Of a stretch of 64,000 nt of DNA, positions 1 to 64,000 are shown piece after piece. The stretch is from a virus, in IMG/VR virus record IMGVR_UViG_3300042889_001061, positions 32,001 to 96,000 of that record. One strand, 5' to 3'. The notes beneath the pieces are model-generated. The model worked only from the letters and a program-made list of their open reading frames with translations. It made no database searches and had not been told where the DNA came from. The position numbers and the translations under genes are program-made. How positions within the stretch are numbered: position 1 is the first letter of the stretch; each line of letters begins with the position of its first letter.

Positions 1-2
1 CT

Positions 3-485
3 AATAATGAAGCATTTGAGTTGAATTCTTTACCAGAGGAAGTGGAAGATCTGCGATATGGAGTTCTTGATTGGAACGATCCTAAGAACGTTGACTATCA
101 TTTTGTGCCATTAATCTTCATGGAAACATTTCATGCGCCTGCCGCTGTATTAAAAATCGGTGACTATATTATTCAAGTTCCCCTGGATTGGTATATTGTC
201 ATAGGTGAAAAAGATCACGGCGACCCAGAGATTGTTCCTATTATGAACATCAATGATCGGGGTTTCAGTGCATTTGCTTTTAACCCTATTAGTAGTTTTA
301 GATTAGACTTTCAGCCACTGGAAATTATCAATGTGTTTCAAGACATTCGTTGGTATACACCTAAACTTAAACATGGACATATTCTAGCAGTGCCGTTAGA
401 AACAGGTCCCAAGCCTTTATGTGCTTACTTTGTTAAAGAAACTACCAAGCTACCGGAAGTATTGTCCATAGACAAAATGTATTAA
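3..485 (+). CDS. Conserved phage hypothetical protein, 5'-truncated by window edge
   Basis: Frame is open from the window start (NNEAFELNSLPEE...); no motif recognised. Confidence 0.6.
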   Translation, partial: NNEAFELNSLPEEVEDLRYGVLDWNDPKNVDYHFVPLIFMETFHAPAAVLKIGDYIIQVPLDWYIVIGEKDHGDPEIVPIMNINDRGFSAFAFNPISSFRLDFQPLEIINVFQDIRWYTPKLKHGHILAVPLETGPKPLCAYFVKETTKLPEVLSIDKMY

Positions 486-502
486 AGAGCGTATAATACA
501 GT

Positions 503-988
503 ATGGCAACAAAAGCTCCGATGTTAGATATGTTTAAGCGAGTACTTCCAGCTTTGGATACTCGCAACAAGAAACTCTACGAGAATCTCAGTGAAGAAGA
601 AATGAAAGGGTTCAGTCCCTGGCTTGTTCAACGATATTTAAGCAGTGCAGAAAGTGCCAACAATGCTGTCATTGAACATTATTTAATTATGACCAATGAC
701 ATTGTCAATGTTAACTTCAGTGAAGTAAAAGATCCTGAAATGACTTGGAAGTTAATGAGTATGGTTGGTATTGGTAAAAGTCTCAAGCACCCATACATTG
801 CTCCTGGTGGCGGCAAGAGAAAAAAGAAAAATGCTTTTAAGGCATGGCTCTGTGAGCAATATCCTCACTTAGATGATCAAGAATTAGATATCTGGATCAG
901 CAACTTAGATAAAAAATCCGCAAGGGATATGTTGGAACAATACCATGTTAAAGACAAAGATGTTATCTCTAGTGCCAATGACTTATAA
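503..988 (+). CDS. Putative clamp-loader small subunit (T4 gp62-like)
   Basis: LYENLSEEEMKGFSPWLVQRYLS resembles the gp62 Y/F-x-P-(F/W)-(L/M)-x-x-R-x-L-S motif; replication context. Confidence 0.5.
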   Translation: MATKAPMLDMFKRVLPALDTRNKKLYENLSEEEMKGFSPWLVQRYLSSAESANNAVIEHYLIMTNDIVNVNFSEVKDPEMTWKLMSMVGIGKSLKHPYIAPGGGKRKKKNAFKAWLCEQYPHLDDQELDIWISNLDKKSARDMLEQYHVKDKDVISSANDL

Positions 989-1658
989 ATGTAAATTTTG
1001 TAATAAAGATTTTGTTCGTGAAACTACACTTATGTCTCACTTATGTGAGAAAAAGCGTAGAATGATGGAAAAAGATTCCAAGCAAAATCGCATTGCTTAC
1101 CAAAGCTGGTTGATATATCGCAAGATGATCATTGCCAATGTCAAGCACGACAAACCCTATGAAGACTTTATCAGCGACAGATACTATCTAGACTTTATGA
1201 AAGTTTCCAAGCATATCATTGATTTGAACTTGGACAAGCCAGAAGAGTTTGTTAGATTTGTTTTAAAAAATGCAATTAAGATTGATGACTGGTGTAAAGC
1301 AGTTGTCTACGAAACCTACGTTAAAGATACAACCAAAAAAGAAACAGTAGAGCGAGCAATTGAGCGAAGTTTGTTAAATATGAAAGCCTGGGCAGAAAAG
1401 ACTGGATATAGTTGGAGTGAATACTTTGCTAAAGTTAGCACAGTTGATGCAGTACAAGATATCAGAATGGGTCGTATCAGTCCATGGTGTACCTTTGCTA
1501 CAGATCAAGGTAGCAGATTAATTGATAGGTTTGAACCCGGACAAGTTCAAACATTGATAGATTACATTGAGCCTTTATCATGGAAGGCCAGAGTAAAACG
1601 TCAGCAGAGTGATGCTGATTGGGTGCAGGAAGTTTTTAACAAGGCGGAAATTAAATGA
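978..1658 (+). CDS. Hypothetical protein with N-terminal C2H2-like zinc finger
   Basis: YKCKFCNKDFVRETTLMSHLC; ATG at 978 overlaps upstream gene end. Confidence 0.6.
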   Translation: MTYKCKFCNKDFVRETTLMSHLCEKKRRMMEKDSKQNRIAYQSWLIYRKMIIANVKHDKPYEDFISDRYYLDFMKVSKHIIDLNLDKPEEFVRFVLKNAIKIDDWCKAVVYETYVKDTTKKETVERAIERSLLNMKAWAEKTGYSWSEYFAKVSTVDAVQDIRMGRISPWCTFATDQGSRLIDRFEPGQVQTLIDYIEPLSWKARVKRQQSDADWVQEVFNKAEIK

Positions 1659-1888
1659 ATCAATACAAGCAACGAGCAGTACCAGTATTGCTAAAAAGTA
1701 AACAGGTACAAGAAGCACGAGTTAGACTGATCAACGACATGGTTGAAATAGAAATGAATGGTAATAGAGTAGTTGTACCCACTGCCGAATCATATCAACG
1801 TTTGCTGAAAAAGGTTGCAGTATTGGAACAAAAACTGTATGCTACTGATAACAAAGCAAATAGAGCCGCTAGGATGAACAATGAGTGA
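1655..1888 (+). CDS. Hypothetical protein
   Basis: ORF with ATGA coupling. Confidence 0.6.
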   Translation: MNQYKQRAVPVLLKSKQVQEARVRLINDMVEIEMNGNRVVVPTAESYQRLLKKVAVLEQKLYATDNKANRAARMNNE

Positions 1889-2111
1889 AAAAGATCATAA
1901 CTTAGAAAATATCTATAACGAAGTTATACTAGTTATAGAAAAATTATTAAAGGAAGAGCACGATCCGTTGGCAGTGGCCGCAGTATTTGCCAGTCAAGCA
2001 TTGGGGTTGTATAAAACTGTGTTAAGTGACAAAGACTATAATACCATGGTTGATAGTATTGTTGATAAAAAAGATAGAGTACAGCCTTTTGAATCTAGGA
2101 GTTTACATTGA
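1881..2111 (+). CDS. Hypothetical protein
   Basis: ORF overlapping neighbours in operon. Confidence 0.6.
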   Translation: MSEKDHNLENIYNEVILVIEKLLKEEHDPLAVAAVFASQALGLYKTVLSDKDYNTMVDSIVDKKDRVQPFESRSLH

Positions 2112-2686
2112 GCTTTGACGTTGACATAGACTTTGCAGACCGAGAGCAAATTCTTAAAGTAGTTAAACACACAGCCGCTATGCAACATGACGGCAACAAA
2201 GAACGTAAACACAATACAGGTGTTTACTTTCATCACGTGCCCACTAATCCATTTACAGGACTATGCACATTAGATTATAAACAAGCAGAGGATGCTGCCT
2301 GGTTTAAGATTGACTTGCTTAATGTAGGCATCTACAGCAATTTTACCAGCAACGAACAGATTGACGACTTATTAGACAAAGAACCAATGTGGGAATTATT
2401 AGAACACAAAGATGTTATACAACAACTGTTTCATATTCATAATCACAGCGACACAGTTATTAGAATGAAGCCAAAAAGTATTGAACAACTTGCCATGGTA
2501 CTGGCAGTTATACGTCCCGGTAAGAAACATTTAATAGGACGTGGCTGGATTGAGATAGAAAAAGAAGTATGGACTAAAACAGAAGATGTTTATAGTTTTA
2601 AGAAGAGTCATGCTATTGGGTATTCGGCTGCTATTGTATTACAGCTTAATCAATTAGCTTACAGTATTAATAGTGGCAAGACCTAA
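2108..2686 (+). CDS. Miniature DNA polymerase III alpha (DnaE) catalytic-core-like protein
   Basis: Motifs in DnaE order: DVDIDF, KHNTGVYF, KIDLL, LAVIRPG, YSFKKSHAIGY; only 192 aa. Confidence 0.75.
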   Translation: MSFDVDIDFADREQILKVVKHTAAMQHDGNKERKHNTGVYFHHVPTNPFTGLCTLDYKQAEDAAWFKIDLLNVGIYSNFTSNEQIDDLLDKEPMWELLEHKDVIQQLFHIHNHSDTVIRMKPKSIEQLAMVLAVIRPGKKHLIGRGWIEIEKEVWTKTEDVYSFKKSHAIGYSAAIVLQLNQLAYSINSGKT

Positions 2687-3364
2687 TAGGCTGAGAGTTT
2701 TAATATAAAACCATCCTATATCAAATTCAAACCAGCGTTTGCTTAACTTTGCACTAGCTGGAGTCATGTGATGGTTATTGTGTAATTCTTCGCCGCCGAT
2801 CCATATAGCCCAAGGTATTAAATTAGTGCTACGATCTTTTGTGTTACCATTTCTATATCCCCACCAGTGACCCAGGCCATTAATAACTCCTGCCGCCCAA
2901 AACGGTATCCACAACATCTGTACTGCCCATATCACAAGTCCCATCCAGCCGAATAACAACAAATTAATGGTCAGCATTACAATCACGCCTGAGTAATTAT
3001 AAGGAGTGTACAGTTTTCTTTCAATCCAGTCATCGGGTGTGCCTCTGCCAAAACTCACTACCATTTTTGCATTTTTGCCCGACAAATAATAATAGTAAAC
3101 ACCTCTGAATAGTATGTTCAAAATTCCATGTACATGTGGACTATGTGGGTCACCTTCTTTATCAGTTGTGCTGTGATGTTTTCTATGTATTGCTACCCAT
3201 TGTCTAGTAATCATGCCAGTGGTTAACCACAGCCATAATCTAAAAAAATGATCAGCAACGGGATGAAATGTAACTGATTTATGTGCTTGGCTTCTGTGTA
3301 AAAAACAGGTCACAGAGACAATGGTGATGTGGGTTAGTATAAGAGTATATAGTATTTCTAGCAT
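2654..3364 (-). CDS. Delta-9 (OLE1-like) membrane fatty-acid desaturase
   Basis: His boxes HRSQAH, HRKHH, HNNHH; DPHSP; GEELHNNHH; WFEFDIGW; TM segments. Confidence 0.92.
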   Translation of the reverse strand: MLEILYTLILTHITIVSVTCFLHRSQAHKSVTFHPVADHFFRLWLWLTTGMITRQWVAIHRKHHSTTDKEGDPHSPHVHGILNILFRGVYYYYLSGKNAKMVVSFGRGTPDDWIERKLYTPYNYSGVIVMLTINLLLFGWMGLVIWAVQMLWIPFWAAGVINGLGHWWGYRNGNTKDRSTNLIPWAIWIGGEELHNNHHMTPASAKLSKRWFEFDIGWFYIKTLSLLGLATINTVS

Positions 3365-3378
3365 TATATATACTTATC

Positions 3379-3747
3379 TTATAATTTTTGAACTAGTTGA
3401 ATTTGTCTGCGTTTAATGCGTTTAGTGATAATGTTTTGTAGACTAACTGCTTCGCCATGTAGCAATTCAAAATCCTTGACATTATATGTTCGAAGACTAT
3501 AGCTGAACCGTTTAAATTTAGGTCCTATAAACAAATTAATTGGTAGCTGTCTATTACTCTGCCACCACCATTCTTCTCCGCACTCTAGGAATTCCTGGCG
3601 ATCTTCCTTGCAGTTTAATACGTTTAACACATATATGCTGGCCAGAGTTTGAGTATAGTTTTGTATTATACCTATGACTTCATCTTCCCCTGCCCTGCAT
3701 AGGCTTAAGAAAGGGAAGTTTTCTAATATTTCTTTGTGATCTGACAT
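3379..3747 (-). CDS. Conserved phage hypothetical protein
   Basis: ORF preceded by TAAATA on minus strand. Confidence 0.6.
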   Translation of the reverse strand: MSDHKEILENFPFLSLCRAGEDEVIGIIQNYTQTLASIYVLNVLNCKEDRQEFLECGEEWWWQSNRQLPINLFIGPKFKRFSYSLRTYNVKDFELLHGEAVSLQNIITKRIKRRQIQLVQKL

Positions 3748-3798
3748 TGTCAATATTTAGCAGCCATTTCAATTCAATTAATTTAAATAAATATAACT

Positions 3799-4614
3799 AT
3801 GAGCGATACATTCACATTACTAGATTATCCGCAACGAAGCGTATTAATATACTCTGATGGATACAGCAGGACAAAAAACATGCCATTTAGCACAACACGA
3901 AAAACGGTCTACAAAGGAGTAGACACGAAGCTGGGTTTTGATATAAAAAATCAAGACCGCAAACCTGTTAACCTGCTAGGTAAAACTATCATGGTCAATG
4001 TCATGCAGGTCAGACGCGGCGAGTTAGTATTACAGCGCAGAGCACAGATCAAAGAACCTCAAAATGGTTATTGCGAGTTTAGTATATTTGGCTATGATTT
4101 AACTGATCTGGAACCAGGAATATATCAACTCAGTGCTCAACTATACGAAGATGATGGTATGGCTCGAAGCTTGTATTCTGATTTAAACAGAGCGGCTACC
4201 ATGGAAATTGAATTAGTAGACGGCGCATATCCTAAATTCTTTAATAGTACATTGTTGCAATTTACACAAGATAACGACACGATGATTAGCCAGCCTGTAG
4301 CAAGTAACTTACAGAAAAACGACAGCAGTACACTACATACTCTTCAAATCGAAACAACTAATTTTAAAGGTAGATTAACTGCTTTTGGTAGTTTAGAATA
4401 CGGTAGTATGGGCAATTACAGTCCTATTAGATTTATCGACGGACAATATTGGCTACCTCTTGATTCATCACCTACAAGCCCAACAATTGGAATAACAGGT
4501 ACACATCAAACTCAGGGTTGGAACTGGCGCGGAAGTTTCCGTTGGATAAAAGTGGTATACACACCCGACACTGATAACACCGGAACAGTTGACAAAATAC
4601 TTTATAGAAGTTAA
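3799..4614 (+). CDS. Putative virion/baseplate-associated beta-rich protein
   Basis: TAAATA late promoter upstream; N-terminal YKG...FDIKNQDRKPVNL resembles BppU-like domains. Confidence 0.4.
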   Translation: MSDTFTLLDYPQRSVLIYSDGYSRTKNMPFSTTRKTVYKGVDTKLGFDIKNQDRKPVNLLGKTIMVNVMQVRRGELVLQRRAQIKEPQNGYCEFSIFGYDLTDLEPGIYQLSAQLYEDDGMARSLYSDLNRAATMEIELVDGAYPKFFNSTLLQFTQDNDTMISQPVASNLQKNDSSTLHTLQIETTNFKGRLTAFGSLEYGSMGNYSPIRFIDGQYWLPLDSSPTSPTIGITGTHQTQGWNWRGSFRWIKVVYTPDTDNTGTVDKILYRS

Positions 4615-4626
4615 AATAGTAAGGTC

Positions 4627-5598
4627 ATGTCGGCCTTACAAACATTATTACAATCACGCATAAATGGAAGACCTAGTCCCAAGGGCTGGCTGAGTTTCAA
4701 CTGTCCGATGTGCGTGGTCAATGGGCAGAGTCGTCTAGATACAAAACGTCGCGGTGGCATGATGTTTAATCCAGACGGAGCAGTGAGCTATCATTGCTTT
4801 AACTGTCAATTTAAAACAAGTTGGACACAAGGCAGAACACTGAGCTTTAAGATGCGTAAACTTATGCGTCAGCTAGGATTCGATGAAGCAGAAGTACAGC
4901 GGTTAAACTTAGAACTACTAAGCCAAGCAGATGTAGAAATATTAGTACAACGTGAACCAGAGCCAACCTGGACTCCTAGTTGGCCCGACTACGACTTGGG
5001 ATTTGAAGTAAGACCTTTAGATACTCCTGAGAAGATAGAATATTTAAAACACAGACAAGTATATGACTTGGCAATATGGTTGGAGACAGACACAGAATAT
5101 GCCGGCTTAAACAAACGAGCTATACTACCGCTGACTTATGAAAATAGAATAGTCGGCTTTCAAAGTAGATACGTTGGAGAAATACCAGAGAAGTTTTCTA
5201 AGTATTATAAAAAAGCGCCAGCAGACTATGTGTTTGGTTTAGATAATCAGCGAGACAATAGACAGTTTGTTATTGTCACAGAAGGTGAAATGGATGCATT
5301 GTTAACCAGCGGGTTAAGTATTGGCAGTAATAATTTAAGTGACCATCAAGCACAACTGATTGAAGACTTAAATATAGAACCTATCGTGATTCCAGACGCA
5401 GACAAAGCAGGCAGGGACCTAGTAGAACGTGCCGCAGATTACGGCTGGAGTGTGAGTTTTCCCGAATGGGAAAACTGTAAAGACGTCAGTGACGCAGTAA
5501 TGAAATATGGACGCTTGTTTGCTATTCACAGCATACTACAGGCCACAGAACACAGTCCAACAAAAATTAGATTAATGGGAAAGAGATATTGTCAATGA
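4627..5598 (+). CDS. DNA primase (T4 gp61-like)
   Basis: Zn-binding CPMC...HCFNC; TOPRIM VTEGEMDA and PDADKAG; KDVSDA; adjacent to helicase. Confidence 0.9.
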   Translation: MSALQTLLQSRINGRPSPKGWLSFNCPMCVVNGQSRLDTKRRGGMMFNPDGAVSYHCFNCQFKTSWTQGRTLSFKMRKLMRQLGFDEAEVQRLNLELLSQADVEILVQREPEPTWTPSWPDYDLGFEVRPLDTPEKIEYLKHRQVYDLAIWLETDTEYAGLNKRAILPLTYENRIVGFQSRYVGEIPEKFSKYYKKAPADYVFGLDNQRDNRQFVIVTEGEMDALLTSGLSIGSNNLSDHQAQLIEDLNIEPIVIPDADKAGRDLVERAADYGWSVSFPEWENCKDVSDAVMKYGRLFAIHSILQATEHSPTKIRLMGKRYCQ

Positions 5599-7085
5599 GT
5601 AATGAAGTAAAAGAATATAGTGCAGATCTACAAAAATTATTTTTAGAATTTCTAGTAAGCGACAAGGAACTACTAAGCCGTTGCCAAAACGTTTTAGAAA
5701 GTGCTTACTTTACTAGAAGTTTACAAGCAACCGCAGAGTTCATTAAAGACTATGCTGGCAAGTACAGTGACTGTCCCACAGTAGAACAGATTAAAGCAGT
5801 TACAGATACGGAACTTAGAATTATTCCAGGCGAAGCAAGCAGCCACAAGGAATGGTTCTTAACAGAGTTTGAACAGTTTGCCCGCCACAAAGCATTAGAA
5901 AAAGCAATTCTAGCCAGTGCAGATTTGTTAGACAAACAACGCTATGGCGAAGTAGAAAAGTTAATCAAAGATGCCAGTAGTATAGGTCTGCCAAAGAGTT
6001 TTGGCACAGACTACTTTGCTGATCCTAAAGGTCGACTAGAAGCATTGAGAAGAAATAATGGTCAAATTAGTACAGGTTGGAAGACCATTGATTATAAATT
6101 ATTTGGTGGATTTAACAGAGGCGAACTTAATATTTTTGCAGGCGGCAGTGGTGCGGGTAAGAGTTTATTCTTACAGAACTTAGCACTCAATTGGAGTTTA
6201 CAAGGACTCAACGGCGTTTACTTTAGTCTAGAACTAAGTGAGGGATTAAGCAGTCAGCGTATGGATGCCATGCTTATGGGCATAGGTACTGCTGATATTT
6301 TTAAAGACTTAGATAACGTTGACTTGAAAATTAGGACAATGGGTAAGAAAGCAGGTAAGTTACAAATGGTACAACTCACTGCGGGCGTCACAGTGAATGA
6401 TTTAAAATCATGGTTGAAAGAATTTCAGATTCAGCTTAATAAAAAAGTTGATTATGTTATTGTTGATTATTTAGATTTGATGTCTCCGGTGTCTGTAAAG
6501 ATATCAGCAGAGAACACGTTTATTAAAGACAAATACGTTTCGGAAGAACTTAGAGCAATGGCAGTACAAGACAAATACTTATTCTGTACAGCTAGTCAGT
6601 TGAATCGCGGAGCCGTGGAGAGTGTTGAATTTGACCACAGTCATATCAGTGGTGGACTCAGTAAGATTCAAACAGCAGACAACGTGATTGGTATCTTTAA
6701 CAGTATTACTATGCGTGAGCGTGGCAGAGTACAATTACAATTTATGAAGACACGTAGTTCGAGTGCAGTTGGTAGTAAGATTGAATTAGAATTTAATACA
6801 ACTAGTTTACGTATTACTGACTTAGATGAAGATAGTCCAGAAGCACCAACTACAGCAGATGTGTTGCATGATAAACTTCGTCGACAGGCCCGGACAACAG
6901 AGTCCACTAGTACTTCCGCAGGATCTACTAAATGGGAAAAGCCAACTGGAACTCATGCGTGGGATTATCAAGCCGGCGGAAAAGAATTAAAACCAGGAAT
7001 TGAACCTACAAATTCAGAGCCATCCATTGCGATTAGGACAATGGACAGTAATAATAGACTTAATAATCTTCTAAAGAAGAGTTGA
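5595..7085 (+). CDS. Replicative DnaB-family helicase (T4 gp41-like)
   Basis: Walker A GGSGAGKS, SLELSE, VIVDYLDLM, TASQLNR, ADNVIGI, MKTR. Confidence 0.93.
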   Translation: MSNEVKEYSADLQKLFLEFLVSDKELLSRCQNVLESAYFTRSLQATAEFIKDYAGKYSDCPTVEQIKAVTDTELRIIPGEASSHKEWFLTEFEQFARHKALEKAILASADLLDKQRYGEVEKLIKDASSIGLPKSFGTDYFADPKGRLEALRRNNGQISTGWKTIDYKLFGGFNRGELNIFAGGSGAGKSLFLQNLALNWSLQGLNGVYFSLELSEGLSSQRMDAMLMGIGTADIFKDLDNVDLKIRTMGKKAGKLQMVQLTAGVTVNDLKSWLKEFQIQLNKKVDYVIVDYLDLMSPVSVKISAENTFIKDKYVSEELRAMAVQDKYLFCTASQLNRGAVESVEFDHSHISGGLSKIQTADNVIGIFNSITMRERGRVQLQFMKTRSSSAVGSKIELEFNTTSLRITDLDEDSPEAPTTADVLHDKLRRQARTTESTSTSAGSTKWEKPTGTHAWDYQAGGKELKPGIEPTNSEPSIAIRTMDSNNRLNNLLKKS

Positions 7086-7541
7086 TTATTTTAAACCACG
7101 AAGAGGTTCTTGTGGCTGTGCCGGTTCAGCAGTTGTAGGTGCACCAACTTCTGCGTTGGGTTCGCTGGCAGGTTGTTCTTGAGCAGCGGCTTCTGAGTCT
7201 CTATTCAAATCAGCTTTTAGTCTTTGGAACAGTGCATTATCTTCGGCAACATAAGCAAGTACAGTTTCCAATAAATCCATCAACGCACTCATTTGATTTA
7301 AGTTTGGTCGACGATTCATGTACATTGCACGAACCCCTGCTTTTAAATCGCTGTAATGATCTTCACCGACTGCATCTTTAATAGAAGCCAAACGACTCAT
7401 TGTGCGTGTAAAACTACTGTGATCAATTTCTTTGCCGCTGACATCCATACCCGGATCGTGATGAACTTCTGGCGCTGCCTCTTCGATTGAACGAAGTTTG
7501 TTTAAAATCGTTCCCATATTAAAATTTGTACTCGACATCAT
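7086..7541 (-). CDS. Hypothetical protein
   Basis: Long ORF convergent with helicase; LNKLRSIEE resembles prohead-protease-processed proteins. Confidence 0.55.
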   Translation of the reverse strand: MMSSTNFNMGTILNKLRSIEEAAPEVHHDPGMDVSGKEIDHSSFTRTMSRLASIKDAVGEDHYSDLKAGVRAMYMNRRPNLNQMSALMDLLETVLAYVAEDNALFQRLKADLNRDSEAAAQEQPASEPNAEVGAPTTAEPAQPQEPLRGLK

Positions 7542-7580
7542 AGTCATAATAGTGCTCCACTGTTAAAGTTATTTATCAGT

Positions 7581-7877
7581 TTGTTAGATAAATACTTTCA
7601 AGGATGGACTATAATAGTGCATAAACATACACGATCTTTACTTGAAGAAATTACCAATATTGTACCGCAGAGAGACAGAGAAAGTTTTGTGGAAAACAAA
7701 GCTGTGAATGTCATTGCAAGTACTCGGTATCTTGTTGAGTATATACAAGAAAATTTCAATCAAGAGCAAAGTGAAGATTTATTAAAACGTTTATTCAACA
7801 GCTTAAAAACTGGTGATGAAATGAAATTCCGCAGAGGAATTAAACAAATTAAAGAAGCAAATAATGGAAGAATTTGA
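7581..7877 (+). CDS. Hypothetical protein (start uncertain, probably GTG near 7617)
   Basis: ORF after TAAATA at ~7590. Confidence 0.55.
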   Translation: MLDKYFQGWTIIVHKHTRSLLEEITNIVPQRDRESFVENKAVNVIASTRYLVEYIQENFNQEQSEDLLKRLFNSLKTGDEMKFRRGIKQIKEANNGRI

Positions 7878-8634
7878 ACATTTATCAGGCTGGGATCTGC
7901 TAGTAGAAAGCAGACAGTATCGCTCAAACACAGCAGGTCTTAATCTGAGAAATGTCAGCGACTTTGCTTTTTTAGATTTGATTTCATTATTCATACTTCA
8001 AAATGAATACGAAACTGCACCAGTATCAAAGAACTATGCAGATAAAACCATAGGATATAGAAACTTTTTACGTCCTAGACTTGCTGGCACAGACTTATAT
8101 ACCAGTTTGAATATACTGGCTAATCCAGACAGTGTTTTCAGTAAAAAGATACGTCAAAATCCAGAGGCAGATGCCTTACTTAGATCAAAGCTGAAGGTAC
8201 ATACTCCCACTGTGAAACGTTACTTGGATTTATTAGCAGATGGAAGTTTAAGAAAAGAAGATGCCGCAGTATTGTTATTGCGTTTAGAGAAACAATTAAA
8301 CATAACAGATAGTAAGTTAAAAAGTATTCGCCGATTAGCACAAGACTGGCCTGCTATCAATGACATGCAACGAGAATTAGTAGTTACACGTATGCTACAA
8401 TATTATCGTAAGTTTGCAAAACGCAGTGAAATGGCAGTGTTCCTAGAAGACATGGGTAAAACTAAAGGCTATAAGTTAAATGCTCCCGTAGATGCAGAAC
8501 TTGCTAATCTGGGCTACGGTGAAAAACCAGAACCTGGTAAAAAAGGATGGCTAGCAACATTAGCCCCTGCGGCAGGCTTAATAGCAGGATACAAGTTGGG
8601 CTATGCACTAACTGGTCCAAAAAACAAGCAGTAG
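7864..8634 (+). CDS. Hypothetical late protein
   Basis: 256-aa ORF in late cluster. Confidence 0.6.
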   Translation: MEEFEHLSGWDLLVESRQYRSNTAGLNLRNVSDFAFLDLISLFILQNEYETAPVSKNYADKTIGYRNFLRPRLAGTDLYTSLNILANPDSVFSKKIRQNPEADALLRSKLKVHTPTVKRYLDLLADGSLRKEDAAVLLLRLEKQLNITDSKLKSIRRLAQDWPAINDMQRELVVTRMLQYYRKFAKRSEMAVFLEDMGKTKGYKLNAPVDAELANLGYGEKPEPGKKGWLATLAPAAGLIAGYKLGYALTGPKNKQ

Positions 8635-8714
8635 ATAGTATAATATCTTAAAAAGAAGATAAATAAACTTAAGAAAACAAAGTTTTCGAAGAAACAAATT
8701 AGGAGAATTTTATC

Positions 8715-8954
8715 ATGGCACAAAATGCAGCCCCATTTACAGCAATCGGACGTACCGTATTCATCAAGTCTTTCGCTAAGACAAATGCTACTCAAGCAGA
8801 ATTAAATGCTTTAGTACAAGCAGTTCAATTAACAAGTACAATCACAGCTATCGGCGATTTCACAGCCGGTACCAGCGATGTTGTTAACATGATCATCGAA
8901 GGTGCAGACGTTGGCGATCTAGCTGGTTTCACAGCTGGTAACGTAGCATTCTAA
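8715..8954 (+). CDS. Small putative virion protein
   Basis: TAAATA, strong AGGAG SD, own terminator; Ala/Thr/Gly-rich. Confidence 0.55.
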   Translation: MAQNAAPFTAIGRTVFIKSFAKTNATQAELNALVQAVQLTSTITAIGDFTAGTSDVVNMIIEGADVGDLAGFTAGNVAF

Positions 8955-8983
8955 TTTTTAGAGTGTAACTTTTTCGGGATGGG

Positions 8984-9020
8984 AAGCCGCTATACTTTTT
9001 GGTATAGCGGTTTTTCTTTT
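8984..9020 (+). terminator. Rho-independent terminator
   Basis: aagccgctatac/gtatagcggttt stem followed by T-tract. Confidence 0.8.
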
Positions 9021-9069
9021 GACTATAACTTCTGTATTATATGGTTAAATACAGCATAGGAGAATTAAT

Positions 9070-9516
9070 ATGAGAAACACAACAGGACGTACAGGTGAAG
9101 TAATAGGTGGCAACATTGAATATTTTACTTGTTACACATTAGTAGATATTACAGATTCTGGCGTATATGATCCAACGGCAGGCAATAGTTATGAACAAGC
9201 ACAGAACTTAAATGTATTATTACAAGCAATTAGTTTAGGTAGTCAACCAATTCTATCAAGCGTAGAAAAGATTGTAGCTGCCGATCTAGCTGACTATGAT
9301 TTTGGCAGTGATTTTACTGGAAACCAAAATGTATGGATTTTACGTTTTGCCAGCGAAAGAGTTGGTAGTATTACCACTATATCATTGGTTAGAGATATAG
9401 ACGGTTTGCCTATCTATGATGATTTGGAAGAAACTGCGGTTTTTGATACAAATGTATTTGAAACCAATGCCGCAGATCAAAAGAACATATACTTTTATCG
9501 CAACGATAATCTATAA
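9070..9516 (+). CDS. Putative virion protein
   Basis: TAAATA plus AGGAG upstream; acidic. Confidence 0.55.
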   Translation: MRNTTGRTGEVIGGNIEYFTCYTLVDITDSGVYDPTAGNSYEQAQNLNVLLQAISLGSQPILSSVEKIVAADLADYDFGSDFTGNQNVWILRFASERVGSITTISLVRDIDGLPIYDDLEETAVFDTNVFETNAADQKNIYFYRNDNL

Positions 9517-9609
9517 TTAAGATAAATACAGTACATAATTAGGCACCAGTCCATTGGCACAAACTTAGGCATTTGAGATAAGAATAAAAACACATTTTTA
9601 AGGAGTATT

Positions 9610-9921
9610 GTGTCAATGGCAACATCAGTAGAACGGCTAGGAATAGTCGAAACTAAGGTCGAGAATCTTAATGAGAAACTCGACGACTTAAAAGTAGACG
9701 TAAAAGACCTACACGATTGTCTAGATAAAACTAGAGACACTATCGAAGAAAAATTAGAACAGATGTATCAAGCCAGCTGTACTCAACATGCTGAAATGGC
9801 TAAAAAGATATCGGCTATGGAACGTTTTAAAGACAAATGGATTTATACATTTGCAGGCGGGATGGTAGTAGTAAGTTGGGCAAGCGCAAATACGGAAAGT
9901 ATTTTAGCAATATTAAAATGA
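9610..9921 (+). CDS. Coiled-coil protein with C-terminal TM helix (hemolysin XhlA/holin-like architecture)
   Basis: Heptad N-terminus, hydrophobic WIYTFAGGMVVVSW tail. Confidence 0.45.
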   Translation: MSMATSVERLGIVETKVENLNEKLDDLKVDVKDLHDCLDKTRDTIEEKLEQMYQASCTQHAEMAKKISAMERFKDKWIYTFAGGMVVVSWASANTESILAILK

Positions 9922-10223
9922 ATGAATTTGAAGTTATAGTTGAAGACACAGAAGAACCTTTAACTGAGGCTAAAAGAGTTTGGGCTAAACGCGGTAAAAA
10001 GCTAAAGCGCATGATTCGTTGTACTAGCGGTAAGAAAAAAGGTCGTACAGTTGCTAATGTTAGTGCCTGTAGTAAAGCGATAAATATGAAAAAGAGATTT
10101 ATGATGAGGCGAATTAGAAAACGCTTTAATGCTAAAATCGTTAGAAAATCAAAGAGAACAAAAGCATTTAATCCTTTGAGTAAACGATTGAAGACAATGA
10201 ATAAATCAACAAACGCAAGGTAA
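9918..10223 (+). CDS. Highly basic protein (prohead core/DNA-condensing-like)
   Basis: Acidic leader ending LTE^A followed by K/R-rich body. Confidence 0.5.
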   Translation: MNEFEVIVEDTEEPLTEAKRVWAKRGKKLKRMIRCTSGKKKGRTVANVSACSKAINMKKRFMMRRIRKRFNAKIVRKSKRTKAFNPLSKRLKTMNKSTNAR

Positions 10224-10230
10224 CAAATAT

Positions 10231-10656
10231 ATGGCAGATGATCGTAGTTTAACAGATATAATAAGATTCGCAGATCCCAGCGGAGAAATCAGTGATGCTG
10301 AAATTGCCAGTATTTCCAATTCACTGAAATTTTCAGAAGTATTAGATTTAATATCGTCTGTGAGTAAAGATAACATGGACTCTGCTAGAAACATTTTAAG
10401 TAAGCACGATCCTCGATTCAGTGTTGCCACAGAATATGCCGGTGCATCAGGCGCCCAAACCAGCGGATTTAAACCAATCAAACCCCAAGGCACAGTCGGT
10501 GCATTGCCTACTACTGCTAACAAGCCAACTAATCCAAATGGCCCTCAAGACTCAGAACAAGGTGATTTAGAAGCTATGGTCGCAGATCCGATGAACAAGA
10601 ATAAACCAGAAGTTAAGCAGATACAAAGTTTGCTACAAAGGTTACAGAATAGATGA
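10231..10656 (+). CDS. Hypothetical late protein
   Basis: ORF in operon. Confidence 0.55.
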   Translation: MADDRSLTDIIRFADPSGEISDAEIASISNSLKFSEVLDLISSVSKDNMDSARNILSKHDPRFSVATEYAGASGAQTSGFKPIKPQGTVGALPTTANKPTNPNGPQDSEQGDLEAMVADPMNKNKPEVKQIQSLLQRLQNR

Positions 10657-11048
10657 AAATCAATGACATTATTGCTGAATCATATACGGGTTTTACTGGA
10701 CGCATGAAGGACTTTGGCACTGTTAAACGCGGTGAAATTGATCAAAGTTTACCTAACGTTATGATTGAACCGCAATTAAGAAACACAGATACTTATATGC
10801 AGATGCGATACGGTATTGCATTGGCAGCGGCCGCTGCCCAGCGAGGAGAACAATTTGAACAGGAAAGTGCCTGGGCAGAAAACATCGGTATGGTAGGCTA
10901 TACTGATGCAGAAGTAGCACAGATCAAAGCTGCCGACAAGCTAATGGGTGTAAAGAGCATTAACTTGACTTCTAAAGGCAGTCAAGAACGCACCGATGTT
11001 AATTTGACAAGCCCTGTGGCTAGTGGATGGAAGAAGTTTGCAAAATGA
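10653..11048 (+). CDS. Putative internal head protein
   Basis: N-terminus MKINDIIAE resembles T4 capsid-targeting leader. Confidence 0.5.
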   Translation: MKINDIIAESYTGFTGRMKDFGTVKRGEIDQSLPNVMIEPQLRNTDTYMQMRYGIALAAAAAQRGEQFEQESAWAENIGMVGYTDAEVAQIKAADKLMGVKSINLTSKGSQERTDVNLTSPVASGWKKFAK

Positions 11049-11260
11049 AAATAGTTGAACTAGCATCCGGCATTAAAACAATGATAACCAATGAGCAACA
11101 AGAACTCGTTAAGTTAGTCAAAGAACAAACACGAATCTCTAGAACAGACCTAGACGAACGTAAACAAAAAATAGCCGAACAAATGACAGGGCTAGGATTA
11201 TTAGATAGAATATATGATGAAGAAAACCAAGCAATTATCTACAAATTATTCAGTAGATAA
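11045..11260 (+). CDS. Small winged-helix-like hypothetical protein
   Basis: ATGA coupling; MKIVEL start. Confidence 0.5.
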   Translation: MKIVELASGIKTMITNEQQELVKLVKEQTRISRTDLDERKQKIAEQMTGLGLLDRIYDEENQAIIYKLFSR

Positions 11261-11708
11261 AAAAGGCGCAGATAGGCTATCGTCAAAAGTGGCAGCAATG
11301 CTAGATGACGCTATACCTACTAACATATTAGGTATGTTAGTCACCATGAAAGAACAAGAACGCTGTCTGATATTTTATGATAGATATAGTTTAACTGTGC
11401 GTAGCAAAAACGATTACTCTATTCTAGATTTATATACTAAAGATATAATCTATGATAAAATAGCTTTATTTTCCAGTGCATTGCACATAATATTTGCTTT
11501 GCACAAAGGCATAACTAGGCAATCACCTACAGAAAATATAATATACGAACTAGATCAAGAATACTTTCGATGTTTAGAAAACATCAAATTTTATAGACAA
11601 AAGATGAATTCGGGTAATACTGAACTAATTCCGCTATTTGCAGACAGATTGACTGATGCTAAAGCAAGACTAGAAGAAACAAAAACCAAATTATCTAAAT
11701 CATATTGA
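11214..11708 (+). CDS. Hypothetical protein
   Basis: ORF in operon. Confidence 0.55.
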   Translation: MMKKTKQLSTNYSVDKKGADRLSSKVAAMLDDAIPTNILGMLVTMKEQERCLIFYDRYSLTVRSKNDYSILDLYTKDIIYDKIALFSSALHIIFALHKGITRQSPTENIIYELDQEYFRCLENIKFYRQKMNSGNTELIPLFADRLTDAKARLEETKTKLSKSY

Positions 11709-11732
11709 TAAATAATCTAAAGGATACCTATT

Positions 11733-12413
11733 ATGAATACCTCTGAAATTTTTAACCCTACACAACGTAAACAACGTGTAGTAGAAAACTTTTTAAATAG
11801 CCACTATGGCTTGAAATTAGCCGCACACGGTGATTCCGTTAAAGTACAATCATTAATTAGCAAACTAGTTATGGAAAACCATCAGATGGCAAGTACACGA
11901 GTTGGCTTTCAAAACGATGCTACTTATGTAAAGAATACGATGATTATCGAAGCACTTCGTCATATTCTTAAAGAGATTGGACCAATGCGCTCTACTCGTA
12001 GAATGAATGAACAAAGTGGTGAAGATTTGGCTCAAGCTGAACTTATCCTTGTTGCTCAAAACATGGTAGATGATCTACAAAAGATGGCAGAAGATGTTGC
12101 TCAAATGCAAACAGACGAACTAATGCCATTAGAAGAAAAAATGAAAACGACATTTGGTCAAGAACAAGGTACTGCGTTTGGCCAGTCTGCTGATCAATCA
12201 TTCGGTACATTGTTGGATGCAGTCAAGGCTGCTAAAGACGCTTTGAGTAATGCAGTTGCAGTTCTTAAAGGTGAAAGCCCGATGGGCGGCATGGGTGACG
12301 ATCTAAGCGGTGGCATGCCGGCTCCTGCAATGGAACCAACAGGCGACGAGTTTGGCATGGCTGATGCGGCAAGTGGTGAAGAAGAATTGCCAACTGGTCG
12401 CGAGTTGAAGTAA
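11733..12413 (+). CDS. Putative prohead scaffold/core-like protein
   Basis: TAAATA promoter; helical, acidic C-terminus; LKE/MNE candidate cleavage sites. Confidence 0.45.
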   Translation: MNTSEIFNPTQRKQRVVENFLNSHYGLKLAAHGDSVKVQSLISKLVMENHQMASTRVGFQNDATYVKNTMIIEALRHILKEIGPMRSTRRMNEQSGEDLAQAELILVAQNMVDDLQKMAEDVAQMQTDELMPLEEKMKTTFGQEQGTAFGQSADQSFGTLLDAVKAAKDALSNAVAVLKGESPMGGMGDDLSGGMPAPAMEPTGDEFGMADAASGEEELPTGRELK

Positions 12414-12739
12414 TGCGTTTATACGAATTTGTCGACAGCGACGAACAAGTTTTGGGAATTATCAAGCCTTTGCTTTTACGAGCAAAGGCCGAAGGTGCTG
12501 TCTCTATTCCTACTAATCAATTAATTAATGATTTAAATGATTCTAGTATAACACCTGAACTATTAGTTCACATTCTTAACAAGCATAGAAAAGATTTAAA
12601 CAATATTATTACAACAGCTACATATGATTCGATTGTATTAAACAATAATGAAATTAAATCTATGACCAGTAATTATGATAAAGATGTTAATAAAATGAAA
12701 AGCACAGCACTGAAACAAGCAATGGATAAATTAAAATGA
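12413..12739 (+). CDS. Putative internal head protein
   Basis: MRLYEF N-terminus. Confidence 0.45.
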   Translation: MRLYEFVDSDEQVLGIIKPLLLRAKAEGAVSIPTNQLINDLNDSSITPELLVHILNKHRKDLNNIITTATYDSIVLNNNEIKSMTSNYDKDVNKMKSTALKQAMDKLK

Positions 12740-13056
12740 TAGCATCGATTATGTTAACTGCTACTCAAGCTAGAAGTAAAGCTCAAAATGACTTGGTCAT
12801 TTTCAACGAAGTTAGAGCCATTGAATTAGCCATTTTAACTGCCAGTGCCGCTGGCAGCTATGATATAACATTAGCTACTACTACTATGTCAACTAGTGTA
12901 CTATATGCCAATGTCTGGAAGGGTGTAATTTCCGACAGAGCAAAAGAAATCCAAATGTCAAGTATAATTAAGTATTTTACTGATTTGGGTTATAATGTTG
13001 AACGCAGATCCAATCCAGTTACTGGCACAACATTCGATTGGCAAGTTTACTGGTAA
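12736..13056 (+). CDS. Hypothetical late protein
   Basis: ORF in operon. Confidence 0.55.
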   Translation: MIASIMLTATQARSKAQNDLVIFNEVRAIELAILTASAAGSYDITLATTTMSTSVLYANVWKGVISDRAKEIQMSSIIKYFTDLGYNVERRSNPVTGTTFDWQVYW

Positions 13057-13099
13057 TATATAACTAGACTATACACTGATTTTAGTGTATAATGTGTAT

Positions 13100-13765
13100 A
13101 TGCTATTAAATCCAATTTACGAATACAAAAAACTCAATCGTGACGAAACTACAGGCAAGCGTCTTTATGCTTGCCCTGACGGAACAAAAGTTCCCAGCGT
13201 CACAACAGTGCTAGACTCGACCAAAGATAAAACATTCTTAATTGAATGGCGCAAACGTGTGGGTGATGCCGAAGCAACTCGTATTAGCACAGAGTCTGCG
13301 GGTCTGGGCACACTGATGCACACACATTTAGAATATCATGTACTAGGTAAAGAACGTCCACAAGGTAACAACCAAGTTCAGATACTGGCTCGTGACATGG
13401 CTGATACTATGATTAATCAAGCCTTCTGTGACATTGAAGAGGTATGGGGCATTGAAGCACCTTTATACTACCCCGGACTGTATGCAGGTACTAGTGATAT
13501 GATCGGAGTACATAAAGGAACTCCAGCAATCATTGACCATAAGACAACTAAAAAGCCTAAGAAGAGAGAATGGATCGAAGATTACTTTCTACAATGTTGC
13601 GCCTATGCATTGGCACATAATGAAGTACATGGTACTAATATTAAAAAATGTGTAATTAACATTATTGACCGAGATGCTAAACTACAACCATTTATCATAG
13701 AAGGCAACGAGTTTGATCACTACAGTGATCTCTGGGCTCAGCGTCTTGATCAGTATTATAAATAA
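13100..13765 (+). CDS. PD-(D/E)xK exonuclease (MGME1/phage exonuclease-like)
   Basis: PSVTTVL, GTLMH, YAGTSD, IIDHKT, YFLQCCAYA. Confidence 0.85.
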   Translation: MLLNPIYEYKKLNRDETTGKRLYACPDGTKVPSVTTVLDSTKDKTFLIEWRKRVGDAEATRISTESAGLGTLMHTHLEYHVLGKERPQGNNQVQILARDMADTMINQAFCDIEEVWGIEAPLYYPGLYAGTSDMIGVHKGTPAIIDHKTTKKPKKREWIEDYFLQCCAYALAHNEVHGTNIKKCVINIIDRDAKLQPFIIEGNEFDHYSDLWAQRLDQYYK

Positions 13766-13772
13766 GCATCTA

Positions 13773-14225
13773 GTGGAAAACAATTTAAGCATCTGGTACA
13801 AGACTACTACAGAAAAAATCCTAGCTTGGAGAGAGCTAAGACAAAATGCTGTAGATATGTCAGTGGACGGTTTAATTGAAGCAGTCAATACATGGTGGAC
13901 ATTTTCACCGTGGGTACGTAAAACAATAGATCCTTACAAGCCAGAAACATGGCCCAGTCCTTGGGATATGATCAATCGTGGTGAATTTTGTCGCAGTGCT
14001 ATTGCATTGGGACAAGCATATACACTTTGGATAACTGCACCCAATAGCAATGTAGAGCTATGGTTGGTAAATAATTTCAGCGAAAAAGATGTACATCTAG
14101 TAGTAGTTATTGATGAGAAGACAGTGCTAAATTATACTCTAGGTCATGTATTGGGTATTGAAGAATGCGACTTTGAGACTTTAAACAAGATCGTCAAAAG
14201 CGATTTAGCCCACATTAAAATATAA
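13773..14225 (+). CDS. Transglutaminase-like cysteine peptidase-fold protein
   Basis: GEFC...AIALG, HLVVVID, VLN fit a Cys-His-Asp/Asn arrangement; TATAAATA upstream. Confidence 0.45.
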   Translation: MENNLSIWYKTTTEKILAWRELRQNAVDMSVDGLIEAVNTWWTFSPWVRKTIDPYKPETWPSPWDMINRGEFCRSAIALGQAYTLWITAPNSNVELWLVNNFSEKDVHLVVVIDEKTVLNYTLGHVLGIEECDFETLNKIVKSDLAHIKI

Positions 14226-14293
14226 CAGAATTATTACAGTGCAGAGTTAAATAGAATACTAAAATTAAAATAGCAGATAAGGAAAAGAATAGA

Positions 14294-16627
14294 ATGACAA
14301 CATCGGCCCGAGCCATCACTGTTATCAAGCGCAGTGGAGAAAAAGAAGAATTGATGATTGAAAAATGGCAGGCACAGATTACTAAAATATGTTCTGGAAT
14401 TGCTGATGTCAGTCAAAGTATGGTTGAAATCAAAGCACAGCCACAATTCTATGATGGTATTACCACACAAGAAATTGATGAGATTACACTACGAGCCATT
14501 GTTAACCTCATTGATGTAGAAGCCAATCCGGATATCGGACACACAAATTATCAATACGTAGCAGGCAAGCAACGTCTAAGTATGCTACGGAAAGATGTCT
14601 ATGGTAGTTATGAAGTACCACGCCTTTATGACATCGTTAAAAAGAATGTAGCAACAGGCCTTTATACTAGTGAACTTCTTGATTGGTACACAGAAGAAGA
14701 TTGGAACAAGATGAATGACATGCTTGACCACGAAAAGGACGAACAATATAGCTATGCGGCTATTGAACAACTTATTGAAAAATACTTAGTAAAGAATCGT
14801 AGTACGAAAGAAACATATGAAACTCCTCAAATTAGATACATGGTCGCCGCCGCTACTGTCTTTCATAAAGAAGAACCTAATGCGGCCCGTATGCGTTATA
14901 TCAAAGAATACTACAACGCTGCCAGTGATGGGCTATTTACTCTTGCTACTCCTGTTCTTGCTGGGCTTGGTACTCCTACGAAACAATTTTCATCTTGCGT
15001 TCTTATTAGATCAGATGATGATTTGGATAGTATTTTCGCGTCTGGTGAAATGATGGCCAAGTATGCCAGCAAACGTGCTGGCATTGGTTTAGAGATTGGA
15101 CGATTACGTCCTTTAGGAAGCCCTATTAGGGGCGGCGAAATCATGCACACAGGTATGATTCCATTTTTAAAGAAATGGTTTGGAGATTTACGTTCATGTT
15201 CACAGGGAGGAATTCGCAATGCAAGTGCTACTATCTTTTATCCAATCTGGCATCACCAGTTTGACGACCTTATTGTACTCAAGAACAACCAAGGAACAGA
15301 AGAAACCCGAGTCCGTCATATGGATTATGGGGTTGTGCTTAGTGCTCTATTCTGGAGACGATTCAAAAACAAAGAACAAATAACATTCTTTGATCCTAAT
15401 GAAGTGCCTGATTTATACCAAGCATTTTATTCTAACACAAAACTATTTGAAGAGCTTTATGTTAAGTATGAAAATACTCCGGGCCTTCGTACAAAAACAA
15501 TGTCAGCCGAAGAAGTATTCAAGTCTGGCATCTTAAAAGAACGCACAGATACAGGACGTATCTACTTAGTGTTCATCGACAACGTGATGAATCAAGGACC
15601 ATTTGATCCTGAGTATCACACCATTTACCAGAGTAATCTTTGCTGTGAAATACTTTTACCTACTAAGTCCTTTAAACGTCTGGATGACGATAGCGGTCGT
15701 ATCGCACTTTGCACCTTGGGCTCAATCAATTGGGGTGCGTTCCGTAACCCAGAAGACATGCGCCGTGCTTGCCGTATACTGCATCGTAGCCTCAACAATA
15801 TTCTTGACTATCAAGACTTTCTTTCCATCCAGTCTAAACTATCCAACGACGAAATCAGACCACTGGGAATCGGTATCACCAATCTCGCCTACTGGCACGC
15901 CAAGCGAAGCCTCAAGTACGGAGAACGAGACTCCTTGGCTGAAGTCAAGACGTGGATGGAACATCAAGCCTACTACCTAACTGAAGCCAGTGTAGAACTT
16001 GCCAAAGAACGTGGCAAGTGCTTAGGCAGTGATCATACTCGTTATGGACAAGGTACATTCCCGTGGGAACTACGTGCCAAAGGAGTGAACGAATTAACTG
16101 ACTTTGCTCCGGAACTTGATTGGGAGACATTACGCAGTCAAATGAAGGAACACGGTGTTCGCAATGCTACACAAATGGCTGTAGCACCAGTTGAATCTAG
16201 TTCAGTTGTTATTAATAGTACAAATGGTATTGAAATGCCCATGTCGTTAATTAGTACTAAAGAAAGTAAAGCAGGATCATTTACACAGGTTGTTCCTGAG
16301 TATCATAAACTAAAGAACAAGTATCAGTTAATGTGGGAACAAAAAGACTGTGACGGTTATTTAAAAACTGCCGCAGTTATTGCTGCCTACGTTGATCAAA
16401 GTATCAGTACCAACACATTCTACAATCCTGCTCACTTTGCAGATAGAAAAGTTCCTACAACGTTGATTGCCAAGAACCTGATGCAGAGTCATTACTGGGG
16501 ATTAAAGACATTTTACTATAGTTTGATTAACAAAGCAGGCAGTAAAGCAGTTGCAGAAGATGCACCCGCTATGTTAGAACCTATAAACTTTGATGACGAA
16601 GAAGACTGTGAAAGTTGTAAACTATAA
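14294..16627 (+). CDS. nrdA: Ribonucleotide reductase class Ia alpha subunit
   Basis: ATP cone VIKRSG, SSCVL, QSNLCCEI, APVESSS, GLKTFYY, C-terminal CESC. Confidence 0.97.
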   Translation: MTTSARAITVIKRSGEKEELMIEKWQAQITKICSGIADVSQSMVEIKAQPQFYDGITTQEIDEITLRAIVNLIDVEANPDIGHTNYQYVAGKQRLSMLRKDVYGSYEVPRLYDIVKKNVATGLYTSELLDWYTEEDWNKMNDMLDHEKDEQYSYAAIEQLIEKYLVKNRSTKETYETPQIRYMVAAATVFHKEEPNAARMRYIKEYYNAASDGLFTLATPVLAGLGTPTKQFSSCVLIRSDDDLDSIFASGEMMAKYASKRAGIGLEIGRLRPLGSPIRGGEIMHTGMIPFLKKWFGDLRSCSQGGIRNASATIFYPIWHHQFDDLIVLKNNQGTEETRVRHMDYGVVLSALFWRRFKNKEQITFFDPNEVPDLYQAFYSNTKLFEELYVKYENTPGLRTKTMSAEEVFKSGILKERTDTGRIYLVFIDNVMNQGPFDPEYHTIYQSNLCCEILLPTKSFKRLDDDSGRIALCTLGSINWGAFRNPEDMRRACRILHRSLNNILDYQDFLSIQSKLSNDEIRPLGIGITNLAYWHAKRSLKYGERDSLAEVKTWMEHQAYYLTEASVELAKERGKCLGSDHTRYGQGTFPWELRAKGVNELTDFAPELDWETLRSQMKEHGVRNATQMAVAPVESSSVVINSTNGIEMPMSLISTKESKAGSFTQVVPEYHKLKNKYQLMWEQKDCDGYLKTAAVIAAYVDQSISTNTFYNPAHFADRKVPTTLIAKNLMQSHYWGLKTFYYSLINKAGSKAVAEDAPAMLEPINFDDEEDCESCKL

Positions 16628-17277
16628 TGTTAGAAACAATTTGTGAAGTTTTAGAAGACGCTTATAAGCGTAACTGGATTACCAGCCGTGATGGTAACGT
16701 CAGCATCCGTCACCATGATCGTGATCACTTTTACATCACACCTTCGGGTGTGCGTAAGCAGACTCTGCAACCAGATCAGTTTAAAAAGATGGGTATCGAG
16801 AAAGGTTACTGGAACCAACCTCCTCAAATTTACTATGCAAGCAAGGAATTAGAGTACACTGATATTAGTGAAAAGTTAAAACCCAGCGGAGAACTTCCCT
16901 TGCACTTCGGCCTACAAAAAGAAATGGGTCAACACAGCAACGATGTGCGAGTAGTTGTACATGTTCATCCCACTTACTGTATTGCAGCCATGCACGCCGG
17001 CATAGATCTTAGTACTATCAGCGATGCATTTCCAGAACTCAATCGTTACACACGAGTAGCACCCAATGTAGGCGATGTGCCTCCTATCAGTCAAGAGCTT
17101 GCCGATCAGTGTCATAAGAATCTACAGTTAGATGATCTTGGTAATATTGCCTATGATATTGTAGGTATCAAAGGTCATGGTGTTGTGGCCATTGATACAA
17201 GCCCGTGGCGGGCATACGAGCATATCGAACGATTAGAACATATTTGCCGGATAGTACTGGCCAGCGGAAAATATTAA
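16627..17277 (+). CDS. Class II aldolase/adducin-family protein
   Basis: DGNVS, ITPSG, PSGELPLH, VVHVHP, KGHGVV. Confidence 0.9.
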   Translation: MLETICEVLEDAYKRNWITSRDGNVSIRHHDRDHFYITPSGVRKQTLQPDQFKKMGIEKGYWNQPPQIYYASKELEYTDISEKLKPSGELPLHFGLQKEMGQHSNDVRVVVHVHPTYCIAAMHAGIDLSTISDAFPELNRYTRVAPNVGDVPPISQELADQCHKNLQLDDLGNIAYDIVGIKGHGVVAIDTSPWRAYEHIERLEHICRIVLASGKY

Positions 17278-17889
17278 ATGACAGTGTTGCCCCAGCTGGG
17301 TGATGTAGATGTATTTGACAGCATAGCCATCGATGATCTTTGGTGTGTGGATAAACTAATCTTATCAAAAAAATTAGGTTATACATGTGGGCCTGCAGGT
17401 ATATCGCCCCCAGCGCCTAGACAATATGTAGTGCGTCCTATTGTAAATCTAAAATCAATGAGTGTTGGTGCCACAATACAATATCTAGATTCAGATTCGA
17501 TTCCAGATGGTTATTTCTGGTGCGAGCTGTTTGCTGGCCGTCATATGAGTTTTGATTACCACTGGGGCAAACAAACACTGGCAGTGGAAGGATTTAGAAC
17601 AGATCCACTACGCTTGGACAGATTTAGTCAATGGACAAAAATCAACGAAGTATTTGCATTGCCAGATGTACTGCAAACAGTTGCAGACCGCAATGAGTGG
17701 TTGAATGTGGAAGTGATAGGTGATAGGGTAATTGAAGTACATTTTAGATACAATGATGACTTTGCCAATCATGATGCCGCTACTATCGTACCAGTCTGGC
17801 GCGACGAGTTTTACCCCAGTCCCGCAGGTGATAGACTGGGATTTATATTAAAAGATAATATCGAATTAACAAAACAGGATAACAAATGA
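17278..17889 (+). CDS. ATP-grasp-like hypothetical protein
   Basis: YVVRP, GRHMSFDY, LNVEVIG..VIEVHFR resemble ATP-grasp C-terminal motifs. Confidence 0.45.
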   Translation: MTVLPQLGDVDVFDSIAIDDLWCVDKLILSKKLGYTCGPAGISPPAPRQYVVRPIVNLKSMSVGATIQYLDSDSIPDGYFWCELFAGRHMSFDYHWGKQTLAVEGFRTDPLRLDRFSQWTKINEVFALPDVLQTVADRNEWLNVEVIGDRVIEVHFRYNDDFANHDAATIVPVWRDEFYPSPAGDRLGFILKDNIELTKQDNK

Positions 17890-18986
17890 GTAAAGAACAA
17901 TATAACTTAACAACAAAAACAGACTACCTAAGTCGCAAGATGTTTCTGGATCCAGCTGGTCCAGTTACTATTCAACGATTCGAAGAAGTCAAATATAAAA
18001 AAATTGCAGATTATGATGCAACTGCACGTGGCTTCTTTTGGCAACCAGAAGAAGTAAGTCTTACAAAAGACAGCAATGATTTTAAAGAAGCCAGTGATGC
18101 AGTCAAACATATCTTTACCAGCAACCTGCTACGTCAAACCGCACTAGATAGTCTACAAGGTCGTGGTCCAACACAGGTATTCACTCCGGTATGTTCATTA
18201 CCAGAAGTAGAAGCACTGATGTATAACTGGGGATTCTTTGAAACCAACATTCACAGTAAGAGTTATAGCCATATTATCCGCAACATCTATAACGTACCCA
18301 AAGATGTATTCAATACTATTCACGACACTAAAGAAATTGTAGACATGGCAAGTAGTGTTGGCAAATATTATGATGCGCTACATTTAATAAACTGCCGCAA
18401 GGAAGTGGGAGAAGTAATTGACGAGCATGAACACATCAAGGCTATCTGGATGGCACTGAATGCTAGCTATGCATTAGAAGCATTTCGCTTTATGGTTAGC
18501 TTTGCTACAAGTTTAGCCATGGTAGAGAACAAAATCTTTATTGGTAACGGTAACATTATCAGTTTGATTCTACAAGACGAATTGTTGCACAAAGGCTGGA
18601 CTGCTTATTTGATCAATCAAGTTGTCAAGGAAGATTCACGCTTTGTCAAAGCCAAACAAGAATGCGAGTCAGAAGTTTATGCTTTGTATGTAGATGTTAT
18701 TCGTGAAGAAAAAGCCTGGGCAGATTACTTGTTCAAGAAAGGTCCGGTTATTGGATTGAACGCTGCCATCTTAAAAGAGTTTGTTGATTACACAGCAGTA
18801 TCTGCATTAAAGGATATCGGTATTAAATATCAAAGTCCGGCCCCTAAATCAACTCCTATTCCTTGGTTTAACAAGCACAGTGACACTAGTAAAAAACAAA
18901 CTGCATTGCAGGAAAATGAAAGCACCAATTATGTTATTGGTATAATGAGCGACAGCATCGATTATGATGTATTACCAACTTTATAA
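17886..18986 (+). CDS. nrdB: Ribonucleotide reductase class Ia beta subunit
   Basis: FFWQPEEV, ETNIHSKSY, EAFRFMVSF, DELLH. Confidence 0.97.
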   Translation: MSKEQYNLTTKTDYLSRKMFLDPAGPVTIQRFEEVKYKKIADYDATARGFFWQPEEVSLTKDSNDFKEASDAVKHIFTSNLLRQTALDSLQGRGPTQVFTPVCSLPEVEALMYNWGFFETNIHSKSYSHIIRNIYNVPKDVFNTIHDTKEIVDMASSVGKYYDALHLINCRKEVGEVIDEHEHIKAIWMALNASYALEAFRFMVSFATSLAMVENKIFIGNGNIISLILQDELLHKGWTAYLINQVVKEDSRFVKAKQECESEVYALYVDVIREEKAWADYLFKKGPVIGLNAAILKEFVDYTAVSALKDIGIKYQSPAPKSTPIPWFNKHSDTSKKQTALQENESTNYVIGIMSDSIDYDVLPTL

Positions 18987-18997
18987 AGAAAGACATT

Positions 18998-19426
18998 ATG
19001 AAAATCAACGAAGTAGTAGCACAAATTAATGATGCGTGGTTTGAACAAGGTAGTTTCAAAACATTTAAAAAGCCAGCCAAAGAACGCTATGAGATTGCCC
19101 GACAAGCTGGCACAGTTCAAACATTAGAAGGTCCTGTTAATTATGAAGCAGGACATTACATTATGACTGGTCCTAAAGGCGAGCAATATCCAATTACTGC
19201 CGAGAAGTTCAACGCACTGAAAGATGATCAAGGTAACGGCATTGCTACTCCCAAGAAGATTCCCAAGATTGCTAAACTTGCTGATCATAATGGAGTTATT
19301 CACACATCATGGGGCGACTTGAATTACACAACAGGCAACGACTATATTGTTAGACACGCCGCCAACGATTACGGTGCAGTAAAGAAAGATATCTTTGCAC
19401 AAACATATGATACAACAGGAATCTAA
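18998..19426 (+). CDS. PGDYG-like repeat protein
   Basis: Two internal repeats TLEG...GHYI...GEQYPI and TSWG...GNDYI...DYGAV. Confidence 0.6.
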   Translation: MKINEVVAQINDAWFEQGSFKTFKKPAKERYEIARQAGTVQTLEGPVNYEAGHYIMTGPKGEQYPITAEKFNALKDDQGNGIATPKKIPKIAKLADHNGVIHTSWGDLNYTTGNDYIVRHAANDYGAVKKDIFAQTYDTTGI

Positions 19427-19585
19427 ATGCAAATTAGAGTAAAAGAGAATCCAGAAGAATTTGGTAGCTGTGGATGCGGCCGCAGTCCAGATGGCAAGTG
19501 CATCGGCTGGCACGGACTAACCGAAGAACAATATCAAACAGCGTTAGACGAATATGAAAAGAATTTATTTGAGGATGAAGAATGA
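19427..19585 (+). CDS. Small CDGSH-like iron-sulfur protein (52 aa, not in ORF track)
   Basis: Translates MQIRVKENPEEFGSCGCGRSPDGKCIGWHG...; C-x-C-G-x-S-x4-C-x-G-x-H. Confidence 0.65.
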   Translation: MQIRVKENPEEFGSCGCGRSPDGKCIGWHGLTEEQYQTALDEYEKNLFEDEE

Positions 19586-19821
19586 AAATAGAAATTTATA
19601 CAAAGGACTCATGTCCATACTGCACACAAGCCAAGAACTTGTTTAAAAGCAAAGGCTGGGAGTTCACAGAACACTATATCACAGCAGAAACAAGAGAAAC
19701 ATTGTTAGAAAATCTAACAACAAGATTGGGGTCAGCACCACGCACAGTGCCTCAAATCTTTATCGATGATCAGGCCATTGGAGGTTATACTGATCTAGTC
19801 TCGTGGTTAAAAACTCAATAA
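19582..19821 (+). CDS. Glutaredoxin
   Basis: CPYC, TVPQIF, IGGYTDL. Confidence 0.95.
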   Translation: MKIEIYTKDSCPYCTQAKNLFKSKGWEFTEHYITAETRETLLENLTTRLGSAPRTVPQIFIDDQAIGGYTDLVSWLKTQ

Positions 19822-19829
19822 ATACATAT

Positions 19830-20138
19830 ATGTTAAAAGAAAACAAAATTGGTCATACAGTCAGTATGAAACTAGCCAACGGCGACGAAGTCGTGGGCAA
19901 AATTACAGGTCAAACCGCAGAGGGTCTTACTATCAGTAAGCCTGTTATTTTAGCTGCCAGCAGAGATGGATTACAAATGATTCCTTTCATGATGACTGCT
20001 GAACCCAACAGCGACTTTGTATTCAAAGCACATACAATTATGTGCGTTGCAGACACTAACGATCAAGTAGCAGATGCTTATCTTGAAAGTACAACTGGAA
20101 TCAAACCAGTAAGAAATTCAAGTAGTATTATATTATAA
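19830..20138 (+). CDS. Sm-like fold hypothetical protein
   Basis: VSMKLANGDEVVGKI; TAAATA upstream. Confidence 0.5.
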   Translation: MLKENKIGHTVSMKLANGDEVVGKITGQTAEGLTISKPVILAASRDGLQMIPFMMTAEPNSDFVFKAHTIMCVADTNDQVADAYLESTTGIKPVRNSSSIIL

Positions 20139-20139
20139 T

Positions 20140-20415
20140 ATGCCACAAGTACATAGATTAACTGATGACAATACTGCTGGTGCCCCTATCATCACAGTAA
20201 TTCAAAACTCTGTGTACACAAACTATTTGTTGACTAGTGTAGATGGCAGTCCAGTTGCAGGACACGGGCCTGGAGTTCACGCCGGCCCGGTGACTGCTAA
20301 TGGCAGTCCTAATGTATTCATTGAATATATACCTGTAAATAGACTGGGCGATCCTGACACTTGCGGACATCCTAGAGCAATAGGTAGTCCGGATGTCTAT
20401 GCCAATGGCGGTTAA
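20140..20415 (+). CDS. PAAR-family spike tip protein
   Basis: VHRLTD, GSPNVFI...VNRLGD..TCGH, GSPDVY. Confidence 0.85.
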   Translation: MPQVHRLTDDNTAGAPIITVIQNSVYTNYLLTSVDGSPVAGHGPGVHAGPVTANGSPNVFIEYIPVNRLGDPDTCGHPRAIGSPDVYANGG

Positions 20416-20434
20416 ATGCTAGGTAAATACTAGT

Positions 20435-22597
20435 ATGGCAACATTACCACCAATTAATGCAGGCGCATTAAAACTAACCTTTCCTACTAACCTTCCTAAG
20501 AACGAAAAAGATCTTATCTGTATGCTACTTGCTGGCAGATTAAAAGATCTACTTAATGGACGCTTGGTATGTGCTCAACTTGCCATAGATGATTTAATCA
20601 AAGATGCAACTGGAATCAGTGCATTAAGCTCACTGCGTGATTCTCTTGTCGGAATGAAATCTGCAATTGACAGAATGAAATCTGCAACAGGCTACGACAA
20701 GATATTACAAGGTGTGAATCAAGCACTGGGTCAAGTCAATAACGTATTCAGCTTAGGAGGGCTGTGCCCCAGCCCAATTCGTGCTCCTATGATACCAGAC
20801 TTGTTGGGGCAGTTGAATGCAAATCTATTTGGCCAAGGACTTAATATTTTAAATGCATTGGGCAAGGTCAGTAACCCTAGCATGTGCTTGGGCGGCGGCC
20901 CCGGCGGCTTTGGTATCAATTGGAACAGTATGCCAGGCGACTTAAGAAATCTTAAAAATGCAATCAAGCAAGCAGGTAATACACCATCTGCTACGATTAA
21001 TGCTTTTAATCAAAATTTAAAATCGCAGACATCTAGATTAAAATCAGAAGTAAAAAGACTAGAACAAAATTTAGCAGATCCATTAGGACTAAACAATAAA
21101 CTTAATACAGCAAGAAATTTGCAACGTGCTAAGAGTGTCAGCGATGGGTATCCGGTAAAAGACAGTCGCGGCATTCTTCATGACAACGTTTTAAAGTCAA
21201 TGGTATCTGCTGACATTGAATCAGTGATAGACAATGGAGATCGAACTCCAATTAAGTATGTGACTAAACCAATTCTTGACTATTGCGGAGTTGTAATAGG
21301 CTATGAAAAAGTAGCAGTCACTGGTGATCCGGCATATATAGGCTGGGACCCAAATGGAGATCTTAGTCTCAACACAGATCATCCAACCGTTAATCCCGTT
21401 GCAGGTTATGCCAGCTTTAAATATACGTTTAAGCAAGAAGGCAATACAGTCAAGGTCTATGATAGCATAGGCGCAGTAGTCACCGATTTGTCTTTGTCGA
21501 GAGGTGTTGCTTACAGACTTAATTTTGAATTAACTAACAAAGAAATTCAATTTTATTCTGATCCTGCTTATACAACGGTATGGACAGAAGGTTTAACCTA
21601 CAGTAGAAATCCGGAATACGGTACAGACATGGAAATTATAACTCCTGATGTTAATACAAAATTTGTCCGAGGAGAACTAGATTGGGCAGTATTAATAGAA
21701 AATCCAACAACACCCAATATCGTTTATTGGAAAACTAATAACAATAGCTCGGCTGGCAGTTTTGTTATCACAGGCGAAACTTCGATCCCATTGTCAGATA
21801 GAACGTATGACATATCGATGGCAGTTAAAAAAGCCTGCCTACATTTAGTAAACGTTCCAGCAAGCTCTGCGATTCCTGTAAACTACGAAAACTTTTTAGG
21901 ATCGCCTACTTCGTTTACTACGACAAGAACATATAACACAGTAACAACAATATACGATTCAAGTGGTAATATAACAAGTACAACATCTTTATCTTCGATA
22001 CCAATGACAGTAAAAGAAGATACAGAAACCAGTGACGAACTAGGAAACACTGATCCAAATAATAAAGTAATTAAATCAGTGGCAAGATTTAATGCTGCCT
22101 CGTATTTAATAACCAAACGTTATATAAGCACAGAAAACGGATTGGAATATACTCAGATTTATTTTTATCTATCTCCTAGTCAAAACGAAGCCAATGCTAC
22201 ATATTGTATATTATTGAAGTTTGATGATCCAATTACAATTTTAAATTCTTCTAAGTTACCTTATACTGATAATTATTCTTATAAGTTAACCAGATTAATA
22301 AAATCTGGCAGCGAGTTCATTCCAGTAACTACACCAATTTCAAATTCGGATGAAACCAAATTCGAACTAGTGCAATCAAATGGCAAAGAATTTATTAGAT
22401 GGAATCTTACTTCGTTTAATGAATCTGACAAAGCAACTGTTCCTAAAAATGAATTTATATTTCAAACTGATATAGAAATAGATCCCACAGATCTTTCAAG
22501 GAATTTTATTGTTTCTAATCCAAAAGAATACAGAACATATTTCTATTTTAAATTCGGTGACGGAACCGCCATCCAATCTACTATTACACTGATATAA
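20435..22597 (+). CDS. Large putative virion structural protein
   Basis: Follows PAAR, TAAATA promoter; helical N-half and beta/Thr-rich C-half. Confidence 0.5.
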   Translation: MATLPPINAGALKLTFPTNLPKNEKDLICMLLAGRLKDLLNGRLVCAQLAIDDLIKDATGISALSSLRDSLVGMKSAIDRMKSATGYDKILQGVNQALGQVNNVFSLGGLCPSPIRAPMIPDLLGQLNANLFGQGLNILNALGKVSNPSMCLGGGPGGFGINWNSMPGDLRNLKNAIKQAGNTPSATINAFNQNLKSQTSRLKSEVKRLEQNLADPLGLNNKLNTARNLQRAKSVSDGYPVKDSRGILHDNVLKSMVSADIESVIDNGDRTPIKYVTKPILDYCGVVIGYEKVAVTGDPAYIGWDPNGDLSLNTDHPTVNPVAGYASFKYTFKQEGNTVKVYDSIGAVVTDLSLSRGVAYRLNFELTNKEIQFYSDPAYTTVWTEGLTYSRNPEYGTDMEIITPDVNTKFVRGELDWAVLIENPTTPNIVYWKTNNNSSAGSFVITGETSIPLSDRTYDISMAVKKACLHLVNVPASSAIPVNYENFLGSPTSFTTTRTYNTVTTIYDSSGNITSTTSLSSIPMTVKEDTETSDELGNTDPNNKVIKSVARFNAASYLITKRYISTENGLEYTQIYFYLSPSQNEANATYCILLKFDDPITILNSSKLPYTDNYSYKLTRLIKSGSEFIPVTTPISNSDETKFELVQSNGKEFIRWNLTSFNESDKATVPKNEFIFQTDIEIDPTDLSRNFIVSNPKEYRTYFYFKFGDGTAIQSTITLI

Positions 22598-22668
22598 ATT
22601 AATTTGGTAAATTAGCATTTGACATAAAGTCGAAATCAGTATATAATTATGCACTAGGAGTAATTCTA

Positions 22669-23142
22669 ATGCTTAAACAAATTGCCAAATTACTTACCAA
22701 AATTGGTAGACAACGTATTATTTTAGACCGAGAAAGCAATGAGCCTTATTTGGAACGTTACTATGTATTTCTCAAAGATAGAACATGGTTTCCATTTAAT
22801 ATCTTCCTGCATAAATTTTTAAAATCTGATCCGGATGATGTTCATGATCATCCATGGCCTTATGCCTCCCTGATACTTAAAGGCGGATATTGGGAATGGA
22901 TTCCTCATTTTAATAGTCAGGGACAAAAGATTGGTGAATACCAAGTTTGGCGTGCTGCCGGAAGTTTTAGAATAAACAGTGCAAATAGTTATCACAGAAT
23001 TGAGTTAGATCCCACAGTGGAATGTTGGACAATGTTTATGCCCGGCCCCCAAAAACGTGAATGGGGATTTTTAGTTAACAACAAATGGATACACAATGAC
23101 GAATACATTAAACAACGTACTGCTACAGCCTCCAAGCAGTGA
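22669..23142 (+). CDS. Cupin-fold protein
   Basis: HDHPW...GGYWE...HRIEL; sigma70 promoter upstream. Confidence 0.7.
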   Translation: MLKQIAKLLTKIGRQRIILDRESNEPYLERYYVFLKDRTWFPFNIFLHKFLKSDPDDVHDHPWPYASLILKGGYWEWIPHFNSQGQKIGEYQVWRAAGSFRINSANSYHRIELDPTVECWTMFMPGPQKREWGFLVNNKWIHNDEYIKQRTATASKQ

Positions 23143-23437
23143 ATGGACAGAAGAACAAGTAACTACATTTCGTAGTTGGTTAGTGGGAATGTTACAGATA
23201 GGTCCAGTAACTGTGACATTTAATAAAAAAGATGGTGCAGAACGTGTAATGACTTGTAGCCTGCAACCAGAATTATTGCCACCTGCACCCGTACACGAAT
23301 CTAATACCAATAATCCCATTGACTTTCCAAAAGTTAAAAAAGAAAATCTAAACATTATTTCAGTATATGATTTAGAAGCAACTGCTTGGCGGAGTTTTAC
23401 AGTTAAGAACGTTACCAATGTAACATTAAAATTATGA
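23096..23437 (+). CDS. WYL_2/SH3-like beta-barrel protein
   Basis: VTFNKKDGAERVM...VYDLEATAWRSF. Confidence 0.7.
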   Translation: MTNTLNNVLLQPPSSEWTEEQVTTFRSWLVGMLQIGPVTVTFNKKDGAERVMTCSLQPELLPPAPVHESNTNNPIDFPKVKKENLNIISVYDLEATAWRSFTVKNVTNVTLKL

Positions 23438-23886
23438 AAAGATATTATTTTGCCTATGGCATGAACACTAACGTCGCTGAAATGGCAAATCGTTGTCCCA
23501 AGGCTGTTAATCTCGGTCGTTGTACATTAACTGGCTTTGAATTAAAGTTTCGACTTCACGCTGACATTGACGAAGTTGTGGGCAGTGAAATGGAAGGTGT
23601 TCTTTGGGACATCACTGAAGAATGCGAACAAGCATTGGATCGTTTGGAAGGATATCCCTTTTACTATGATAAAATTGAAGTAATAGTTATCCCAGACACG
23701 CCAGTTAATAACAATACACATATCCGTGCCATGGCTTATATTATGAACACCAAAGGTGCAGAAGAAGCTCCTAGTACTGGCTACGAAGATTGTTTGATTG
23801 AAGGCTACACAGCAAATGGATTGGATGTCAACAAGTTGACAAAAAAGGTCGATTCACTTATAATTAATCAAACAGGCTATGTATAA
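23434..23886 (+). CDS. Gamma-glutamylcyclotransferase (AIG2-like)
   Basis: YFAYGMN, GVLWDI, LDRLEGYP..Y. Confidence 0.85.
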   Translation: MKRYYFAYGMNTNVAEMANRCPKAVNLGRCTLTGFELKFRLHADIDEVVGSEMEGVLWDITEECEQALDRLEGYPFYYDKIEVIVIPDTPVNNNTHIRAMAYIMNTKGAEEAPSTGYEDCLIEGYTANGLDVNKLTKKVDSLIINQTGYV

Positions 23887-24181
23887 ACAGGACAGCGTTC
23901 GTCAAGTGTTAATGGATTTTAAGATAACTATTACTGGCAATAAAGTAAAGCGTCAGTACAATGCAAATCCATTTACACATATTAACACAAGTTGGGATGA
24001 CCCCATTTTTTATAAACCAGAAGAAGAACATGTTACAATGATCACAGCAGAGATTCCAGAACGAGAATTTACAGCAATGGCAGATGTATTGTGCGAGTTC
24101 AGAGACTTGATGAGAGATCCAGAAACAGCAAGATTGTTAATGGAAGCAAGATTTATAAATAGATTAAAAGGTAATAGATAA
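23879..24181 (+). CDS. Hypothetical protein
   Basis: ORF in operon. Confidence 0.55.
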   Translation: MYKQDSVRQVLMDFKITITGNKVKRQYNANPFTHINTSWDDPIFYKPEEEHVTMITAEIPEREFTAMADVLCEFRDLMRDPETARLLMEARFINRLKGNR

Positions 24182-24182
24182 T

Positions 24183-25025
24183 ATGGCACAACATACACGC
24201 TACTGGAGTTGTACACCTTTTGCAGACTGGCTCCGAGGTACTAAAAAACTCAGTGCTGGCACAGCAGAGGAATGGGATGACTGGACAACAGCCGCACAGA
24301 TGAAGCACAATTTTCGCTATTGGTTAGCGGAAGAAGCACTTGGACATATCCAAGATTTTGTAACATGGCCTATAAGGACTTTATATGATATTAAATACTA
24401 CATTAACAACCGTTTTGTTACCCGCACTCATAGCCTTACCGCTCATCCCCGGGATATTAAGCCTGGCCAGTGGCAAGACGTGGGGAACCGCTTTTTGCCT
24501 TGCTTATTCAATGAGCTTGTTGATTTTGTTGAAATAGAATCAGCATGGAGTCATATTGCCTGGGGCAGTAAAGAAGATCGTGAGAAATACAATACTCCTT
24601 TCTATGCCAGTGGCTGGTGGCGTTGGAGAACTTGGCGTTGCCCACAAGCAGGCATAGATCATCTTGACTGGGCAATGACTTTGACAAACGGTGAATGGTG
24701 CAAGCCGGAAGATACAGACTATGGCAAGCCCACTGGTCAAGCAGAACGTGCAAAAGAGATCAAAGAACTTTATACATGGTGGACTACAGTATATCCTAAT
24801 CGTCTTGATCCACATGATGCCAGTGGGTGGAGTGATTATTGCGAAGCAAGTCGTATTGCCAACGGCGGCAAGCTAAGTTGGTCGGGCAAGGATAAAACTC
24901 CCGAGCTTAAAGAAATGAGCGATAAATCGCACAAGCTTCTGCAGGAAATAGAGTCAGCCTATGAAGCAGAAGATGAAGCTATGATGATCCGTTTAATTAA
25001 AGCAAGAGATAGTCTATGGACATAA
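24183..25025 (+). CDS. Trp-rich conserved phage hypothetical protein
   Basis: 280-aa ORF. Confidence 0.6.
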   Translation: MAQHTRYWSCTPFADWLRGTKKLSAGTAEEWDDWTTAAQMKHNFRYWLAEEALGHIQDFVTWPIRTLYDIKYYINNRFVTRTHSLTAHPRDIKPGQWQDVGNRFLPCLFNELVDFVEIESAWSHIAWGSKEDREKYNTPFYASGWWRWRTWRCPQAGIDHLDWAMTLTNGEWCKPEDTDYGKPTGQAERAKEIKELYTWWTTVYPNRLDPHDASGWSDYCEASRIANGGKLSWSGKDKTPELKEMSDKSHKLLQEIESAYEAEDEAMMIRLIKARDSLWT

Positions 25026-25189
25026 ACCCAAATTATTGTAAGTGCGGTAATAAAAGGAAATATTCCGATCAATACGATGCCTATTACTGTGATTCCTGCA
25101 ATAAATGGTTAGAAGCAAAATGTAACCACCCAGAATGCGAATATTGTCCTAATCGTCCAGAGAATCCTGTCAACGAAACTATAACCTAA
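25016..25189 (+). CDS. Small Cys-rich (zinc-binding-like) protein, not in ORF track
   Basis: MDINPNYCKCG...YYCDSCNKWLEAKCNHPECEYCPNRP. Confidence 0.55.
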   Translation: MDINPNYCKCGNKRKYSDQYDAYYCDSCNKWLEAKCNHPECEYCPNRPENPVNETIT

Positions 25190-25218
25190 AACGTTAAATA
25201 TATAAGAAGGAGATAATT

Positions 25219-25521
25219 ATGAAAAAATTATTCATCACTCTGGCATTAGCCTGTGTAACATTGCCTGCATTGGCACAACATCATGGATACCGTCATCACA
25301 ATCACCACTATCGAGGTCCGGGATACGGCAGCTGGGTAGCACCGCTAATTATTGGCGGTGCTATTAGTTATACATTAACTAGACCTGAGCCTATAATTAT
25401 ACAGCAACCAGTATATATCGAACAGCAACCAATACCATTAAATCAAAATTGTGGTCCGTGGAAAGAAGTCTGGACTTCTGATGGCAAAATTTATAGAGAA
25501 AGAACTTGTACTAGTCAATAA
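25219..25521 (+). CDS. Secreted His-rich small protein
   Basis: Signal peptide ending ALA-Q; HHGYRHHNHH; GGAG SD. Confidence 0.65.
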   Translation: MKKLFITLALACVTLPALAQHHGYRHHNHHYRGPGYGSWVAPLIIGGAISYTLTRPEPIIIQQPVYIEQQPIPLNQNCGPWKEVWTSDGKIYRERTCTSQ

Positions 25522-25603
25522 CTAATACTGACGCCGACCTAAACTATTCGTATTAAACATTTATACGGTACTACTTTTAAGTACTAGTGTAAATGTTTTT
25601 AGT

Positions 25604-25690
25604 GGATAGTTGGTCGAGAGGCTTATGACACCAATCTCCGAAGTTGGCAAAGACGCGAGTCTTTCAGGGGTTCAAATCCCCTACTATCCT
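25604..25690 (+). tRNA. Class II (long variable arm, Ser-like body) tRNA with anticodon CCG (Arg)
   Basis: Acceptor GGATAGT/ACTATCC, D arm GTC/GAC, anticodon arm CCAAT-CTCCGAA-GTTGG, V arm AAAGAC-GCGA-GTCTTT, T arm AGGGG-TTCAAAT-CCCCT; no encoded CCA. Confidence 0.8.
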
Positions 25691-25703
25691 CTAAGAACAT
25701 TTT

Positions 25704-25949
25704 ATGAAAACAATTATTTTATTAACAACAATCTTACTATCGGGGTGTAGTTCACTGAACACAGTATTGTATAACAGTGCCAATGCTTGTTTAGAAGCAC
25801 AGAAATCAATTAGTAAAGATTCTGCGATGACAGAAATTGCAAGATTAAATGCAATACAAGAAATAGCAAAAACTGCCAACGATGAAACTAAAAGGACATT
25901 GTCGTCTTTAATAAATAATAAACGACAAACTGATATTATATGTAAATAA
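25704..25949 (+). CDS. Lipoprotein
   Basis: Lipobox LSGC. Confidence 0.65.
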   Translation: MKTIILLTTILLSGCSSLNTVLYNSANACLEAQKSISKDSAMTEIARLNAIQEIAKTANDETKRTLSSLINNKRQTDIICK

Positions 25950-25956
25950 AAGTTAA

Positions 25957-26370
25957 GACTGTATGAAGTAGACAGAAAAGGATTCAAGACGCGGGGGCAG
26001 TGCCCGCCAGGTCCACCAAAAGTATTGTGAACAGAAACAAGTAATGAACCCGAGCTGTGTACAGGCAGAGGTGTAGTGAACGAAAGTAAGTGGCACAGGC
26101 TAGTACAACGGAAGAGGTGTTAAACCCGTAGATTAAGTTCCTACGCTCTCGCTCAACCGATGCCAGTAGATCGTACCTACTATACTTTTGATGGGCCTGA
26201 CACAGGATCGATTGGGTCACAAGTATTGAAATGGACAGTCCGGCAATGTAGAAGCCGTTAGGATTGGGGATTTCCCGGTCGAAGAAGCAAAACAAAGTAA
26301 CCGCAAACGACTCACAGTTCGCATTAGCTGCCTAAACTCAGCTTAGGGTAAGACATACCTCGTAACAGAA
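25957..26370 (+). ncRNA. ssrA: Circularly permuted (two-piece) tmRNA
   Basis: Acceptor piece T-arm GCGGG-GGCAGTG-CCCGC plus CAGGTCC-A-CCA (to 26018) precedes 5' piece GGGCCTG (26193), giving G3:U70; tag (A)ANDSQFALAA* at 26303-26335; outer ends approximate. Confidence 0.92.
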
Positions 26371-26375
26371 AATCA

Positions 26376-26402
26376 GAAACCCGCTTCGGCGGGTTTTCTT
26401 TT
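26376..26402 (+). terminator. Rho-independent terminator after tmRNA
   Basis: gaaacccgc-ttcg-gcgggtttt plus T tract. Confidence 0.85.
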
Positions 26403-26453
26403 CTAATTAATTATAAAAATTTTAAAGAGTTCTTCGCTGAGATAGATGTATTA

Positions 26454-27338
26454 TCAGTTCGGGGAATCGTTGATTATCTCACTACTGCAATAGTATTTGC
26501 CACCGGTGGTCAGCAAATCGCTGATTAACTGATCCAAAGGTACACTAATGAAATCTTTTCTGTAAGTATGTCTTGGACCTTGTATTACATAGTCTATATT
26601 TTCTGCACCAGACATTTTTGGAAAATATATTAAATCTTTACCCCAATATTTTCCATAATACATGCCTTTAATAAAGGAGTCCCACCAACTGATATTACGT
26701 ACTCCTTGTTTTGTGTATAGTCCATGAGCATTAATAAATGCTGTCATTATATCGTCTTTAACTGTACTTACAACAACTTCGCTGGTTTTATCAAATAATA
26801 TATATTCAGCGGTTCTGCCTAAAGTGTCTCCTGCACGTTTTCGTGACATTTCAAAAGTATGATAACCTTCATAAAAATGTGCAATACCTTTAACAAAGGT
26901 TATAAAAGGGCCGTCTCCGCCCTGCAAAAAGTTTACATCAGGTAATTGGCCGAGAAACTTACTATGAATTATTTGAAATGGCGGAATATTTAAATTTTTA
27001 CTGATGTCAAGTATTTCTTCTTTACAGGCCATGGGATCAATGTCAATGATATGTGATTTAAACTGCCAAGCACGTTCCAATTTTTTTAAATTATTAAACT
27101 CAATATCATTATAACCTGGCATATAAAGAAATGCAGTTTCAATTTTAATACCTTGATCCATAAAACTTCTCAACGCGGCTTGACTATCAACACCAGAACT
27201 AATACCTAATATAAGTTTGTCCCCCAGGGCAATTATATCTCTAGCTCGACGATTATACTCTTCTCGAAGATTGCCCACTTCCCACTGACATTGGTCGTAT
27301 TCGATGTAAAATCCTTGGCTATCTGTGTTGAATTGCAT
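26454..27338 (-). CDS. PP-loop (adenine nucleotide alpha hydrolase) family protein
   Basis: ILGISSGVDS. Confidence 0.65.
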   Translation of the reverse strand: MQFNTDSQGFYIEYDQCQWEVGNLREEYNRRARDIIALGDKLILGISSGVDSQAALRSFMDQGIKIETAFLYMPGYNDIEFNNLKKLERAWQFKSHIIDIDPMACKEEILDISKNLNIPPFQIIHSKFLGQLPDVNFLQGGDGPFITFVKGIAHFYEGYHTFEMSRKRAGDTLGRTAEYILFDKTSEVVVSTVKDDIMTAFINAHGLYTKQGVRNISWWDSFIKGMYYGKYWGKDLIYFPKMSGAENIDYVIQGPRHTYRKDFISVPLDQLISDLLTTGGKYYCSSEIINDSPN

Positions 27339-27374
27339 ATTGTATATTGCCTTAATAAATACATATTTATTACT

Positions 27375-28529
27375 ATGACAAACAAAAAATTAGGGTATTA
27401 TACATGTGCCGGTCTGGAATTTGAATCTAAAATTCAAGCATGTCTACATGCAGTCGCCACAGGTAGGGAAGTTCAATGGCATTTTAACGATGAGATTTTT
27501 TCAAAACACAATTGGAGTGTAGAGCCGGAATTAAGTCTTGATGCATTGTATAATTTAAGAAGTAAGCAGATTAGAGAAAAATACGACTATGTTGTATTAA
27601 GTTACAGCGGTGGCGCAGACAGTCATAATATCTTAATGAGCTTTATCCGCCAGGGTCTACACATAGACGAAATTGTTGTAAACAACATGGAAAAAGCCAA
27701 CCGGCAATTCACGGATCTCAATGTAAACAATACAGATCCAACTAATACTCCCGCCGAGTTTAGATTACAGGCTGTACCTAGATTAAAGGAAATCGCAGTA
27801 CTAATTCCTAGAACAAAAATCACAGTCTGTGATCTCAGTGAACACTTGTTTGACTACATGAATTCGGCCAAAGATGCCAGTTGGGTATTAGGCCGCAAGG
27901 AAGGCCTTAACGCTGCCAATGCCACTAGATATAATTATTTGGCCATGACTGAAATTAGAAAACAGTTTGATAAAAACAAGTCCATGGTCATTGTTGTGGG
28001 CGTGGACAAACCACGTTGTTTTATACGCAATGGTGATTTTTATATTAGATTTGCAGATCGTGCTGCCAACATTGTTCCAATCCCCGATCACTTGAACGAG
28101 TACACAAACAGCACGGTAGAACTATACTATTGGAGTCCGGACAGTATAGATATTTTAACTAAACAAGCACATGTTGTTCGTCGCTGGTTAAAATTTAAAC
28201 CTGAAATGCAAAAATTGTTTGACAGTGATGTAATGGCAGATCCCAAAATATTTAGAATTTACCACGAGCAACTTCTTAAAAATATTGTATATACGACATG
28301 GAATGAAAATTGGTTTCAAACAGATAAAGCAGTCAAAGACTGGACCAGTGAATTTGATCAATGGTTTGAAGATGGATACAGTGATACAAGAGCATATGGT
28401 ATTTGGCTGGAAGGCGTTAACTTCGTCAAGGACAAGCTACACACATTTGCCAATCATCGCAATGGCGATCTCGATGGCTTAAAGCTGTTTGGAAAAAACT
28501 ATAAAATAGGATCTTTTGCAGATCGTTGA
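27375..28529 (+). CDS. PP-loop (adenine nucleotide alpha hydrolase) family protein
   Basis: VLSYSGGADSHNIL, GVDKP. Confidence 0.7.
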   Translation: MTNKKLGYYTCAGLEFESKIQACLHAVATGREVQWHFNDEIFSKHNWSVEPELSLDALYNLRSKQIREKYDYVVLSYSGGADSHNILMSFIRQGLHIDEIVVNNMEKANRQFTDLNVNNTDPTNTPAEFRLQAVPRLKEIAVLIPRTKITVCDLSEHLFDYMNSAKDASWVLGRKEGLNAANATRYNYLAMTEIRKQFDKNKSMVIVVGVDKPRCFIRNGDFYIRFADRAANIVPIPDHLNEYTNSTVELYYWSPDSIDILTKQAHVVRRWLKFKPEMQKLFDSDVMADPKIFRIYHEQLLKNIVYTTWNENWFQTDKAVKDWTSEFDQWFEDGYSDTRAYGIWLEGVNFVKDKLHTFANHRNGDLDGLKLFGKNYKIGSFADR

Positions 28530-28531
28530 TT

Positions 28532-29437
28532 TTATTGTTTAATTTCTAGTTTATTGTTTTGTATAAATTTAGTCAACGCTCGATTTGATTTTAATACAGA
28601 ATTTATCATCCAGGGCTCTGTTGAGCCTATGGGCAATAAACCTGCAACAAACGTAGTATCTTTAAATTCCTTGCTGGATAATATCTTCGAAACATCTGCG
28701 ATAATTTTATTCTTATTGTCAGTTTCCATAGATTTAGAAACTACTAATGCTACATAACTTTGATATGGAAATGGTTCTTTAAAGTATTGTTCCCATGTAA
28801 GAATTTTATCTCCCATGTCATGACTGGCAAATAACACAGTGATTCGTGGATCAGTGATTATTACTTTGATGCCTGCATAGTTGCCAAACGTACAATCTAC
28901 ATTTCCAGCCAGTACGTCCAATGCACCTTTGTTGCCGCCTGCAGGATAAGGTATTGCCAAATGCTTGCCTTTGGCATGAACAAACAAAGATTCGGATGCA
29001 ATATGTTCGGAGCTGCCATAACCGTTAATGGCAAAACTCAATGATTTTGTTGTTGATAAAAAGTCGTCAAACGTTTTGATTCCTAGTTTTGAATTACATA
29101 TTAATAAATTTGGAAGAACAGCAACGACTGCTAATATTTCCAAGTCTGTGTCTGGATTGTATTCCAAATCTTTAAACATCATTGGATTGGTTACATATAT
29201 TTGTGGTACAGTGGCCATTAAAACACTGTTGCCTTGTAAGACATGTTTGACTGCGATTCTGCCGGCACCACCAGGACGATTTTGCACAATATAGCCAGCA
29301 GACGCTGGTAAGTTTTTTGTGATCAATCTGGCAATTCTATCGCTGGGTCCACCCGGAGCATGATGAACAGTGAATTCTACAGCATGAGCCGAAATGCATA
29401 TACACATTCCCAAAAGTATTTTTTTAAGTTTATTCAT
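28532..29437 (-). CDS. Bug/TctC tripartite tricarboxylate transporter substrate-binding protein
   Basis: Signal peptide, PGGPSDRIAR, VQNRPGGAGRIA, GYGSSEH, IPYPAGG. Confidence 0.88.
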   Translation of the reverse strand: MNKLKKILLGMCICISAHAVEFTVHHAPGGPSDRIARLITKNLPASAGYIVQNRPGGAGRIAVKHVLQGNSVLMATVPQIYVTNPMMFKDLEYNPDTDLEILAVVAVLPNLLICNSKLGIKTFDDFLSTTKSLSFAINGYGSSEHIASESLFVHAKGKHLAIPYPAGGNKGALDVLAGNVDCTFGNYAGIKVIITDPRITVLFASHDMGDKILTWEQYFKEPFPYQSYVALVVSKSMETDNKNKIIADVSKILSSKEFKDTTFVAGLLPIGSTEPWMINSVLKSNRALTKFIQNNKLEIKQ

Positions 29438-29538
29438 AGAATAATATTTAGTTCTTGCTTATTGTTATTTTGGCTATGCACTCTTAAAGTGCTGGTGAAA
29501 TTGTAATCTAAGATTAACTAACTTGTAATCTAACTCAC

Positions 29539-29567
29539 TAGACAAAAAAATTGAAATTAGTTATACT
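29539..29567 (+). promoter_or_regulatory. Sigma70-type promoter of LuxR gene
   Basis: TAGACA-17-TATACT. Confidence 0.6.
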
Positions 29568-29678
29568 TACTATAACTATAAGATACACTGAAGTACTAGT
29601 ACTACAGAGTATTAGTATTAAGAAGTATAGACTACATTAAGTATTAACATAGCAGACCTAACAACGAAAAAACTTTAT

Positions 29679-30803
29679 ATGAAAACAGCAGACAATGTAA
29701 AAAAGACAATTTTATTTTATCAGCCAGATAGATATACTCGGCATGCAGATAGCATCGTGGCAGATGCATATCTCGAAGAACACATTCTTTGTAATTTTTT
29801 AATTGCACTTACCTGGGATGATTTTGTCAGTAAATTAAACTTAAACCCTGACTTAGTGGGTTTTCACTGTGATTTATTTGACAACGAAGAATTAAGTATT
29901 CATCAATTAATAAAAGCAATAGAAATAACTCTCAAGCTAAAAAATAACCAAGCAGATATTTTTGTAAAAGTTAATAAAAAAACTTGTCGAGAAACTATTG
30001 ATATGTTGAGAAACACAAACATCATAGGTCTGCAATTTGATCGGGGAGACTTTGGTTTAGAATATGCCACAGAATCCTTTCGAAAATTACTAACAGATAG
30101 ACATCATTGGCCTGAAGAAGTTATTGCTACATCGTTAGAACATCAAGAAAATAAACGACCTTTGCACGTTTATTTTAGAGATGATATGGAGGTATATTAT
30201 GACCCAGTAAGATTTGTAGAAGTAACAAAAGATATTAATGCTAGATTTCTAATGTGTAAAAGTTTGAATGAGTTAAGTATAGCATTATCCGAGCGTCCTA
30301 AGAATCTTGTATTTCATATAGACATGGTTAGACGGCATGGCGGAACAATATCAGAGTTTATGATGATGTTAGAAACTATGACGAAATACACTAATACAAA
30401 AATTAAACCTAACATCGGTGTTGGTATAGAAGCAGATACACATTTATCGACAATTAAAGAATTACAAAAACACAGAATACTGGCAATAGTACCAAGTGCA
30501 AAAACATTTGGCACAACTAGTACTCGCAGTGCCATAGAAGTAATGCTGAATAATGAATCGCATTGGCCCAAAGACATTATCAGTACTCTTCCTGGCAATG
30601 AAAACAAAGTAAAAAATAAAAATAATAATGCCCTAACAATTAGACAACAAGAAGTATTTGATCTAATTGCTAAACGAGGTCTAAGCAACAAGCAAATCGC
30701 CAGAGTGCTAAATATATCTGAGAGCACAGTTAAGATTCATGTCAGCGCAGTCATGAAGAACCTTTGTGTTAGAAATAGAACACAATTGGCCTTAACGAAA
30801 TAA
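29679..30803 (+). CDS. LuxR/NarL-family regulator with two tandem degenerate receiver-like domains
   Basis: C-terminal LTIRQQEVFDLIAKRGLSNKQIARVLNISESTVKIHVSAVMKNL..RNRTQ; internal duplication (LVGFHCD..HWPEEVI / LVFHID..HWPKDII). Confidence 0.88.
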   Translation: MKTADNVKKTILFYQPDRYTRHADSIVADAYLEEHILCNFLIALTWDDFVSKLNLNPDLVGFHCDLFDNEELSIHQLIKAIEITLKLKNNQADIFVKVNKKTCRETIDMLRNTNIIGLQFDRGDFGLEYATESFRKLLTDRHHWPEEVIATSLEHQENKRPLHVYFRDDMEVYYDPVRFVEVTKDINARFLMCKSLNELSIALSERPKNLVFHIDMVRRHGGTISEFMMMLETMTKYTNTKIKPNIGVGIEADTHLSTIKELQKHRILAIVPSAKTFGTTSTRSAIEVMLNNESHWPKDIISTLPGNENKVKNKNNNALTIRQQEVFDLIAKRGLSNKQIARVLNISESTVKIHVSAVMKNLCVRNRTQLALTK

Positions 30804-30991
30804 TTAACAGCGTATATATCCGTATCCAAAACATCTTCTAATACTGAAGCCAATCTAATACTAAGTCATAGCACAACTTAGTATATTTCCTTTTAAGTAA
30901 TTTAGTAGCAAGCTAGAAATAGATTTTTAGTTTGCACAAACACTAGGGCGTAATAACAGTCCTAGTATTATTTACTTTAAGGAAAAATAAT

Positions 30992-31546
30992 ATGGCTGAC
31001 ATGTTAACAACAGATCCCTTCTTCGCACTTACAAATCAAGTAGCTGGCGTAAGAGAGAAAGTTTCCGATAGCATTTTCGAAAACTACAAACTACAAGTTG
31101 CTCAAACCAACGACATCAACAACCGTGCTATGCAAGTTGCATTACACGATGCTACTGAACTATCTACTATCAAGCAAGAAATTGCTAATGGCACGCTTCA
31201 GACTATGTTGGCTGCTAGTCGTACAGACGCACAGATCGGTGCCACAAGTGCTGCTCAACAACGTTTGATCATGGAACAAGCAGAAGCTACACGTCGTTTA
31301 ATCGTCGACTTGAACACACAAAACTTGAACACAGCGTTGATCAACACAAACACAGCATTGACTGGTTTGGGTGTATCATACGGTGGTTTAGGTCTTGCAT
31401 ATGGTGGCGCAGTGAGTGCTTACCAAAGTGCTAACTCTACATCAGCAATCAATGCATTGAACAGCGCAATCGCTAGTCAAGGTATGGTTACTGTAGGTGC
31501 TGGCGCAGTAGGCGGTACACAAACTGCTACACCAACAAGCGTTTAA
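30992..31546 (+). CDS. Ala/Gln/Thr-rich helical protein with Gly-rich tail
   Basis: Strong SD; tail GAGAVGGTQTATPT shared with 31818 ORF. Confidence 0.7.
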   Translation: MADMLTTDPFFALTNQVAGVREKVSDSIFENYKLQVAQTNDINNRAMQVALHDATELSTIKQEIANGTLQTMLAASRTDAQIGATSAAQQRLIMEQAEATRRLIVDLNTQNLNTALINTNTALTGLGVSYGGLGLAYGGAVSAYQSANSTSAINALNSAIASQGMVTVGAGAVGGTQTATPTSV

Positions 31547-31565
31547 TCGCTAAAGGAGGCCTACT

Positions 31566-31751
31566 ATGTATCCATACTTAGGCGGATATGGTAGAGGCTT
31601 GGGGGGATTCCCTCGAGGCTATCTAGGAGCTGGCATAGGATATCCCTATCAAGGCTTCTGGGGCTACCCAGGTTGTGGTTGGGGCTACCCAGGTTATGGC
31701 ATTGGCTGCTACGGCGGTTATGGCTATGGTTATGGCGGCGGCTTACTATAA
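31566..31751 (+). CDS. Gly/Tyr-rich small protein (spore-coat-like composition)
   Basis: AGGAGG SD; GYPG/GYG repeats. Confidence 0.7.
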   Translation: MYPYLGGYGRGLGGFPRGYLGAGIGYPYQGFWGYPGCGWGYPGYGIGCYGGYGYGYGGGLL

Positions 31752-31767
31752 TCTAAAATAGTAAAGT

Positions 31768-31801
31768 AAGTAGGTTGGCTCATAAGGCTGACCTACTTTT
31801 T
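31768..31801 (+). terminator. Terminator/attenuator hairpin inside island
   Basis: aagtaggttggc/gctgacctactt plus T run. Confidence 0.65.
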
Positions 31802-31817
31802 AATAAAGGAGATTGTT

Positions 31818-32027
31818 ATGTACGGTTATTTGTACCCATTTTATAGAAGTCCATATATTGGAGGTTACGGAGGTTACGGCTATGGCTATCCATACAACTA
31901 TGGTGGCTATTACAACAATAATGTTAGTAATGTTATAGGTAGCGCAGTTGCTAACCAATCAATGAATACTATTGGCGCCGGAGCCATAGGTGGCATTCAA
32001 GTTGCTACACCTACTGTAATTTGGTAA
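31818..32027 (+). CDS. Gly/Tyr-rich small protein
   Basis: AGGAG SD; YGGYG repeats; tail GAGAIGGIQVATPT. Confidence 0.7.
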   Translation: MYGYLYPFYRSPYIGGYGGYGYGYPYNYGGYYNNNVSNVIGSAVANQSMNTIGAGAIGGIQVATPTVIW

Positions 32028-32039
32028 AAGGAATTTAAG

Positions 32040-32780
32040 ATGTATATCAGAAGCACTACACCAAAGCCAACTCCATTACCAGAAAAAGAAAAGTTGTGGA
32101 TTACAGTTGACCCAGATCAACCCAATGGTGATTGTGAACCTCTGCCGCCCGTTGAATTAAAAAATAAAATAGGCGCAACCGATCCATTACCAAGTGTAGT
32201 AATAAATGAAGCTACTATGACATTTAGAATGAATAGTAGAACATTATGGACAAAATACGCATTAGGTCTAGTTAATTTTGCTGTCAGTGATGTTGCCGAC
32301 TTACCCACAACAGACAGTGTAGAACAACGTATGTATAAATCATCTACACTGATAGGTGATTTCTTTGTTCCTTATTATGGTATTCGTGCAGGCAGTGATA
32401 TTGCAAAATTGCTAACTGAGATATTTAAAAATGGTGTTGATGTAGTTGCCGCAGTTAAAAAACAACAAGACACGGTTCCATATCAAATTAAATGGGCAGA
32501 ACAAACAAAAGAACTTGCTGAATTGTTTAATAAATTAAACCCAAGTCAATACCCAACTTCATTATTACAAGAAATGTTAGATGCTTTAACTAAGTTATGG
32601 TTAGATAACATCATTGCTAGATATACTAACAATATTATTCTTAATGCTGAAAGTATAGATGGCATTAACAAATTAGTTATCACTGGTATTGCTAATCACG
32701 TTAACAAAGGTTATCAGAGTTTAGCAGATGTGTTAAGTCGTGGAGTTATTGCTCAATATCCATTATCATTTTTGGAATAA
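32040..32780 (+). CDS. Helical-bundle protein resembling the Firmicutes 'LW..H..W...PYYG...NP...GI..QFP' family
   Basis: RTLW, PYYG, W.....LA..F..LNP, LADVLSRGVIAQYP; paralog at 36428. Confidence 0.55.
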   Translation: MYIRSTTPKPTPLPEKEKLWITVDPDQPNGDCEPLPPVELKNKIGATDPLPSVVINEATMTFRMNSRTLWTKYALGLVNFAVSDVADLPTTDSVEQRMYKSSTLIGDFFVPYYGIRAGSDIAKLLTEIFKNGVDVVAAVKKQQDTVPYQIKWAEQTKELAELFNKLNPSQYPTSLLQEMLDALTKLWLDNIIARYTNNIILNAESIDGINKLVITGIANHVNKGYQSLADVLSRGVIAQYPLSFLE

Positions 32781-32783
32781 GAA

Positions 32784-33023
32784 ATGGCGATAATAAACGT
32801 TCAGTCTAACAAGAATATTGAGTTTTTAGACTTAGAAGTTCACGCTGTCATGTGTGAACAACGACGTCTTGCACTAGAAGAAAAAATTAATTCAGTTGCA
32901 CTTCGTATCAACGATTATGAACAGCAACAACTAGCAAACAAAAGATTAATGCTAGGTGCAATAGTTTCTATTGCTACGGGCATTATCACAACAATAGTGT
33001 CTTTAGTAGGGAGGAATTTTTAA
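32784..33023 (+). CDS. Coiled-coil plus C-terminal TM small protein
   Basis: LEVHAVMCEQR; hydrophobic tail. Confidence 0.6.
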   Translation: MAIINVQSNKNIEFLDLEVHAVMCEQRRLALEEKINSVALRINDYEQQQLANKRLMLGAIVSIATGIITTIVSLVGRNF

Positions 33024-33024
33024 A

Positions 33025-33642
33025 ATGAATCAACTTGAAATAAACAGACAACGAGCACAATTATTAACAACAGCAAGAAATATGCTCAATGAAGAATATC
33101 AACGACAACGCAGTGAGCAATATACTAAGTGGCAAAGCGAATCAAATCACCTATGGATATCAAAAGGTATAATGTTGCCATATCCTAGTTCTTTTGGTTA
33201 TCCCACTGAAGAAGAAGTTGTTGCAAAAGCATTAGAATTATATAACACACAAAATAATAAACCAGTATCAAACACTGGTGTCGAATTACCTAAAACAGAT
33301 GAATCAATGACTTCATCTGTGACAGCAAAACTAATGGAAGTTAGTCACAATGTTCGACCGGTTGTAATGCCAGAAGTACCTGATGTAACACCTTGGGAAC
33401 AATACTTGGTGCCTGAACCAATTAAACAACCAGTACCGATTGTAGAAGAACCTGTAATAGAAGATGTTGTTGCCAAGGAACCCGAACTAATCGTAGAAGA
33501 GGAAGTAGCAGAACCTGAACTAACAGAAGAACAAATAGAAGAAGTAAAAAGTAATTCTAGATTAAGAGGGTTACTGGCACAATTTATTACCATGGCTAAA
33601 GGGCTTGATGCCAAAGCCCAAAAAGATGAAGGAACAAAATAA
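33025..33642 (+). CDS. Hypothetical protein, N-terminal domain paralogous to 38802 ORF, Glu/Pro-rich linker
   Basis: R.QLL..AR.ML...W...[11 protein letters not shown]. Confidence 0.65.
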
Positions 33643-34142
33643 TGTTTAATAATTTATTATTCAATAGAAGACCATTAAGAAGAGTTATTCGTCGTCCAGT
33701 ATATAGACGTCCTATAATTAATCAGTATGGCGGCAATGGCAGTGATATATTTTATAACAGCGGTGGAGGAGTTGGACCACCAGGGCCACCAGGGCCACCA
33801 GGGCCACCAGGACCACCAGGGCCACCAGGGCCACCAGGGCCTCCGGGCACACCAGGATTAGTGCCAGTAACCGTAGTAAACACAAGTCCTTATATTGCTT
33901 TACCCACTGATTATGATCTTGCTGTTACTGCTAACGCAGTTATACCTGCCAGCATAGTGTTACCAGCAAGTCCTGTTGGAACTGTTTTTATTGTAAAAGA
34001 CGCCGCAGGAGTGGCAAATATAAATTCAATCACAGTATCTGCCATAGCATCGACTATTGACGGAGCAGCCAGTGCTGTTATCGATGCTCCATATGGTAGT
34101 TTACAATTTATATTCAACGGCATAGAATGGAACATAGTATAA
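33642..34142 (+). CDS. Collagen-like protein with basic N-terminus and C-terminal beta domain
   Basis: (GPP)8-GTP; Arg-rich leader; IVKDAAG...IDG...PYGSL..FNGIEW domain. Confidence 0.85.
33774..33854 (+). repeat. 9-bp tandem repeat encoding collagen triplets
   Basis: gg(a/g)ccacca x7 plus two variants. Confidence 0.9.
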
Positions 34143-34693
34143 TGGCATACAAAGCACCACTTGCTTCAACAACCGATTTTGGAATTATGAAAGTCGGCAC
34201 CGGTTTATCAGTTACTGATGGAACCGTTAACGCATCAACCGGCTTACTCAATTATGGATTTTTTGAAAACGGAACACAAACTAATCCAGTGGCCAGTGCA
34301 ATTAATTTAGCATCATTTAGTATAACTGGTCCAGCAAATGGAATTAGTATAGTTGGTGGTACTCAACTTACAGTAGTCAACGCTGGAACATACAACACGG
34401 TGTTTACAATGAATGTAAACAAAACATCCGGTGGCGCCAGCACTATTAGCATATGGCTACGTCTAAATGGAGCAGACATTGCAGGCTCAGCACAAGATTT
34501 AATTTTAACAGGAGCATTGGATACAATCTTCGTTACAGGCAATTATACATTGGATATACCTGCAGGAGGCAATATAGAAATATGCTGGAGTAGTGCTGAC
34601 ACTACCATGCAGTTATTGGCATTGCCAGCAAGAGTTGGTCCAGTGCGTCCAAGCGGCGCCAGTGTAAAAGTTACACTAACAAGAATTAGTTAA
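34142..34693 (+). CDS. BclA C-terminal/C1q-like beta-sandwich protein
   Basis: GIS......LTV..AGTY..VF..N...IWLRLNG.DI.GS...ASV..TRI pattern. Confidence 0.55.
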   Translation: MAYKAPLASTTDFGIMKVGTGLSVTDGTVNASTGLLNYGFFENGTQTNPVASAINLASFSITGPANGISIVGGTQLTVVNAGTYNTVFTMNVNKTSGGASTISIWLRLNGADIAGSAQDLILTGALDTIFVTGNYTLDIPAGGNIEICWSSADTTMQLLALPARVGPVRPSGASVKVTLTRIS

Positions 34694-34702
34694 GGAAATA
34701 AT

Positions 34703-35062
34703 ATGTCTGCAAATTTAAACACAAAAATAGTTACAACAACACCTTACACCGTGTTATCATCAGATGAAGTAATTTTTATGAATGTCCTTGGACCATCGTC
34801 TGTTATATTGCCAGCCAATGGCCTGGCCACAGGTGAAGATTGTTGCGGCGATGATGATGACGACTACAACGGCAAAAAAAAGCCAGTGCTAAAGCGTTCA
34901 TATTACATCAAAGATATTTCAGGTAACTCGGCAGCGAACCCAGTTACTATTACATCAGCAGGATCCAAGTCCATTGACAGCAATCCATTTGCAATCATCA
35001 ATGGCGGATATGGTCATATACAGGTAGTGTATGACGGTACAAACTGGAAGATTATAGGATAA
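34703..35062 (+). CDS. Beta-domain protein, paralog of 33642 C-terminus and 35103
   Basis: PYTV..SDEVI..LPA...IKD.SG....P.TI...ID...GYG....YDGTNW. Confidence 0.7.
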   Translation: MSANLNTKIVTTTPYTVLSSDEVIFMNVLGPSSVILPANGLATGEDCCGDDDDDYNGKKKPVLKRSYYIKDISGNSAANPVTITSAGSKSIDSNPFAIINGGYGHIQVVYDGTNWKIIG

Positions 35063-35102
35063 TCATTCCAATTAAAATTAGTTAATATAAAGGAAAACTA
35101 AA

Positions 35103-35507
35103 ATGTCATATACAAATAACCCAACGTCGATACTTGCCGGAGCAGGTATTACAGTATCACCAACAACAGGTACAGGTGCAAATACAATTACTCTTAGTGC
35201 CAGTGGTATTAATCCTGTGGCAGTTAGAGTTGCAGTTGCAACTCCAGTCGTGGCCAGTGCAACCACAGATGAAGTAATCAGCGTACAAGTTCCTGGTCCA
35301 GTTGCTGTGGCAGTTACATTGCCAGCAGGTGTTGCCGGTAAAGTATTCACAATCAAAGACGGACTAGGATTGGCTGCACCAGCAACACCTATTACTATTA
35401 CACCAACAGTCCCTGACACAGTAGATGGCGCCGCCACTGCTACAATTGATGCACCATTTGGTTCATTGACATTGGTCTTTGATGGCGCACAGTGGATACT
35501 AGTATAA
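35103..35507 (+). CDS. Beta-domain protein, paralog of 34703
   Basis: DEVISV...LPAG..GKVFTIKDGLG...ITI...VDG...PFGSLTLVFDGAQW. Confidence 0.7.
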   Translation: MSYTNNPTSILAGAGITVSPTTGTGANTITLSASGINPVAVRVAVATPVVASATTDEVISVQVPGPVAVAVTLPAGVAGKVFTIKDGLGLAAPATPITITPTVPDTVDGAATATIDAPFGSLTLVFDGAQWILV

Positions 35508-35508
35508 T

Positions 35509-35787
35509 ATGTACAAAAGAATCACTCATACGATTGTCGAGGAACATTTCGACCATCCTGAGGCAGTAGCAATGGCAGCCGAATCTAAATCTAAAGGTAA
35601 AGCCCCATTGCGCTATTATGCTGACGGCCAACAGATAGCATCTGATTTACCGCAGTCTTATCAATTAGCAGTAGGAGAAAATCGCTGTGGCAATTGTCTA
35701 GCATTTGACCCAACTAGAAACGTTTGTAAGCAATGGATGTTACCTGTGCGAGCAGACTATGTTTGTGCCGCATGGACAGTAATTTAA
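35509..35787 (+). CDS. Small protein with shared leader and HiPIP-like Cys motif
   Basis: MYKRITHTIVEEHFDHP leader; CGNC...C...W....V.ADYVC.AW. Confidence 0.6.
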   Translation: MYKRITHTIVEEHFDHPEAVAMAAESKSKGKAPLRYYADGQQIASDLPQSYQLAVGENRCGNCLAFDPTRNVCKQWMLPVRADYVCAAWTVI

Positions 35788-35799
35788 AAGGATAATAAA

Positions 35800-36417
35800 A
35801 TGGGAATTATAAGAAGACCTGAGCCACTTAAAGTCAAACTAGAAGATGTAGATACTCCTGTGGAAAACGAAGTAGTATGTATAGTCGAAGAAAGCGATGA
35901 TGGTAACATTATTGAAATAATATGTGTACCAGAAGAATTTCTCGAAAAAGTCAAACCAGTAGAAGAAGTTCGAGCAGAATTTAAACCCAAGGCTGTGGTA
36001 ACTTCTACTGCCACTGGGGAACAGTTCGGAACTTGGATTCCCGTTTTGCGTAGTACAGGCACAATTGATGTTAACATTAGAAATGCTTTTTATACAAAAG
36101 TTGGACAGTTAGTAACCTGTACATTTGATATAATAGTTACTAACATGTCTGAACGAAATAATTCTTCTATAACGCTGAATGGACTGCCAATTAACAGTAT
36201 AAATTCTCAGGGAATAGCAGGATCTGCTCATTTATCTTATTTTAAAACGCCAACCAATGAATTAACTCATATAAGTGGCACAATAAACGGCAACGATACT
36301 AGAATAGATTTGTGGTGTGAACGACATGGTCGCAAAGGACTATTACCGTTAACTCAACAGGATATTCAAATCAACACAGTTCTAGCAGGAACTGTAACTT
36401 ATATTACAAATTCTTAA
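35800..36417 (+). CDS. Protein with acidic N-terminus and fiber-tip-like beta domain
   Basis: GTWIPVL...YTKVGQLV...LNGLP resembles phage fiber C-terminal domains. Confidence 0.55.
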   Translation: MGIIRRPEPLKVKLEDVDTPVENEVVCIVEESDDGNIIEIICVPEEFLEKVKPVEEVRAEFKPKAVVTSTATGEQFGTWIPVLRSTGTIDVNIRNAFYTKVGQLVTCTFDIIVTNMSERNNSSITLNGLPINSINSQGIAGSAHLSYFKTPTNELTHISGTINGNDTRIDLWCERHGRKGLLPLTQQDIQINTVLAGTVTYITNS

Positions 36418-36427
36418 GGAGAATATT

Positions 36428-37120
36428 ATGTACAAAAAAATTACGCACAACATAGTCGAAGAGCACTTTGACCATCCCGTAGCCAGTCAGATTAAGAAAT
36501 CTATGACTAGATCTAAAATTCCTAATAATGAAGTTTTTTCAGAAATCAAATTTAGATCAGATATAAACTCATATTTCGAAAACTATAAATCACGAATTAA
36601 TTCTATGATCAACAGTGCAACTGGCACTGAAGAAGATTTAATTAAACCATTTGAAGAAATATTCAACAACTCTTGGGTTGATGGTCTTGGCAACATGACC
36701 AAGCCCATATACTTCAGCGAATTAGGTGAAAGAATTAATTCTGCTTTTAGAAGTTTTCCTGTGACTTTATTAATAATGATACAACTCTTAAAAACTGGAA
36801 GAGATATAACTGCGTCAACTCGTAGATTTGTAGGTGCCAGGGATGACTTGTCAATAGCATTAAATAATTTTAATCCGGCTTGGCAAAATACAGCAATAAG
36901 CTCGTTGTTTACGACCATTACAACTGAAATGATAAATCAAGTTAAAGCTCGATTGAAAAAAGATTCCAATGCTGAATTACAATCTGCACAACAAATTGCT
37001 CAAGCATTCGAAACATTTGAAAATGCATTTGTAAATGGAATAATCAGTCAACATCCAGAAAGATTTTCTATATCAACTCCTGTGATTGCTCCAACTTCTT
37101 ATAATAGAGATATAATGTAG
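36428..37120 (+). CDS. Helical-bundle protein with shared leader; paralog of 32040
   Basis: MYKKITHNIVEEHFDHP leader; L..FNP.W, GIISQHPERF. Confidence 0.6.
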   Translation: MYKKITHNIVEEHFDHPVASQIKKSMTRSKIPNNEVFSEIKFRSDINSYFENYKSRINSMINSATGTEEDLIKPFEEIFNNSWVDGLGNMTKPIYFSELGERINSAFRSFPVTLLIMIQLLKTGRDITASTRRFVGARDDLSIALNNFNPAWQNTAISSLFTTITTEMINQVKARLKKDSNAELQSAQQIAQAFETFENAFVNGIISQHPERFSISTPVIAPTSYNRDIM

Positions 37121-37128
37121 ATTATAAA

Positions 37129-37875
37129 ATGTATGCCAAAGATTTTAGAGTAAGAGCTGACCCCGCAGACCGGCGAGATCGTTATTATAATTTTGCCAGA
37201 ATAGAACAGCCCAGGAACTATGTCGATCTTCGACCCTGGGCTAGTCCTGTGGAAGATCAATTACATCTAGGAAGTTGTGTTGGACAAGCAGTTGTAGGCG
37301 CCTATGAATTATTATTAAACAAGTCGGATAGAACCAAGTTTACGGACCTAAGTAGATTATTTGTGTATTACAATGCACGTTTGTTGGATAATTCAATAGA
37401 CGAAGACGTGGGTGCTTATGTTCGAGATGGAATTAAAGCTGTAAACAAATACGGAGTTTGCAGTGAACAGTCGTGGCCATACTTAATAAAACGATTTACA
37501 GATGCTCCTAGTGTTCAAAGCTACGAAGATGCTCGTCGTAGATTGATAAAAAAATATTATAGAATAGAAAGTATAAAAGATATAGTCGATGCACTAAACG
37601 CAGACTGCCCTGTGGTCACTAGTTTTAATGTCTATAACAGCTTTGATGATTTAGAATATTCAGGCAATCACGTATTGCCAATGCCACAAGCCAGCGAAAA
37701 CTTAATTGGTGGTCATGCTGTTACTTTTGTAGGCTATGATTTATCAAAGAAATTGTTTTTAGCAAGAAATAGTTTCGGTACAGATTGGGGTATGGACGGA
37801 TACTTTTGGGTACCCTTTGACTATGCAGAAAAAGACTTTATGGATAGCTGGGTATTTGACATCGAACTAATTTAG
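37129..37875 (+). CDS. Papain-family (C1A) cysteine protease
   Basis: VDLR, DQLHLGSC, SRLFVYYNAR, GGHAV..VGY, RNSFGTDWG..GYFW. Confidence 0.92.
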   Translation: MYAKDFRVRADPADRRDRYYNFARIEQPRNYVDLRPWASPVEDQLHLGSCVGQAVVGAYELLLNKSDRTKFTDLSRLFVYYNARLLDNSIDEDVGAYVRDGIKAVNKYGVCSEQSWPYLIKRFTDAPSVQSYEDARRRLIKKYYRIESIKDIVDALNADCPVVTSFNVYNSFDDLEYSGNHVLPMPQASENLIGGHAVTFVGYDLSKKLFLARNSFGTDWGMDGYFWVPFDYAEKDFMDSWVFDIELI

Positions 37876-37959
37876 GGTCTTGTTACCAGTTTTTCTTTCA
37901 GGTACATAAAAATAGCGATCGAACTAGAACAGCTAGATAAAATACATACGGTTAGTTAC

Positions 37960-38093
37960 GAGTCGCAGGACTATATAATAAGTTACAGACAATAAATAGT
38001 TTATACATTACATACATAGAGAGAAAATTATGAGCATAAACAGTTATGAAATTTGTCTTGAACTATTCAAGATGTCAAAAGAAACACTAGTAA
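37960..38093 (+). pseudogene. Degenerate duplicate of promoter and 5' end of the 38802 gene
   Basis: Near-identical to 38736-38865; MSINSYEICLELFKMSKETLV vs MSTNGYEIRLELLKMSKEML. Confidence 0.8.
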
Positions 38094-38097
38094 ATAT

Positions 38098-38715
38098 ATG
38101 ATGAACAGTGATTTTTCTATCATAGAAGATTGTAGTCCTTATTATATAAGATTTACGCACAGTAATATCGATGACATTATAAAATTAGCCAATGATGCAA
38201 TAGCAGAATATACGTTTTCTGAAAAATGGACAGTTCAAAATCTTGACTATGCTGTAGTAAAAAAAATAAAAAATCTCTGCCCGTTATTCGACGCCTTTGA
38301 TCTGTCAGTACATCGTGTTAGTATGTTTGTTTCCCAACCCGGACTTTATTATAGAGCACATAAAGATGGTCCCAATCATAGATTTAGTATAAACTATACA
38401 GTTAAGATTTTAGACAATAAATGTGTTACTAGTTGGTACAGCGATGAAGACTTACAAAAATATCCAATTGATTATCTAGGTGGCAGGTCAAGGGAATGTG
38501 TGGATTTTGATAAATCTGCTCATACGCCTTTGAAAAGTATGGTTGCAGTTCCGGGGGAATGTATATTATTCAACACTGATATATTTCATGCCTGGGATAA
38601 TCAAGCTAGCAAAAATGAAAGAATGGTATTAACATTAAGATTGAAAGATTATAGTCAACCTAATTCTTTTTTCCAAGATGCAAGAGATACATTATTAAAA
38701 TTAGCAGACAAATAA
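38098..38715 (+). CDS. 2OG-Fe(II) oxygenase/cupin-like protein
   Basis: HKD...FNTDIFH...R..LTLR. Confidence 0.6.
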   Translation: MMNSDFSIIEDCSPYYIRFTHSNIDDIIKLANDAIAEYTFSEKWTVQNLDYAVVKKIKNLCPLFDAFDLSVHRVSMFVSQPGLYYRAHKDGPNHRFSINYTVKILDNKCVTSWYSDEDLQKYPIDYLGGRSRECVDFDKSAHTPLKSMVAVPGECILFNTDIFHAWDNQASKNERMVLTLRLKDYSQPNSFFQDARDTLLKLADK

Positions 38716-38801
38716 GAAGATATTCATTGATTTGTGAGTCATAAGACTATATAATAGTGTACAGACAATAGTTTGTACATTACACACATAGAGAGAAAAT
38801 T

Positions 38802-39062
38802 ATGAGCACAAATGGCTATGAAATTCGTCTTGAACTACTCAAGATGTCAAAAGAAATGCTAGAGCAAGACTGGCATGCAAATCGCGAGACGCTTCAGCGT
38901 CAATGGGAACAAGAGGTTAATCTGGTCCAGATCCGAGCACAAGCGTCCGATCAACCAGTTGAATCGATTCCTACACAACCAACCTTCCGACCTTTTCCTA
39001 CAGAAGAAGAGATCATCAAGAAGGCCAAGGTCTTAAACGAGTTTGTTGCCCAACGAGCATAA
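38802..39062 (+). CDS. Conserved phage hypothetical protein
   Basis: YEIRLELLKM..FPTEEEII.KA..L..FV. Confidence 0.7.
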   Translation: MSTNGYEIRLELLKMSKEMLEQDWHANRETLQRQWEQEVNLVQIRAQASDQPVESIPTQPTFRPFPTEEEIIKKAKVLNEFVAQRA

Positions 39063-39081
39063 ACGGTTAAACTGACCACTA

Positions 39082-39118
39082 AAACGGAGAAATGCACTAT
39101 TGCTTTCTCCGTTTTTTT
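39082..39118 (+). terminator. Rho-independent terminator
   Basis: aaaacggagaaa/tttctccgtttt. Confidence 0.8.
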
Positions 39119-39184
39119 GTTGTATAATAGTTTTACGTTGTTAAAGTTAACAGCGACGATTTTAACATTTAAAGGAAAATTAAA

Positions 39185-39445
39185 ATGAACGTTACTACAA
39201 AATCAGGCAAGTTGCTAGAAGCATTGCAATCTGGTGAGAAGTTGACAGCCAAGCAGATCTCTGCTCGCTTTGGTATTAAAAACCCAACAGCAACCGTAAG
39301 CGATCTACGCTTCAGCGGTTATGCAATTTATGCTAATCAGCATAAAGATACTAATGGTCGTCAGACCACTAAGTATCGCTTGGGCAATCCAAGCCGCCGT
39401 ATTGTAGCCGCAGGCTACCGTGCTATGGCAGGTGGCCTAGTCTAA
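39185..39445 (+). CDS. Winged-helix DNA-binding protein
   Basis: LTAKQISARFGIKNPTATVSDLR..GY.I. Confidence 0.75.
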   Translation: MNVTTKSGKLLEALQSGEKLTAKQISARFGIKNPTATVSDLRFSGYAIYANQHKDTNGRQTTKYRLGNPSRRIVAAGYRAMAGGLV

Positions 39446-39466
39446 TCTAGACTTAGGTTAGTAAAT

Positions 39467-39494
39467 AAAAGGATACAGAGATGTATCCTTTTTT
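39467..39494 (+). terminator. Rho-independent terminator
   Basis: aaaaggatac-agagat-gtatcctttt. Confidence 0.75.
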
Positions 39495-39506
39495 CACGAG
39501 TGCAAT

Positions 39507-40031
39507 ATGGATTTAAAGCAAATAATTAGAACAGTGAATGATTTTCCTAAACCAGGAGTTAAGTTTTTAGATGTAACTAGTATACTAGAAAATCCAATGG
39601 CATTTAGAAAAACAATTAATTGGCTGATTAAAGTAGCGGCAGCTCATGAAATTGAAAGTATCGTAGCAATTGATGCTCGGGGATTTATTTGGGCGGGCGC
39701 TGTTGCCAATGAACTACGTTGTCCATTACATCTTGCACGGAAGCCAAGCAAGCTACCTGGCAATATAGTTACTAACACCTACGACACAGAATACAGTACT
39801 GCCAGCTTGAGCATGTTAAAAGACATAAAAATTAAAGGTCCAGTAATGATCATAGATGACATACTGGCCACTGGCGGAACATTAAATGCCGTTGGAGAAA
39901 TGCTACATCGAGAATTTCAAATCGAGCCCGAGAATCAAATCCATACTGTAATTGCCAACTTAGATTTTCTACCCGGTAAACAGTTTTTAATCGATAAAGG
40001 TTATATAGTCAAGAATTTGATTAATTACTGA
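39507..40031 (+). CDS. apt: Adenine phosphoribosyltransferase
   Basis: DFPKPGVKFLD, DARGF, RKPSKLPG, IIDDILATGGT. Confidence 0.93.
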   Translation: MDLKQIIRTVNDFPKPGVKFLDVTSILENPMAFRKTINWLIKVAAAHEIESIVAIDARGFIWAGAVANELRCPLHLARKPSKLPGNIVTNTYDTEYSTASLSMLKDIKIKGPVMIIDDILATGGTLNAVGEMLHREFQIEPENQIHTVIANLDFLPGKQFLIDKGYIVKNLINY

Positions 40032-40879
40032 CCAACTCTAATTTTATGTCTGTCAACGGCAGAACGGCACCACAGCATGGGACACGCAAAAGACAAGTCA
40101 GGTGCTTGCCAATCCTCGTCAAATACGTTTCTTATATCCCTGCCACCGCATTCACTGCCAGATGCAAAGCCTTTATGACTGATGCGTAAAAAATCAATGC
40201 CTGCATAACATTGTTTTCCTGTATAGCTAGGACTGTTGTCTTTAGGAGGCTCGTTCAACGGAATGTACACAGGAGCCTGTATGACCACAGGTACTTGATA
40301 ATCTTCAGGCAAGCCCTGTATTAAATTAATATCTTTAATACTGTAACCTGACCAATAATTATTTCCATCTTCATTTTTTAAAATTTGTTCCTCTACTCCA
40401 ATTTCTAGGCTAGATAACTCAACAACTTTTTCCCTGCATTCTTTGATCTTACCAGGCATTAATGGTACCATAATTCTTATTTTTTTATCATTTTCTTTAC
40501 ACAAGTCGACGATATATTCTAACACGCTTGAGTTTTGCCAATGATGATGTGTTACCTTTAAGTAGTCTACATAGTTGATAATTTCCATTACTCCAAACCA
40601 ACTGTCTCCACCAGATGTGTCCAATCTAACATAAGATTCTTTTTCTTTTATTTTTCTAAGTAATAAATTTAAGTTGGGGAAATGCAAGGGCTCGCCGCCA
40701 CTTAATGTCCATTTAATTTTATCACCGTGCTGATATCTAGTTTGTTGTAGCTTTTCCACCACGCCTAAATATTGATCTAAAGTTCGAGTTAATTCGCCAC
40801 CACTCCATTTACTGGGGCAGTATTCACAGTCATGTTCGCAATAACTATTGAGTTTCCAGTTGATTTCTAAGGTTTTCAT
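40025..40879 (-). CDS. Radical SAM protein
   Basis: CEHDCEYC, SGGEP, C-terminal CYAG...C..C....C. Confidence 0.85.
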   Translation of the reverse strand: MKTLEINWKLNSYCEHDCEYCPSKWSGGELTRTLDQYLGVVEKLQQTRYQHGDKIKWTLSGGEPLHFPNLNLLLRKIKEKESYVRLDTSGGDSWFGVMEIINYVDYLKVTHHHWQNSSVLEYIVDLCKENDKKIRIMVPLMPGKIKECREKVVELSSLEIGVEEQILKNEDGNNYWSGYSIKDINLIQGLPEDYQVPVVIQAPVYIPLNEPPKDNSPSYTGKQCYAGIDFLRISHKGFASGSECGGRDIRNVFDEDWQAPDLSFACPMLWCRSAVDRHKIRVGQ

Positions 40880-40990
40880 ACACTTATTTAACCTTTACCG
40901 TTGACATATGAAGTTTAAACAGTGTATAATACATATTGATAACATTAAAGTAGTAGTAAGAACTTTTCTGTTATGCACTAAATAAACTAC

Positions 40991-42370
40991 ATGGCATTTT
41001 TATTATTTTTTACAGCATTTGTCCTAAGCGGCATTGCGGCATATTACAGCGTTATCGGTTTAATTGCAATCTTTTCAGCGGCAGTAATACCTGTTGCGAT
41101 TATGGGTGGCAGTTTAGAAGCGGCCAAACTAGTTGTGGCTAGTTGGCTGTATCGATATTGGAAAAGTATTCCTTTCTTAATGAAAGCATACTTTACATCG
41201 GCATTGGTTATCCTTATGCTGATCACAAGTATGGGTATCTTTGGTTTCTTGAGTAAAGCACACAGTGACCAAAGTTTAGTCAGTGGCGACGTAACTGCAA
41301 AAATTGCAGTCTACGATGAAAAAATCAAAACAGCAAAAGAGAACATAGATGCAAATCGCAAAGCACTTAAACAAATGGATGAAGCAGTTGACCAAGTCAT
41401 GGGTCGCAGTACATCAGAAACGGGTGCCGATAAAGCCGTGGCTCTCCGTAGGAGTCAACAAAAGGAACGTGGGCGTCTCATTACTGAAATCGAAGCTTAC
41501 CAGAAAACAGTTAGCGTACTTGCTGAACAGCGAGCGCCGATTGCCGCAGAAGTCCGCAAAGTAGAAGCTGAAGTAGGACCCATCAAATATATTGCCGCTA
41601 TGATATATGGCGACAATCCTGATGAGAATAGTTTAGAACGTAGTGTACGTTGGTTGATTATTTTATTGATTGCAGTATTTGATCCATTAGCAGTTCTTAT
41701 GCTGATAGCCGCTAATTTAACAATGATTAAACAAAAAGAGTGGCGAGAAAAATCAGCTTACGAAAAAGATGATGGACCATTAACAGAAGAACAAGTTGAT
41801 CAAATTAAAGAATCTGTAAAAGAAGATTTACCTACAGGTGAAGTTACTACCAAGTCAGAACTTTTTCCAGAAGTTGAAAAATCTATGCTGGATACACATC
41901 CTTACTTATACAAGCCGTTTGTTCATTTTAGAGATACCACACCTATAGTAGCTGAAAAAATAATAGAAGAGCCCGAACTAAAAATAGAGGAAGTTACTCA
42001 TGATGATATGGAACAAATTAAAGATACAACTAACGAAGTTGGCCTGTCAGTGGTTGTTGAAGAACCACCAAGAACACCAGAAACTAATAAACAAGATGCT
42101 GGTTCCGGCTTTACTCCCAAGCCAGCAGTGGAAACAATGGGAATAGACGCTCCAGCCAAAAAACCCCGGACCTCCAAAAAAAAAGTTGATGTAGAACAGG
42201 TCAATGAAGATAAATCTAATAGTGTCAGCGTAGAAGATCAAGTTAACTCAATGATTGAAAATAATGACACTACTGGATTAGAATCTATATATAAACAAAT
42301 AGTAAAAGAGCTAGCAACAAAAAACCGCAGTAAAAGTACACACTGGGGACCTTTAAAAACTAAAAAATGA
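40991..42370 (+). CDS. Membrane protein with coiled-coil and acidic tail
   Basis: Three N-terminal TMs, coiled coil, GPIKYIA...FDPLAV TM. Confidence 0.7.
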   Translation: MAFLLFFTAFVLSGIAAYYSVIGLIAIFSAAVIPVAIMGGSLEAAKLVVASWLYRYWKSIPFLMKAYFTSALVILMLITSMGIFGFLSKAHSDQSLVSGDVTAKIAVYDEKIKTAKENIDANRKALKQMDEAVDQVMGRSTSETGADKAVALRRSQQKERGRLITEIEAYQKTVSVLAEQRAPIAAEVRKVEAEVGPIKYIAAMIYGDNPDENSLERSVRWLIILLIAVFDPLAVLMLIAANLTMIKQKEWREKSAYEKDDGPLTEEQVDQIKESVKEDLPTGEVTTKSELFPEVEKSMLDTHPYLYKPFVHFRDTTPIVAEKIIEEPELKIEEVTHDDMEQIKDTTNEVGLSVVVEEPPRTPETNKQDAGSGFTPKPAVETMGIDAPAKKPRTSKKKVDVEQVNEDKSNSVSVEDQVNSMIENNDTTGLESIYKQIVKELATKNRSKSTHWGPLKTKK

Positions 42371-42795
42371 CAGACGAAACACAACATTATTACATCACTC
42401 CCCCTACTTTATTTTTACCTCCTGCGGGTCTTAGAGTATCATTAATCGGTGTCGACGAAGATTGGATTGACAATATGAGTGACGAACTAGAGGATACTTT
42501 ACCCAGTATTCCTATGACGTTTTATCATTTGGATACCAAAACATCAGATCAATGGCAATGGCAATATCATATGATGGAACAAAGCAATCTTATTGTGGTC
42601 AATGTTGCACGTAGCTTGTCCATTGATTTATTGTTATCCTTTTTACATATGGGCGACAACAAAATTTGGTTCTTTGTTGACCCAGAAGAAGTAGACAAAA
42701 ACATTATGATATTATTAAATACTATTAATGCAAATGTGTTTTCTAGTTCGGATGAATTTCATAGTATGTTAACAGCGTTTATTGGTAATGCCTAA
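42367..42795 (+). CDS. Hypothetical protein
   Basis: ORF in operon. Confidence 0.55.
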   Translation: MTDETQHYYITPPTLFLPPAGLRVSLIGVDEDWIDNMSDELEDTLPSIPMTFYHLDTKTSDQWQWQYHMMEQSNLIVVNVARSLSIDLLLSFLHMGDNKIWFFVDPEEVDKNIMILLNTINANVFSSSDEFHSMLTAFIGNA

Positions 42796-44020
42796 TCAAC
42801 CATTGATGAAATGCAGTTTCTGTGAAAAATCGCAGAACGAAGTAAAAAAACTTGTTGCAGGTGCAACTGGTTACATCTGCGATGAATGTATTGTATTGTG
42901 CAATGAAGTCATCAAAGATGATTTAATCAAATCGTCGTCTAAAGACAATAAACTTCCCACTCCTCGAGAAATATTTGATCATCTTGATCAGTATGTTATT
43001 GGACAGGATCTTCCCAAATTAACTATGAGTGTGGCAGTGTACAATCACTACAAGCGATTGTTTAACAAAAGCGATGTAGAGATTGAAAAGAGCAATGTAT
43101 TATTAATTGGTCCAACTGGCAGTGGTAAAACATTATTGGCTAAAAGTATTGCTAGATTCCTGGATGTGCCTTTTGCTATCACAGATGCTACAAGTTTAAC
43201 AGAAGCAGGCTATGTTGGTGAAGATGTTGAAAACGTTATTCATAAATTATATCAGGCGGCAGATCAAAACATCGAACGCTGTGAACAGGGCATTATCTAT
43301 ATTGACGAAATAGATAAAAAAGGACGCAAGAGTGAAGGTACTAGTATTACTCGTGATGTATCGGGCGAAGGCGTACAGCAAGCATTGTTAAAGATCATCG
43401 AAGGCACAGAATGTCGTGTACCAAGTGGAGGCGGCCGTAAACATCCCGGTGGCGAAACATTAACTATTAACACTAAGAATATTTTGTTTATTCTAGGTGG
43501 AGCATTTGTAGGTCTAGAAGAAATTATTAACAAACGGGTAAATACAAAATCTACCATGGGCTTTGTAGGAAGTCCTGTTAAAGAAAAAACATCGTTGGCG
43601 GGTGTTACATCCAGTGATGTTATCAAATGGGGTATGATTCCTGAGCTTGTGGGACGTATGCCACAGATTGCTGTATTAGAAGAACTCACAGAAGAACAAC
43701 TTGTACGAGCAATGACCGAACCGAAGAACAGCTTGGTCAGTCAATATCAAAGTCTATTCAAAATGGACAATGTCGAATTGACCATAGACGATCGAGCGGC
43801 ATTGGCCATTGCAGTCAAATGCACTGAAATGAAATTAGGAGCACGTGGTTTACGTGCAGAGCTAGAAAGTATACTGCTTAAAACGCAGTTTGTATTACCT
43901 GACTTGGCAGCAGAGAATGTCACGAAAGTTACAATTACAGAGGAAACAGTAACACATGGTAAAGAACCACTATTAATATATGGCAAACGAAAGACAAAAC
44001 GAGAACAGAATTCTCAGTAA
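42788..44020 (+). CDS. clpX: ATP-dependent Clp protease ATPase subunit
   Basis: CSFC..ICDEC zinc domain, GPTGSGKT, DATSLTEAGYVGEDVE, RDVSGEGVQQALLK, RKH, MGF loop. Confidence 0.96.
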   Translation: MPNQPLMKCSFCEKSQNEVKKLVAGATGYICDECIVLCNEVIKDDLIKSSSKDNKLPTPREIFDHLDQYVIGQDLPKLTMSVAVYNHYKRLFNKSDVEIEKSNVLLIGPTGSGKTLLAKSIARFLDVPFAITDATSLTEAGYVGEDVENVIHKLYQAADQNIERCEQGIIYIDEIDKKGRKSEGTSITRDVSGEGVQQALLKIIEGTECRVPSGGGRKHPGGETLTINTKNILFILGGAFVGLEEIINKRVNTKSTMGFVGSPVKEKTSLAGVTSSDVIKWGMIPELVGRMPQIAVLEELTEEQLVRAMTEPKNSLVSQYQSLFKMDNVELTIDDRAALAIAVKCTEMKLGARGLRAELESILLKTQFVLPDLAAENVTKVTITEETVTHGKEPLLIYGKRKTKREQNSQ

Positions 44021-44510
44021 TCGCGAAATCAGAAGTCGCGATGTTCGTCTAATCAACGAAGATGGAAGTAACGGAGGAGTCGTACCGTTCTTCACTGCAT
44101 TGAACTTAGCGCAGAATCAAGGACTTGACTTGATTCAAATCAATGCTACGACTAATCCTCCGGTTTGCAAAATAGGTGACTTGGGTAAGTACAAATACGA
44201 AGCGCAGAAGAAACAAAACGAGCAAAATAAAAAGAACAGAGAGAATCGTGTGGACATCAAAGAAGTGCAACTTCGTCCTGCGATTGATACACATGATTTG
44301 GATATTAAAGTAAATAAGATCAAGGAGTGGATTGCCGACGGAGATAAAGTTAAAGTTGTAATTCGTTTCCGTGGACGAGAAATGGCCAACCAATCAGTTG
44401 GATTTAAATTAATCGAACACATTATAGCAACAGTACCGAGTGCTAAAGTTGAAGGCCGTAGCGAAATTCAGGGCAATAGACTTACTGCTATAATCAGTCA
44501 AGCAAAGTGA
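43980..44510 (+). CDS. infC: Translation initiation factor IF-3
   Basis: NREIR..VRLI, PPVCKI.D.GKYKYE, KEVQLRP.ID.HD, FRGRE. Confidence 0.95.
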   Translation: MANERQNENRILSNREIRSRDVRLINEDGSNGGVVPFFTALNLAQNQGLDLIQINATTNPPVCKIGDLGKYKYEAQKKQNEQNKKNRENRVDIKEVQLRPAIDTHDLDIKVNKIKEWIADGDKVKVVIRFRGREMANQSVGFKLIEHIIATVPSAKVEGRSEIQGNRLTAIISQAK

Positions 44511-44517
44511 GATAAAC

Positions 44518-44754
44518 ATGGCAAGAAAAGATGGCCCATTAATGGGCAGTAAAGTTATTGTACAAAACGATAACTGGGAAAAGGCATTACGCACTTTTAA
44601 GAAAAAGATTCTTGAAAGCGGTAAACTAATCGAACTTAAAGAAAAAGAGTTCTATGAAAAGCCAACGACTAAGCGTCGTAAGAATAAAAATCAACAAATT
44701 CGCCGGGCACAAAAGAAGCGCGAAGCAGAAGCACTACCGAAAAAAATGTATTGA
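44518..44754 (+). CDS. rpsU: Ribosomal protein bS21
   Basis: EKALRTFKKK..ESG...EFYEKPTTKR. Confidence 0.92.
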   Translation: MARKDGPLMGSKVIVQNDNWEKALRTFKKKILESGKLIELKEKEFYEKPTTKRRKNKNQQIRRAQKKREAEALPKKMY

Positions 44755-44755
44755 T

Positions 44756-45133
44756 ATGAATGACGATACTATAACTATTGATTTGAGTGAGGTCAAACCC
44801 GTAGAATTCTCATGGAACGAAAGTGACATGAGCACTAGTTTTATAGCACAGGATGTTGGAACAGCTTATACTATATTAGGTAATAATCCTAATACTGTTA
44901 CACTAAACAGTGGAATTAGTATTACAACTACAGGCATTGCCGCCAGCGGCAGCTATACCATTTCAACACCCTATGATGACATGGAACAGCGTTTAGCGAG
45001 ATTGGAAAAGATCATAGCTGAAGAAGACGAAGTTCGCAAGAATCATCCTGCTGTTCAAATGGCCTATGATGAGTATCGTTTGTTATACATTTTGGCAAAG
45101 AAAAATGCCGGCGACTACTTGACAGACGAGTGA
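44756..45133 (+). CDS. Hypothetical protein
   Basis: ORF; C-terminal RL..LE...HPA...AY.EY. Confidence 0.55.
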   Translation: MNDDTITIDLSEVKPVEFSWNESDMSTSFIAQDVGTAYTILGNNPNTVTLNSGISITTTGIAASGSYTISTPYDDMEQRLARLEKIIAEEDEVRKNHPAVQMAYDEYRLLYILAKKNAGDYLTDE

Positions 45134-45162
45134 TATTTTAGTATAATACAAGATAAATAATA

Positions 45163-45239
45163 TTGTACAGTGCCAAGAGGGCTGTACAGTTAGGGCATGT
45201 AGCCCAAAACGTTCTTGCTTATTTAAGGAGAAAATTATG
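45163..45239 (+). promoter_or_regulatory. ROSE-like RNA thermometer
   Basis: Three hairpins; last one has TTGCT pairing with AGGAG SD, upstream of sHSP. Confidence 0.75.
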
Positions 45240-45677
45240 AACGCATTAACACGATTTGACACAGCCGCTTTACAGCAAATGAATAAAGCACTTATTGGAT
45301 TTGACCGCTTGTTTACAGAACGAGCATACACTACAAATCCAACTTACCCTCCATACAATATCATTAAGAAAAGTGAAGACAACTACGAAATCGAAGTAGC
45401 AGTTGCTGGCTTTACACTTGATGAAATTGATGTAGAAGTCAATCAAAACCAACTTATTATTCGTGGACAAAGCCAGCGTGATGCTGACGCTGAAGTCGAA
45501 TACTTACATAGAGGTCTTGCTAATAGAGACTTCGAAAAAGTACTTACATTAGCAGAACACATGCAAGTGGGTGACGCTAGTATCAAGGATGGAGTTCTTA
45601 GAGTAGAAATAACTAGGATTGTACCTGAGGCATTAAAACCTCGCAAAATCAACGTTATCGGCATCGATAAGAACTAA
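45237..45677 (+). CDS. Small heat shock protein (IbpA/Hsp20)
   Basis: IGFDRLF, YPPYNI, AVAGF, YLHRGLA.R.F, DGVL, PRKI. Confidence 0.95.
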   Translation: MNALTRFDTAALQQMNKALIGFDRLFTERAYTTNPTYPPYNIIKKSEDNYEIEVAVAGFTLDEIDVEVNQNQLIIRGQSQRDADAEVEYLHRGLANRDFEKVLTLAEHMQVGDASIKDGVLRVEITRIVPEALKPRKINVIGIDKN

Positions 45678-45732
45678 AGCGTAAGATGGGGGACATTTCG
45701 TCCCCCTGATAAATACTAATACAAGGAATAAA

Positions 45733-46035
45733 ATGACTTTAATGGCAACAGAAACTTCTCAAACTACAAAAATCGTTATTAAAAAACCTAGCTTATATAA
45801 GGTTATTTTTAACAACGACGAAAGCACACCTGCTGATTTTGTCAAGGATTTATTAAAAGCCATTTTCCATCATGATGATATTCGGGCAGAGAATATCACT
45901 ACGGAAATCCATGAACAGGGCAAAGGCGTAGCAGGCATTTATACGTTTGAAGTAGCCGAACAAAAACATCAAGAAGCCATTTATGTAGCCCGCACAAATG
46001 GACACCCACTAAACATTAATTTAGAGTCAGAATAA
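45733..46035 (+). CDS. clpS: ATP-dependent Clp protease adaptor
   Basis: YKVIFNNDESTPADFV, IHEQGKGVAGIY..EVAE, HPL. Confidence 0.9.
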   Translation: MTLMATETSQTTKIVIKKPSLYKVIFNNDESTPADFVKDLLKAIFHHDDIRAENITTEIHEQGKGVAGIYTFEVAEQKHQEAIYVARTNGHPLNINLESE

Positions 46036-46316
46036 TGGATCCCAAAACAAAAGAAGCATTGGACATTCTCCAAGAAGAATGTGCTGAGGTAATCCAAGCT
46101 GTGAGTAAAATCAGCCGCTTTGGATTAGATAATTTAAAACCAGGTAAACCTAAAACTAATAAAGAACATTTAGAAGAGGAACTAGGCGACTTGTTGGCTA
46201 TGGTTGATATCTTATTAGAAAAAGGCATTGTTTCTAAAACATCTCTAGATTCTGCTAATAAAGCTAAAATTGAAAAACTAAAAAAGTGGAGTAATATTTT
46301 TAGTACTGAAGCGTAA
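46035..46316 (+). CDS. MazG-like nucleotide pyrophosphohydrolase
   Basis: EECAEVIQAVSK...LEEELGDL. Confidence 0.8.
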   Translation: MDPKTKEALDILQEECAEVIQAVSKISRFGLDNLKPGKPKTNKEHLEEELGDLLAMVDILLEKGIVSKTSLDSANKAKIEKLKKWSNIFSTEA

Positions 46317-46404
46317 TATCAGTGTTTATACTGAGTAAATATTGCATTGCAACATAAATAGTATTAGTAGAAACCATGAGTTTCTCATACTAAAGGAAAA
46401 CGCA

Positions 46405-46569
46405 ATGACAGCAACAATAGCAAAACTAGTTGAGCGTCTAGCAGAGATGTTTCCAAAAGAGAACTATCAAAGTAAATTAGATGCTTACCTTTCAAATAAA
46501 AACGTTAAAGACATCAGTGAAGTAGAACATTGGACCAAAGAATTTGACCGTAAAGGAAATTACCTATGA
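46405..46569 (+). CDS. Small protein (DUF3563-like)
   Basis: AYLS....DI.E.E pattern; AGGA SD. Confidence 0.45.
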   Translation: MTATIAKLVERLAEMFPKENYQSKLDAYLSNKNVKDISEVEHWTKEFDRKGNYL

Positions 46570-46841
46570 AAAATATTTTAAGCTCAATATATGAAATCTT
46601 CGAAAGCATAGGCAAAGCCAAAACAGCCGCACATTTAACTCGTTGCGGAATGCACGCCGAAGCCAAAGCGTTAATGATGGAGAAATCACTGTGAAATCTA
46701 TTAAAAACTTTCTAAATACAGTTTTTGAAATTTTCATCGAAACACGCAAATTAAAAGCCGAATCTTTTGCTCGTAAATATAGCAAACTATAATTATTTGA
46801 AAACTTAGATATATAGTTTATCCCACCCCCAAGGAGACTGT

Positions 46842-47270
46842 ATGGCCAAGAAGAAGGACATTACCAGAACCAAATTATTCAAAATGGTTCAAAGTTTCGA
46901 CGAGCACGATGCCAAGTTTAGGCCTACGATTTCTGATTGCAGGGAAATCTGGCGTAATATCAATCGCAATGTTTTCAATAACGAACTTAAAATGCCAAGT
47001 TTTAGGTTAGTATATACAAAAGCATTTTGGGGTGAATGCCAGGGTGTTTTAGAAGATCAAACTCGAGTTAAAATGAAAATCAATAAGAGTTTCTTAAGCA
47101 AACGATTATTCATTAATACCATGGCTCATGAAATGGTTCATCAGTGGGAATGGCTAGTTAATGAGAATATGACTCATGGTCCGCAATTCTTTTTATGGCG
47201 AGAGCAATTAACCAACTATAATATCACATTAAGCCGATGTTATAGAATGAAACATTATAGATTAGATTAA
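46842..47270 (+). CDS. SprT-like zinc metalloprotease domain protein
   Basis: TMAHEMVHQW...HGPQF. Confidence 0.8.
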   Translation: MAKKKDITRTKLFKMVQSFDEHDAKFRPTISDCREIWRNINRNVFNNELKMPSFRLVYTKAFWGECQGVLEDQTRVKMKINKSFLSKRLFINTMAHEMVHQWEWLVNENMTHGPQFFLWREQLTNYNITLSRCYRMKHYRLD

Positions 47271-47371
47271 TAATATTATATAGATAATCGAATATAATCA
47301 TTATACGATGGTTATCTACATTAATATTTTAATTGACATAAACTAAATCTTCTGTTATAATAATATTTTAA

Positions 47372-47449
47372 GCAACGGTGGCAGAGCGGCCCAATGCAAC
47401 GGATTGCAAATCCGTAAAACCGGGGGTTCAAATCCCTCCCGTTGCTCCA
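47372..47449 (+). tRNA. tRNA-Cys(GCA)
   Basis: Acceptor GCAACGG/CCGTTGC, anticodon arm ACGGA-TTGCAAA-TCCGT, U73, encoded CCA; own sigma70 promoter. Confidence 0.92.
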
Positions 47450-47492
47450 ATTTTAAATTGGCACAAATTGGTTTCTGTGTTATAATTAATAC

Positions 47493-47807
47493 ATGATGAA
47501 ACGCAAAACACGTACAGATAGAAACCATGCAATATATGTTATCACTAACTCTGTGACAGCAGAGCAGTATGTTGGTGTTACAGTTTGCAGTGGTAACGTC
47601 AAAAAAGCACTGAAAGTTCGTATGCAAAAACACGTTCGTCGTGCTTTAACAGAAAACAAAGACTGGGCATTGTGCAAGAGCATTCGTGCTCATGGCGTTG
47701 ATGCTTTTACATATGGTTTGTTAGAGACACTTCGCGGCAAGGCTCCTGCTCACGCACGTGAACGTGAATTGACCAAGATTCACAGTCCAGTTTTGAACAC
47801 GCTTTAA
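47493..47807 (+). CDS. GIY-YIG-like nuclease domain protein
   Basis: AIYVITN....QYVGVT...R...H...A...E. Confidence 0.7.
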   Translation: MMKRKTRTDRNHAIYVITNSVTAEQYVGVTVCSGNVKKALKVRMQKHVRRALTENKDWALCKSIRAHGVDAFTYGLLETLRGKAPAHARERELTKIHSPVLNTL

Positions 47808-47809
47808 TA

Positions 47810-49201
47810 TTAGACAGGGCTGTGTCTTGCTAAATTAGCAAGAGGTTGCTCTAACATTATATCAGGGCAATGTCTTGCTAAGATGTCATGTACTTCTGGC
47901 AAGACCTTTCGCCAGTTGGTGCCCCTGATTTTATCTAGTTTGTCCATTACTGTTACAAATTCTTGATATTTTTTTGAATTTTCTCGGTCTATATATTTTT
48001 CTAATAATTTAATAATTGCTTTATACCACTTGGTGCGATTTTCTGTATGATGCATTAAATTTTTATAATGTTCGATGATTTCTTCCTTGGCCGATCTTGG
48101 TAAAGATCGCAGATCTAACCAAGCTGGACCTTCTAAAAATCTAAATTCTGCAGGGACGTCTAGTTCTTCGGCAACTTCAACTATTCGTTCTATAGAGTAT
48201 ATAGACGCGAGTCCTATACAACATGAAAGATAACGTATACTCATACCATTTTCTTTAATAGTTTTTATGTTCTTAACAATATTATTATAATTTCCCGGAA
48301 AACGAATAAGATTGTATCTTTCCTCCACGTCGTCGAGACTAACACAAAAGTCAATATTCTTAAAGAATTTAAATTTTTCAATAATCTTATTATTGATTAC
48401 AGTTAAATTTGTATCGTATCGCAGTGTAATATTTTTTGCAAAATCCCTTGCTATTAAACGATTTAATATTTCAGTCATAGCAGGAGAAATCAACGGCTCG
48501 CCACCGGAAAAATAAATGTATCTCAAGTCGGGTGCAATCTTATCAAAACGTTCCCACCAAATATCACTTTCCCACCATTTCGAATAATCTAAAATCTCTC
48601 GACCTTTGGTATCTGTGGTCATCCTATAATCTTTGTCACCCCACTCAGTACCCGCCGGCGTAACTTGGACATCGCCCCAAAGTTTACTCCAATCTTCATA
48701 CCAAAGACTGCTGTATTCAGGACTGCACATTATACATTTTTGATTGCATAAATTGCTCAATCGAAGGCCTAAATTTACAACCTTGGCAGTTGAAGTACCA
48801 TCGGGTAATGTATATTGATCGGCCTGATCCCAGCGGACATATTCTGGAATCCGTTTAGTCATATGCCTATTGACTCGTTGTCTTTTACTCTTGCCCCATT
48901 TTTTAACATCTTCGTCGCCTGGCACATCAAGGCCTTTAGTGCTATGCTCAGCATCATAACAATTACGACATCTCGTTACTTTAATATTTTCTTTAAGTTG
49001 TAATCGATGATTTTTATGGGTTACACTATTAATAGCCTCTTCTATGGAATGGGTCATGACATTCATTACGTTGCCATTCTCATCATGCGCCATTCCATAA
49101 TCTTTATTATAATTTGCCAGGCAACATATTTTATAGTCACCGAGTGTGTTGATTTCTATTTGGCTCCACAACTCGCCACAAAAACTTTCTAAATTAAACA
49201 T
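47810..49201 (-). CDS. Radical SAM protein with twitch/SPASM-like domain
   Basis: N-terminal C...ICC...CRNC; CNQKCIMC; FSGGEPL. Confidence 0.88.
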   Translation of the reverse strand: MFNLESFCGELWSQIEINTLGDYKICCLANYNKDYGMAHDENGNVMNVMTHSIEEAINSVTHKNHRLQLKENIKVTRCRNCYDAEHSTKGLDVPGDEDVKKWGKSKRQRVNRHMTKRIPEYVRWDQADQYTLPDGTSTAKVVNLGLRLSNLCNQKCIMCSPEYSSLWYEDWSKLWGDVQVTPAGTEWGDKDYRMTTDTKGREILDYSKWWESDIWWERFDKIAPDLRYIYFSGGEPLISPAMTEILNRLIARDFAKNITLRYDTNLTVINNKIIEKFKFFKNIDFCVSLDDVEERYNLIRFPGNYNNIVKNIKTIKENGMSIRYLSCCIGLASIYSIERIVEVAEELDVPAEFRFLEGPAWLDLRSLPRSAKEEIIEHYKNLMHHTENRTKWYKAIIKLLEKYIDRENSKKYQEFVTVMDKLDKIRGTNWRKVLPEVHDILARHCPDIMLEQPLANLARHSPV

Positions 49202-49301
49202 AACAATATTTATTTCATAATTCCGTAAATACAGACTTATAAATTAAATTGACATAAATTTAAATTGACTGTATAATACATTATCGTAACTAGGAGCATT
49301 T

Positions 49302-49475
49302 ATGGCAGGCAAAGCAAAATCAATCTATCTCACAATACTGCCCAAGGGTCAGCATATGAGTGTTTTTAAGAAAGTATTCTTTGAAGCCAAGTCTTACAAT
49401 GAATACATCAAGTCAGAAGAGTTCAAAGCCAAGTGGCCCGCAGACCAATTTGACATTGTTAAAGAAACCTATTAA
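49302..49475 (+). CDS. Small hypothetical protein (not in ORF track)
   Basis: AGGAG SD; MAGKAKSIYLTILPKG...KETY*. Confidence 0.65.
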   Translation: MAGKAKSIYLTILPKGQHMSVFKKVFFEAKSYNEYIKSEEFKAKWPADQFDIVKETY

Positions 49476-49536
49476 TTGACACAAATTGGTTTCGGCGTTA
49501 TAATACATACATAGTTTAACAAAACAGGAGTTTGAA

Positions 49537-50001
49537 ATGGGAACACGTAGTCGTATTGGTGTTATGCATGGTGAAATCTGCAAGTCAGTATACTGTCACT
49601 GGGATGGTTATTTGGAACACAATGGTGCCATCCTACAAGAACACTATGACAGCGCCAAGGCCAATAACCTAGTGGCACTGGGTGACTTGTCAAGTCTCAA
49701 AGCCACGATTGGCGAGAAGCACGCCTTTAGCCAGTTTGAGTTGCGGGCTGAAGAAGTTGCGGGCTACAAACTGTTGACTGAGAATATGTGTACATTCTAC
49801 GGTCGCGACCGCGGTGAAGAAGGTGTAGAGTTTAAGTCAGACATGACCTTTGCAGACTTCTTGGATCGTGTGGACAACTGTGGTGCAGAGTATTACTATA
49901 TCATGCGTGATGGTGTATGGTATACAGGTTGCCCTGGTAAAGGTTCCAAGTTGGTGCCTTTGGCAGAAGCATTGGCCGCAGTCAAAGAGACAGTAGAATG
50001 A
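49537..50001 (+). CDS. Conserved phage early protein (YCHWDGY motif)
   Basis: MGTRSRIG...SVYCHWDGY; promoter and SD. Confidence 0.7.
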   Translation: MGTRSRIGVMHGEICKSVYCHWDGYLEHNGAILQEHYDSAKANNLVALGDLSSLKATIGEKHAFSQFELRAEEVAGYKLLTENMCTFYGRDRGEEGVEFKSDMTFADFLDRVDNCGAEYYYIMRDGVWYTGCPGKGSKLVPLAEALAAVKETVE

Positions 50002-50105
50002 TTATCGTATTGGGAATGTGTTTTGGAGTTTGTTTAGGTGTAGCGATACATCTTTATTATAAGAACAAAGAATAACTAATGTAGAAGTTGCGTAAAGGAT
50101 TTAAA

Positions 50106-50426
50106 ATGGAATATCAACGACGATTTGATGACCAAGGTTTGGTAGCAGTATTGATCTCCTCTGGCTTTGGTGCTGGTTGGAGCACTTGGGCACACGTACA
50201 TGAACGAGAAGGCCTGTTGTTCGACAGCCGACTGGTTGACTATGTGTTGCAGACAGGCACAGAAGGCTTGGCAGACTATGCCGAGTCCTTGGGTTATACA
50301 AGCTACGGTGGCGGTGCAGAAGATGTTCGAGTAGAATGGTTGGAACAAGGCACACGATTCTATGTAGAAGAATACGACGGCAGCGAAAGCATCCGTACAT
50401 TCGATCACTTGAGTCACGTAGCATAA
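50106..50426 (+). CDS. Conserved phage hypothetical protein
   Basis: GFGAGWSTW...EYDGSE. Confidence 0.65.
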   Translation: MEYQRRFDDQGLVAVLISSGFGAGWSTWAHVHEREGLLFDSRLVDYVLQTGTEGLADYAESLGYTSYGGGAEDVRVEWLEQGTRFYVEEYDGSESIRTFDHLSHVA

Positions 50427-50435
50427 GGAAATAAA

Positions 50436-50792
50436 ATGGCAGGATATCAATCAGTATTGGCACTTCGCAGTCTTGAAGCAGAAATCGATGCACTTGGCTT
50501 CATTCTCTGCGATCCCAAAACGGGCTGGGGCGGCGATGACTTTAATAACTTAGTGGGCATTAGACCCAAAACCATTGATGCCCTGCCAATTTATGCCCGT
50601 GACGCAGAAATCTTTAGAGGTACACTAGAAGAACTTCGAGTATGGGTTCGAGGTGTTCATTGGGCTCGCGAGTATGACCGTATGCTCAAAGTCAGCGACG
50701 ATAAAACACGAGCAAAGAAAGAAGATCATGAGCGCGGCCGACAATTAATTGCCAAACTTAAAAAAGACCACACTAATGTCATCGCAGAATAA
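50436..50792 (+). CDS. Hypothetical protein
   Basis: AGGA SD, ORF. Confidence 0.6.
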   Translation: MAGYQSVLALRSLEAEIDALGFILCDPKTGWGGDDFNNLVGIRPKTIDALPIYARDAEIFRGTLEELRVWVRGVHWAREYDRMLKVSDDKTRAKKEDHERGRQLIAKLKKDHTNVIAE

Positions 50793-51108
50793 ATTCCTTG
50801 CTATGTGGGACTGCAACGGTCTCGAGTGTTTGTTTGACATCACAGATTTAGAAGGCGATAATTTTATGGCAACGCTGAAAGGCCAAACACATAAAACTCC
50901 TTTTAATATTGGCACGATGATGCTTAGGGCACGATATAACAGCCAGCGTAGTTATGAGATTTATATCTTTGATACAGACGAAACAATGGACTATGATTTC
51001 GTTAAAGATATGTTTGATAATGATCCTCAGATCATTGTAAATTCTATTCGTGAGAATGGCAGAAAATTGTACAGCGATTACAGTCCAAAACAGCGAGCTA
51101 TATCTTGA
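50776..51108 (+). CDS. Hypothetical protein
   Basis: MWDCNGLE...RARYNSQRSYEIY. Confidence 0.6.
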   Translation: MSSQNKFLAMWDCNGLECLFDITDLEGDNFMATLKGQTHKTPFNIGTMMLRARYNSQRSYEIYIFDTDETMDYDFVKDMFDNDPQIIVNSIRENGRKLYSDYSPKQRAIS

Positions 51109-51270
51109 CTTTATTAGTAAAAGAGTATAATATATGTAAAGCAATATCGCTGACAAACCTTGTTGAATTGATAAATGGTTATATTCGACAAGGCTGGCAA
51201 CCTTTTGGAAGTGTGGCGCAGGTAGAGGGTGAACACGGTATTAGAGAATACTGCCAAACAATGGTGAAAT

Positions 51271-51480
51271 ATGAATAAAAAACTTAGACAATTTGAAAAA
51301 CAAAGTGGTCTTGATATCTACGGACTTGGTGCTAGAAGAGAAATTTGGGACAAGGCCATGGAAAAATATGCCAAGTTGATCATACAAGACTGCATCGAAA
51401 TTAACAAGCAAGAACTTTCATTTACAGCGTTCGAGCGCTTGATGAACAAGTATCAAGAAAATTTCGGAGTTGAAGAATGA
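51271..51480 (+). CDS. HFGVE-family paralog 1 (divergent)
   Basis: EKYAKLIIQDC...NFGVEE. Confidence 0.7.
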   Translation: MNKKLRQFEKQSGLDIYGLGARREIWDKAMEKYAKLIIQDCIEINKQELSFTAFERLMNKYQENFGVEE

Positions 51481-51738
51481 ATTTTTTTTGGGGATTCCTG
51501 TTAGGGTATATTGTGGGAGTGCTGTACATGGCATATCGTTCTAACACGGATTCGAGGACAACCACAGAATGAATACTATAATATTAGCATGGGTACTAGT
51601 GGTAGGGGCGCACGGAGACAATACTCCTCCTATAATCTCTCCTTTGGTAGCAGACTTGGCCAGTTGTGAGCGTATGCAACAAGCGGTGAGGATTGGTCGG
51701 GATCGCAGTTCACAATGCGTGGAAATAAAGGTATTGAA

Positions 51739-51969
51739 ATGAACAAACGAATTAAAGAACTTTACCAACAGGCTTACGATTCAGTACATGAATTTCAGGC
51801 AGGCATGCTAGTATTAGATCCTGTAGAAGAAAAGTTCGCCGAGTTGATTGTGCAAGAATGTATTCTAACTATCCAAATGGGAATTACTCGTGATGGATAC
51901 GATACTGAAAAGTATCAAAGGTCAATGAAACATATTAAACAGATTAAAGAACATTTCGGAGTTGAATAA
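51739..51969 (+). CDS. HFGVE-family paralog 2
   Basis: MNKRIKEL...EKFAELIVQEC...HFGVE. Confidence 0.75.
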   Translation: MNKRIKELYQQAYDSVHEFQAGMLVLDPVEEKFAELIVQECILTIQMGITRDGYDTEKYQRSMKHIKQIKEHFGVE

Positions 51970-52208
51970 TGGACATAGATAAATCAGCGGTATTCCTAGC
52001 AGGCAGTGTATTAATTATGCTTGGGTTCGTTATAATTGTTGCAGGCATTGCAGTAATCAACAATATCTTGCACAAGTACTGGAAACCTGTGAAAATATTC
52101 ACAGCAGACAGTTGGCAACCTTTTGGCGGAACATCGCTTCCCCGCTATGCAACGGAAGAAGAACTAAAGATTGCATCTCGCCTTAACGAAGGGAAGAATA
52201 AACCATGA
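51969..52208 (+). CDS. Small membrane protein
   Basis: N-terminal TM. Confidence 0.6.
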   Translation: MDIDKSAVFLAGSVLIMLGFVIIVAGIAVINNILHKYWKPVKIFTADSWQPFGGTSLPRYATEEELKIASRLNEGKNKP

Positions 52209-52417
52209 ACTCACGAATTAAACAACTTGCTGAACAAGCTACTACCTACATTGATCCAACAGCCAATGACGGGGTATGTTGGGACTTTGACAAAGAAAAG
52301 TTCGCCCAGCTGATTGTGCGGGAATGTGCTGGTATCTTTGAGGGAGTCTATACAGATCAACAAAGGCCCGAGCGTATTGATACCAGAATCAAAGAACATT
52401 TCGGAGTTGAAGAATGA
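52205..52417 (+). CDS. HFGVE-family paralog 3
   Basis: MNSRIKQLAEQA...EKFAQLIVREC...HFGVEE. Confidence 0.75.
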   Translation: MNSRIKQLAEQATTYIDPTANDGVCWDFDKEKFAQLIVRECAGIFEGVYTDQQRPERIDTRIKEHFGVEE

Positions 52418-52632
52418 ACACTCCAATTGTACCAGATAATAAATTCAAGTTTTGGGCGGATCCTAGATTTGAAATACTGGCCGAAGTTGATAAACTGTTG
52501 AACGGTAGCAAGATTTGGGGCGGTATGGAGTGGAGCTATCATCCTATCCATCCTGTCAAATATCGTCCTGTTGCTGAAAAAGTTCGAGTAGCAATGGATG
52601 CGCTAAAAGCTGAATACGGAATTGAAGAATGA
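52414..52632 (+). CDS. Hypothetical protein ending YGIEE
   Basis: ATGA coupling at both ends. Confidence 0.65.
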   Translation: MNTPIVPDNKFKFWADPRFEILAEVDKLLNGSKIWGGMEWSYHPIHPVKYRPVAEKVRVAMDALKAEYGIEE

Positions 52633-52744
52633 TTAACGATATTTTCCTTTGGATGATGGCGCTGCCACAGTTTTGGCTACAGGTCATGTGGGTAGGCAGT
52701 ATTGTTATGCCAATTGTGCTACTGGGTGTTTTTAGGATCTTACA

Positions 52745-52975
52745 ATGAACGAACGAATTCGACAACTTGCTGAAAAAGCAAACATTGAGTTTACCTATGA
52801 CCCAACAGAGACACCTGTCAGAGCATTTGTCGAGTGTTGGGAAGATGAACTTGAAAAGTTCGCTGACATGATTGTGCAAGAATGCGGTGTAGCATTGAGT
52901 CCTATGTTGCGTGATATGATCAGCCGTGGGCAGGCTGTGGAGTTGATTAAGAAACATTTTGGAGTTGAACTATGA
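52745..52975 (+). CDS. HFGVE-family paralog 4
   Basis: MNERIRQLAEKA...EKFADMIVQEC...HFGVEL. Confidence 0.75.
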   Translation: MNERIRQLAEKANIEFTYDPTETPVRAFVECWEDELEKFADMIVQECGVALSPMLRDMISRGQAVELIKKHFGVEL

Positions 52976-53087
52976 CACAGAACGATTGGGTATTACTAAT
53001 GTGTCTAGCAATTGGATGGCTACAGGGTCTGTATATTGGATGGTTACTGTGGCGTAGACCACAATTGAAATATCACGGAGTTGAAGA

Positions 53088-53288
53088 ATGAACTTACGAA
53101 TTCAAGAACTTTTAAAACAAGCTAGGGTCACTGATAACTGGAACAAGGCAGACTGGTACAGTATGAGTCCAGAGATGATTGAAAAATTCGCCCAGTTGAT
53201 TGTCAAGGAATGTGCCGAGGTAGCTGATAAAGCAGAACCGTATCAGACCAGTGATTTGATTTTGAAACATTTCGGAGTTGAACTATGA
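53088..53288 (+). CDS. HFGVE-family paralog 5
   Basis: MNLRIQELLKQA...EKFAQLIVKEC...HFGVEL. Confidence 0.75.
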   Translation: MNLRIQELLKQARVTDNWNKADWYSMSPEMIEKFAQLIVKECAEVADKAEPYQTSDLILKHFGVEL

Positions 53289-54448
53289 AAAATTTACTTT
53301 GTTATCCACGTAAAATTCACTTTGGTATAATTGCATTAGTTTCTACTTGTGCAGTTTCGCAAACTGTACTACCTATGAAGGATGGGCAATTCTTCATGCC
53401 AGACGAATGGTTGATGAGCGTGGGGCAACCTTATCATTATAAAATTCCAGCATCTAATAATGGAGCAGTTATATCTAGTAGAGCACCCATCAATTCTGAA
53501 AAATCAGTAATTGAAAGAGCTAATTCTTATCTAGACAAATCTGCATCTAAAGTTATTTTACTAGGTGATGGTAAGAAAATTGTTCATGTAAATTTTAAAT
53601 CACCTGCTAATGAATCAAAGTTGTATCTAAGTGCTAGTATGGATAAAACTATTACAGCATTGAGTGCTGGAGTTGCAATCTGTGACGGTAAAATTTCGTT
53701 AACTACTAAAGCACAAGATCTAATTCCTAGCCTAACGGGCACCGACTTGGGTCGAAGCACATTAGAAGATAACTTGAAAATGGCATCGGGCACAGTAACA
53801 GCTATGGACGATGGCCAAAGTGAAACTCCTGCAGAATTGGCTAGCAGAATGTCGGGTAAAACTAATTTTATGGACATACTATCAGGAAGGCTAGGAAAAG
53901 CTCGTACAACAATATTTGGTAAAAAGACTCAGCCCGGCGAAACATTTGATTATAAATCACAAGATCCATTGCTAGTAGGTATGATGATTTCTGCCGCATA
54001 CGGACAAGAAGGAAAGAATTTAAGGGCATGGCAAGAGAAGAACTTTTGGCCAAAGGTTCGTGTAAATGATAGAATCATACAAGGCGAAGACCAATCGGGA
54101 TATGCACAGTCGGATGGTAACACTCGTTTAACTATTGCAGATTGGACTCGGTTGGCAAATTTTGTTATAGACAGTCGTAAAGAAACTGGATGCTATGGTG
54201 ATTTTGTACGTTCGGCAACCAAGACACAAATTAAAACAGATAATCGATTTGCTAAAATGTACAATGGTTATGGATACTTTATATGGTCAGATAATTCTCA
54301 ACTACCAGGTAGCTTCTCATCTTTGGGTTACGGTGGTCAAAGCATTACTTGGAATACAAAGAATGACAAATATGTTATTGTATTCTCCAATCAAGGAGAT
54401 TTAACTGGTGTACATAAAATTGCAGATCAATGGTTCAACGCAAAATGA
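53285..54448 (+). CDS. Secreted serine hydrolase, beta-lactamase class C-like fold
   Basis: Signal-like N-terminus; SMDK (SxxK), PGETFDYKS, YGYFIW, GYGGQ. Confidence 0.8.
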   Translation: MKNLLCYPRKIHFGIIALVSTCAVSQTVLPMKDGQFFMPDEWLMSVGQPYHYKIPASNNGAVISSRAPINSEKSVIERANSYLDKSASKVILLGDGKKIVHVNFKSPANESKLYLSASMDKTITALSAGVAICDGKISLTTKAQDLIPSLTGTDLGRSTLEDNLKMASGTVTAMDDGQSETPAELASRMSGKTNFMDILSGRLGKARTTIFGKKTQPGETFDYKSQDPLLVGMMISAAYGQEGKNLRAWQEKNFWPKVRVNDRIIQGEDQSGYAQSDGNTRLTIADWTRLANFVIDSRKETGCYGDFVRSATKTQIKTDNRFAKMYNGYGYFIWSDNSQLPGSFSSLGYGGQSITWNTKNDKYVIVFSNQGDLTGVHKIADQWFNAK

Positions 54449-54912
54449 AAAAAATATTCTATGAAAAAGTCGGCCGAAGATATAAACCTGTGGCCGAATA
54501 CGACAATGAATACCTTGACAGTTTTCCTAAAGGTGCTCATTTAGTCTTGGTTAACCCTGGTATTAGTAGTCGTAGGTTTCGCATTGATCCAGCTCTTGCT
54601 CCAATGATTGCCGCGGGACATTATGCCGAAGATGCTATCTGTGATGCACTTCGCAGAGCCAGCGAAATGAAACCTCAACGCACACCCATTACTACAGGTC
54701 AACTCAAGGCTTGGAAAAAACTAGCCAAAGAGTTTGGTGATGAATTATGTCCATTGATGCAGGCCAGTGCCAGAGATTTAGCAGAAGCCGGAGTGCAGGC
54801 CATGCAAATAGAAGCAGATAAACTCATGCAAAATGCCGCAGTAAAAGAAGCCTACGATCATTTTATGTTCTTGGCCAAGTTGACCTACGATGAAAATCAA
54901 AACAAAGTCTAA
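54445..54912 (+). CDS. Conserved phage hypothetical protein
   Basis: YEKVGRRYKPV..Y. Confidence 0.65.
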   Translation: MKKIFYEKVGRRYKPVAEYDNEYLDSFPKGAHLVLVNPGISSRRFRIDPALAPMIAAGHYAEDAICDALRRASEMKPQRTPITTGQLKAWKKLAKEFGDELCPLMQASARDLAEAGVQAMQIEADKLMQNAAVKEAYDHFMFLAKLTYDENQNKV

Positions 54913-55102
54913 CGGTAAATGCGTTTTGGAGTTTGAAGAATTCTACGGCATCCACTTAACTGAAACAGTGGATGCCGTTGTCGACTTGGCCAAAGAACAC
55001 AATGCAAGACGCACCTCTTACAATATGTGGGAATTCAAAGATCAAAAAACAGCAGAAGAATTTATATTTTTATATAGGCTAACACATGAAAATAAAAATT
55101 AA
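54890..55102 (+). CDS. Small protein, C-terminal FxL-motif family
   Basis: FKDQKTAEEFIFLYRL. Confidence 0.55.
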   Translation: MKIKTKSNGKCVLEFEEFYGIHLTETVDAVVDLAKEHNARRTSYNMWEFKDQKTAEEFIFLYRLTHENKN

Positions 55103-55388
55103 GCGCACAGACAAGCGTCATACTGCTCACAACAGATTTAAATACTATGTCGAGATCAAACACGATGACTGGTCAAAACGAAATGACGCTCGCGAAAAGT
55201 TTTTTGAATTAAGATTATGGTGCTGGGAAACTTGGGGACCCAGCCGAGAAGTTGATCAATATAGTTTAGATTATAAAGACACACCTGACAAAAATAACCA
55301 TTGGTCTTGGATTAATGATCCTTATAGAGCAAGATTGTACTTAGCCAGCCCAGAAGATGCTGCCTTCTTTACATTAAAGTGGGCATGA
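55086..55388 (+). CDS. Small protein, C-terminal FxLKW family
   Basis: DAAFFTLKWA. Confidence 0.65.
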   Translation: MKIKIKRTDKRHTAHNRFKYYVEIKHDDWSKRNDAREKFFELRLWCWETWGPSREVDQYSLDYKDTPDKNNHWSWINDPYRARLYLASPEDAAFFTLKWA

Positions 55389-55603
55389 CTGAATTCAAAA
55401 TATATCGCAGTCTAGATAAGGTATTGGATATAGTTTATACTCTACGCAGTCAAGGACTACAGCAGGGAAAGGACTTTGATTTTACCTGGGTTCCAGAAAA
55501 TAACTATGGATTTTATCACGAAGAAGAATATAAGAAACACGTCATCTTTACTTTTTACAATGACGAACTTGCTATGATGTTTGCACTAAAATATGGATCA
55601 TAA
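55385..55603 (+). CDS. Small protein, C-terminal FxLKW family
   Basis: LAMMFALKYGS. Confidence 0.65.
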   Translation: MTEFKIYRSLDKVLDIVYTLRSQGLQQGKDFDFTWVPENNYGFYHEEEYKKHVIFTFYNDELAMMFALKYGS

Positions 55604-55946
55604 ATTATACCCTTATCAACAACAAATCTTAAAAAATATTGTATCGGGCGGTACCAAGACTATTATTTCTTCAGGCAGGCAATTAGGAAAAAGCCGTGTA
55701 AATCAGTGGATACAATGGCTTCCGGATGATGCTACGAACTATCGAGTCCACAGACAAGCCTTGGTAGATAATAAACCGTGGTATACGGTTCACTGTGGCA
55801 AAGATGTGTCTGCTTGGATCAGGCAACAACCATGTAAAGACAAAGAATGGTATCAGCACATCGATGCTAGGTGGGATATGTATGTGTATGCATTCGATAT
55901 TACCGAAGAACTTTATATGTTGTTAGTTTTAAAGTTTGGAAAATGA
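55593..55946 (+). CDS. Small protein, C-terminal FxLKW family
   Basis: LYMLLVLKFGK; N-terminal LYPYQ...GRQLGKS terminase/helicase-like fragment. Confidence 0.6.
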   Translation: MDHKLYPYQQQILKNIVSGGTKTIISSGRQLGKSRVNQWIQWLPDDATNYRVHRQALVDNKPWYTVHCGKDVSAWIRQQPCKDKEWYQHIDARWDMYVYAFDITEELYMLLVLKFGK

Positions 55947-56392
55947 AAACCACAGACATAAAAAATCTCATAGACAATGTAACCGAAAATTTAAAAAGTC
56001 GGTGGGACTTCTATCGTCATGCCGCTTACTTGAAAGAAAAGAACTGGACTGAAGAGCAATATCAAGACTATAAGGATCCCGATAGAAATCTACGTGCTAC
56101 TCGTATTAAAGATTACTATCGAGGATATCCTTATATTGTGGTATTCGAAAGTTCCCGTGGTGATCCATGGACAAGATATCCCAGTTGGGTGGAAGGCTAC
56201 AAGGCTTTATCAAGGTGGTGTCAAAAAAACTGTAAAGATAAATTCCGCAGTGATATTCATAGAGTTATTCGAGCACCAAGTACTGGCAACGAATGGGAGT
56301 TGAATGACATTGGCGGTGGTGATGCATTGTTTTTCGTGTTTAAGAGCCAAGAAGATTGTTTTATGTTTACATTAAAGTGGGGCGGAGGATGA
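55943..56392 (+). CDS. Protein, C-terminal FxLKW family
   Basis: FKSQEDCFMFTLKWG. Confidence 0.65.
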   Translation: MKTTDIKNLIDNVTENLKSRWDFYRHAAYLKEKNWTEEQYQDYKDPDRNLRATRIKDYYRGYPYIVVFESSRGDPWTRYPSWVEGYKALSRWCQKNCKDKFRSDIHRVIRAPSTGNEWELNDIGGGDALFFVFKSQEDCFMFTLKWGGG

Positions 56393-56577
56393 CTGCAATG
56401 AAAATTAAAGGGCATGGCCCAGCAGTTGCCGCCGCCACTTGGCTCAAAAACAAAGGTTGGCACTACACAATGAAGTTATCTAATAATCGTCCATTCAGTG
56501 CAATCTACGACATAAGTATATCAAACAGAGAACAAGCGATGATATTTAAATTAACCTTTGGAGCCGAAATTGTTTAA
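56389..56577 (+). CDS. Small protein, C-terminal FxLKW family
   Basis: QAMIFKLTFG. Confidence 0.6.
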   Translation: MTAMKIKGHGPAVAAATWLKNKGWHYTMKLSNNRPFSAIYDISISNREQAMIFKLTFGAEIV

Positions 56578-57337
56578 ACGAATTCTATTAATATTTTGTT
56601 TGCTATTTGCAAACAGCGTATATGCCAACAGCTACGGGCTCTACGATTTTGACAACGTTCGATATGAGCACAGCAAAAATACCGCCGACGTCCGCAGTAT
56701 TGCCAGCATAACAAAACTATTCACAGCCTACGCAGTAGTCATGAGTTTAGTAGATTTAGATGAAAAAGTCAAAGTACAGGGAAAATCCTCTGGCAGATTT
56801 GCTCGTGGCTCTTATTTACAACGCAGTGAATTGATGCGGGCCATGTTAATGAGCAGTGATAATTTAGCCGCAGAAACATTAGCTCACGCCCACCCTGGAG
56901 GTTACGAACAATTTCTCAAAGATATTAATTGGCATCTAGGACTTAATGGATTTAAAGAAACTAAAATTGTAGACGCCACAGGCTTACTGGCAGGCAACGT
57001 CAGCACAGTGGATGAACTAAAAGAGTTTTTGTTTATATTACGCAGAATAGATATCATTAGATATTATAGCAGTGACAAAATATATTCGGTTAAATATCAA
57101 CCACCAAAGAGTAAACGTACAATAACTATTCAATTAAGGAATACTAATCCACAGATTTTTACCTATGACAGTATTGTACTGACTAAAACAGGATTTACCA
57201 ACGCCGCTGGTAGATGTCTTGCCATGCTAGTAGAAAAGAATGGTGTGCTGTATGCTATGATCACATTGGGTAACAAAGATGTCAGACAGCGCACCGGTGT
57301 CATCAACGAAATGTTCAACGTACATGTACATGACTGA
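56558..57337 (+). CDS. D-Ala-D-Ala carboxy/endopeptidase (peptidase S11, PBP7-like)
   Basis: Signal peptide; IASITKL, SSDN, KTGFTNAAGRCL. Confidence 0.9.
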   Translation: MEPKLFKRILLIFCLLFANSVYANSYGLYDFDNVRYEHSKNTADVRSIASITKLFTAYAVVMSLVDLDEKVKVQGKSSGRFARGSYLQRSELMRAMLMSSDNLAAETLAHAHPGGYEQFLKDINWHLGLNGFKETKIVDATGLLAGNVSTVDELKEFLFILRRIDIIRYYSSDKIYSVKYQPPKSKRTITIQLRNTNPQIFTYDSIVLTKTGFTNAAGRCLAMLVEKNGVLYAMITLGNKDVRQRTGVINEMFNVHVHD

Positions 57338-57521
57338 AGTACGAGTGGATTGGCAAGCCGGAGACGATGTTCCCCTTTGGGATAAAAAATGTATCAGTGT
57401 GTTAGAACGTTTTGGATTGCCTGGCAACAAATACGAAACTAAAATAACTGATGATTATATGATTTTTTATTTCGATGATCCCGAAGATGCATTAGTAGCA
57501 AAACTAATGTTGGGCGGATAG
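57330..57521 (+). CDS. Small protein, C-terminal FxLKW-like family
   Basis: FDDPEDALVAKLMLG. Confidence 0.6.
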   Translation: MTEVRVDWQAGDDVPLWDKKCISVLERFGLPGNKYETKITDDYMIFYFDDPEDALVAKLMLGG

Positions 57522-57604
57522 AGTTGTAATCTTATTGTAACAGTATTTCTATTAAATATAACATCGCTGGTCAGCGGCGTACAATGTGATAAATGGCTGA
57601 CACT

Positions 57605-57627
57605 AAGAGCCCATGGGCTCTTTTTTT
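57605..57627 (+). terminator. Rho-independent terminator
   Basis: aagagccc-at-gggctctt plus T tract. Confidence 0.7.
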
Positions 57628-57669
57628 ATGGTTAACAGCGTTGTAATCGAATTTTGGTTAAATATTACT

Positions 57670-58461
57670 ATGACAACCAAAACATATCGCAGTATTTTTA
57701 TCAGTGACATACATTTAGGTACAAGAGATTGTAAAGCAGAAAAACTAAATAACTTTTTAAAACATAATACCTGCGATACCTTATATCTAGTGGGTGATAT
57801 AATAGATGCATGGCGAATACAACAAAATAAATGGCGTTGGAAACAAAGTCATACCAATGTTGTTCGTAGAATACTAGGACATGCAAAAAGAGGCACACGA
57901 GTTATATATGTAGCAGGCAATCATGATGAATTTCTTAGACCAATGATACCCTATGGATTTAGCTTTGGATCAATTGAGATTTGTAATCAAACAAATCACA
58001 CCGGTGTGGATGGACTAAAATATCTTGTTGTTCATGGTGATTTGTTTGATGGTATTACAAGACTGGCACCTTGGTTATCATTTTTAGGAGACAGGGCATA
58101 TGATTTCATTTTATCGCTTAATAGCAAGTTCAATTGGATACGCCATCGCTTTGGTTTTGGGTATTTTAGTCTTAGTAAATATCTCAAACATAGAGTAAAA
58201 AAAGCCATAGACTTTATGTTCAAGTTCGAACAAAATCTTGCTGGCTATTGTAAGAAGCGTGGCTTTGACGGAGTTATTTGCGGACATATACATCACGCAG
58301 AAATCAAAGACATTGACGGGGTTAAATATATGAATGATGGTGACTGGGTCGAAAGTTGTACTGCTTTAGTAGAACATCACAGCGGTCACTGGGAAATCAT
58401 TACATGGACCAAGGAGAAAGACAATGTGGTTATTGATCCTATTAGCAATTCACAGCAATGA
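57670..58461 (+). CDS. LpxH2/PlcP-like metallophosphoesterase
   Basis: SDIHLG, GDIID, GNHD, HGD, GHIH, NDGDWVESCTALVE. Confidence 0.88.
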   Translation: MTTKTYRSIFISDIHLGTRDCKAEKLNNFLKHNTCDTLYLVGDIIDAWRIQQNKWRWKQSHTNVVRRILGHAKRGTRVIYVAGNHDEFLRPMIPYGFSFGSIEICNQTNHTGVDGLKYLVVHGDLFDGITRLAPWLSFLGDRAYDFILSLNSKFNWIRHRFGFGYFSLSKYLKHRVKKAIDFMFKFEQNLAGYCKKRGFDGVICGHIHHAEIKDIDGVKYMNDGDWVESCTALVEHHSGHWEIITWTKEKDNVVIDPISNSQQ

Positions 58462-58590
58462 TCCAAAAGATGTTCCGGGACGAATAGAACTAACATTCCA
58501 AGATAAGGTATCCTGTGAACAAAGTTTACAAACTATGACTTATTGGTTAAAGTTTAATCAATTCAAAATTGAAGGAAGGTGTATAAAAAA

Positions 58591-59301
58591 ATGAAAATCA
58601 GTGATAAAATTACCATTGTAGTACCCTGCAAGAATGAAGAAAACTACATCGCACATTTATTAATGCATTTGCGCCAGCAATCAATTGGCAATACTAGAAT
58701 TATCATTGCAGATTGTAGTACGGACAATACACGAGAAGTTATAGAAATAATGAAAGGCGAATTGAATGTTGAAGTCATCGACGGAGGCCCTGTGTCTTTG
58801 GCCAAGAACAATGGAGCCGCAATGGTCACTACTCCTTATATCTTATTCATCGATGCTGATGTTCGATTCTTCAAGGACTCAGTAATACAAGACGCTGTTA
58901 ATATTATCGAATCAAAGAATTTAGATTTAGTTGGATTGAAAATCAAGTGTTATGATCGTGATCTAAGAGCCCATCTTGGATTCATTATTTTTAATACTAT
59001 AAACCATGCCATGAAGTATTTTTCACCTTTTGCAGTTGGAGCTTTCATGCTGACACGCAGAGACAGGTTTGAGGAATATGGCGGCTTCCCTGAAAACTTT
59101 TCAACCAGCGAAGACTACTTCTTGAGCCGCAAGTACAGCCCACGAAAGTTTAGAATTGTCCGACATCATTTTGGACAAGATAGTCGCAGGTTCAAGAAGA
59201 TGGGTTATATGGGCATGGCCAAGTATCTTGTAAAAAACTTTGTCAACCGCAACAATAAAGCATACTGGGACAGTTTAGACTCTTCAAAATATTGGAGTTA
59301 A
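58591..59301 (+). CDS. Glycosyltransferase family 2
   Basis: VVPCKNEE, DCSTDNT, FIDAD, GGFPE...SED. Confidence 0.9.
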   Translation: MKISDKITIVVPCKNEENYIAHLLMHLRQQSIGNTRIIIADCSTDNTREVIEIMKGELNVEVIDGGPVSLAKNNGAAMVTTPYILFIDADVRFFKDSVIQDAVNIIESKNLDLVGLKIKCYDRDLRAHLGFIIFNTINHAMKYFSPFAVGAFMLTRRDRFEEYGGFPENFSTSEDYFLSRKYSPRKFRIVRHHFGQDSRRFKKMGYMGMAKYLVKNFVNRNNKAYWDSLDSSKYWS

Positions 59302-59353
59302 TTGACATAAATTCATTTTGGTAATATAATACTATTTTACGAAAGGAAATAGT

Positions 59354-59548
59354 ATGACTGTTACTGTAGCAAGAATGAACGACAGAGTTGTCGAAGTTGT
59401 CAGGGTCGTAGACACTGTTTCCTTTTCCACCGAGCGTGGCTGGGTCATGGTATGTTTCGACTTTGAAAAAGCAGAGCGTAAAAAAAGCGAATTCCGTTGG
59501 GTACCTGCAAGCACCCGATTTGACTGGGTTCGCACGTTTGCTTTCTAA
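59354..59548 (+). CDS. Small early protein
   Basis: Promoter plus AGGA SD. Confidence 0.6.
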   Translation: MTVTVARMNDRVVEVVRVVDTVSFSTERGWVMVCFDFEKAERKKSEFRWVPASTRFDWVRTFAF

Positions 59549-59618
59549 ACCCAATTAATTGACACAAATTGGGTTTGGCTTTATAATACATACATAGTAA
59601 ACAAAACAGGAGTCGAAA

Positions 59619-59909
59619 ATGGGTTTAAGATACGATACATTGGGTGAGATGATTACTTTGAACGAACAAGAAAAACGTGAAGTTCGTATGTATGGCGTCA
59701 CTGAAAAGGGTATGCGTGAAGCAGTTGAAAGTTCAATTACTTTCAAACTTTCTGGACCTATGATGATGGCCGCGGGCATTCTCAGCGATGCACAAGAAAT
59801 GATTAACACAGAATACGGCGAAGTTGACAGTATGCGAGCAGAAGATGCTCGTCAAGCGATTAATCGTGCTAAGTGGATCATGTTTGAATACATGGACAAA
59901 CCACGTTAA
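59619..59909 (+). CDS. Early hypothetical protein
   Basis: Promoter cassette plus GGAG SD. Confidence 0.65.
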   Translation: MGLRYDTLGEMITLNEQEKREVRMYGVTEKGMREAVESSITFKLSGPMMMAAGILSDAQEMINTEYGEVDSMRAEDARQAINRAKWIMFEYMDKPR

Positions 59910-59944
59910 TTGATACAAATTGTTTTTGGTGTTATAATATACAC

Positions 59945-60130
59945 ATAGTAAGAAAATAAGGTTGCTGAAGTAAAGAGCACGTAAGTCCGCTTGAGGAACA
60001 GCGGTAAAGCCCCAGAGCACTGGGGCACTTAGGTGGGGCAACGGATAATTACGGTTCGTTCAAAAAGCAAGCCACGCGAAAGCAAAAAGGCAAGCAGGAA
60101 CGATTAAATGGGCCTAGCCCAGCCAATCTA
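59945..60130 (+). ncRNA. Putative structured non-coding RNA, family unrecognised
   Basis: Own promoter at 59910; no credible ORF; several nested helices including a GAAA tetraloop. Confidence 0.6.
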
Positions 60131-60147
60131 ATTTAACAGGAGTTGAA

Positions 60148-60342
60148 ATGAAAGATAAAGAAAGAGCAAAAAAACTTGCCAAGGCAAGAGAGTTGATTGC
60201 ACGAGCCGAGGACTTGATTTCAGAAGCCTTGCCGGCCACTGAGTACAGTCAAGACATGTGTTTTTCACTGTATAAAAATTATGTATCATTGGAAAGCGAT
60301 GTTGCATTTTATAAACACGGCGAAGTTGATCCCGTCCGTTAA
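60148..60342 (+). CDS. Early hypothetical protein
   Basis: AGGAG SD. Confidence 0.6.
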   Translation: MKDKERAKKLAKARELIARAEDLISEALPATEYSQDMCFSLYKNYVSLESDVAFYKHGEVDPVR

Positions 60343-60351
60343 GGAACTGTC

Positions 60352-60588
60352 ATGGGTTTTGTAGTTTATAACAAAGAAAACGGCCGAGGAGAACGGTATT
60401 ACAAAACCGAATCCGTGGCCAAGTCACAGGTCACTCGTCATAACAAAGAATTGGATTGGCGTGGCCGACCTGTGTCAGAATGGGCACATTGCTCATATCT
60501 CGAATATGAAGGTATTCTAATGGGAATGAATGATTCTACTTGGTGTATGTGGAAGTTCTTCCAACAAGGAAAATTTGCCACTAGTTGA
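60352..60588 (+). CDS. Early hypothetical protein
   Basis: AGGA SD. Confidence 0.6.
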   Translation: MGFVVYNKENGRGERYYKTESVAKSQVTRHNKELDWRGRPVSEWAHCSYLEYEGILMGMNDSTWCMWKFFQQGKFATS

Positions 60589-60644
60589 CTATGAATAGCG
60601 AAAAATGTTGCAGTATGATAAATATAATGTTAGGAGAAACAAAC

Positions 60645-60869
60645 ATGGCAACATTTAAAGAGTGGCAAGCGGCAAATTTGACAGAACAACAGCAAGAAGA
60701 GTGCAATCAATTGGGCGTGGAATATCAAGATAAATTAATTGCATCAAACGCAAATATTTCGGTAAATCCACCAACATGGTCTACTGATGATGAAAGATGC
60801 ACATTTTATAATAACGTTAATCCAAAATTCAACGAATATTGGAAACGATACGAACTTGCTAATACGTAA
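60645..60869 (+). CDS. Hypothetical protein
   Basis: TAAATA and AGGAG before ATG at 60645. Confidence 0.55.
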   Translation: MATFKEWQAANLTEQQQEECNQLGVEYQDKLIASNANISVNPPTWSTDDERCTFYNNVNPKFNEYWKRYELANT

Positions 60870-60886
60870 TATAGAAGTATACATTT

Positions 60887-60913
60887 AAAAACCCGGATTT
60901 TCCGGGTTTTTTT
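60887..60913 (+). terminator. Rho-independent terminator
   Basis: aaaacccgga/tccgggtttt plus T tract. Confidence 0.8.
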
Positions 60914-60990
60914 ATGTCAAAAATATCCGTTAATTGACTGAAATTGATTTTGGTGCTACAATGTTTGTATTGTAGTTAAAAGGAGTCAAA

Positions 60991-61209
60991 ATGATTACCA
61001 GCACAGAATACAGTATGTTCACAGATCAAGGCAATCTTGCCGTTGCGGCCTTGGTCAACTATGCCCGAGTGGCAGGCCTTACTTGGCCCGAAACTTGTCG
61101 TTGTTTGGAATCTCTGTCCAGAAATGATGCTTACGGAGAAGCCATGGATACAGCGGTACGAGAATGTGTCTATAGTGCTCTTGGATTTGAGTCAAATTTT
61201 TATTGCTAA
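60991..61209 (+). CDS. Early hypothetical protein
   Basis: Promoter cassette; YSMFT..GN.AV...EA.DTAVRE. Confidence 0.65.
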   Translation: MITSTEYSMFTDQGNLAVAALVNYARVAGLTWPETCRCLESLSRNDAYGEAMDTAVRECVYSALGFESNFYC

Positions 61210-61264
61210 ATTGACTGAAATTGGTTTTGGTGTTATAATTAATACTTAGCAACAAGGAGATGGT

Positions 61265-61528
61265 ATGAAAGAAATCAAAATTAAAGTATTCGGTGATTCA
61301 GGTCATGCGTGGGCCCGCTTCCCAAAAGCTCGCTTGGTCAAACTTGGCATCGCTGATAAGATCACTCCCTACAGTTATCAAAATGGTGTGAATGCCTTTT
61401 TGGAAGAAGACTGTGACTTGTCAACACTAATTAACACTTTGCAGGCCAAAGGCTTTAAGGTCAAGTTCGAAGAAAGTTTTACCAATAAGTCCAGCAAGAT
61501 TCGCGGCTATTGCAGTTACCAGGCTTAA
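61265..61528 (+). CDS. Early hypothetical protein (DxGHxW...LEEDCD motif)
   Basis: Promoter cassette. Confidence 0.65.
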   Translation: MKEIKIKVFGDSGHAWARFPKARLVKLGIADKITPYSYQNGVNAFLEEDCDLSTLINTLQAKGFKVKFEESFTNKSSKIRGYCSYQA

Positions 61529-61582
61529 TTGACTGAAATTGGTTTTTGGTGTTATAATACATTATCGCAACAAGGAGTAGAC

Positions 61583-61750
61583 ATGAAACTTACTACAGCA
61601 ATTTCGGTTTTAGAAAAAGATGCTAAATTTTTAGGTATGAGCTTTCTCAGCTATATCAAATTTGTCAGAGACAACCCTTTGGCTCAAACTCAAAAAACTA
61701 TGGAAGCCTATCGTGTGTTTACCGCAGAGGCTACGGCGTTCTTTGCTTAA
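61583..61750 (+). CDS. Early hypothetical protein
   Basis: Promoter cassette, AGGAG SD. Confidence 0.6.
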   Translation: MKLTTAISVLEKDAKFLGMSFLSYIKFVRDNPLAQTQKTMEAYRVFTAEATAFFA

Positions 61751-61756
61751 GGATTG

Positions 61757-62068
61757 ATGATGAAACGAATTTTAGCAGTGGTATTGGTTAGCACATTGTT
61801 TACTGGTTGTGCTCAACTACAAGATGGTGCCCGCAGATATATGACATCTCCTGCAGAATTGGCAGTAGAAGATTGTAATAAAATGGGGTTCAAATCAGGA
61901 ACTCAGTCATTTCAGAATTGCGTACTGACGACTAGTCAAAGTATCAGAAACGCAAGAGCACAACAAGCCGCGGCTTCCGAAGCCGCACGGATTTCAGCTG
62001 AAAGATCACGTCCTAGATCTATTAATTGTACTAGGACTGGTTCATATGTTAATTGCACAGAGTTTTAA
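61757..62068 (+). CDS. Lipoprotein
   Basis: Lipobox FTGC; C..MGF..GT..F.NC. Confidence 0.7.
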   Translation: MMKRILAVVLVSTLFTGCAQLQDGARRYMTSPAELAVEDCNKMGFKSGTQSFQNCVLTTSQSIRNARAQQAAASEAARISAERSRPRSINCTRTGSYVNCTEF

Positions 62069-62150
62069 GTTGTAAAAATACCCAATAATTGACATAAATT
62101 GGTTTTGGTTGTATAATACTTACATAGCGAAACAAAACAAGGAGTTGGCA

Positions 62151-62348
62151 ATGGGCTATCGTGTTATGAATTCTGTGGACAATATGCGTGAAAAGTATGG
62201 AGCCCGTGCGGGCTTGGAAGGTCCTTTCAACTACGATGGTCGCGTTCTTTACTACGATCCAAAAGAAGGCGCCTACTACGATCCAACCACAGACTTCTAT
62301 GTGGAGAATGATGAGTTGGCCATCATCATGAAAATGTCTAACGTCTAA
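62151..62348 (+). CDS. Early hypothetical protein
   Basis: GLEGPF...LYYDPKEG.YYDP.TD. Confidence 0.65.
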   Translation: MGYRVMNSVDNMREKYGARAGLEGPFNYDGRVLYYDPKEGAYYDPTTDFYVENDELAIIMKMSNV

Positions 62349-62357
62349 GGAGAAGAG

Positions 62358-62600
62358 ATGATTGATACAACTCAAGAATACACCGTAGAGCACAACGGCC
62401 GCTCATTCACATTCAAGCATGGCGATCCATTTGATCGCGGCATGTCAGACAGCTACTATGGTCGCATCCGTGGACCACACAAAGGCGGCGTTGGCGGCAA
62501 CAGCGGCCTTCGCAACACGAACCTCTCTCTGCAAGAGATCGCAGACTACGGTGCTGGCTATAACTATAACGAAGCTTCTGGCGACAAGAAAGAATATTGA
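62358..62600 (+). CDS. Early hypothetical protein
   Basis: HG.PFDRG.SDSYYGR...P. Confidence 0.65.
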   Translation: MIDTTQEYTVEHNGRSFTFKHGDPFDRGMSDSYYGRIRGPHKGGVGGNSGLRNTNLSLQEIADYGAGYNYNEASGDKKEY

Positions 62601-62656
62601 CACAAATTGGGTTTGGCGTTATAATATATACATACAGCAACAAAAAGGACTTGAAA

Positions 62657-63040
62657 ATGACAGCATTTACATCTTGGGAAGAAATGACAGAGTTAGAGCA
62701 GGCCCAGACTACATTCTGGGATATGTACAAGGATGCTCATGGTTTCCGTCCACGCCACGTTGACACTTCTACCTGGACACTCGCGCAGTTCGAGCAAGAG
62801 TTTGTTGAGTTGTCAGAAGTGATGAAAGCCAACGATATCCAACAAGGTATCCAAGAAGCGATTGCCACTGAGAATTTTGAACGACGTGTTGCAGAGTTGT
62901 TGAGCATGGGTGCTAAAGACTATGCCATGGCTTTACGTTGGATCCACGAAGCTGAAGAGACTAATGGCGACGACAGCTACCTTGCTTGGACACTGGGCTT
63001 GCCCTATCGTTACTTTGCTAAACAAACCCAAACAGTTTAA
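62657..63040 (+). CDS. Early hypothetical protein
   Basis: DMYKDAHGFRPR motif; promoter cassette. Confidence 0.7.
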   Translation: MTAFTSWEEMTELEQAQTTFWDMYKDAHGFRPRHVDTSTWTLAQFEQEFVELSEVMKANDIQQGIQEAIATENFERRVAELLSMGAKDYAMALRWIHEAEETNGDDSYLAWTLGLPYRYFAKQTQTV

Positions 63041-63051
63041 TAGGAGACACT

Positions 63052-63393
63052 ATGTCTAATAAATTACTAGTTCGCTTCCAACGTCAAGTTGAATCGCAGA
63101 ATGCCACACTGGCCAAGTTCAAGTTGGCCCTGGACAAAGATCCGGCTCACGCTCTTACTTGGGGCTTGGATGCTTTCCGCAGTGCCGCAACTCTTAAAGT
63201 TCTGAATCAAATCGTTGGTTCATTGGAAGCAGGCCACGCAGACATGGAGAACATCAAAGCCACATTGATGGATCGTGTTTTGCATCGTAGCAAGTACCCT
63301 GCACAAAGCACTAGTCCAACCAGCAACCTCATGGAACAATATGAGTTGTCGGCCTGCGCTGAAATCCTGTCAGATTTGCAGTACATAGATTAA
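63052..63393 (+). CDS. Early hypothetical protein
   Basis: AGGAG SD; STSPTSNL. Confidence 0.65.
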   Translation: MSNKLLVRFQRQVESQNATLAKFKLALDKDPAHALTWGLDAFRSAATLKVLNQIVGSLEAGHADMENIKATLMDRVLHRSKYPAQSTSPTSNLMEQYELSACAEILSDLQYID

Positions 63394-63453
63394 TTGACTG
63401 AAATTGGTTTTGGTGTTATAATATATACATACAGAAACAAAAAGGACTTGAAA

Positions 63454-63720
63454 ATGCGTAAACAACAAATCGTCAGTGGAATGAATAACAGCCAAAAGAT
63501 CCGTTTTATTGTCAACGGTTTTGGTATGTATTGCAAGGTCTCTGACATTGAAAACTTTGCTACCAGCCCACATCGTGTTGCAGTTATTTCAGCATTACAG
63601 CATCTACAATGCGACCGTGATTTGCACAAGAGCACAGGCAGAAAAGACATGCCAACAGGCTTTGGAACTCGTAGTACATTCCAAGGTGTTGACATTGATG
63701 TTCAGGTAAACTTGGCATGA
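63454..63720 (+). CDS. Early hypothetical protein
   Basis: Promoter cassette. Confidence 0.6.
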   Translation: MRKQQIVSGMNNSQKIRFIVNGFGMYCKVSDIENFATSPHRVAVISALQHLQCDRDLHKSTGRKDMPTGFGTRSTFQGVDIDVQVNLA

Positions 63721-64000
63721 TAAAAGAATTATTGAATCCCATTGAAGTCATGCAAGTGCAAATTGATTTAGAAAAGCGTGGCATAAAGAATTATAATATG
63801 CAAGCAGGCAATGATTGCATTTGGGTTAACTATGGTTTGGTTAACTGCTATTACATTTTTCGCAATGGCGAAATTGCAGATGTTCAAGTTGATTGATCAT
63901 GGACACAATACTAATGTTTATTGGAGTGATTGTTTTTATTGCAATCAAGTTTTGGCTTTTAACTAAAATCTAAAGGACTTATAATGTTGACAATTCAAGA

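What the first reader, a model, noticed from the sequence alone, without database searches (positions are those of the whole stretch)
25604..25690. tRNA with a serine-type body but an Arg(CCG) anticodon
Seen: canonical 7/5 cloverleaf, 3-bp D stem, 6-bp variable arm followed by a single unpaired C, and loop CT-CCG-AA. The discriminator is T and CCA is not encoded. Established: bacterial tRNA-Arg has a short variable loop, and SerRS recognises the long variable arm and ignores the anticodon. Inference: it could insert Ser at CGG codons, which would poison GC-rich host mRNAs more than AT-rich phage genes. It could instead be a decoy for anticodon nucleases, or a decaying tRNA-Ser.
Basis: partly seen in the sequence, partly recalled or inferred. 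Interest (0 to 1): 0.75.

Follow-up and report, generated by a model that had tools for sequence, protein, structure and literature searches.

The report
Serine-shaped phage tRNA reading CGG
A group of large lake phages carries an optional, well-kept tRNA gene built like a serine tRNA but bearing the arginine anticodon CCG, while the phages' own genes still use CGG as arginine, so it may be a natural mistranslating tRNA rather than a change of genetic code.

Summary
Window 25604-25691 (+) is a real tRNA gene with a 7/5 cloverleaf, a long variable arm, anticodon CCG and discriminator U. It ends in CUA instead of CCA, while the other 11 tRNAs of this 111-kb phage contig encode CCA. With the anticodon masked, the body scores 38 bits as Ser, 7 as Leu and 4 as Tyr. 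It lacks A20, which 83 of 91 reference phage tRNA-Arg have. Sixteen further contigs (lake metagenomes by my recall of the accession numbers) carry the same gene, and all have CCG. The gene is 92-99% identical against 64-93% for its flanks, and every stem change gives G.U. It is therefore neither an assembly error nor a decaying gene.

CGG is not reassigned. It sits at conserved Arg in ClpX and NrdA, and in relatives it alternates mainly with Arg and Lys codons, never with Ser.

The gene is accessory. It is absent from 79 of the 80 closest loci, cleanly deleted in the nearest relative, and patchy on a neighbour-gene tree. Carriers use CGG less than non-carriers, but GC content confounds this.

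Most likely SerRS charges it and it puts Ser at CGG. This is inferred, not shown. Rivals are an Arg-charged oddity, a decoy and a neutral relic. The host is unknown.

Earlier notes of this scan describe the same kind of tRNA on other lake-phage genomes. The closest known kind is the allo-tRNAs.

The parts
25604..25691 (+). tRNA gene: class II (long variable arm), 7/5 cloverleaf, serine-type body
   Evidence: ARAGORN; Rfam RF00005 48.9 bits; fold; Ser/Leu/Tyr profile scores 38.1/6.9/4.4 bits
25638..25640 (+). anticodon CCG (reads CGG), in loop CU-CCG-AA
   Evidence: invariant in all 17 family members
25613..25629 (+). D arm of tRNA-Ser type; C rather than A follows G18G19 (no A20)
   Evidence: The exact 20-nt arm occurs elsewhere only in tRNA-Ser genes. 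The base after G18G19 is A in 83 of 91 reference phage tRNA-Arg and C or U in 78 of 90 tRNA-Ser
25648..25665 (+). variable arm: 1 unpaired C, 6-bp stem, 4-nt loop, 1 unpaired C
   Evidence: This geometry is the mode for reference tRNA-Ser (45 of 74) and differs from the Leu and Tyr modes
25690..25693 (+). discriminator U73 followed by CUA where CCA would be
   Evidence: Relatives have G73 (sub-lineage B) or U73 plus an encoded CCA (sub-lineage C)
25557..25596 (+). 16-bp AT-rich hairpin in the 5' leader, then a U run that can pair with the 3' trailer; lost together with the tRNA in the nearest relative
   Evidence: fold of 25540-25700, z -4.3; alignment with L142
25543..25549 (+). upstream copy of a 7-nt imperfect direct repeat (ACTATTC). 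Its partner is the 3' acceptor strand ACTATCC at 25683-25689. The two mark the edges of the deletion seen in L142
25704..25949 (+). 81-aa ORF starting 13 nt after the tRNA, with a lipoprotein-type signal (Leu-Ser-Gly-Cys); no family match
25957..26335 (+). permuted (two-piece) tmRNA gene, with a terminator-like hairpin at 26376-26397; a neighbour, not shown to be functionally linked
   Evidence: Rfam RF04321 99.6 bits; terminator scan

Best explanation
This is a functional accessory tRNA gene of a lake jumbo-phage lineage. It has the identity set of tRNA-Ser but the anticodon CCG. The likely course is as follows. It is transcribed and trimmed, and the host CCA-adding enzyme completes its 3' end. 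The host seryl-tRNA synthetase, which reads the long variable arm and acceptor stem and not the anticodon, then charges it. It competes with Arg-tRNA at CGG codons and inserts Ser there. Shown: the gene, its Ser-type body, strict conservation of the anticodon and of all helices, CGG behaving as Arg in phage genes, and the gene's optional status. Inferred: charging with Ser, decoding on the ribosome, and any benefit. The phage rarely uses CGG (1.6 per 1000 codons) and carriers use it even less. The cost would therefore fall mostly on mRNAs richer in CGG, which may be the host's.
For: The body is Ser-type. In anticodon-masked profiles built from 171 phage class II tRNAs (cross-validation 164 of 171 right, Ser 77 of 77) it scores Ser 38.1, Leu 6.9 and Tyr 4.4 bits. 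The exact D arm recurs only in tRNA-Ser. The variable-arm geometry is the Ser mode. A3-U70 is found in 63 of 77 reference tRNA-Ser, and U73 or G73 in 69 of 77. There is no A20, which 83 of 91 reference tRNA-Arg have. Selection is visible. All 17 copies have CCG, the gene is 92-99% identical against 64-93% for its flanks, and 270 of 270 pair cells stay paired, the four varying pairs changing only to G.U. It is not needed for ordinary decoding. Near-complete relatives of 345-383 kb carry class I tRNA-Arg (UCG, ACG, GCG, UCU, CCU) and normal tRNA-Ser, and no CCG tRNA. Carriers use CGG less: 2.5% of Arg codons against 5.9%, or 5.6% in GC-matched non-carriers. CGG is the most depleted of 59 codons, and it is lower in 6 of 6 comparisons of a carrier with its nearest non-carriers. 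Published precedent exists. SerRS relies on the variable arm, not the anticodon (PMC7373986). A yeast tRNA-Ser with an Arg anticodon inserts Ser at Arg codons by mass spectrometry (doi 10.1101/2021.05.12.443880). Allo-tRNAs with non-Ser anticodons insert Ser in E. coli (PMC5389517).
Against: No charging or decoding data exist. The phage's own CGG codons are Arg. ClpX residue 252 and NrdA residue 99 align to conserved Arg. In 14 real-gene columns that hold CGG, the alternates are Arg codons in 11, with Lys in 3 and Ile/Val, His and Asn once each, and never Ser. Ser insertion would therefore also damage phage proteins. C35 and G36, the anticodon part of ArgRS identity (own knowledge), are present. 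In sub-lineages A and B the 3' end is CUA and the leader can pair with the trailer, which may hinder maturation. The CGG depletion is confounded by lower GC in carriers. GGG is almost as depleted. In orthologs matched to three near-complete relatives the difference is small (3.3-3.7% against 4.6-6.7%, few codons). The patchy distribution means the high identity could partly reflect recent spread rather than constraint.
Confidence: 0.45

Rival explanations
1. It is an unusual arginine tRNA. Despite the serine-type body, ArgRS charges it through C35 and G36, and it supplies CGG decoding for phage genes.
For: CGG behaves as Arg in phage genes. The anticodon is strictly conserved. Both two-step mutational paths from the Ser anticodon GCU to CCG pass through Arg anticodons (reasoning from the code table).
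Against: There is no A20, which 83 of 91 reference phage tRNA-Arg have. The full SerRS recognition set is intact. Relatives read CGN with ordinary class I tRNA-Arg and do without this gene. CGG is the phage's rarest Arg codon and is rarer still in carriers, the opposite of the usual link between a phage tRNA and its codon.
Confidence: 0.15
2. It does not act in translation. It may be a tRNA-shaped decoy or sponge for a host nuclease or toxin that targets tRNA, or a processing or regulatory element of the transcript that also carries the lipoprotein ORF and the tmRNA.
For: It is an optional gene in a hypervariable accessory region next to host-like genes, as anti-defence genes often are. Sub-lineages A and B lack CCA and have leader-trailer pairing. 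Host systems that cut class II tRNAs are known, for example Septu cutting the variable loop of tRNA-Tyr (abstract of PMC13096335).
Against: No nearby gene points to a defence or counter-defence pair. All features needed for ribosomal use are kept, including the seven invariant loop bases. No known nuclease is specific for a CCG loop on a Ser body. The tmRNA persists without the tRNA in L142.
Confidence: 0.2
3. It is a neutral relic: a captured tRNA-Ser whose anticodon drifted, carried along and being lost.
For: It is cleanly deleted in the closest relative and absent from most kin. CCA is mutated to CUA in two sub-lineages. The discriminator and acceptor pairs 1-72 and 3-70 vary.
Against: At least two changes were needed to reach CCG from any Ser anticodon, yet nothing has changed since in 17 copies. 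No stem pair is broken, while flanks differ by up to about 35%. Carriers sit in at least six places on the neighbour-gene tree.
Confidence: 0.08

Closest known systems
Allo-tRNAs (Mukai et al. 2017, PMC5389517; review PMC7609411)
   Same: They are natural tRNAs with SerRS identity elements and a long variable arm. Their anticodons are for other amino acids, Arg (GCG) among the commonest. Tested examples insert Ser at non-Ser codons in E. coli. Some carry G3:U70 and also accept Ala, as sub-lineage C here might.
   Different: Allo-tRNAs are defined by an 8/4 or 9/3 acceptor branch, and this tRNA is a canonical 7/5. They were reported mainly from Clostridia, Proteobacteria and Acidobacteria, often near toxin-antitoxin genes. 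This one belongs to lake jumbo phages and always has CCG.
Canonical bacterial and phage class II tRNA-Ser
   Same: D arm, variable-arm geometry, A3-U70, G2-C71, and U73 or G73. The D arm is identical to that of annotated tRNA-Ser in the Erwinia phages (Hena1, pEp_SNUABM_01); tRNA-Ser of Rhizobium phage RHph_I1_18 is 93% identical over the 5' 29 nt.
   Different: The anticodon is CCG, not NGA or GCU.
Class I tRNA-Arg(CCG)
   Same: Anticodon CCG, hence C35 and G36.
   Different: It has a long variable arm, no A20 and a Ser-type D arm. Four class I tRNA-Arg(CCG) in my phage reference set are 73-75 nt. No viral contig holds a class I tRNA with this anticodon arm.
Engineered or naturally reassigned tRNA-Ser with foreign anticodons: yeast tRNA-Ser(UCU) (doi 10.1101/2021.05.12.443880) and Candida tRNA-Ser(CAG) (PMC2246281)
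   Same: The principle is the same: SerRS ignores the anticodon, so the tRNA inserts Ser at the codon it reads.
   Different: Those cases are experimentally shown. In Candida the codon is reassigned genome-wide, whereas here CGG stays Arg in the carrier's genes.

Membership tests
tRNA (Rfam RF00005) | Cloverleaf with conserved U8, G18G19, U33 and a T loop, scoring above the family threshold | tested here: met
   48.9 bits against a gathering score of 29; ARAGORN call
Class II tRNA-Ser (bacterial type) | Long variable arm with the Ser geometry, plus a Ser-type D arm and acceptor stem | tested here: met
   Profile scores Ser 38.1, Leu 6.9, Tyr 4.4 bits; geometry equals the Ser mode; A3-U70 and U73 or G73 as in the reference tRNA-Ser
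Class II tRNA-Ser (bacterial type) | Anticodon for a serine codon (NGA or GCU) | tested here: not met
   CCG in all 17 copies
Class II tRNA-Ser (bacterial type) | Charged with serine by SerRS | not testable with these tools
   Needs an aminoacylation assay
tRNA-Arg | A20 in the D loop and a short variable loop (class I) | tested here: not met
   C follows G18G19, whereas A does in 83 of 91 reference tRNA-Arg; the variable region is 18 nt
tRNA-Arg | C35 with G36 or U36 | tested here: met
   Anticodon CCG
Allo-tRNA (Mukai 2017) | 12-bp acceptor branch arranged 8/4 or 9/3 | tested here: not met
   7-bp acceptor stem plus 5-bp T stem. In sub-lineage B positions -1 and 73 could pair, but the T stem stays at 5 bp
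Allo-tRNA (Mukai 2017) | SerRS identity elements combined with a non-serine anticodon | tested here: met
Sense-codon reassignment (CGG to Ser) | CGG occupies positions that homologs fill with Ser | tested here: not met
   Conserved Arg in ClpX and NrdA; alternates are Arg or Lys codons and never Ser
tRNA-Ala identity | G3:U70 pair | tested here: not met
   The window copy has A3-U70. Only sub-lineage C (L004, L125, L133, L135) has G3.U70

The most novel reading that the evidence does not exclude
The tRNA is a deliberate phage weapon. It seeds Ser (Ala in one sub-lineage) at CGG across a CGG-rich host proteome while the phage purges CGG from its own genes. It may work together with the phage's own tmRNA, ClpX and ClpP to turn faulty host proteins into building blocks or to blunt host defences.
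Probability: 0.15. Interest if true: 0.85.

Novelty: new variant of a known kind. Interest (0 to 1): 0.6.

Why it matters
Tested natural tRNAs whose charging identity and anticodon disagree are few: allo-tRNAs and the Candida CUG tRNA. I found no report of such a tRNA tied to a virus. This one is conserved, canonical in shape and carried by phages. Its anticodon is fixed and its carriers appear to avoid the target codon. It would be a simple test case for whether viruses use programmed mistranslation against hosts. It is also a ready-made natural CGG-to-Ser missense tRNA for laboratory work. If it turns out to accept Arg, it would be a class II tRNA-Arg, which would break a textbook rule of bacterial tRNA architecture.

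Tried and rejected
- **Codon reassignment (CGG to Ser) in the phage:** rejected, because CGG sits at conserved Arg and alternates with Arg or Lys codons.
- **Assembly or sequencing error at the anticodon:** rejected, because 16 other contigs agree.
- **Leu, Tyr or Sec identity:** rejected by the profile scores, the arm geometry and the 3-4 bp D stem.
not supported. The nearest anticodon arms in my set are Met, Glu and Val. The exact arm occurs in no other viral tRNA, and the one extra hit, L141, is not a tRNA. It is not excluded.
- **Parent tRNA-Ser within the same phage group:** not found. The Ser tRNAs of three near-complete relatives differ throughout.
- **A phage-encoded synthetase or CCA enzyme:** none seen among the 50 proteins scanned (40 from this genome); many ORFs were left unscanned.
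- **Host identification:** failed.
- **Promoter:** no consensus promoter lies directly upstream.
- **L136 and L141:** chance pattern matches, not tRNAs.
- **Matched comparison of CGG use with three near-complete relatives:** too few aligned genes to be useful.

Full report
**Observation**

ARAGORN finds two tRNAs in the window. One is an 88-nt gene at 25604-25691 (+) with anticodon CCG. Rfam's tRNA model scores it 48.9 bits when the local stretch is searched; the fast whole-window run missed it.

The sequence and fold show these features:
- a 7-bp acceptor stem and a 5-bp T stem;
- a D stem of three Watson-Crick pairs plus G.U;
- the anticodon loop CU-CCG-AA;
- a variable arm of one unpaired C, six pairs, a four-base loop and one unpaired C;
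- discriminator U, followed by CUA instead of CCA.

The window lies in a single 111,144-bp contig of 38.7% GC. That contig has 12 tRNA genes, and the other 11 all encode CCA.

**What the body is**

I masked their anticodons and built one sequence profile per isotype. Five-fold cross-validation placed 164 of 171 correctly, including all 77 Ser.
- The window tRNA scores 38.1 bits as Ser, 6.9 as Leu and 4.4 as Tyr. The median self-score of true Ser is 47.5, and 22% score below 38.
- Its exact 20-nt D arm occurs elsewhere only in tRNA-Ser genes. These are three viral contigs with anticodons UGA or GGA (two of them with U73 and CCA) and one Lachnospiraceae contig with UGA.
- In the isolate-phage collection, only the 5' 30 nt find matches. 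All are annotated tRNA-Ser of Erwinia and Rhizobium phages.
- In the reference set the Ser discriminator is G in 50, U in 19 and A in 8, while Leu and Tyr have A almost always. A3-U70 is found in 63 of 77 Ser.
- The base after G18G19 is A in 83 of 91 tRNA-Arg but C or U in 78 of 90 tRNA-Ser. Here it is C.
- The number of unpaired bases on each side of the variable stem equals the Ser mode (45 of 74) and differs from the Leu and Tyr modes.

The body is therefore serine-type. Apart from the anticodon, nothing in it is arginine-type.

**Family and conservation**

Pattern scans that left the anticodon free found the same gene on 5 viral contigs and 11 metagenome contigs. By my recall of the accession numbers these are lake samples. 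All carry CCG. One further match in each of two scans, L136 and L141, is not a tRNA.

There are three sub-lineages:
- A, which includes the window: U73 and trailer CUA.
- B: G1.U72 with G73.
- C: G3.U70, U73 and an encoded CCA.

Across ten distinct sequences, 79 of 88 columns are invariant. These include the whole D arm and anticodon arm and all of the T arm but one loop base. All 270 pair cells are standard pairs. The four pairs that vary do so only to G.U, and there are no double compensatory changes, so covariation proper is absent. Identity to the window copy is 92-99%, against 64-93% for the 300 bases on either side.

**What CGG means in these phages**

CGG is the rarest Arg codon of the contig: 53 of 32,800 codons.
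- The CGG codons at ClpX residue 252 and NrdA residue 99 align with conserved Arg in the E. coli proteins.
- Fourteen alignment columns of real genes have CGG in at least one member of the family. The other members have CGN or AGR in 11 of them, Lys in 3, and Ile/Val, His and Asn once each. None has Ser or Ala.
- The same pattern holds against three near-complete relatives.

CGG is therefore an arginine codon for the phage, and this is not a code change.

**Context**

The contig is a myovirus. It encodes a tail sheath, terminase, RNR, DnaB, ClpX, ClpP, three radical-SAM/SPASM proteins and a two-piece tmRNA 266 nt downstream of the tRNA. Its tail sheath is 44-46% identical to those of the jumbo phages PA5oct, Atu_ph07 and Phosso. 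IMG/VR relatives reach 345-383 kb at 94-100% estimated completeness, so the contig is a fragment of a jumbo phage. Those three near-complete relatives hold 23-41 tRNAs. These include normal tRNA-Ser (GCU, UGA) and class I tRNA-Arg (UCU, UCG, ACG, GCG, CCU), but no CCG tRNA.

The gene upstream of the tRNA has 316 relatives in IMG/VR. Of the best 80 loci, only one, on the contig already known as L003, carries the tRNA.

The closest relative, L142 (92% protein identity), lacks the leader hairpin and the tRNA. A clean deletion there leaves the 3' acceptor strand in place. A 7-nt imperfect direct repeat lies at its edges. This points to loss rather than to a site that was never occupied.

On a quick tree of the neighbour protein, carriers fall in at least six places. 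The careful tree search did not finish. In some carriers the tRNA is followed by other genes, such as a solute-binding protein, a dicarboxylate/amino-acid symporter and a racemase.

The gene is thus an optional cassette in a variable region. Its high identity may in part reflect recent exchange between phages.

**CGG use in carriers**

- Carriers (52,108 codons) have CGG as 2.5% of Arg codons.
- Seventy-nine non-carrier loci (162,127 codons) have 5.9%.
- Twenty-six non-carrier loci with matching GC have 5.6%.
- CGG is the most depleted of 59 codons, with GGG next.
- In six comparisons of a carrier with its nearest non-carriers on the tree, the carrier is lower each time (pooled 18 of 925 against 128 of 2001). 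However, the carrier also has lower GC in five of the six.
- In orthologs matched to the three near-complete relatives, the difference is small and rests on few codons.

I take this as suggestive only. Its direction is the opposite of what codon supply predicts.

**Mechanism**

Established knowledge: SerRS recognises the long variable arm and not the anticodon, and AlaRS recognises G3:U70 (PMC7373986). A serine tRNA given an arginine anticodon inserts Ser at Arg codons in yeast, shown by mass spectrometry (doi 10.1101/2021.05.12.443880). Allo-tRNAs with foreign anticodons insert Ser in E. coli (PMC5389517). From my own knowledge, A20 and C35 are the main ArgRS determinants in E. coli, and some T4 tRNAs that lack an encoded CCA are matured by host enzymes.

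Given this, the most likely course is serylation followed by Ser insertion at CGG in competition with Arg-tRNA (confidence 0.45). The rivals are:
- Arg charging through C35 and G36 (0.15);
- a non-translational decoy or processing role (0.2);
- a neutral relic (0.08).

The remainder covers mixed or dual charging. Whether the host is CGG-rich is unknown. From my own knowledge, kin such as PA5oct and Atu_ph07 are far more AT-rich than their hosts.

**Comparison with what is known**

The nearest described kind is the allo-tRNAs. They share the Ser identity, the foreign anticodons (Arg among them) and the occasional G3:U70. The defining 8/4 or 9/3 acceptor branch is not met here, so this is not an allo-tRNA in the strict sense. 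It is a canonical 7/5 counterpart in phages.

Earlier notes of this scan (e1-5405660, e1-5648730) describe the same kind of Ser-bodied CCG tRNA on other lake-phage genomes and reach the same reading. They are AI notes, not independent evidence. One of their claims, that the anticodon arm comes from a tRNA-Arg, found no support here.

**Limits**

I have no expression, processing or charging data. The host is unknown. The reference tRNA set was drawn partly by a shared T-arm pattern and is not a random sample. The family is shallow, so structure support rests on wobble-only changes. The codon-use contrast is confounded by GC and by relatedness.

Noticed in passing
window 25957-26335 (tmRNA), 42782-44020 (ClpX); L140:1408-2136 (ClpP, genome 97408-98136): The phage encodes a two-piece tmRNA whose tag reads ANDSQFALAA, together with its own ClpX and ClpP. 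That is a full tagging-and-degradation set.
   Followed up: partly
L004, L125, L133, L135 (sub-lineage C of the tRNA): These copies have G3.U70, the main AlaRS identity pair, plus an encoded CCA. They might accept Ala as well as Ser, as reported for some allo-tRNAs.
   Followed up: partly
L111:13995-14086: An unrelated viral contig has a tRNA that scores 59.7 bits as Ser but carries anticodon CCA (Trp). Its T arm is nearly the same as the window tRNA's (one loop base differs) and its acceptor stem differs by one pair.
   Followed up: partly
many viral loci (e.g. L041, L077, L090): tRNAs of 86-92 nt recur with a Glu-type body, anticodon UUC and an added long variable arm. Class II-like tRNAs with Cys, Met, Asn and Gln anticodons also occur.
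   Followed up: no
L140:12288-12379 (genome 108288-108379), also G001-G003 and other viral loci: A 92-nt tRNA with anticodon UAU, CCA and an extra arm that fits none of the Ser, Leu or Tyr profiles recurs in this phage group and in unrelated viral contigs.
   Followed up: no
window 47810-49201 (-); L140:9036-10451 and L140:12967-14217: Three radical-SAM proteins lie next to or among the tRNA genes; two of them also match SPASM.
   Followed up: no
L004:1201-4578 and L128:4774-7465: In some carriers a block lies between the tRNA and the tmRNA. It holds a family 3 solute-binding protein, a sodium:dicarboxylate/amino-acid symporter, an unknown protein and an Asp/Glu racemase.
   Followed up: partly
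window 28532-29437 (-): A TctC-family (tripartite tricarboxylate receptor) periplasmic binding protein is encoded by the phage.
   Followed up: no
window 25597-25602 with 25691-25696: The U-rich 5' leader can pair with the 3' trailer and extend the acceptor helix. In sub-lineage B the helix is continuous through positions -1 and 73.
   Followed up: partly

Follow-up and report, generated by a model that had tools for sequence, protein, structure and literature searches.

The window, the 64,000-nt stretch of DNA analyzed here, comes from a giant freshwater (jumbo) phage and carries a cassette of 15 genes (29679-37875) whose products, in this genome, are not under the late promoter. The new result of our analysis is this regulation: the cassette is headed either by a LuxR-family regulator gene with its own promoter architecture, as in the window, or, in many LuxR-less relatives, by a T4-type late promoter. 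Conserved gene order, mobility as a unit, this conserved promoter architecture, and tags common to the proteins support a single coherent, separately regulated assembly unit, as the first-pass annotation had proposed. From sequence comparison, we see about an even chance that the cassette encodes an accessory virion fiber or "hair," a late-class function placed here under the control of a LuxR activator.

Gene content and distribution

All 15 ORFs lie on the + strand with short gaps or none, and AAGGA/AGGAG-type ribosome sites precede nearly all of them (Table 1), in agreement with the first-pass description of one co-oriented block of about 15 genes with strong SDs. The genes named in that description could be identified: the LuxR-family regulator at the start of the block is g1, with a match to the GerE/LuxR HTH; the Ala/Gln helical protein is g2 (rich in Ala, Gln, and Asn); the two paralogous helical-bundle proteins are, by alignment, g5 and g14; the (GPP)8 collagen is, by sequence, g8; the three paralogous beta domains are the C-terminal part of g8, g10, and g11 (BLASTP E 2e-8 to 3e-18); the Cys4 mini-protein is g12; and the papain protease is g15 (Peptidase_C1), with intact catalytic residues. 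Two Gly/Tyr-rich mini-proteins are indeed present (g3 and g4), but they had been placed before the Ala/Gln protein, and the real order is g2 then g3 and g4. The contig carrying the window is 111 kb long and 32% complete.

Table 1. Coordinates of the cassette features in the window.
Feature	Position	Strand	Basis or detail
Sigma-70-like promoter TAGACA-N17-TATACT	29539..29567	+	Consensus scan; ~140 nt upstream of LuxR gene
Six TA(G/A)TACT boxes, LuxR leader	29592..29652	.	Candidate autoregulatory operator
g1, LuxR/GerE-HTH regulator, two tandem pseudo-receiver domains	29679..30803	+	PF00196, 57.8 bits, E 8e-16
Operon promoter region	30839..30901	+	Tandem TAATACT boxes at 30839, 30856; -10-like TTAAGTAAT at 30893
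5'-UTR hairpin CTAGG-N13-CCTAG	30942..30966	+	Fold z-score -2.45; just before g2 ribosome site
g2, coiled-coil rod protein	30992..31546	+	Gly-rich tail ending GxGAxGGTQTATPTSV
g3, Gly/Tyr-rich peptide, 61 aa	31566..31751	+	Sequence; homologs found in relatives
Terminator-like hairpin after g3	31768..31803	+	13-bp stem and U run; -18.4 kcal/mol, z = -3.0
g4, Tyr/Gly-rich peptide, 69 aa	31818..32027	+	C-terminal 30 aa homologous to g2 tail
g5, helical bundle, g14 paralog	32040..32780	+	Alignments; N-terminal leader replaced here
g6, coiled-coil protein, 79 aa, C-terminal transmembrane helix	32784..33023	+	Sequence
g7, conserved N-terminal domain, then acidic Pro/Glu-rich linker	33025..33642	+	Sequence
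g8, Arg-rich N-terminus, (GPP)8 collagen stalk, XD1-type beta domain	33642..34142	+	Sequence
g9, short fiber-shaft motif and C1q-like knob	34127..34693	+	Nearest named Atlas cluster C1q (PF00386), score 0.94
g10, XD1-type beta-domain protein, acidic Cys/Asp insert	34703..35062	+	Paralogy; XD1 profile match
g11, XD1-type beta-domain protein, well conserved	35103..35507	+	73% identical to L015 homolog
g12, leader MYKRITHTIVEEHFDHP and Cys4 domain, HiPIP-like spacing	35509..35787	+	Leader in common with g14, E 3e-9
g13, acidic linker and beta knob	35800..36417	+	Homologs begin with tail-fiber motif TTSLGVVKIG...DGxISA
g14, leader MYKKITHNIVEEHFDHP and 7-helix bundle	36428..37120	+	AF2 pLDDT 87, pTM 0.76
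g15, papain-family (C1) cysteine protease	37129..37875	+	Pfam PF00112, 57.9 bits, E 2e-15

The synteny search suggested by the first-pass annotation found the genes linked and their order kept in 66 non-redundant loci of uncultured jumbo phages, between different flanking genes; the carriers are myoviruses with T4-like core genes. Since dozens of divergent contigs show this gene order, the clustering is not due to chance, and the cassette moves between flanks as a unit, from LuxR to protease. The conserved core consists of the rod protein, the Tyr-rich peptides with its C-terminal motif, and the collagen protein with an XD1-like domain, and many versions lack the g15-type protease. In one locus, L036, the whole interior of the cassette is deleted, so either the cassette is dispensable or this contig is defective. 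This loss counts against a fiber, as does the absence of the cassette from cultured phages.

The LuxR regulator and its promoters

A LuxR gene lies upstream of the rod gene in 38 of the 66 loci, and none of these 38 has TATAAATA, the exact T4-type late promoter, at that place. Among the 28 LuxR-less loci, 13 carry it no more than 320 nt before the g2-family gene (Fisher p = 1.8e-6). The genome of the window itself has TATAAATA 34 nt before the tail sheath gene. Only two copies occur in the window (at 13757 and 24154) and none in the cassette, in line with the first-pass remark that TAAATA late promoters were not to be spotted there.

Upstream of the LuxR gene, TATAAATA was found in 0 of 48 upstream regions from relatives, many of which have a sigma-70-like T(T/A)GACA-N17-TA(C/T)A(A/C)T about 135 to 165 nt before the LuxR start. 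The TA(G/A)TACT cluster in the LuxR leader is the densest for this motif across the 111-kb contig, and at least two such boxes precede LuxR in 25 of the 48 relatives. Before the operon, most LuxR-bearing relatives have two boxes 17-18 bp apart followed by TAAGTAAT or TAACTAAT, as in the window. We infer from these patterns that g1 binds the boxes.

Atypical NarL/FixJ regulators of the CsgD type switch on fiber operons, such as curli csgBAC, and FimZ does so for fimbriae. Like them, g1 combines a LuxR HTH with a degenerate receiver and sits directly upstream of the operon that it would activate; its NCBIfam alignments to ErdR, NarL, and CsgD extend from the receiver end into the HTH, and the phospho-acceptor Asp shows no conservation among 33 homologs. 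Unlike them, g1 is phage-encoded, has two tandem pseudo-receivers, scores far below the family cut-offs, and has only putative target boxes. Virion parts do not usually have a regulator of their own, which is a point against the fiber reading.

Proteins of the cassette

The most conserved gene of the cassette encodes the rod protein g2, predicted by AF2 to form one helix over residues 9-161. Its homologs number 757, many with 80-96% identity, and the Atlas clusters nearest to it have 94-100% viral members; identity to L015 is 77%, compared to 54% for the terminase. Neither g2 nor the wider g2 family, which is defined by the C-terminal 130 aa, was found in cultured phages. The long predicted single helix and the strong conservation of g2 beside variable distal partners recall T4 fibritin (wac) whiskers and other coiled-coil phage fibers. 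In contrast to fibritin, to which it has no sequence similarity, g2 lacks a foldon-type C-terminal domain; its end is a Gly-rich tail that has an invariant Gln and a motif common to the Tyr-rich peptides. The g4 C-terminus matches that of g2 by BLASTP (E 2e-12), and 29 g4 homologs in the relatives' loci share a conserved MFSGYYYPYYRS N-terminus and an NxxGSAxxNQ...QxATPTVIW C-terminus. The stretch downstream of g2-family genes shows a 15-fold enrichment of Tyr-rich mini-ORFs (72 inside versus 7 outside). Relatives retain the stem of the 5'-UTR hairpin, one pair being altered in L015 (CCGGG/CCTGG), and the hairpin after g3 is probably an attenuator.

The g2-family gene is followed by a collagen-bearing module ORF in 53 of the 66 loci and by an XD1 domain in 56 of them, and the g8 collagen stalk itself reaches 22 bits against Pfam Collagen, below the cut-off. 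A profile of the beta domains (A2) matches T4 gp10 residues 73-137 (E 9e-5) and CBA120 TSP4-N (E 2e-3). PHROG searches gave weak matches to tail-fiber and baseplate proteins, among them g10 to a baseplate protein (PHROG 20556), and the tail-fiber motif of the g13 homologs also opens other module proteins. The g9 domain forms the C-terminal knob of phage fiber proteins of 700-1800 aa, is encoded in the tail module of L012, a small phage, and in P0132 and P0136 comes right after collagen runs. The first-pass annotation had called g9 BclA-C/C1q-like: the C1q likeness stands as a lead, from the nearest named Atlas cluster and one homolog annotated with a C1q-like fold, and no relationship to BclA was found. 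The XD1 and C1q assignments are weak profile or feature matches rather than folds, and this too weighs against the fiber reading. In L002, g9 to g11 are 94-96% identical while neighboring genes are 27-46% identical, a pattern typical of receptor-binding loci.

With T4 gp10-gp11-gp12, CBA120 TSP1-4, and G7C gp66/gp63.1, the cassette has in common several small trimeric-type XD1-like proteins (PMC8825819). XD domains of the T4 gp10 and CBA120 type trimerize, and partner trimers are docked by XD2 and XD3, not XD1 (PMC8825819). As in these branched receptor-binding complexes, exchangeable knob proteins adjoin, and in the cassette locus distal parts are swapped mosaically. The cassette differs in that XD1 stands alone or after a collagen stalk instead of within a long tailspike, in having no enzymatic tailspike body, and in adding a rod, Tyr-rich peptides, leader-tagged bundles, a protease, and its own regulator.

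Two module-specific tags, an N-terminal leader and the C-terminal motif, recur among the cassette proteins. The g5 homologs in most relatives begin with MYKKITHxIVEEHF. The g14 bundle has no significant relative in the PDB, and in BFVD it matches homologs from uncultured phages and one Bodo saltans virus protein, and nothing else. No Pfam match was found for g12, whose four Cys and WCxxW motif are kept in 11 homologs. The architecture of g6 is common to 31 homologs. The N-domain of g7 is paralogous to an ORF at 38802-39062, and L065 has a fusion of this N-domain and linker to a knob of the g13 type. Residues Q44, C50, H196, and N214 of g15 are invariant in 19 homologs, and the protein has neither a signal peptide nor a long propeptide. 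Some components would not be expected in a fiber and argue against that reading: the conserved tail-anchored membrane protein g6, the HiPIP-like protein, the 7-helix bundles, and the protease.

The fiber reading and its alternatives

The XD1 matches, the g9 knob in fiber proteins and in a tail module, and the LuxR-less versions behind TATAAATA indicate that the products are related to tail-fiber parts. The first-pass annotation had named ordinary tail-fiber parts expressed with late genes as one case that would overturn its own reading; the kinship to tail fibers was found, and the late promoter is missing here and the parts are not ordinary.

One alternative, which we consider unlikely, is that the rod, Tyr-rich peptides, and collagen proteins polymerize in the cytoplasm into a coat or matrix around virions for persistence, perhaps with Tyr cross-links, the knobs forming an outer nap and the protease maturing or opening the layer. 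The conservation of Tyr-rich peptides, collagen stalk, C1q-like head, and cysteine protease as a unit would suit such a layer, as would the probable overproduction of rod and first peptide owing to the attenuator, the common tags, which suggest co-assembly of many different proteins, and the basic g8 N-terminus, which could pair with the acidic linkers of g7 and g13. However, no shell-forming or basal-layer protein was recognized among the cassette proteins, all parts with recognizable relatives point to fiber or baseplate proteins, many versions do without the protease, and no homology to Bacillus coat or exosporium proteins was found in Pfam or NCBIfam.

An improbable alternative is a set of effectors or a structure that is not part of the virion and is made inside or on the infected cell, for example a polymer of the cytoskeletal or R-body-like kind, a complex at the membrane, or a device acting at lysis, with LuxR setting the timing. 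Its use of a regulator of its own behind a sigma-70-type instead of a late promoter, the conserved membrane protein g6 with its faint similarity to XhlA (below cut-off), the apparent dispensability of the cassette, and g15, which its invariant catalytic residues suggest is active and to which the N-terminal portion of an annotated endolysin is related, would all fit. Set against this are the late promoter of LuxR-less versions, the dominance of fiber-type domains, the lack of export signals, and the lack of any Pfam match at E<=0.1.

It is very unlikely that the leader MYKKITHxIVEE directs its carriers to the capsid in T4 style and that the prohead protease cuts it after I-x-E, in which case g12, g14, and the g5 homologs would be injected internal head proteins and only neighboring genes would encode fibers. 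T4 internal proteins carry an L/I-x-E cleavage motif, which I-V-E-E in the leader resembles. As in T4, the leader is short (~12-17 aa), conserved, and attached to unrelated domains; it is better conserved than its carrier proteins, and AF2 models that of g14 with low confidence as largely unstructured and separate from the bundle. But T4 internal proteins are scattered, whereas the leader proteins always accompany fiber-like genes and, in the 111-kb contig of the window and five relatives of 100-140 kb, the EEHF motif occurs almost exclusively in the cassette.

The spore-coat or cyst reading of the first-pass annotation is not supported, given the fiber and baseplate likenesses, the late promoter of LuxR-less versions, and the absence of export signals; translations of the cassette proteins contain no signal peptide, leaving a cyst-like shell on the infected cell without support. 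The Bacillus exosporium nap consists of BclA, a collagen-like glycoprotein with a C1q-like head, and the coat contains Tyr-rich proteins. The cassette resembles it in the collagen stalk followed by a C1q-like head in P0132 and P0136, and in uniting Tyr-rich small proteins, N-terminal targeting tags, and a cysteine protease in one gene set. It is, however, unrelated in sequence to BclA, ExsY/CotY, CotC, and YabG, the host of the phage is probably Gram-negative, a sporulation context is absent, and the collagen protein of the window ends in an XD1 domain, not a C1q-like one.

Under the fiber reading, the product would be an accessory fibrous appendage of the virion (short knob-tipped fibers, "hairs," or a branched fiber set), assembled in the cytoplasm as a late-class function. 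The rod g2 would form a coiled-coil shaft of roughly 20 nm, made in excess. Because the Tyr/Gly-rich peptides share its terminal tail motif, they may assemble together with the rod or bind to a partner common to both. Trimeric adaptors comparable to the XD domains of T4 gp10 and CBA120 TSP4 would be supplied by g8, with its collagen stalk and XD1 domain, and by the small XD1 proteins g10 and g11, with g9 and g13 as exchangeable distal knobs. The 17-aa leader of g12, g14, and most g5 homologs may be a module-specific targeting tag, and the C1 protease a maturation or accessory enzyme, frequent yet dispensable.

In this genome, g1 would be expressed from the sigma-70-type promoter, bind the boxes in its own leader, and, from the tandem TA(G/A)TACT boxes, activate a -35-less promoter before g2. 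Attenuation of transcription after g3 would yield more rod and first peptide than downstream products. The g1 circuit would thus take the place of the TATAAATA late promoter that drives the operon in LuxR-less relatives.

Distribution and order of the cassette

The cassette exists as a coherent unit and is widespread. All 15 ORFs of the co-oriented block proposed in the first-pass annotation (g1 to g15) were found, tightly packed and with strong ribosome sites, and the linkage it had proposed between LuxR, Gly/Tyr-rich, collagen and C1A protease genes held up in a synteny search, in which the gene order recurred across related loci. One detail of the proposed order was wrong: the Ala/Gln rod gene g2 precedes, rather than follows, the two Gly/Tyr peptides g3 and g4. 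Searches with g9, g5 and g2 yielded 64 related loci, and a profile of distant g2 relatives yielded 62 further loci; a single-sequence search with the homologous protein P0172 found no matching locus, and the alignment-based search was the productive one.

Among close relatives, where identity is typically 30-50%, the order is LuxR, g2 (1-2 copies), a Tyr/Gly peptide, helical proteins tagged with a 17-aa N-terminal leader, g6 and g7, followed by the collagen-XD1 protein, knobs and XD1 paralogs, g14 and the protease. The flanks differ between genomes, with the terminase adjoining the cassette in two relatives (L015 and L016) and a TctC-like gene adjoining it in the window, so the cassette behaves as a unit whose ends are LuxR and the protease. 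The g2-family gene is followed by a putative XD1 domain in 56 of 66 non-redundant loci and by a collagen-bearing module ORF in 53. Tyr-rich mini-ORFs are present in 51 of these loci and are 15 times denser within the cassette than elsewhere (72 inside, 7 outside). A compact version on a 258-kb contig (L076) consists of a g2-like rod, a collagen-XD1 protein, a protease and a pair of Tyr-rich peptides, of which one bears the C-terminal tail motif. Judged by this gene content, the core of the cassette is the rod, the Tyr-rich peptide and the collagen-XD1 protein; LuxR, the protease, knobs, leader proteins and g6 are often present as well.

The pairing of LuxR and protease holds in the close set (both in 18 loci, LuxR only in 2, protease only in 0) but fails in the distant set (7, 11 and 9, respectively), and we therefore rejected a general link in favor of a lineage-specific one. 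The protease also occurs alone, having no linked cassette in phages FLC9, XacN1 and Alicyclobacillus phage MMB025. One relative (L036) is a natural deletion of the entire cassette interior, from the first Tyr/Gly peptide to the protease C-terminus, leaving LuxR and g2 intact and a 74-aa ORF in which a Gly/Tyr peptide is fused in frame to the last ~30 protease residues; the cassette is thus seemingly dispensable. In another relative (L002), g9, g10 and g11 are 94-96% identical to those of the window whereas LuxR, g14 and the protease are just 27-46% identical, which indicates recent exchange of distal genes between divergent phages. Such exchange resembles the behavior of a receptor-binding locus.

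No match to the island was found in a nucleotide search against cultured phages, nor any cultured-phage protein match to g2 or a distant g2-family member. A candidate link through another homologous protein, P0184, matched only the repeat region of APSE DUF1640/tail-fiber genes and was too weak for use.

The 111-kb contig itself is 32% complete according to CheckV, implying a whole genome of about 330 kb, and encodes a tail sheath, large terminase, gp32-type SSB and helicases; its sheath shares 45% identity with the sheaths of Pseudomonas phage PA5oct and Sinorhizobium phage Phosso. Immediately before the cassette lies a gene for a TctC/Bug-family periplasmic solute-binding protein (Pfam PF03401, E 4e-13) with a signal-peptide-like N-terminus, possibly an auxiliary metabolic gene and one that hints at a betaproteobacterial host. 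Together with a g9 relative in a Limnohabitans phage, this gene makes Limnohabitans, Polynucleobacter or similar betaproteobacteria of fresh water the probable hosts. Beyond the TctC-like gene, two divergent genes each carry a PP-loop-like motif (SGGxDS / SSGVDS), and neither matches a PHROG family. Just downstream of the cassette are two 86-aa ORFs, one a paralog of the g7 N-terminal domain (by all-against-all BLASTP) and the other a winged-helix protein (Pfam HTH_39); in the relative L031, homologs of both (80-85% identity) occupy the position immediately before g2 that LuxR otherwise takes.

Features of the window and of related loci (window coordinates unless stated)
Feature	Position	Strand	Remark
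First divergent PP-loop-motif gene	26454-27338	-	
Second divergent PP-loop-motif gene	27291-28529	+	
TctC/Bug-family gene	28532-29437	-	
Sigma-70-like promoter of g1	29539-29567		TAGACA-N17-TATACT
Six TA(G/A)TACT boxes in LuxR leader	29592-29646		Densest motif cluster of the whole 111-kb contig
Cassette, g1-g15	29679-37875	+	
Tandem TA(G/A)TACT boxes ahead of g2	30839, 30856		Motif positions
Paralog of g7 N-terminal domain	38802-39062		86 aa
Winged-helix protein	39185-39445		86 aa
Early promoter cassette, two examples	49475-49537, 61209-61265		
Third TA(G/A)TACT cluster	68700 (contig 100700-100715)		Past window end, outside cassette
Peptide-protease fusion ORF of L036	L036 3213-3437		74 aa
Genes downstream of the L065 cassette	L065 14557-17569		Include epimerase and methyltransferase

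Proteins encoded by the cassette

The most conserved cassette gene is g2, at 77% identity to its L015 homolog compared with 54% for the terminase. Public data contain 757 homologs of it, and viral members make up 94-100% of the Atlas clusters nearest to it. One helix is predicted over residues 9-161, followed by a disordered Gly-rich tail, a predicted shape typical of an oligomeric coiled-coil rod. To our knowledge, there is no published description or study of any of the core families (rod protein, Tyr-rich peptides and 7-helix bundles).

The three beta domains proposed to be paralogous (g10, g11 and the C-terminal portion of g8) are so by all-against-all BLASTP. A profile built from 17 such paralogs finds residues 73-137 of T4 gp10 (E 9e-5) and residues 99-169 of CBA120 TSP4-N (E 2e-3), and the domains also have weak PHROG baseplate and fiber matches. 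The XD domains of these two proteins are trimeric and XD2 and XD3 dock partner trimers, whereas XD1, the domain matched by the cassette profile, does not dock partners in this way (PMC8825819). The proposed (GPP)8 collagen is present in g8 as nine uninterrupted Gly-X-Y triplets at residues 45-71, eight of them GPP and the last GTP; because the run is short, its score against Pfam Collagen (22 bits) falls under the 27.2 cut-off.

The suggestion that g9 is a BclA-C/C1q-like protein fared less clearly: an Atlas feature search placed it with a C1q cluster at 0.94 (182 shared features) and one homolog carries a C1q-like annotation, which gives a lead only, while Pfam and PDB profiles returned no match. 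Elsewhere the g9 domain forms the C-terminal knob of 700-1800 aa phage-contig proteins, in two of which it directly follows collagen runs, and in a small phage it lies beside a tail-fiber-assembly-like gene and a tape-measure-like gene. A tail-fiber motif (...TTSLGVVKIG...DGxISA) begins the homologs of the beta knob g13 and several other module proteins, and a LuxR-less, late-promoter cassette (L065) encodes a fusion of the g7 N-domain plus acidic linker with a g13 knob. Among the genes directly after that cassette are those for a nucleotide-sugar epimerase and a methyltransferase, which raises the possibility that fibers are glycosylated in some lineages.

The two helical-bundle proteins g5 and g14 are paralogous, as had been proposed. 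A model of g14 is a 7-helix bundle (pLDDT 87) with a low-confidence, mostly unstructured leader; against the PDB it retrieved only generic helical bundles (Foldseek E at least 0.27, VIA Z at most 10), and an idea that it is di-iron or ferritin-like was dropped for want of a conserved ExxH motif. Apart from uncultured-phage homologs, its sole viral structural match is a 209-aa Bodo saltans virus protein labeled 'glycosyl transferase' (TM 0.68-0.74, rmsd 1.9 over 173 columns, 13% identity). The four-Cys pattern of the mini-protein g12 is conserved, with HiPIP-like spacing (CxxC...C...WCxxW) and a conserved WCxxW motif, and has no Pfam match at E<=0.5. The likeness of g6 to XhlA, the PBSX lysis-associated membrane protein, is confined to the architecture of a coiled coil followed by a C-terminal membrane helix (18.1 bits, cut-off 34.7). 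The papain assignment of g15 is secure (PF00112, Peptidase_C1, 57.9 bits, cut-off 20.7), with catalytic Q44, C50, H196 and N214 invariant across 19 distinct homologs.

Regulator and promoters

The LuxR-family assignment of g1 was borne out by PF00196 (LuxR/GerE HTH, residues 318-371, 57.8 bits, cut-off 23.5), whose HTH is near-invariant across 33 homologs. We dropped the idea of a phosphorylatable response regulator: g1 has no Response_reg match in Pfam and the phospho-acceptor Asp position at the end of beta-3 is not conserved among the 33 homologs, so the receiver-like domain is a pseudo-receiver and g1 would count as an atypical, CsgD-like regulator.

The contig has six exact copies of the T4-type late promoter TATAAATA, all on the coding strand and four of them 29-98 nt ahead of a gene, the sheath gene being one such case. 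In agreement with the first-pass annotation, which had spotted no late promoter in the island, TATAAATA is absent from 29400-38000. It is also absent from all 48 distinct LuxR upstream regions, many of which have a sigma-70-like promoter about 135-165 nt upstream of the LuxR start. Early genes of the contig have near-consensus TTGACA-N17-TATAAT promoters, and near-identical copies of an early promoter cassette, TTGACAcaaattggtttc..gtTATAATacatacat, precede many small genes contig-wide.

In LuxR-bearing relatives, the LuxR gene (mostly with its own terminator) is followed by a pair of TA(G/A)TACT boxes at a spacing of 17-18 bp, a -10-like TAAGTAAT/TAACTAAT about 38 bp past the boxes, a conserved leader hairpin and the g2 ribosome site. 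The cluster of such boxes outside the cassette may be another site at which the LuxR protein acts. Of 28 LuxR-less cassettes, 13 have exact TATAAATA in the 320 nt preceding the g2-family gene, versus 0 of 38 with LuxR (Fisher p = 1.8e-6); the motif occurs on the same strand only 11 times in 675 kb of close loci, five of them at the pre-g2 position. A sigma-54 promoter ahead of g2 (TGGCA/TTGCA strings) was rejected on spacing.

From this promoter distribution, the ancestral promoter type of the cassette appears to be late. The operon would then be a late-class function that in some lineages was rewired to a LuxR-type activator, itself expressed from an early or middle-type promoter. Within the operon, a 13-bp hairpin with a U run 3' of g3 (z = -3.0) should reduce how strongly the genes beyond it are expressed.

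What the cassette may build

The recognizable parts of the cassette resemble phage fiber and adaptor parts; together with the late ancestral promoter, they favor an accessory virion fiber or 'hair' system, a reading we hold with about as much belief as doubt. A virion coat or matrix seems unlikely. The first-pass annotation had compared the products to Bacillus spore coat and exosporium layers, which the cassette resembles in composition and architecture only: none of the 15 proteins matches a coat or exosporium family in Pfam/NCBIfam. We give similarly little credence to a non-virion structure; export signals were found in none of the 15 proteins, so assembly should be cytoplasmic. Least probable is that the leader proteins are packaged cargo.

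All-against-all BLASTP identified the 17-aa leader as common to g12 and g14 and the tail motif as common to g2 and g4. In our contig and five contigs of 100-140 kb, the leader motif EEHF is confined to the cassette, bar two hits (about the chance number). L030 has the leader but no protease, and L063-L065 have the tail motif but no protease, so neither tag depends on the protease.

A more elaborate scheme, which we consider speculative and improbable as a whole, is a switchable virion 'dress': g1, independent of the late sigma factor, would decide whether or not new virions acquire a polymeric wrapping or decoration, made up of the new coiled-coil family together with Tyr-rich peptides and collagen stalks, so that one genome would give two particle forms, naked versus coated or hairy. 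The leader and C-terminal motif would form a general address system loading unrelated proteins, an Fe-S-like one included.

If extra fibers are made, as in the favored accessory-fiber reading, the cassette is a candidate host-range or adhesion determinant exchanged among phages, in a clade of jumbo phages whose abundance in lakes is reflected in the number of g2 homologs alone. Being portable, the N-terminal leader and C-terminal motif could be handles for protein display on phage particles. The neat mutual exclusion of LuxR activator and late promoter ahead of one operon provides a natural experiment on how the timing of phage genes is rewired, and makes the g1 target directly testable.

Follow-up and report, generated by a model that had tools for sequence, protein, structure and literature searches.

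What is the role of a 17-residue peptide that opens two otherwise unrelated proteins of the same phage? The two proteins are encoded in a 64,000-nucleotide stretch of viral DNA (the window), which corresponds to bases 32001-96000 of a 111,144-bp IMG/VR virus record with a completeness of 32% (CheckV). The contig carries genes for a tail sheath, a tail tube, a large terminase, a gp32-like SSB and UvsX, as well as genes for a DnaB-type helicase, a primase and a ribonucleotide reductase. The encoded tail sheath shares 44-46% identity with its counterparts in PA5oct, Atu_ph07 and Phosso, all of them jumbo phages. From this gene content and the tail-sheath identity we conclude that the source is an uncultured T4-like jumbo myovirus, with PA5oct as its nearest isolate when judged by the tail sheath.

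We first describe the two copies themselves (Table 1). The 92-aa protein begins with MYKRITHTIVEEHFDHP and the 230-aa protein with MYKKITHNIVEEHFDHP. Over these 17 residues they agree at 15 positions and differ at two (R4K and T8N), so that the "identical 17-aa leader" of the sequence-only reading was slightly overstated, while the shared leader itself is real. When the two proteins were compared by BLASTP, residues 1-33 alone could be aligned (19/33 identical, E 6e-11) and nothing beyond residue 33, in agreement with the earlier view that they are unrelated apart from the leader. Many third-position differences are found between the 51 coding bases of the two tag copies, and a fuzzy scan in six frames, covering all of the 111-kb contig, returned these two copies only. 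Chance and recent duplication were both considered as sources of the likeness and are ruled out by the pairwise E value, the synonymous divergence and the hundreds of copies found elsewhere.

Table 1. Features of the tagged locus and its surroundings, in positions of the window.
Feature	Position	Strand	Remark
LuxR/GerE-type HTH regulator	29679..30803	+	Pfam GerE E 8e-16; heads the cassette
184-aa Ala/Gln-rich helical protein	30992..31546	+	no known family
Helical B, untagged	32040..32780	+	begins MYIRS; distant paralogue of the 36428 protein (E 6e-4)
Four fibre-like beta-domain proteins	33642..35507	+	between helical B and the Cys4 gene
Tagged Cys4 protein, 92 aa	35509..35787	+	tag/linker 1-30 and beta-rich Cys4 domain ~33-92
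Tag copy 1	35509..35559	+	codons 1-17 of the Cys4 gene
Beta-domain protein, 205 aa	35800..36417	+	flanked by the two tagged genes; clusters into the same beta family
Helical A, tagged, 230 aa	36428..37120	+	tag/linker and 7-helix bundle; directly before the protease gene
Tag copy 2	36428..36478	+	codons 1-17 of the helical-bundle gene
Papain-family C1 cysteine protease	37129..37875	+	begins 8 nt past the end of the tagged helical gene
Radical-SAM gene, 284 aa	40025-40879		~2 kb past the cassette; nearest radical-SAM gene

Homology searches with the two proteins yielded 72 Cys4 relatives and 127 helical relatives, nearly all of which begin with the tag. Since these searches were word-seeded and could favour the tag, a tag-free query was run as well: residues 31-230 of the helical protein were searched with HMMER against 1.84 billion representatives. 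This gave 76 phage-type full-length cluster representatives with a body identity of 22-45%, and the tag is present in 74 of them. Within those 74, residues M1, Y2, K3, I5, T6, H7, I9, E11, E12, H13, F14 and P17 are each conserved in 64-74 sequences (I9 in 73, E11 in 72), and only positions 8, 10 and 15 are freely variable. The consensus can be written as MYKKITH-x-I-x-EEHF-D/G-HP, and it is followed by a short semi-conserved linker (a hydrophobic residue, Ala, x, Glu/Gln, Ile, Lys). One divergent lineage (P0210, P0213, P0230 and P0232) retains the Y-K-K-I-T core and has its histidines replaced.

With degenerate DNA patterns, 12 IMG/VR loci and at least 120 metagenome loci were found to contain the tag. 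The motif is thus widespread in related phage DNA, and the objection that it might be absent elsewhere, which the sequence-only reading had raised against itself, fails. The tag pattern had no match in 185,579 bacterial and archaeal genomes. Likewise, tblastn searches of 50,697 isolated phages detected neither the tag nor the cassette; the queries were the two tagged proteins, the 184-aa protein and a tag peptide of 24 residues. A literature search did not find the motif in any paper. Every synonymous codon is in use among 150 distinct DNA copies of the tag, and an Rfam search gave no match; together these results show that selection acts at the level of the peptide. The same had been proposed from the synonymous-site differences between the two copies in the window, and the free use of codons across copies elsewhere supports it. 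An RNA or DNA element was considered too and is ruled out, as third positions vary freely and Rfam is empty.

To what kinds of protein is the tag attached? At least six kinds of cargo bear it across the loci. Counted in the census are helical proteins of two subfamilies, A and B (about 107 distinct ones), 27 Cys4 proteins, one papain-like protease homologous to the protease gene of the window (locus L142), an acidic helical domain (L086), a His/Met-rich 62-mer (L012), a 380-aa low-complexity protein (L037) and a few short singletons. In the Cys4 family (72 homologues) the four cysteines are invariant, and so is the tag core. AlphaFold2 modelled the 92-aa protein with block-mean pLDDT values of 84-90 for residues 41-90 and of ~50 for residues 1-30. 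For helical A (127 homologues) the mean pLDDT was 87.6, with block means of 90-98 across residues 31-210 and again ~50 for residues 1-30; the resulting seven-helix model supports the helical bundle that had been suggested for this protein. Residues 1-16 have no secondary structure in either model (pLDDT ~50). That the tag might be part of a larger shared fold is thereby refuted, since it is disordered in both models and lies outside both modelled domains. Standing outside the folds, and in front of several unrelated cargo families at more than 130 loci, the leader is portable, as had been supposed. We conclude that the tag is a virus-only, previously undescribed, portable recognition peptide.

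The description of the Cys4 domain as "HiPIP-like" is weakly supported. The best Foldseek matches of the model are indeed HiPIPs, but they are weak (prob 0.90, E 0.19-0.29), and a Pfam scan of the window protein gave no match; a homologue of the domain in Pontimonas phage phiPsal1 scored 16.1 bits against PF01355, where the cut-off is 22. No specific fold was found for helical A with Foldseek and VIA-align, which returned generic helical bundles (the best Z, 9.1, is at noise level), and Pfam gave a weak match to TENA/THI-4 (E 0.036).

The sequence-only reading had noted that the paralogue helical B has no leader. This is true of the present genome; orthologues of helical B in other phages carry either the full tag or decayed forms of it, and the missing tag therefore reflects lineage-specific loss or decay. 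In distantly related bacterial homologues of the helical body, the position of the tag is taken by a Sec-type signal peptide, and some of these proteins are fused to cupredoxins; the tag therefore fills the slot of a targeting signal. One way to read this is that the tag is a non-classical localisation or export signal to the host envelope, which would replace the Sec/Tat signals of the bacterial relatives. HiPIPs are periplasmic proteins, and the cassette to which the tagged genes belong includes a gene for a tail-anchored membrane protein of 79 aa, which has an XhlA-like match below the threshold. However, unlike a Sec or Tat signal peptide, the tag is charged and His-rich, with neither a hydrophobic core of ten or more residues nor a twin-arginine motif. 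There is also no transporter in the cassette, and release by lysis needs no signal. An envelope signal strikes us as most improbable.

The tagged genes, one to three per fragment, always lie within one conserved cassette. It starts with the LuxR/GerE regulator, which is the first gene in 30 loci, and with one to three copies of the 184-aa Ala/Gln-rich protein accompanied by Gly/Tyr-rich peptides. There follow helical B (often tagged), the 79-aa tail-anchored membrane protein, a 205-aa protein, several fibre-like beta-domain proteins, the Cys4 protein (tagged or not), another beta-domain protein, tagged helical A and finally the C1 protease. This order is kept across more than 40 long loci. Minimal cassettes (L109, L112, L134, L141 and L147) consist of the regulator, two beta-domain proteins, the Cys4 protein, tagged helical A and the protease only; they keep the tag without the 184-aa, 79-aa membrane and 205-aa proteins. 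The most conserved cassette member is the 184-aa protein, with a median identity of 78% (36 loci) versus 29-60% for the cargo, and in the ESM Atlas it falls into unnamed viral clusters only. The beta-domain family has 226-254 members in 95 loci. Its fibre-like proteins show weak PHROG matches to tail-fibre and baseplate families and have C1q-like relatives in freshwater phages, and one of them contains a collagen repeat (Pfam Collagen E 1.3e-4, below the cut-off).

Such a cassette might build something of its own. The tag could then serve to load cargo into a separate fibre, matrix, coat or compartment, a structure hypothetically made of the 184-aa protein, the Gly/Tyr-rich peptides and the collagen/C1q-like proteins. 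The confinement of the tag to the cassette, the preserved gene order and the dedicated regulator would all fit, and the high conservation of the 184-aa protein is what one would look for in a structural subunit or a docking surface. Moreover, neither the cassette nor its upstream regions contain the T4-type late promoter TATAAATA that is found ahead of the tail sheath gene (weak evidence, as few promoters are known for this phage). There are parallels for loading of this kind: the encapsulation peptides of BMCs and the targeting peptides of encapsulins are short, portable terminal peptides that, with a flexible linker, dock unrelated cargo. Unlike in those systems, no shell protein, whether BMC-H/P or an HK97-fold encapsulin, was found with Pfam and PHROG among the cassette proteins scanned (for the three short ORFs 31566, 31818 and 34703 the scans covered part of the libraries), and in encapsulins the peptide is usually at the C-terminus. 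The analogies drawn earlier with exosporium leaders and encapsulins are a resemblance only. The minimal cassettes also argue against a separate structure, because they retain the tag without the 184-aa, 79-aa and 205-aa proteins. We consider a loading peptide of this type distinctly unlikely. It also seems improbable that the cassette builds a cross-linked fibre, a matrix or a compartment that belongs to neither capsid nor tail, with the tag as its dedicated loading signal, which would deliver the redox-type Cys4 protein, the helical proteins and the papain-like protease. Such a system would be the viral equivalent of targeting to microcompartments or to the exosporium.

Apart from the fibre families, the protease alone accompanies the tag down to the minimal cassettes. 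As had been supposed, it is of the papain type: it matches Pfam PF00112 (Peptidase_C1) with E 2e-15 (57.9 bits, cut-off 20.7) and PDB 3ois with E 2.8e-36, and its catalytic Cys, His and Asn can be seen in the translation in the motifs GSC, GGH and NSFG. A co-oriented tagged helical gene lies directly upstream of the protease gene in 56/63 loci. The commonest spacing is a 1-nt overlap, which suggests that helical A and the protease are translationally coupled. At L142 the protease itself is tagged, and no tagged helical gene is ahead of it. The protease homologue of Burkholderia phage FLC9 does not lie in a comparable cassette. Furthermore, fusions of the Cys4 domain to the acidic domain occur in six loci (~4 sequence-distinct lineages) and keep a tag-like motif between the two domains, which is lost in a seventh locus that represents a separate fusion lineage (L024).

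These features raise the possibility that the tag is a propeptide or recognition site for the adjacent C1 protease and serves controlled maturation, not transport. The protease would bind the peptide and cut it off, or split the fusions, and would thereby activate or release the cargo. The position of the tagged gene immediately upstream, often with the 1-nt overlap, speaks for this, as do the catalytic motifs; the internal motif of the fusions resembles a polyprotein linker, and the tag of the L142 protease could be an autoprocessed propeptide. However, a mere cleavage site fails to explain ~14 near-invariant residues, C1 peptidases usually read few, and the L024 fusion does without the internal motif. 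In addition, the loci were chosen for having the tag, so that co-occurrence with the protease is partly a matter of ascertainment. On balance we think it unlikely that the tag is primarily a substrate of this enzyme. The locus also recalls the double-glycine leaders of C39 systems, where an N-terminal leader is found on diverse products beside a clan-CA cysteine peptidase. Unlike those, the tag contains no Gly-Gly, the peptidase belongs to family C1 (C39_2 stays sub-threshold at 20.6 bits, cut-off 24), there is no ABC transporter and the cargo consists of folded proteins of 90-250 aa.

Could the tag act by its own chemistry? It is rich in His, Glu and Asp, and might be an intrinsic motif, either a metal-binding helix (H7, E11, E12, H13, D15 and H16) or the site of a modifying enzyme such as a phage radical-SAM/SPASM protein. 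The cargo has a metal/redox flavour (the HiPIP-like Cys4 protein, the His/Met-rich peptide, the cupredoxin-fused bacterial homologues), and the contig carries four radical-SAM genes. However, the non-ligands Y2, K3, I5, T6, I9, F14 and P17 are as conserved as the possible ligands, and the divergent P0210/P0213/P0230/P0232 lineage does without the histidines. Three of the radical-SAM genes sit ~10-30 kb from the tagged genes; no radical-SAM maturase adjoins these genes, as might be looked for with a RiPP-type leader, and a homologue of the nearest one was present within the fetched flanks of only 4/133 loci. An intrinsic motif is highly unlikely in our judgement.

Over these serious rivals, the reading that we favour, with a probability of about 0.42, is that the tag is a docking tag for loading into the virion or prohead, comparable to the capsid targeting sequence (CTS) of T4 and probably trimmed by a protease. 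Its retention in 74/76 representatives despite a body identity of only 22-45% is a point in favour, and so are the selection on the peptide, the portability over cargo kinds, the location outside the folds and the occurrence at the place where bacterial helical-body homologues bear Sec-type signal peptides. A tag on the L142 protease, which has no tagged helical gene upstream, fits co-delivery. A link to the head is provided by the Cys4 domain: in hhalign its family profile was matched (94.9%, E 4e-8) to the N-terminal domain of the phiPsal1 S78 prohead protease, a protein that carries Peptidase_S78, and the Cys4 domain is therefore borne by a prohead protease in at least one phage. Prohead proteases work inside the prohead. 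There was no further match to a phiPsal1-type domain among isolated phages, and a search for longer fused forms of the Cys4 domain found none. The T4-like nature of the phage also agrees with a docking tag. Its nearest isolate by tail sheath, PA5oct, encodes a gp21-type Peptidase_S77 (E 7e-25). Proteases of the gp21 type cut at an (L/I)-x-E pattern (PMC5694885), which is matched by the near-invariant I9 and E11 with a variable residue between them.

If the tag docks its cargo in this way, it would be a portable recognition peptide that is unstructured by itself and recognised by a single shared partner, and it would gather a few otherwise unrelated proteins of the cassette at one site. These would be the HiPIP-like Cys4 protein and one or two 7-helix bundles, joined in some phages by the papain-like protease, the acidic helical domain or short peptides. 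The likeliest destination would be the assembling virion, notably the interior of the prohead, as for the T4 internal proteins. Trimming could be the work of the adjacent C1 protease or, at the conserved I-x-E, of a head protease of the gp21 type. Helical A, whose gene is often overlapped by that of the protease, may carry the untagged enzyme along. The 184-aa protein could be the docking surface for the tag, although minimal cassettes retain the tag without it.

There are two precedents for such a docking tag. The internal proteins of T4 have only a capsid targeting sequence in common (PMC3012670). In this T4-like phage, as with IPI, IPII, IPIII and Alt, a short N-terminal peptide stands on otherwise unrelated proteins. 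The CTS measures 10-20 residues and is conserved while the bodies diverge (PMC3012670, PMC5694885), and the same is true of the tag. Both contain an (L/I)-x-E triplet of the type that the gp21 head protease cuts, a short motif that in the tag could be due to chance. Unlike the CTS, to which it has no sequence similarity, the tag is longer and constrained at nearly all of its 17 residues. Its genes, moreover, are not beside head genes but in a cassette led by the LuxR-type regulator, together with those of fibre-like proteins and a papain-like protease. Expression from late promoters together with the head genes, as for CTS-bearing proteins, is not indicated by the promoter search, although this is weak evidence. 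In the jumbo phage SPN3US, the head proteins gp53 and gp54 share 15 identical N-terminal residues at an overall identity of 34%, and this peptide, which has head-protease motifs, was read as CTS-like by the authors (PMC5694885). Those two are paralogous, have been proven to be part of the virion and are processed by gp245, whereas here the cargo is unrelated and known from sequence alone.

Several points count against the docking tag. Head genes (capsid protein, portal, head protease, scaffold core) are found neither on the 111-kb fragment nor on five related fragments, all of them 11-32% complete, and the head protease of the clade is consequently unseen. The cassette does not lie in a head module, has its own LuxR-type regulator and is devoid of TATAAATA. 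The restriction of the tag to one to three cassette genes means that its partner could be encoded in the cassette and need not be a general head scaffold. By our estimate roughly one in seven 17-mers would contain an I-x-E triplet by chance, and the HF-D-HP that follows it is equally conserved. Finally, the internal tag-like motif of the Cys4-acidic fusions would be needless for a strictly N-terminal signal.

Should the tag prove to be an address, proteins sent to one destination could be recognised from sequence alone in a clade of widespread uncultured freshwater and marine jumbo phages, and the 17-mer would offer a ready means of loading foreign proteins, a use to which the T4 CTS has already been put. 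The tight linkage to the cassette and its protease and the degree of conservation are what is distinctive about it. Being far more conserved than its cargo and tied to a papain-like protease in a regulated cassette, it makes a well-defined test case, and naming its partner would also reveal the function of the cassette.

Lastly, we looked at variants of the tag. The variant-tag loci L147-L150 have one tagged gene each. Covariation of variants within a genome, for example Ala15 in both copies, is given no weight here, since it occurs in ~3 lineages and is contradicted in ~4.

The helical cargo carried behind the 17-residue N-terminal tag (window 36518-37117) has distant homologues that look cellular (P0238, P0244, P0256, P0262 and P0266 among the protein matches). 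These relatives bear signal peptides, often contain the domain twice, and in two cases end in a C-terminal cupredoxin domain. Together, the signal peptides, domain pairs and cupredoxin fusions point to an uncharacterised extracytoplasmic family, which is possibly copper-related.

The Cys4 HiPIP-like domain of the window's 92-aa tagged protein also occurs in other settings. A homologous domain forms the N-terminal part (residues 51-115) of the annotated prohead protease of Pontimonas phage phiPsal1, and no match to this N-terminal domain was found in any other of the isolated phages searched. Moreover, eight of the compared tag loci (L014, L023, L042, L069, L088, L117, L132 and L139) encode natural fusion proteins of 167–184 aa, in which a Cys4 domain without the leader is followed by an internal tag-like motif and then by an acidic helical domain. 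The window's contig lacks this acidic domain; in L086 it is encoded separately, by a tagged gene of its own.

Two further proteins belong to the cassette. None of its members is better conserved than the 184-aa protein (median identity 78%, minimum 66%, across 36 loci), which often occurs as 2–3 tandem copies; searches of Pfam, PHROG and the PDB returned no match to it, and the Atlas search none with a name. The 79-aa membrane-anchored protein was found in 39–43 loci and gave a sub-threshold Pfam match to XhlA, a lysis-associated membrane protein of prophages; the match scored 18.1 bits (E 0.003), where the cut-off is 34.7.

Coordinates of features in the window, the whole 111-kb fragment (G000) and the phiPsal1 locus (L145)
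Feature	Location	Strand	Detail
184-aa protein	window 30992-31546		Ala/Gln-rich
79-aa protein	window 32784-33023		coiled coil, then C-terminal membrane anchor
Prohead protease, phiPsal1	L145 3809-5263		Peptidase_S78, residues 256-409
Radical-SAM gene	window 40025-40879	-	
Radical-SAM gene	window 47810-49201	-	
Radical-SAM gene	G000 105036-106451		
Radical-SAM gene	G000 108967-110217		
Promoter-like module	window 47493, 49537, 59354, 59619, 62151, 62657		upstream regions
Promoter-like module	G000 6166, 25230, 25513		further sites
TATAAATA octamer	window 13757, 24154		

A promoter-like module recurs approximately 55–60 nt upstream of small genes. In it, TTGACA overlaps with a CACAAATTGG box and is followed by TATAAT and then ACATACATAG. 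The module resembles a class of early or middle promoters specific to the phage. At G000 11567, outside the window, the T4-type late promoter TATAAATA is found 34 nt upstream of the tail sheath gene, and a second copy is found 35 nt upstream of the gene at G000 1662. Elsewhere this octamer is under-represented, with 2 occurrences observed in the window and 7.3 expected. Finally, the fragment carries four radical-SAM genes, two of them with a SPASM-type domain N-terminal to the radical-SAM core, and the related phage fragments G001–G003 carry 1–3 each.

Follow-up and report, generated by a model that had tools for sequence, protein, structure and literature searches.

To our knowledge, small structured RNAs encoded beside phage tRNA genes have been known since the RNAC and RNAD species of bacteriophage T4 were recognised, and we know of none with an assigned function. 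RNAC and RNAD (species 1 and 2) are small, stable RNAs to which no role has been assigned; they belong to the T4 tRNA cluster (PMC3014915, PMC9697503), and both are reported to be late RNAs (PMC9697503). Two other families, GOLLD and ROOL, are highly structured RNAs of phages and prophages, often located beside tRNA genes and of uncatalogued function (PMC5737381; 10.1101/2024.12.08.627333). In phage HK022, the put element, an RNA of about 70 nt with two stem-loops located just past PL, acts independently of any protein (PMC9378689). A survey of IMG/VR yielded 8,495 candidate structured RNAs (Fremin et al. 2023; PMC10690425) and may already include the family described here. We report on a short RNA encoded immediately downstream of a phage early promoter, which is close to certainly a representative of a real structured RNA family uncatalogued in Rfam 15.

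The window, by which we mean the whole stretch of 64,000 nucleotides that was analysed, corresponds to bases 32001-96000 of a 111-kb IMG/VR virus record. Since CheckV rates this record as 32% complete, the source is a jumbo phage; relatives reach 524 kb. Its ribonucleotide reductase is nearest to the enzymes of Xanthomonas, Ralstonia and Stenotrophomonas phages. Elsewhere in the window are found tRNA-Arg(CCG) and tRNA-Cys genes (at 25604-25691 and 47372-47449), a permuted tmRNA gene of the two-piece type at 25905-26380 (Rfam tmRNA_permuted, 99.6 bits; alpha_tmRNA, 64.5 bits; ARAGORN made no tmRNA call), a radical-SAM/SPASM protein encoded on the minus strand at 47810-49201 and a beta-lactamase-fold protein encoded at 53285-54448.

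Nine sigma70-type promoters matching at least 10/12 consensus positions lie on the + strand between 59.3 and 63.4 kb. The near-consensus promoters of this region head small ORFs; the one at 59910-59938 leads instead into about 200 nt without a credible ORF, the folded non-coding tract behind it measuring about 185 nt. The G+C content is 0.50-0.53 across 59950-60100, against 0.33-0.45 in the flanking DNA, and the + strand shows a strong purine excess. The sole + strand frame in the tract, a 24-codon frame opening with GTG, was rejected as a gene: it is not preceded by a Shine-Dalgarno (SD) sequence and lies inside the part that most homologues miss. Thus, the layout first noticed from the letters of the DNA, a strong promoter followed by a GC-richer folding tract and not by an SD sequence and an ORF, was borne out. 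Transcription from this promoter probably starts near 59945. The same succession of promoter and RNA recurs in most homologues, and early expression is deduced from these consensus promoters directly upstream. The features of the locus are as follows.

59910..60343, + strand: mobile cassette of 434 bp comprising the promoter, the RNA and a 64-codon ORF (ORF64), flanked by CGTTAA direct repeats
59910..59938, + strand: sigma70-type early promoter (11/12), with -35 box TTGATA at 59910-15, a 17-nt spacer and an extended -10 box TG-TATAAT ending at 59938
59958..60043, + strand: conserved 86-nt core (model R1), 85-86 nt long in more than 40 variants, supported by fold z score and covariation
59961-59966 (GUUGCU) with 60037-60042 (GGCAAC), + strand: helix P1; CU/GG becomes UC/GG in L100, and a C-G pair becomes U-A in L215
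59967..59977, + strand: J1/2, an 11-nt purine-rich internal loop, GAAG-N-R-AA-S-AG, facing the single G 60036; nearly invariant
59978-85 with 60028-35, + strand: helix P2, enclosing a three-way junction
59987-93 with 59999-60004, + strand: helix P3, with loop AGGAA at 59994-98
60005-08, + strand: J3/4, variable
60009-15 with 60020-26, + strand: helix P4, with loop AGCA at 60016-19
60053..60124, + strand: optional 3' domain with a second junction, carried by about 12 of about 44 variants, the window among them
60057-60102, + strand: long arm with A-rich internal loops, capped by a GAAA tetraloop at 60078-81
60103-09, + strand: invariant linker AUUAAAU
60109-60121, + strand: small hairpin
60125..60147, + strand: AU-rich tail and ribosome binding site (RBS), AGGAG at 60138-42; a weak 6-bp hairpin may hold the SD sequence in its loop
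60148..60342, + strand: ORF64, co-transcribed with the RNA in the window copy and inside the 434-bp cassette; no family match

The core thus consists of P1, a purine-rich internal loop and P2, leading into a three-way junction from which P3 and P4 emerge. Almost no variation affects J1/2, the P3 loop or G60036, in contrast to the stems, J3/4 and the P4 loop, which vary. According to the column counts, the AGGAA of the P3 loop is constant except for one A-to-G change. The P4 loop can be AGGAA, AGCA, AGAA or AGAAA, the last three being found in about a third of the variants, including the window. In the core alignment (A2), all variants with an additional U in the P3 stem have a P4 loop one base shorter (9/9; columns 34 and 60), and three other variants with the short P4 loop are devoid of the extra U. 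This association could reflect either lineage or a compensation of length between the two hairpins. A resemblance to boxA was also considered: the reverse complement of J1/2 and the start of P2 (59967-59979, minus strand) reads UGCUCUUUAC, nine bases of which are identical to the rrn/lambda boxA core. It was set aside as probably a coincidence, since it lies on the untranscribed strand and since columns 14 and 18 vary.

The optional 3' domain is about 70-85 nt long. It is probably closed locally by the pairing of GGU (60053-55) with GCC (60122-24), a helix that shows no variation among members. Both the arm and the small hairpin change sequence while keeping their pairing. The base stem of the long arm exists as CGUUC/GAACG, GUUUC/GAAAC, ACGCC/GGCGU, ACUCC/GGAGU (in L215) and GUUCU/AGAAC, and the small hairpin as UGGGC/GCCCA, UGUGC/GCACA and GAGAU/AUCUC. 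In L166, the small hairpin is all that is kept of the domain.

The core folds better than expected by chance: 59958-60043 has a minimum free energy (MFE) of -32.6 kcal/mol (z = -3.0, equalled by 2/200 shuffles), and the core of L131 has a z score of -3.9 (0/200 shuffles). For the 3' domain and for the whole 203-nt tract, z scores against shuffles are -2.3 and -2.5, respectively. Covariation points in the same direction, with the proviso that identity among members always exceeds about 85%, so that few independent covariation events stand behind the structure. Among 37 distinct core sequences, 99.5% of the pair cells are standard, four pairs are doubly changed (columns 23/77, 25/75, 30/47 and 56/66) and none of 500 shuffles matches the score; shifting the partner strands abolishes the pairing. 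L215 contributes further double changes, the C-G to U-A replacement in P1 and one from A-U to G-C in P2. In the 3' domain, pairing amounts to 97% and six of the 21 pairs are doubly changed, among just seven distinct sequences. The RNA is read from the + strand, as shown by the G-U pairs of P1, P2, P3 and P4, which the complementary strand would turn into A-C mismatches. An absence of covariation in homologues, which the initial annotation had named as an outcome that would tell against an RNA, was looked for, and compensatory changes are present in core and 3' domain alike. Four of the five helices it had drawn are recovered by both MFE folding and RNAalifold, and covary. The fifth, an end pairing of 5' GGUUGCUG with 3' CAGCCAAUC, is not supported as the helix that closes the structure: the 5' strand pairs with GGCAAC (60037-60042) in all members, and most members have no 3' partner, so that this cannot be the closing helix of the family. 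In the long forms, the GGUUGCUG/CAGCCAAUC pairing is possible as an alternative.

The comparison with Rfam by Infernal, which had been suggested at the outset, matched no Rfam 15 family. This holds both for a scan of the window at gathering thresholds and for searches with E up to 10 on segments of 501, 196 and 121 nt, in which the best score was 15 bits against thresholds of 39-60; scores at this noise level were obtained with Flavivirus SLIV (15 bits), CRISPR-DR47 (14 bits) and PinT (12 bits). Mimicry of a CRISPR repeat was rejected because the weak match lies partly in the 5' leader, which is variable, and missing in the copies embedded among tRNA genes. The sarcin-ricin loop, 5S rRNA, T-box, k-turn and anticodon loop were considered as models for mimicry and discarded, their register or partner strands being a misfit and Rfam remaining silent. 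Membership among the bacterial and phage Y RNAs (YrlA), which would call for a Ro60 gene in the genome and a tRNA-like domain in the RNA, finds no support: five RNA-bearing records gave no Ro60 (TROVE) match, and ARAGORN found no tRNA-like element at the site of the RNA. A covariance model of the 86-nt core (R1) finds one copy in the phage record, with 101.5 bits (E 2e-25). Applied to the T4 tRNA region, it detects nothing at the rnaC or rnaD coordinates and, with filters off, its best match in the put-bearing early region of HK022 (22.0-30.5 kb) is one of 12 bits (E 0.13) within a gene. Searches by blastn and megablast, covering E. coli genomes as well as 50,697 phage records, were negative. 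When 185,579 bacterial genomes were scanned twice with patterns, zero and then 23 chance matches were obtained, none of which fits the model.

Homologues were gathered by scanning viral contigs, and in one case metagenome contigs, for exact patterns, an approach to which divergent members are by construction invisible. About 44 distinct variants were obtained, mostly from lake metagenomes and in a few cases from assemblies labelled marine. Two other matches were dismissed as due to chance, that in L185 because it falls in coding sequence, and a 'mini' match in L107 (E 0.008) because an ORF exceeding 1000 codons covers it on the opposite strand. As judged from the sequences collected, the family appears so far to be known only from a clade of uncultured, mostly freshwater jumbo phages. 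Even there its distribution is patchy: the RNA is single-copy in the records that carry it, 40 of 50 related records do not have it, and neither does a 524-kb relative that is 100% complete.

A direct view of how the RNA is gained or lost comes from L003 and L007, in which the neighbouring protein is 99% identical. Both miss exactly 59910-60343, CGTTAA being joined directly to G-TAACTGTCATGG. In the window, the CGTTAA repeats at 59904-59909 and 60337-60342 are in each case the last sense codon (CGT) and the stop codon (TAA) of an ORF. Such a precise absence from near-identical phages marks the RNA as an accessory, mobile cassette. The original suspicion of an unrecognised structured RNA occupying an early promoter cassette is thereby confirmed, with no Rfam match, with helices that covary and with a cassette present or absent between 99%-identical neighbours.

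The surroundings of the RNA differ from copy to copy. Most variants have a consensus promoter, then the core and, right after it, the next promoter, with or without a hairpin in between. In L143, a terminator-like, AU-rich hairpin ending in U5 stands between the core and a new promoter. An AU-rich hairpin of the form GUUGUUG...CAACAAC with a U tail recurs ahead of cassette promoters (upstream of the RNA promoter in L214; at L143:5820-5848) and is likely to be an inter-cassette terminator, which a scan for consensus terminators misses because it has few G-C pairs. About 16 variants, including the window, proceed from the RNA to an SD sequence and an ORF without an intervening promoter, at least six unrelated families being represented among these ORFs. 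The RNA is also placed in tRNA arrays, in five independent arrangements, none of them in the window, where it lies in a region of early ORF cassettes. In L100 and L162 the order is tRNA-Trp, promoter, core and tRNA-Cys; in L166 a promoter in the middle of the array precedes the core, the small hairpin and tRNA-Glu; in L169 promoter and long form are followed by tRNA-Met; and in L122 tRNA-Asp is followed after 3 nt by a long-form RNA and tRNA-Asn, with no ORF. A unit made of a host-type promoter and the RNA moves between early-gene cassettes and tRNA arrays. In L140, L153 and L158, the long-form RNA keeps the RBS and first codons (ATGAAAGA; 60131-60150 in the window), fused to two ORFs, MKD.. 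and MKE... Since the RNA travels together with the RBS and first codons, the recombination end-points seem to be in the promoter and at the start codon.

What the RNA does can be approached through what it keeps invariant and through the company it keeps. The reading that we prefer, with a confidence falling somewhat short of even, is that of an autonomous, early, trans-acting RNA that offers its invariant AGGAA loop and its purine loop to a protein. According to this scheme, the host sigma70 RNA polymerase would transcribe the RNA early, and host RNases would free it from longer transcripts by cutting in the AU-rich single-stranded flanks or at adjoining tRNAs; this mode of release is proposed because AU-rich single strands or tRNAs flank the RNA. 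It would then adopt a compact body, of which the optional domain would be a probable stabilising peripheral element, and the AGGAA pentaloop of P3, together with J1/2, would bind a host or phage protein in trans. The RNA could in this way be a protein-binding decoy or regulator serving host takeover or counter-defence, the decoy mechanism itself being a guess. A compact tertiary fold presenting loops to a partner is suggested by the invariant loops, the variable junction and the optional GNRA-capped arm. A protein seems the most likely partner given that GGA is displayed in a hairpin loop and that complementary targets are missing, base-pairing targets of J1/2 or of the P3 loop within the window being at chance level. 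Patchy distribution in the early region fits a part in host takeover or counter-defence, and the fact that downstream partners differ between copies argues for an RNA gene in its own right and not for a regulator of one ORF. The role of 5' UTR for ORF 60148 in the window would then be a by-product of cassette shuffling. Several facts run against this interpretation: most copies do not have their own terminator, so that a purely cis, co-transcriptional role may be envisaged; same-strand genes lie downstream of every copy; and no gene for an RNA-binding protein is linked to the RNA.

The arrangement in the window had also suggested, from the beginning, a cis-regulatory leader of the ORF at 60148, that is, a gene-specific 5' leader (a riboswitch or protein-controlled operator) governing its translation or transcription. 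In the window and about 15 other variants, the RNA does run straight into an SD sequence and an ORF with no promoter between, and a small hairpin loop can hold the SD sequence. However, this hairpin is no better than shuffled sequences (z = -0.5), no expression platform or alternative pairing of the SD sequence is conserved, 3' sequences vary by copy, and J3/4, the usual ligand site of aptamers built on a three-way junction, is variable. Above all, the ORFs found downstream are unrelated (and the proteins encoded nearby match neither Pfam nor PHROG), and other copies precede a second promoter, a terminator-like hairpin or tRNA genes. Control of the ORF at 60148, as considered in the initial annotation, is not supported as the purpose of the RNA, and we regard a gene-specific leader as distinctly improbable. 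A cis role that would be indifferent to the identity of the genes downstream is a little easier to accept, while still unlikely: like put, the nascent RNA might bind the RNA polymerase that is transcribing it and protect it from pausing and from Rho-dependent or intrinsic termination over untranslated tRNA arrays or the chain of early cassettes downstream. The precedent of HK022, the strong promoter directly upstream in nearly all contexts (including the tRNA arrays of L100, L162, L166 and L169), the same-strand genes that always follow and the usual lack of a terminator are all consistent with such an element. Yet the RNA does not resemble the HK022 early region, the cassettes downstream have strong promoters of their own, and few terminator-like sites are found downstream in the window. 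Moreover, a tRNA and not a promoter precedes the RNA in L122, a terminator-like hairpin is directly 3' to it in L143, and near-identical phages dispense with it.

The remaining explanations place the activity in the RNA itself, or deny that there is one. Taken broadly, the 86-nt core might be a new class of compact RNA fold, carried as a mobile early gene and working as a self-processing ribozyme or as a sponge or decoy that neutralises a component of host defence, be it a protein or a signalling nucleotide, with the 3' domain as tertiary stabiliser; we hold this to be unlikely too, in about the same measure as an element resembling put. Its narrower versions fare less well. The architecture recalls that of small ribozymes, in that two helices separated by a conserved internal loop lead to a junction of several helices where one terminal loop is conserved, and a peripheral domain bearing a GNRA loop is optional. 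The unpaired nucleotides are nearly invariant, and the RNA is placed between tRNAs and ahead of mRNAs, where a new small self-cleaving or otherwise catalytic RNA could process the transcripts that contain it. But a search with E up to 10 matched no Rfam model of the known self-cleaving ribozyme classes, a cleavage site cannot be deduced, and host enzymes already process the transcripts of tRNA arrays, which leaves a ribozyme with little probability. Smaller still is the chance that we accord to a trans-acting aptamer that would sequester a small molecule, for instance a host immune signalling nucleotide, and would need no expression platform. Its apparently compact fold, its conserved unpaired nucleotides, the lack of a linked protein and an early, patchy occurrence similar to that of counter-defence genes would suit it; the idea is purely inferential, however, the junction is variable and the RNA is unlike the nucleotide-binding aptamers of Rfam. 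Finally, the tract is located at cassette junctions and its non-template strand is purine-rich, as might be expected of an element acting at the DNA level in recombination or replication, and its folding might be fortuitous. Compensatory changes hold six helices, G-U pairs fix the strand, and the 86-nt length and the loops are conserved in more than 40 variants across contexts, which makes it barely conceivable that no functional RNA is involved.

Whichever activity is eventually ascribed to it, the RNA would be convenient to study. The family is short, has clear boundaries and sharply conserved loops, and exists in natural minimal (86 nt) and extended forms. Because its promoter is an ordinary sigma70-type one, the RNA could be expressed and tested in laboratory bacteria, and its presence or absence between near-identical phages amounts to a natural knockout. 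It behaves like the accessory early genes of host takeover or counter-defence, while consisting of RNA. The promoter cassettes known for early protein genes also carry RNA genes, moving them among early regions, 5' UTRs and tRNA arrays.

This last property brings to mind the PeSL elements that Arbiol et al. reportedly described in T4-type phages in 2010, mobile promoter cassettes in which repeated early promoters are said to flank small genes and to allow their modular shuffling. The RNA cassette, gained or lost between CGTTAA repeats and recombining within promoters and start codons, resembles them, except that its cargo is a structured RNA and not a protein gene. CsrB and RsmZ, which act as sponges, show GGA in short hairpin loops, and a spacing of about 22 nt between loops would suit a CsrA dimer. 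Our RNA also has GGA in a short hairpin loop, and two of its loops are about 22 nt apart; it differs in having a single invariant GGA loop (that of P3, the second being AGCA in the window), no multiple repeats and no terminator. A two-site, dimer-binding model is disfavoured by the P4 loop, the sequence of which is not conserved, and a CsrA gene was looked for in vain in five phage records that carry the RNA. GOLLD and ROOL, at 500-800 nt, form multimeric cages, whereas this RNA measures 86-180 nt and matches neither in Rfam. HK022 put is likewise a compact multi-helix RNA located right behind a phage early promoter, whatever genes follow (PMC9378689). It has, however, about 70 nt folded into two stem-loops that form a V shape with a short triplex, in contrast to the 86-nt stacked helix and three-way junction found here; the two are not homologous, and terminator read-through is not clearly needed for our RNA. 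With T4 RNAC and RNAD, it shares the status of a small structured phage RNA; in the five tRNA-array contexts, all of them outside the window, it is also located beside tRNA genes, co-oriented with them and presumably matured by the tRNA-processing machinery. No similarity of sequence or structure accompanies this likeness: RNAC ends in a tRNA-like T arm, which our RNA does not have, and, unlike the T4 species, the RNA usually possesses its own sigma70-type promoter, can also serve as a 5' UTR and is located, in the window, in a region of early-gene cassettes. The RNA is a member of none of the families compared here, and its nearest analogues by context are T4 RNAC and RNAD.
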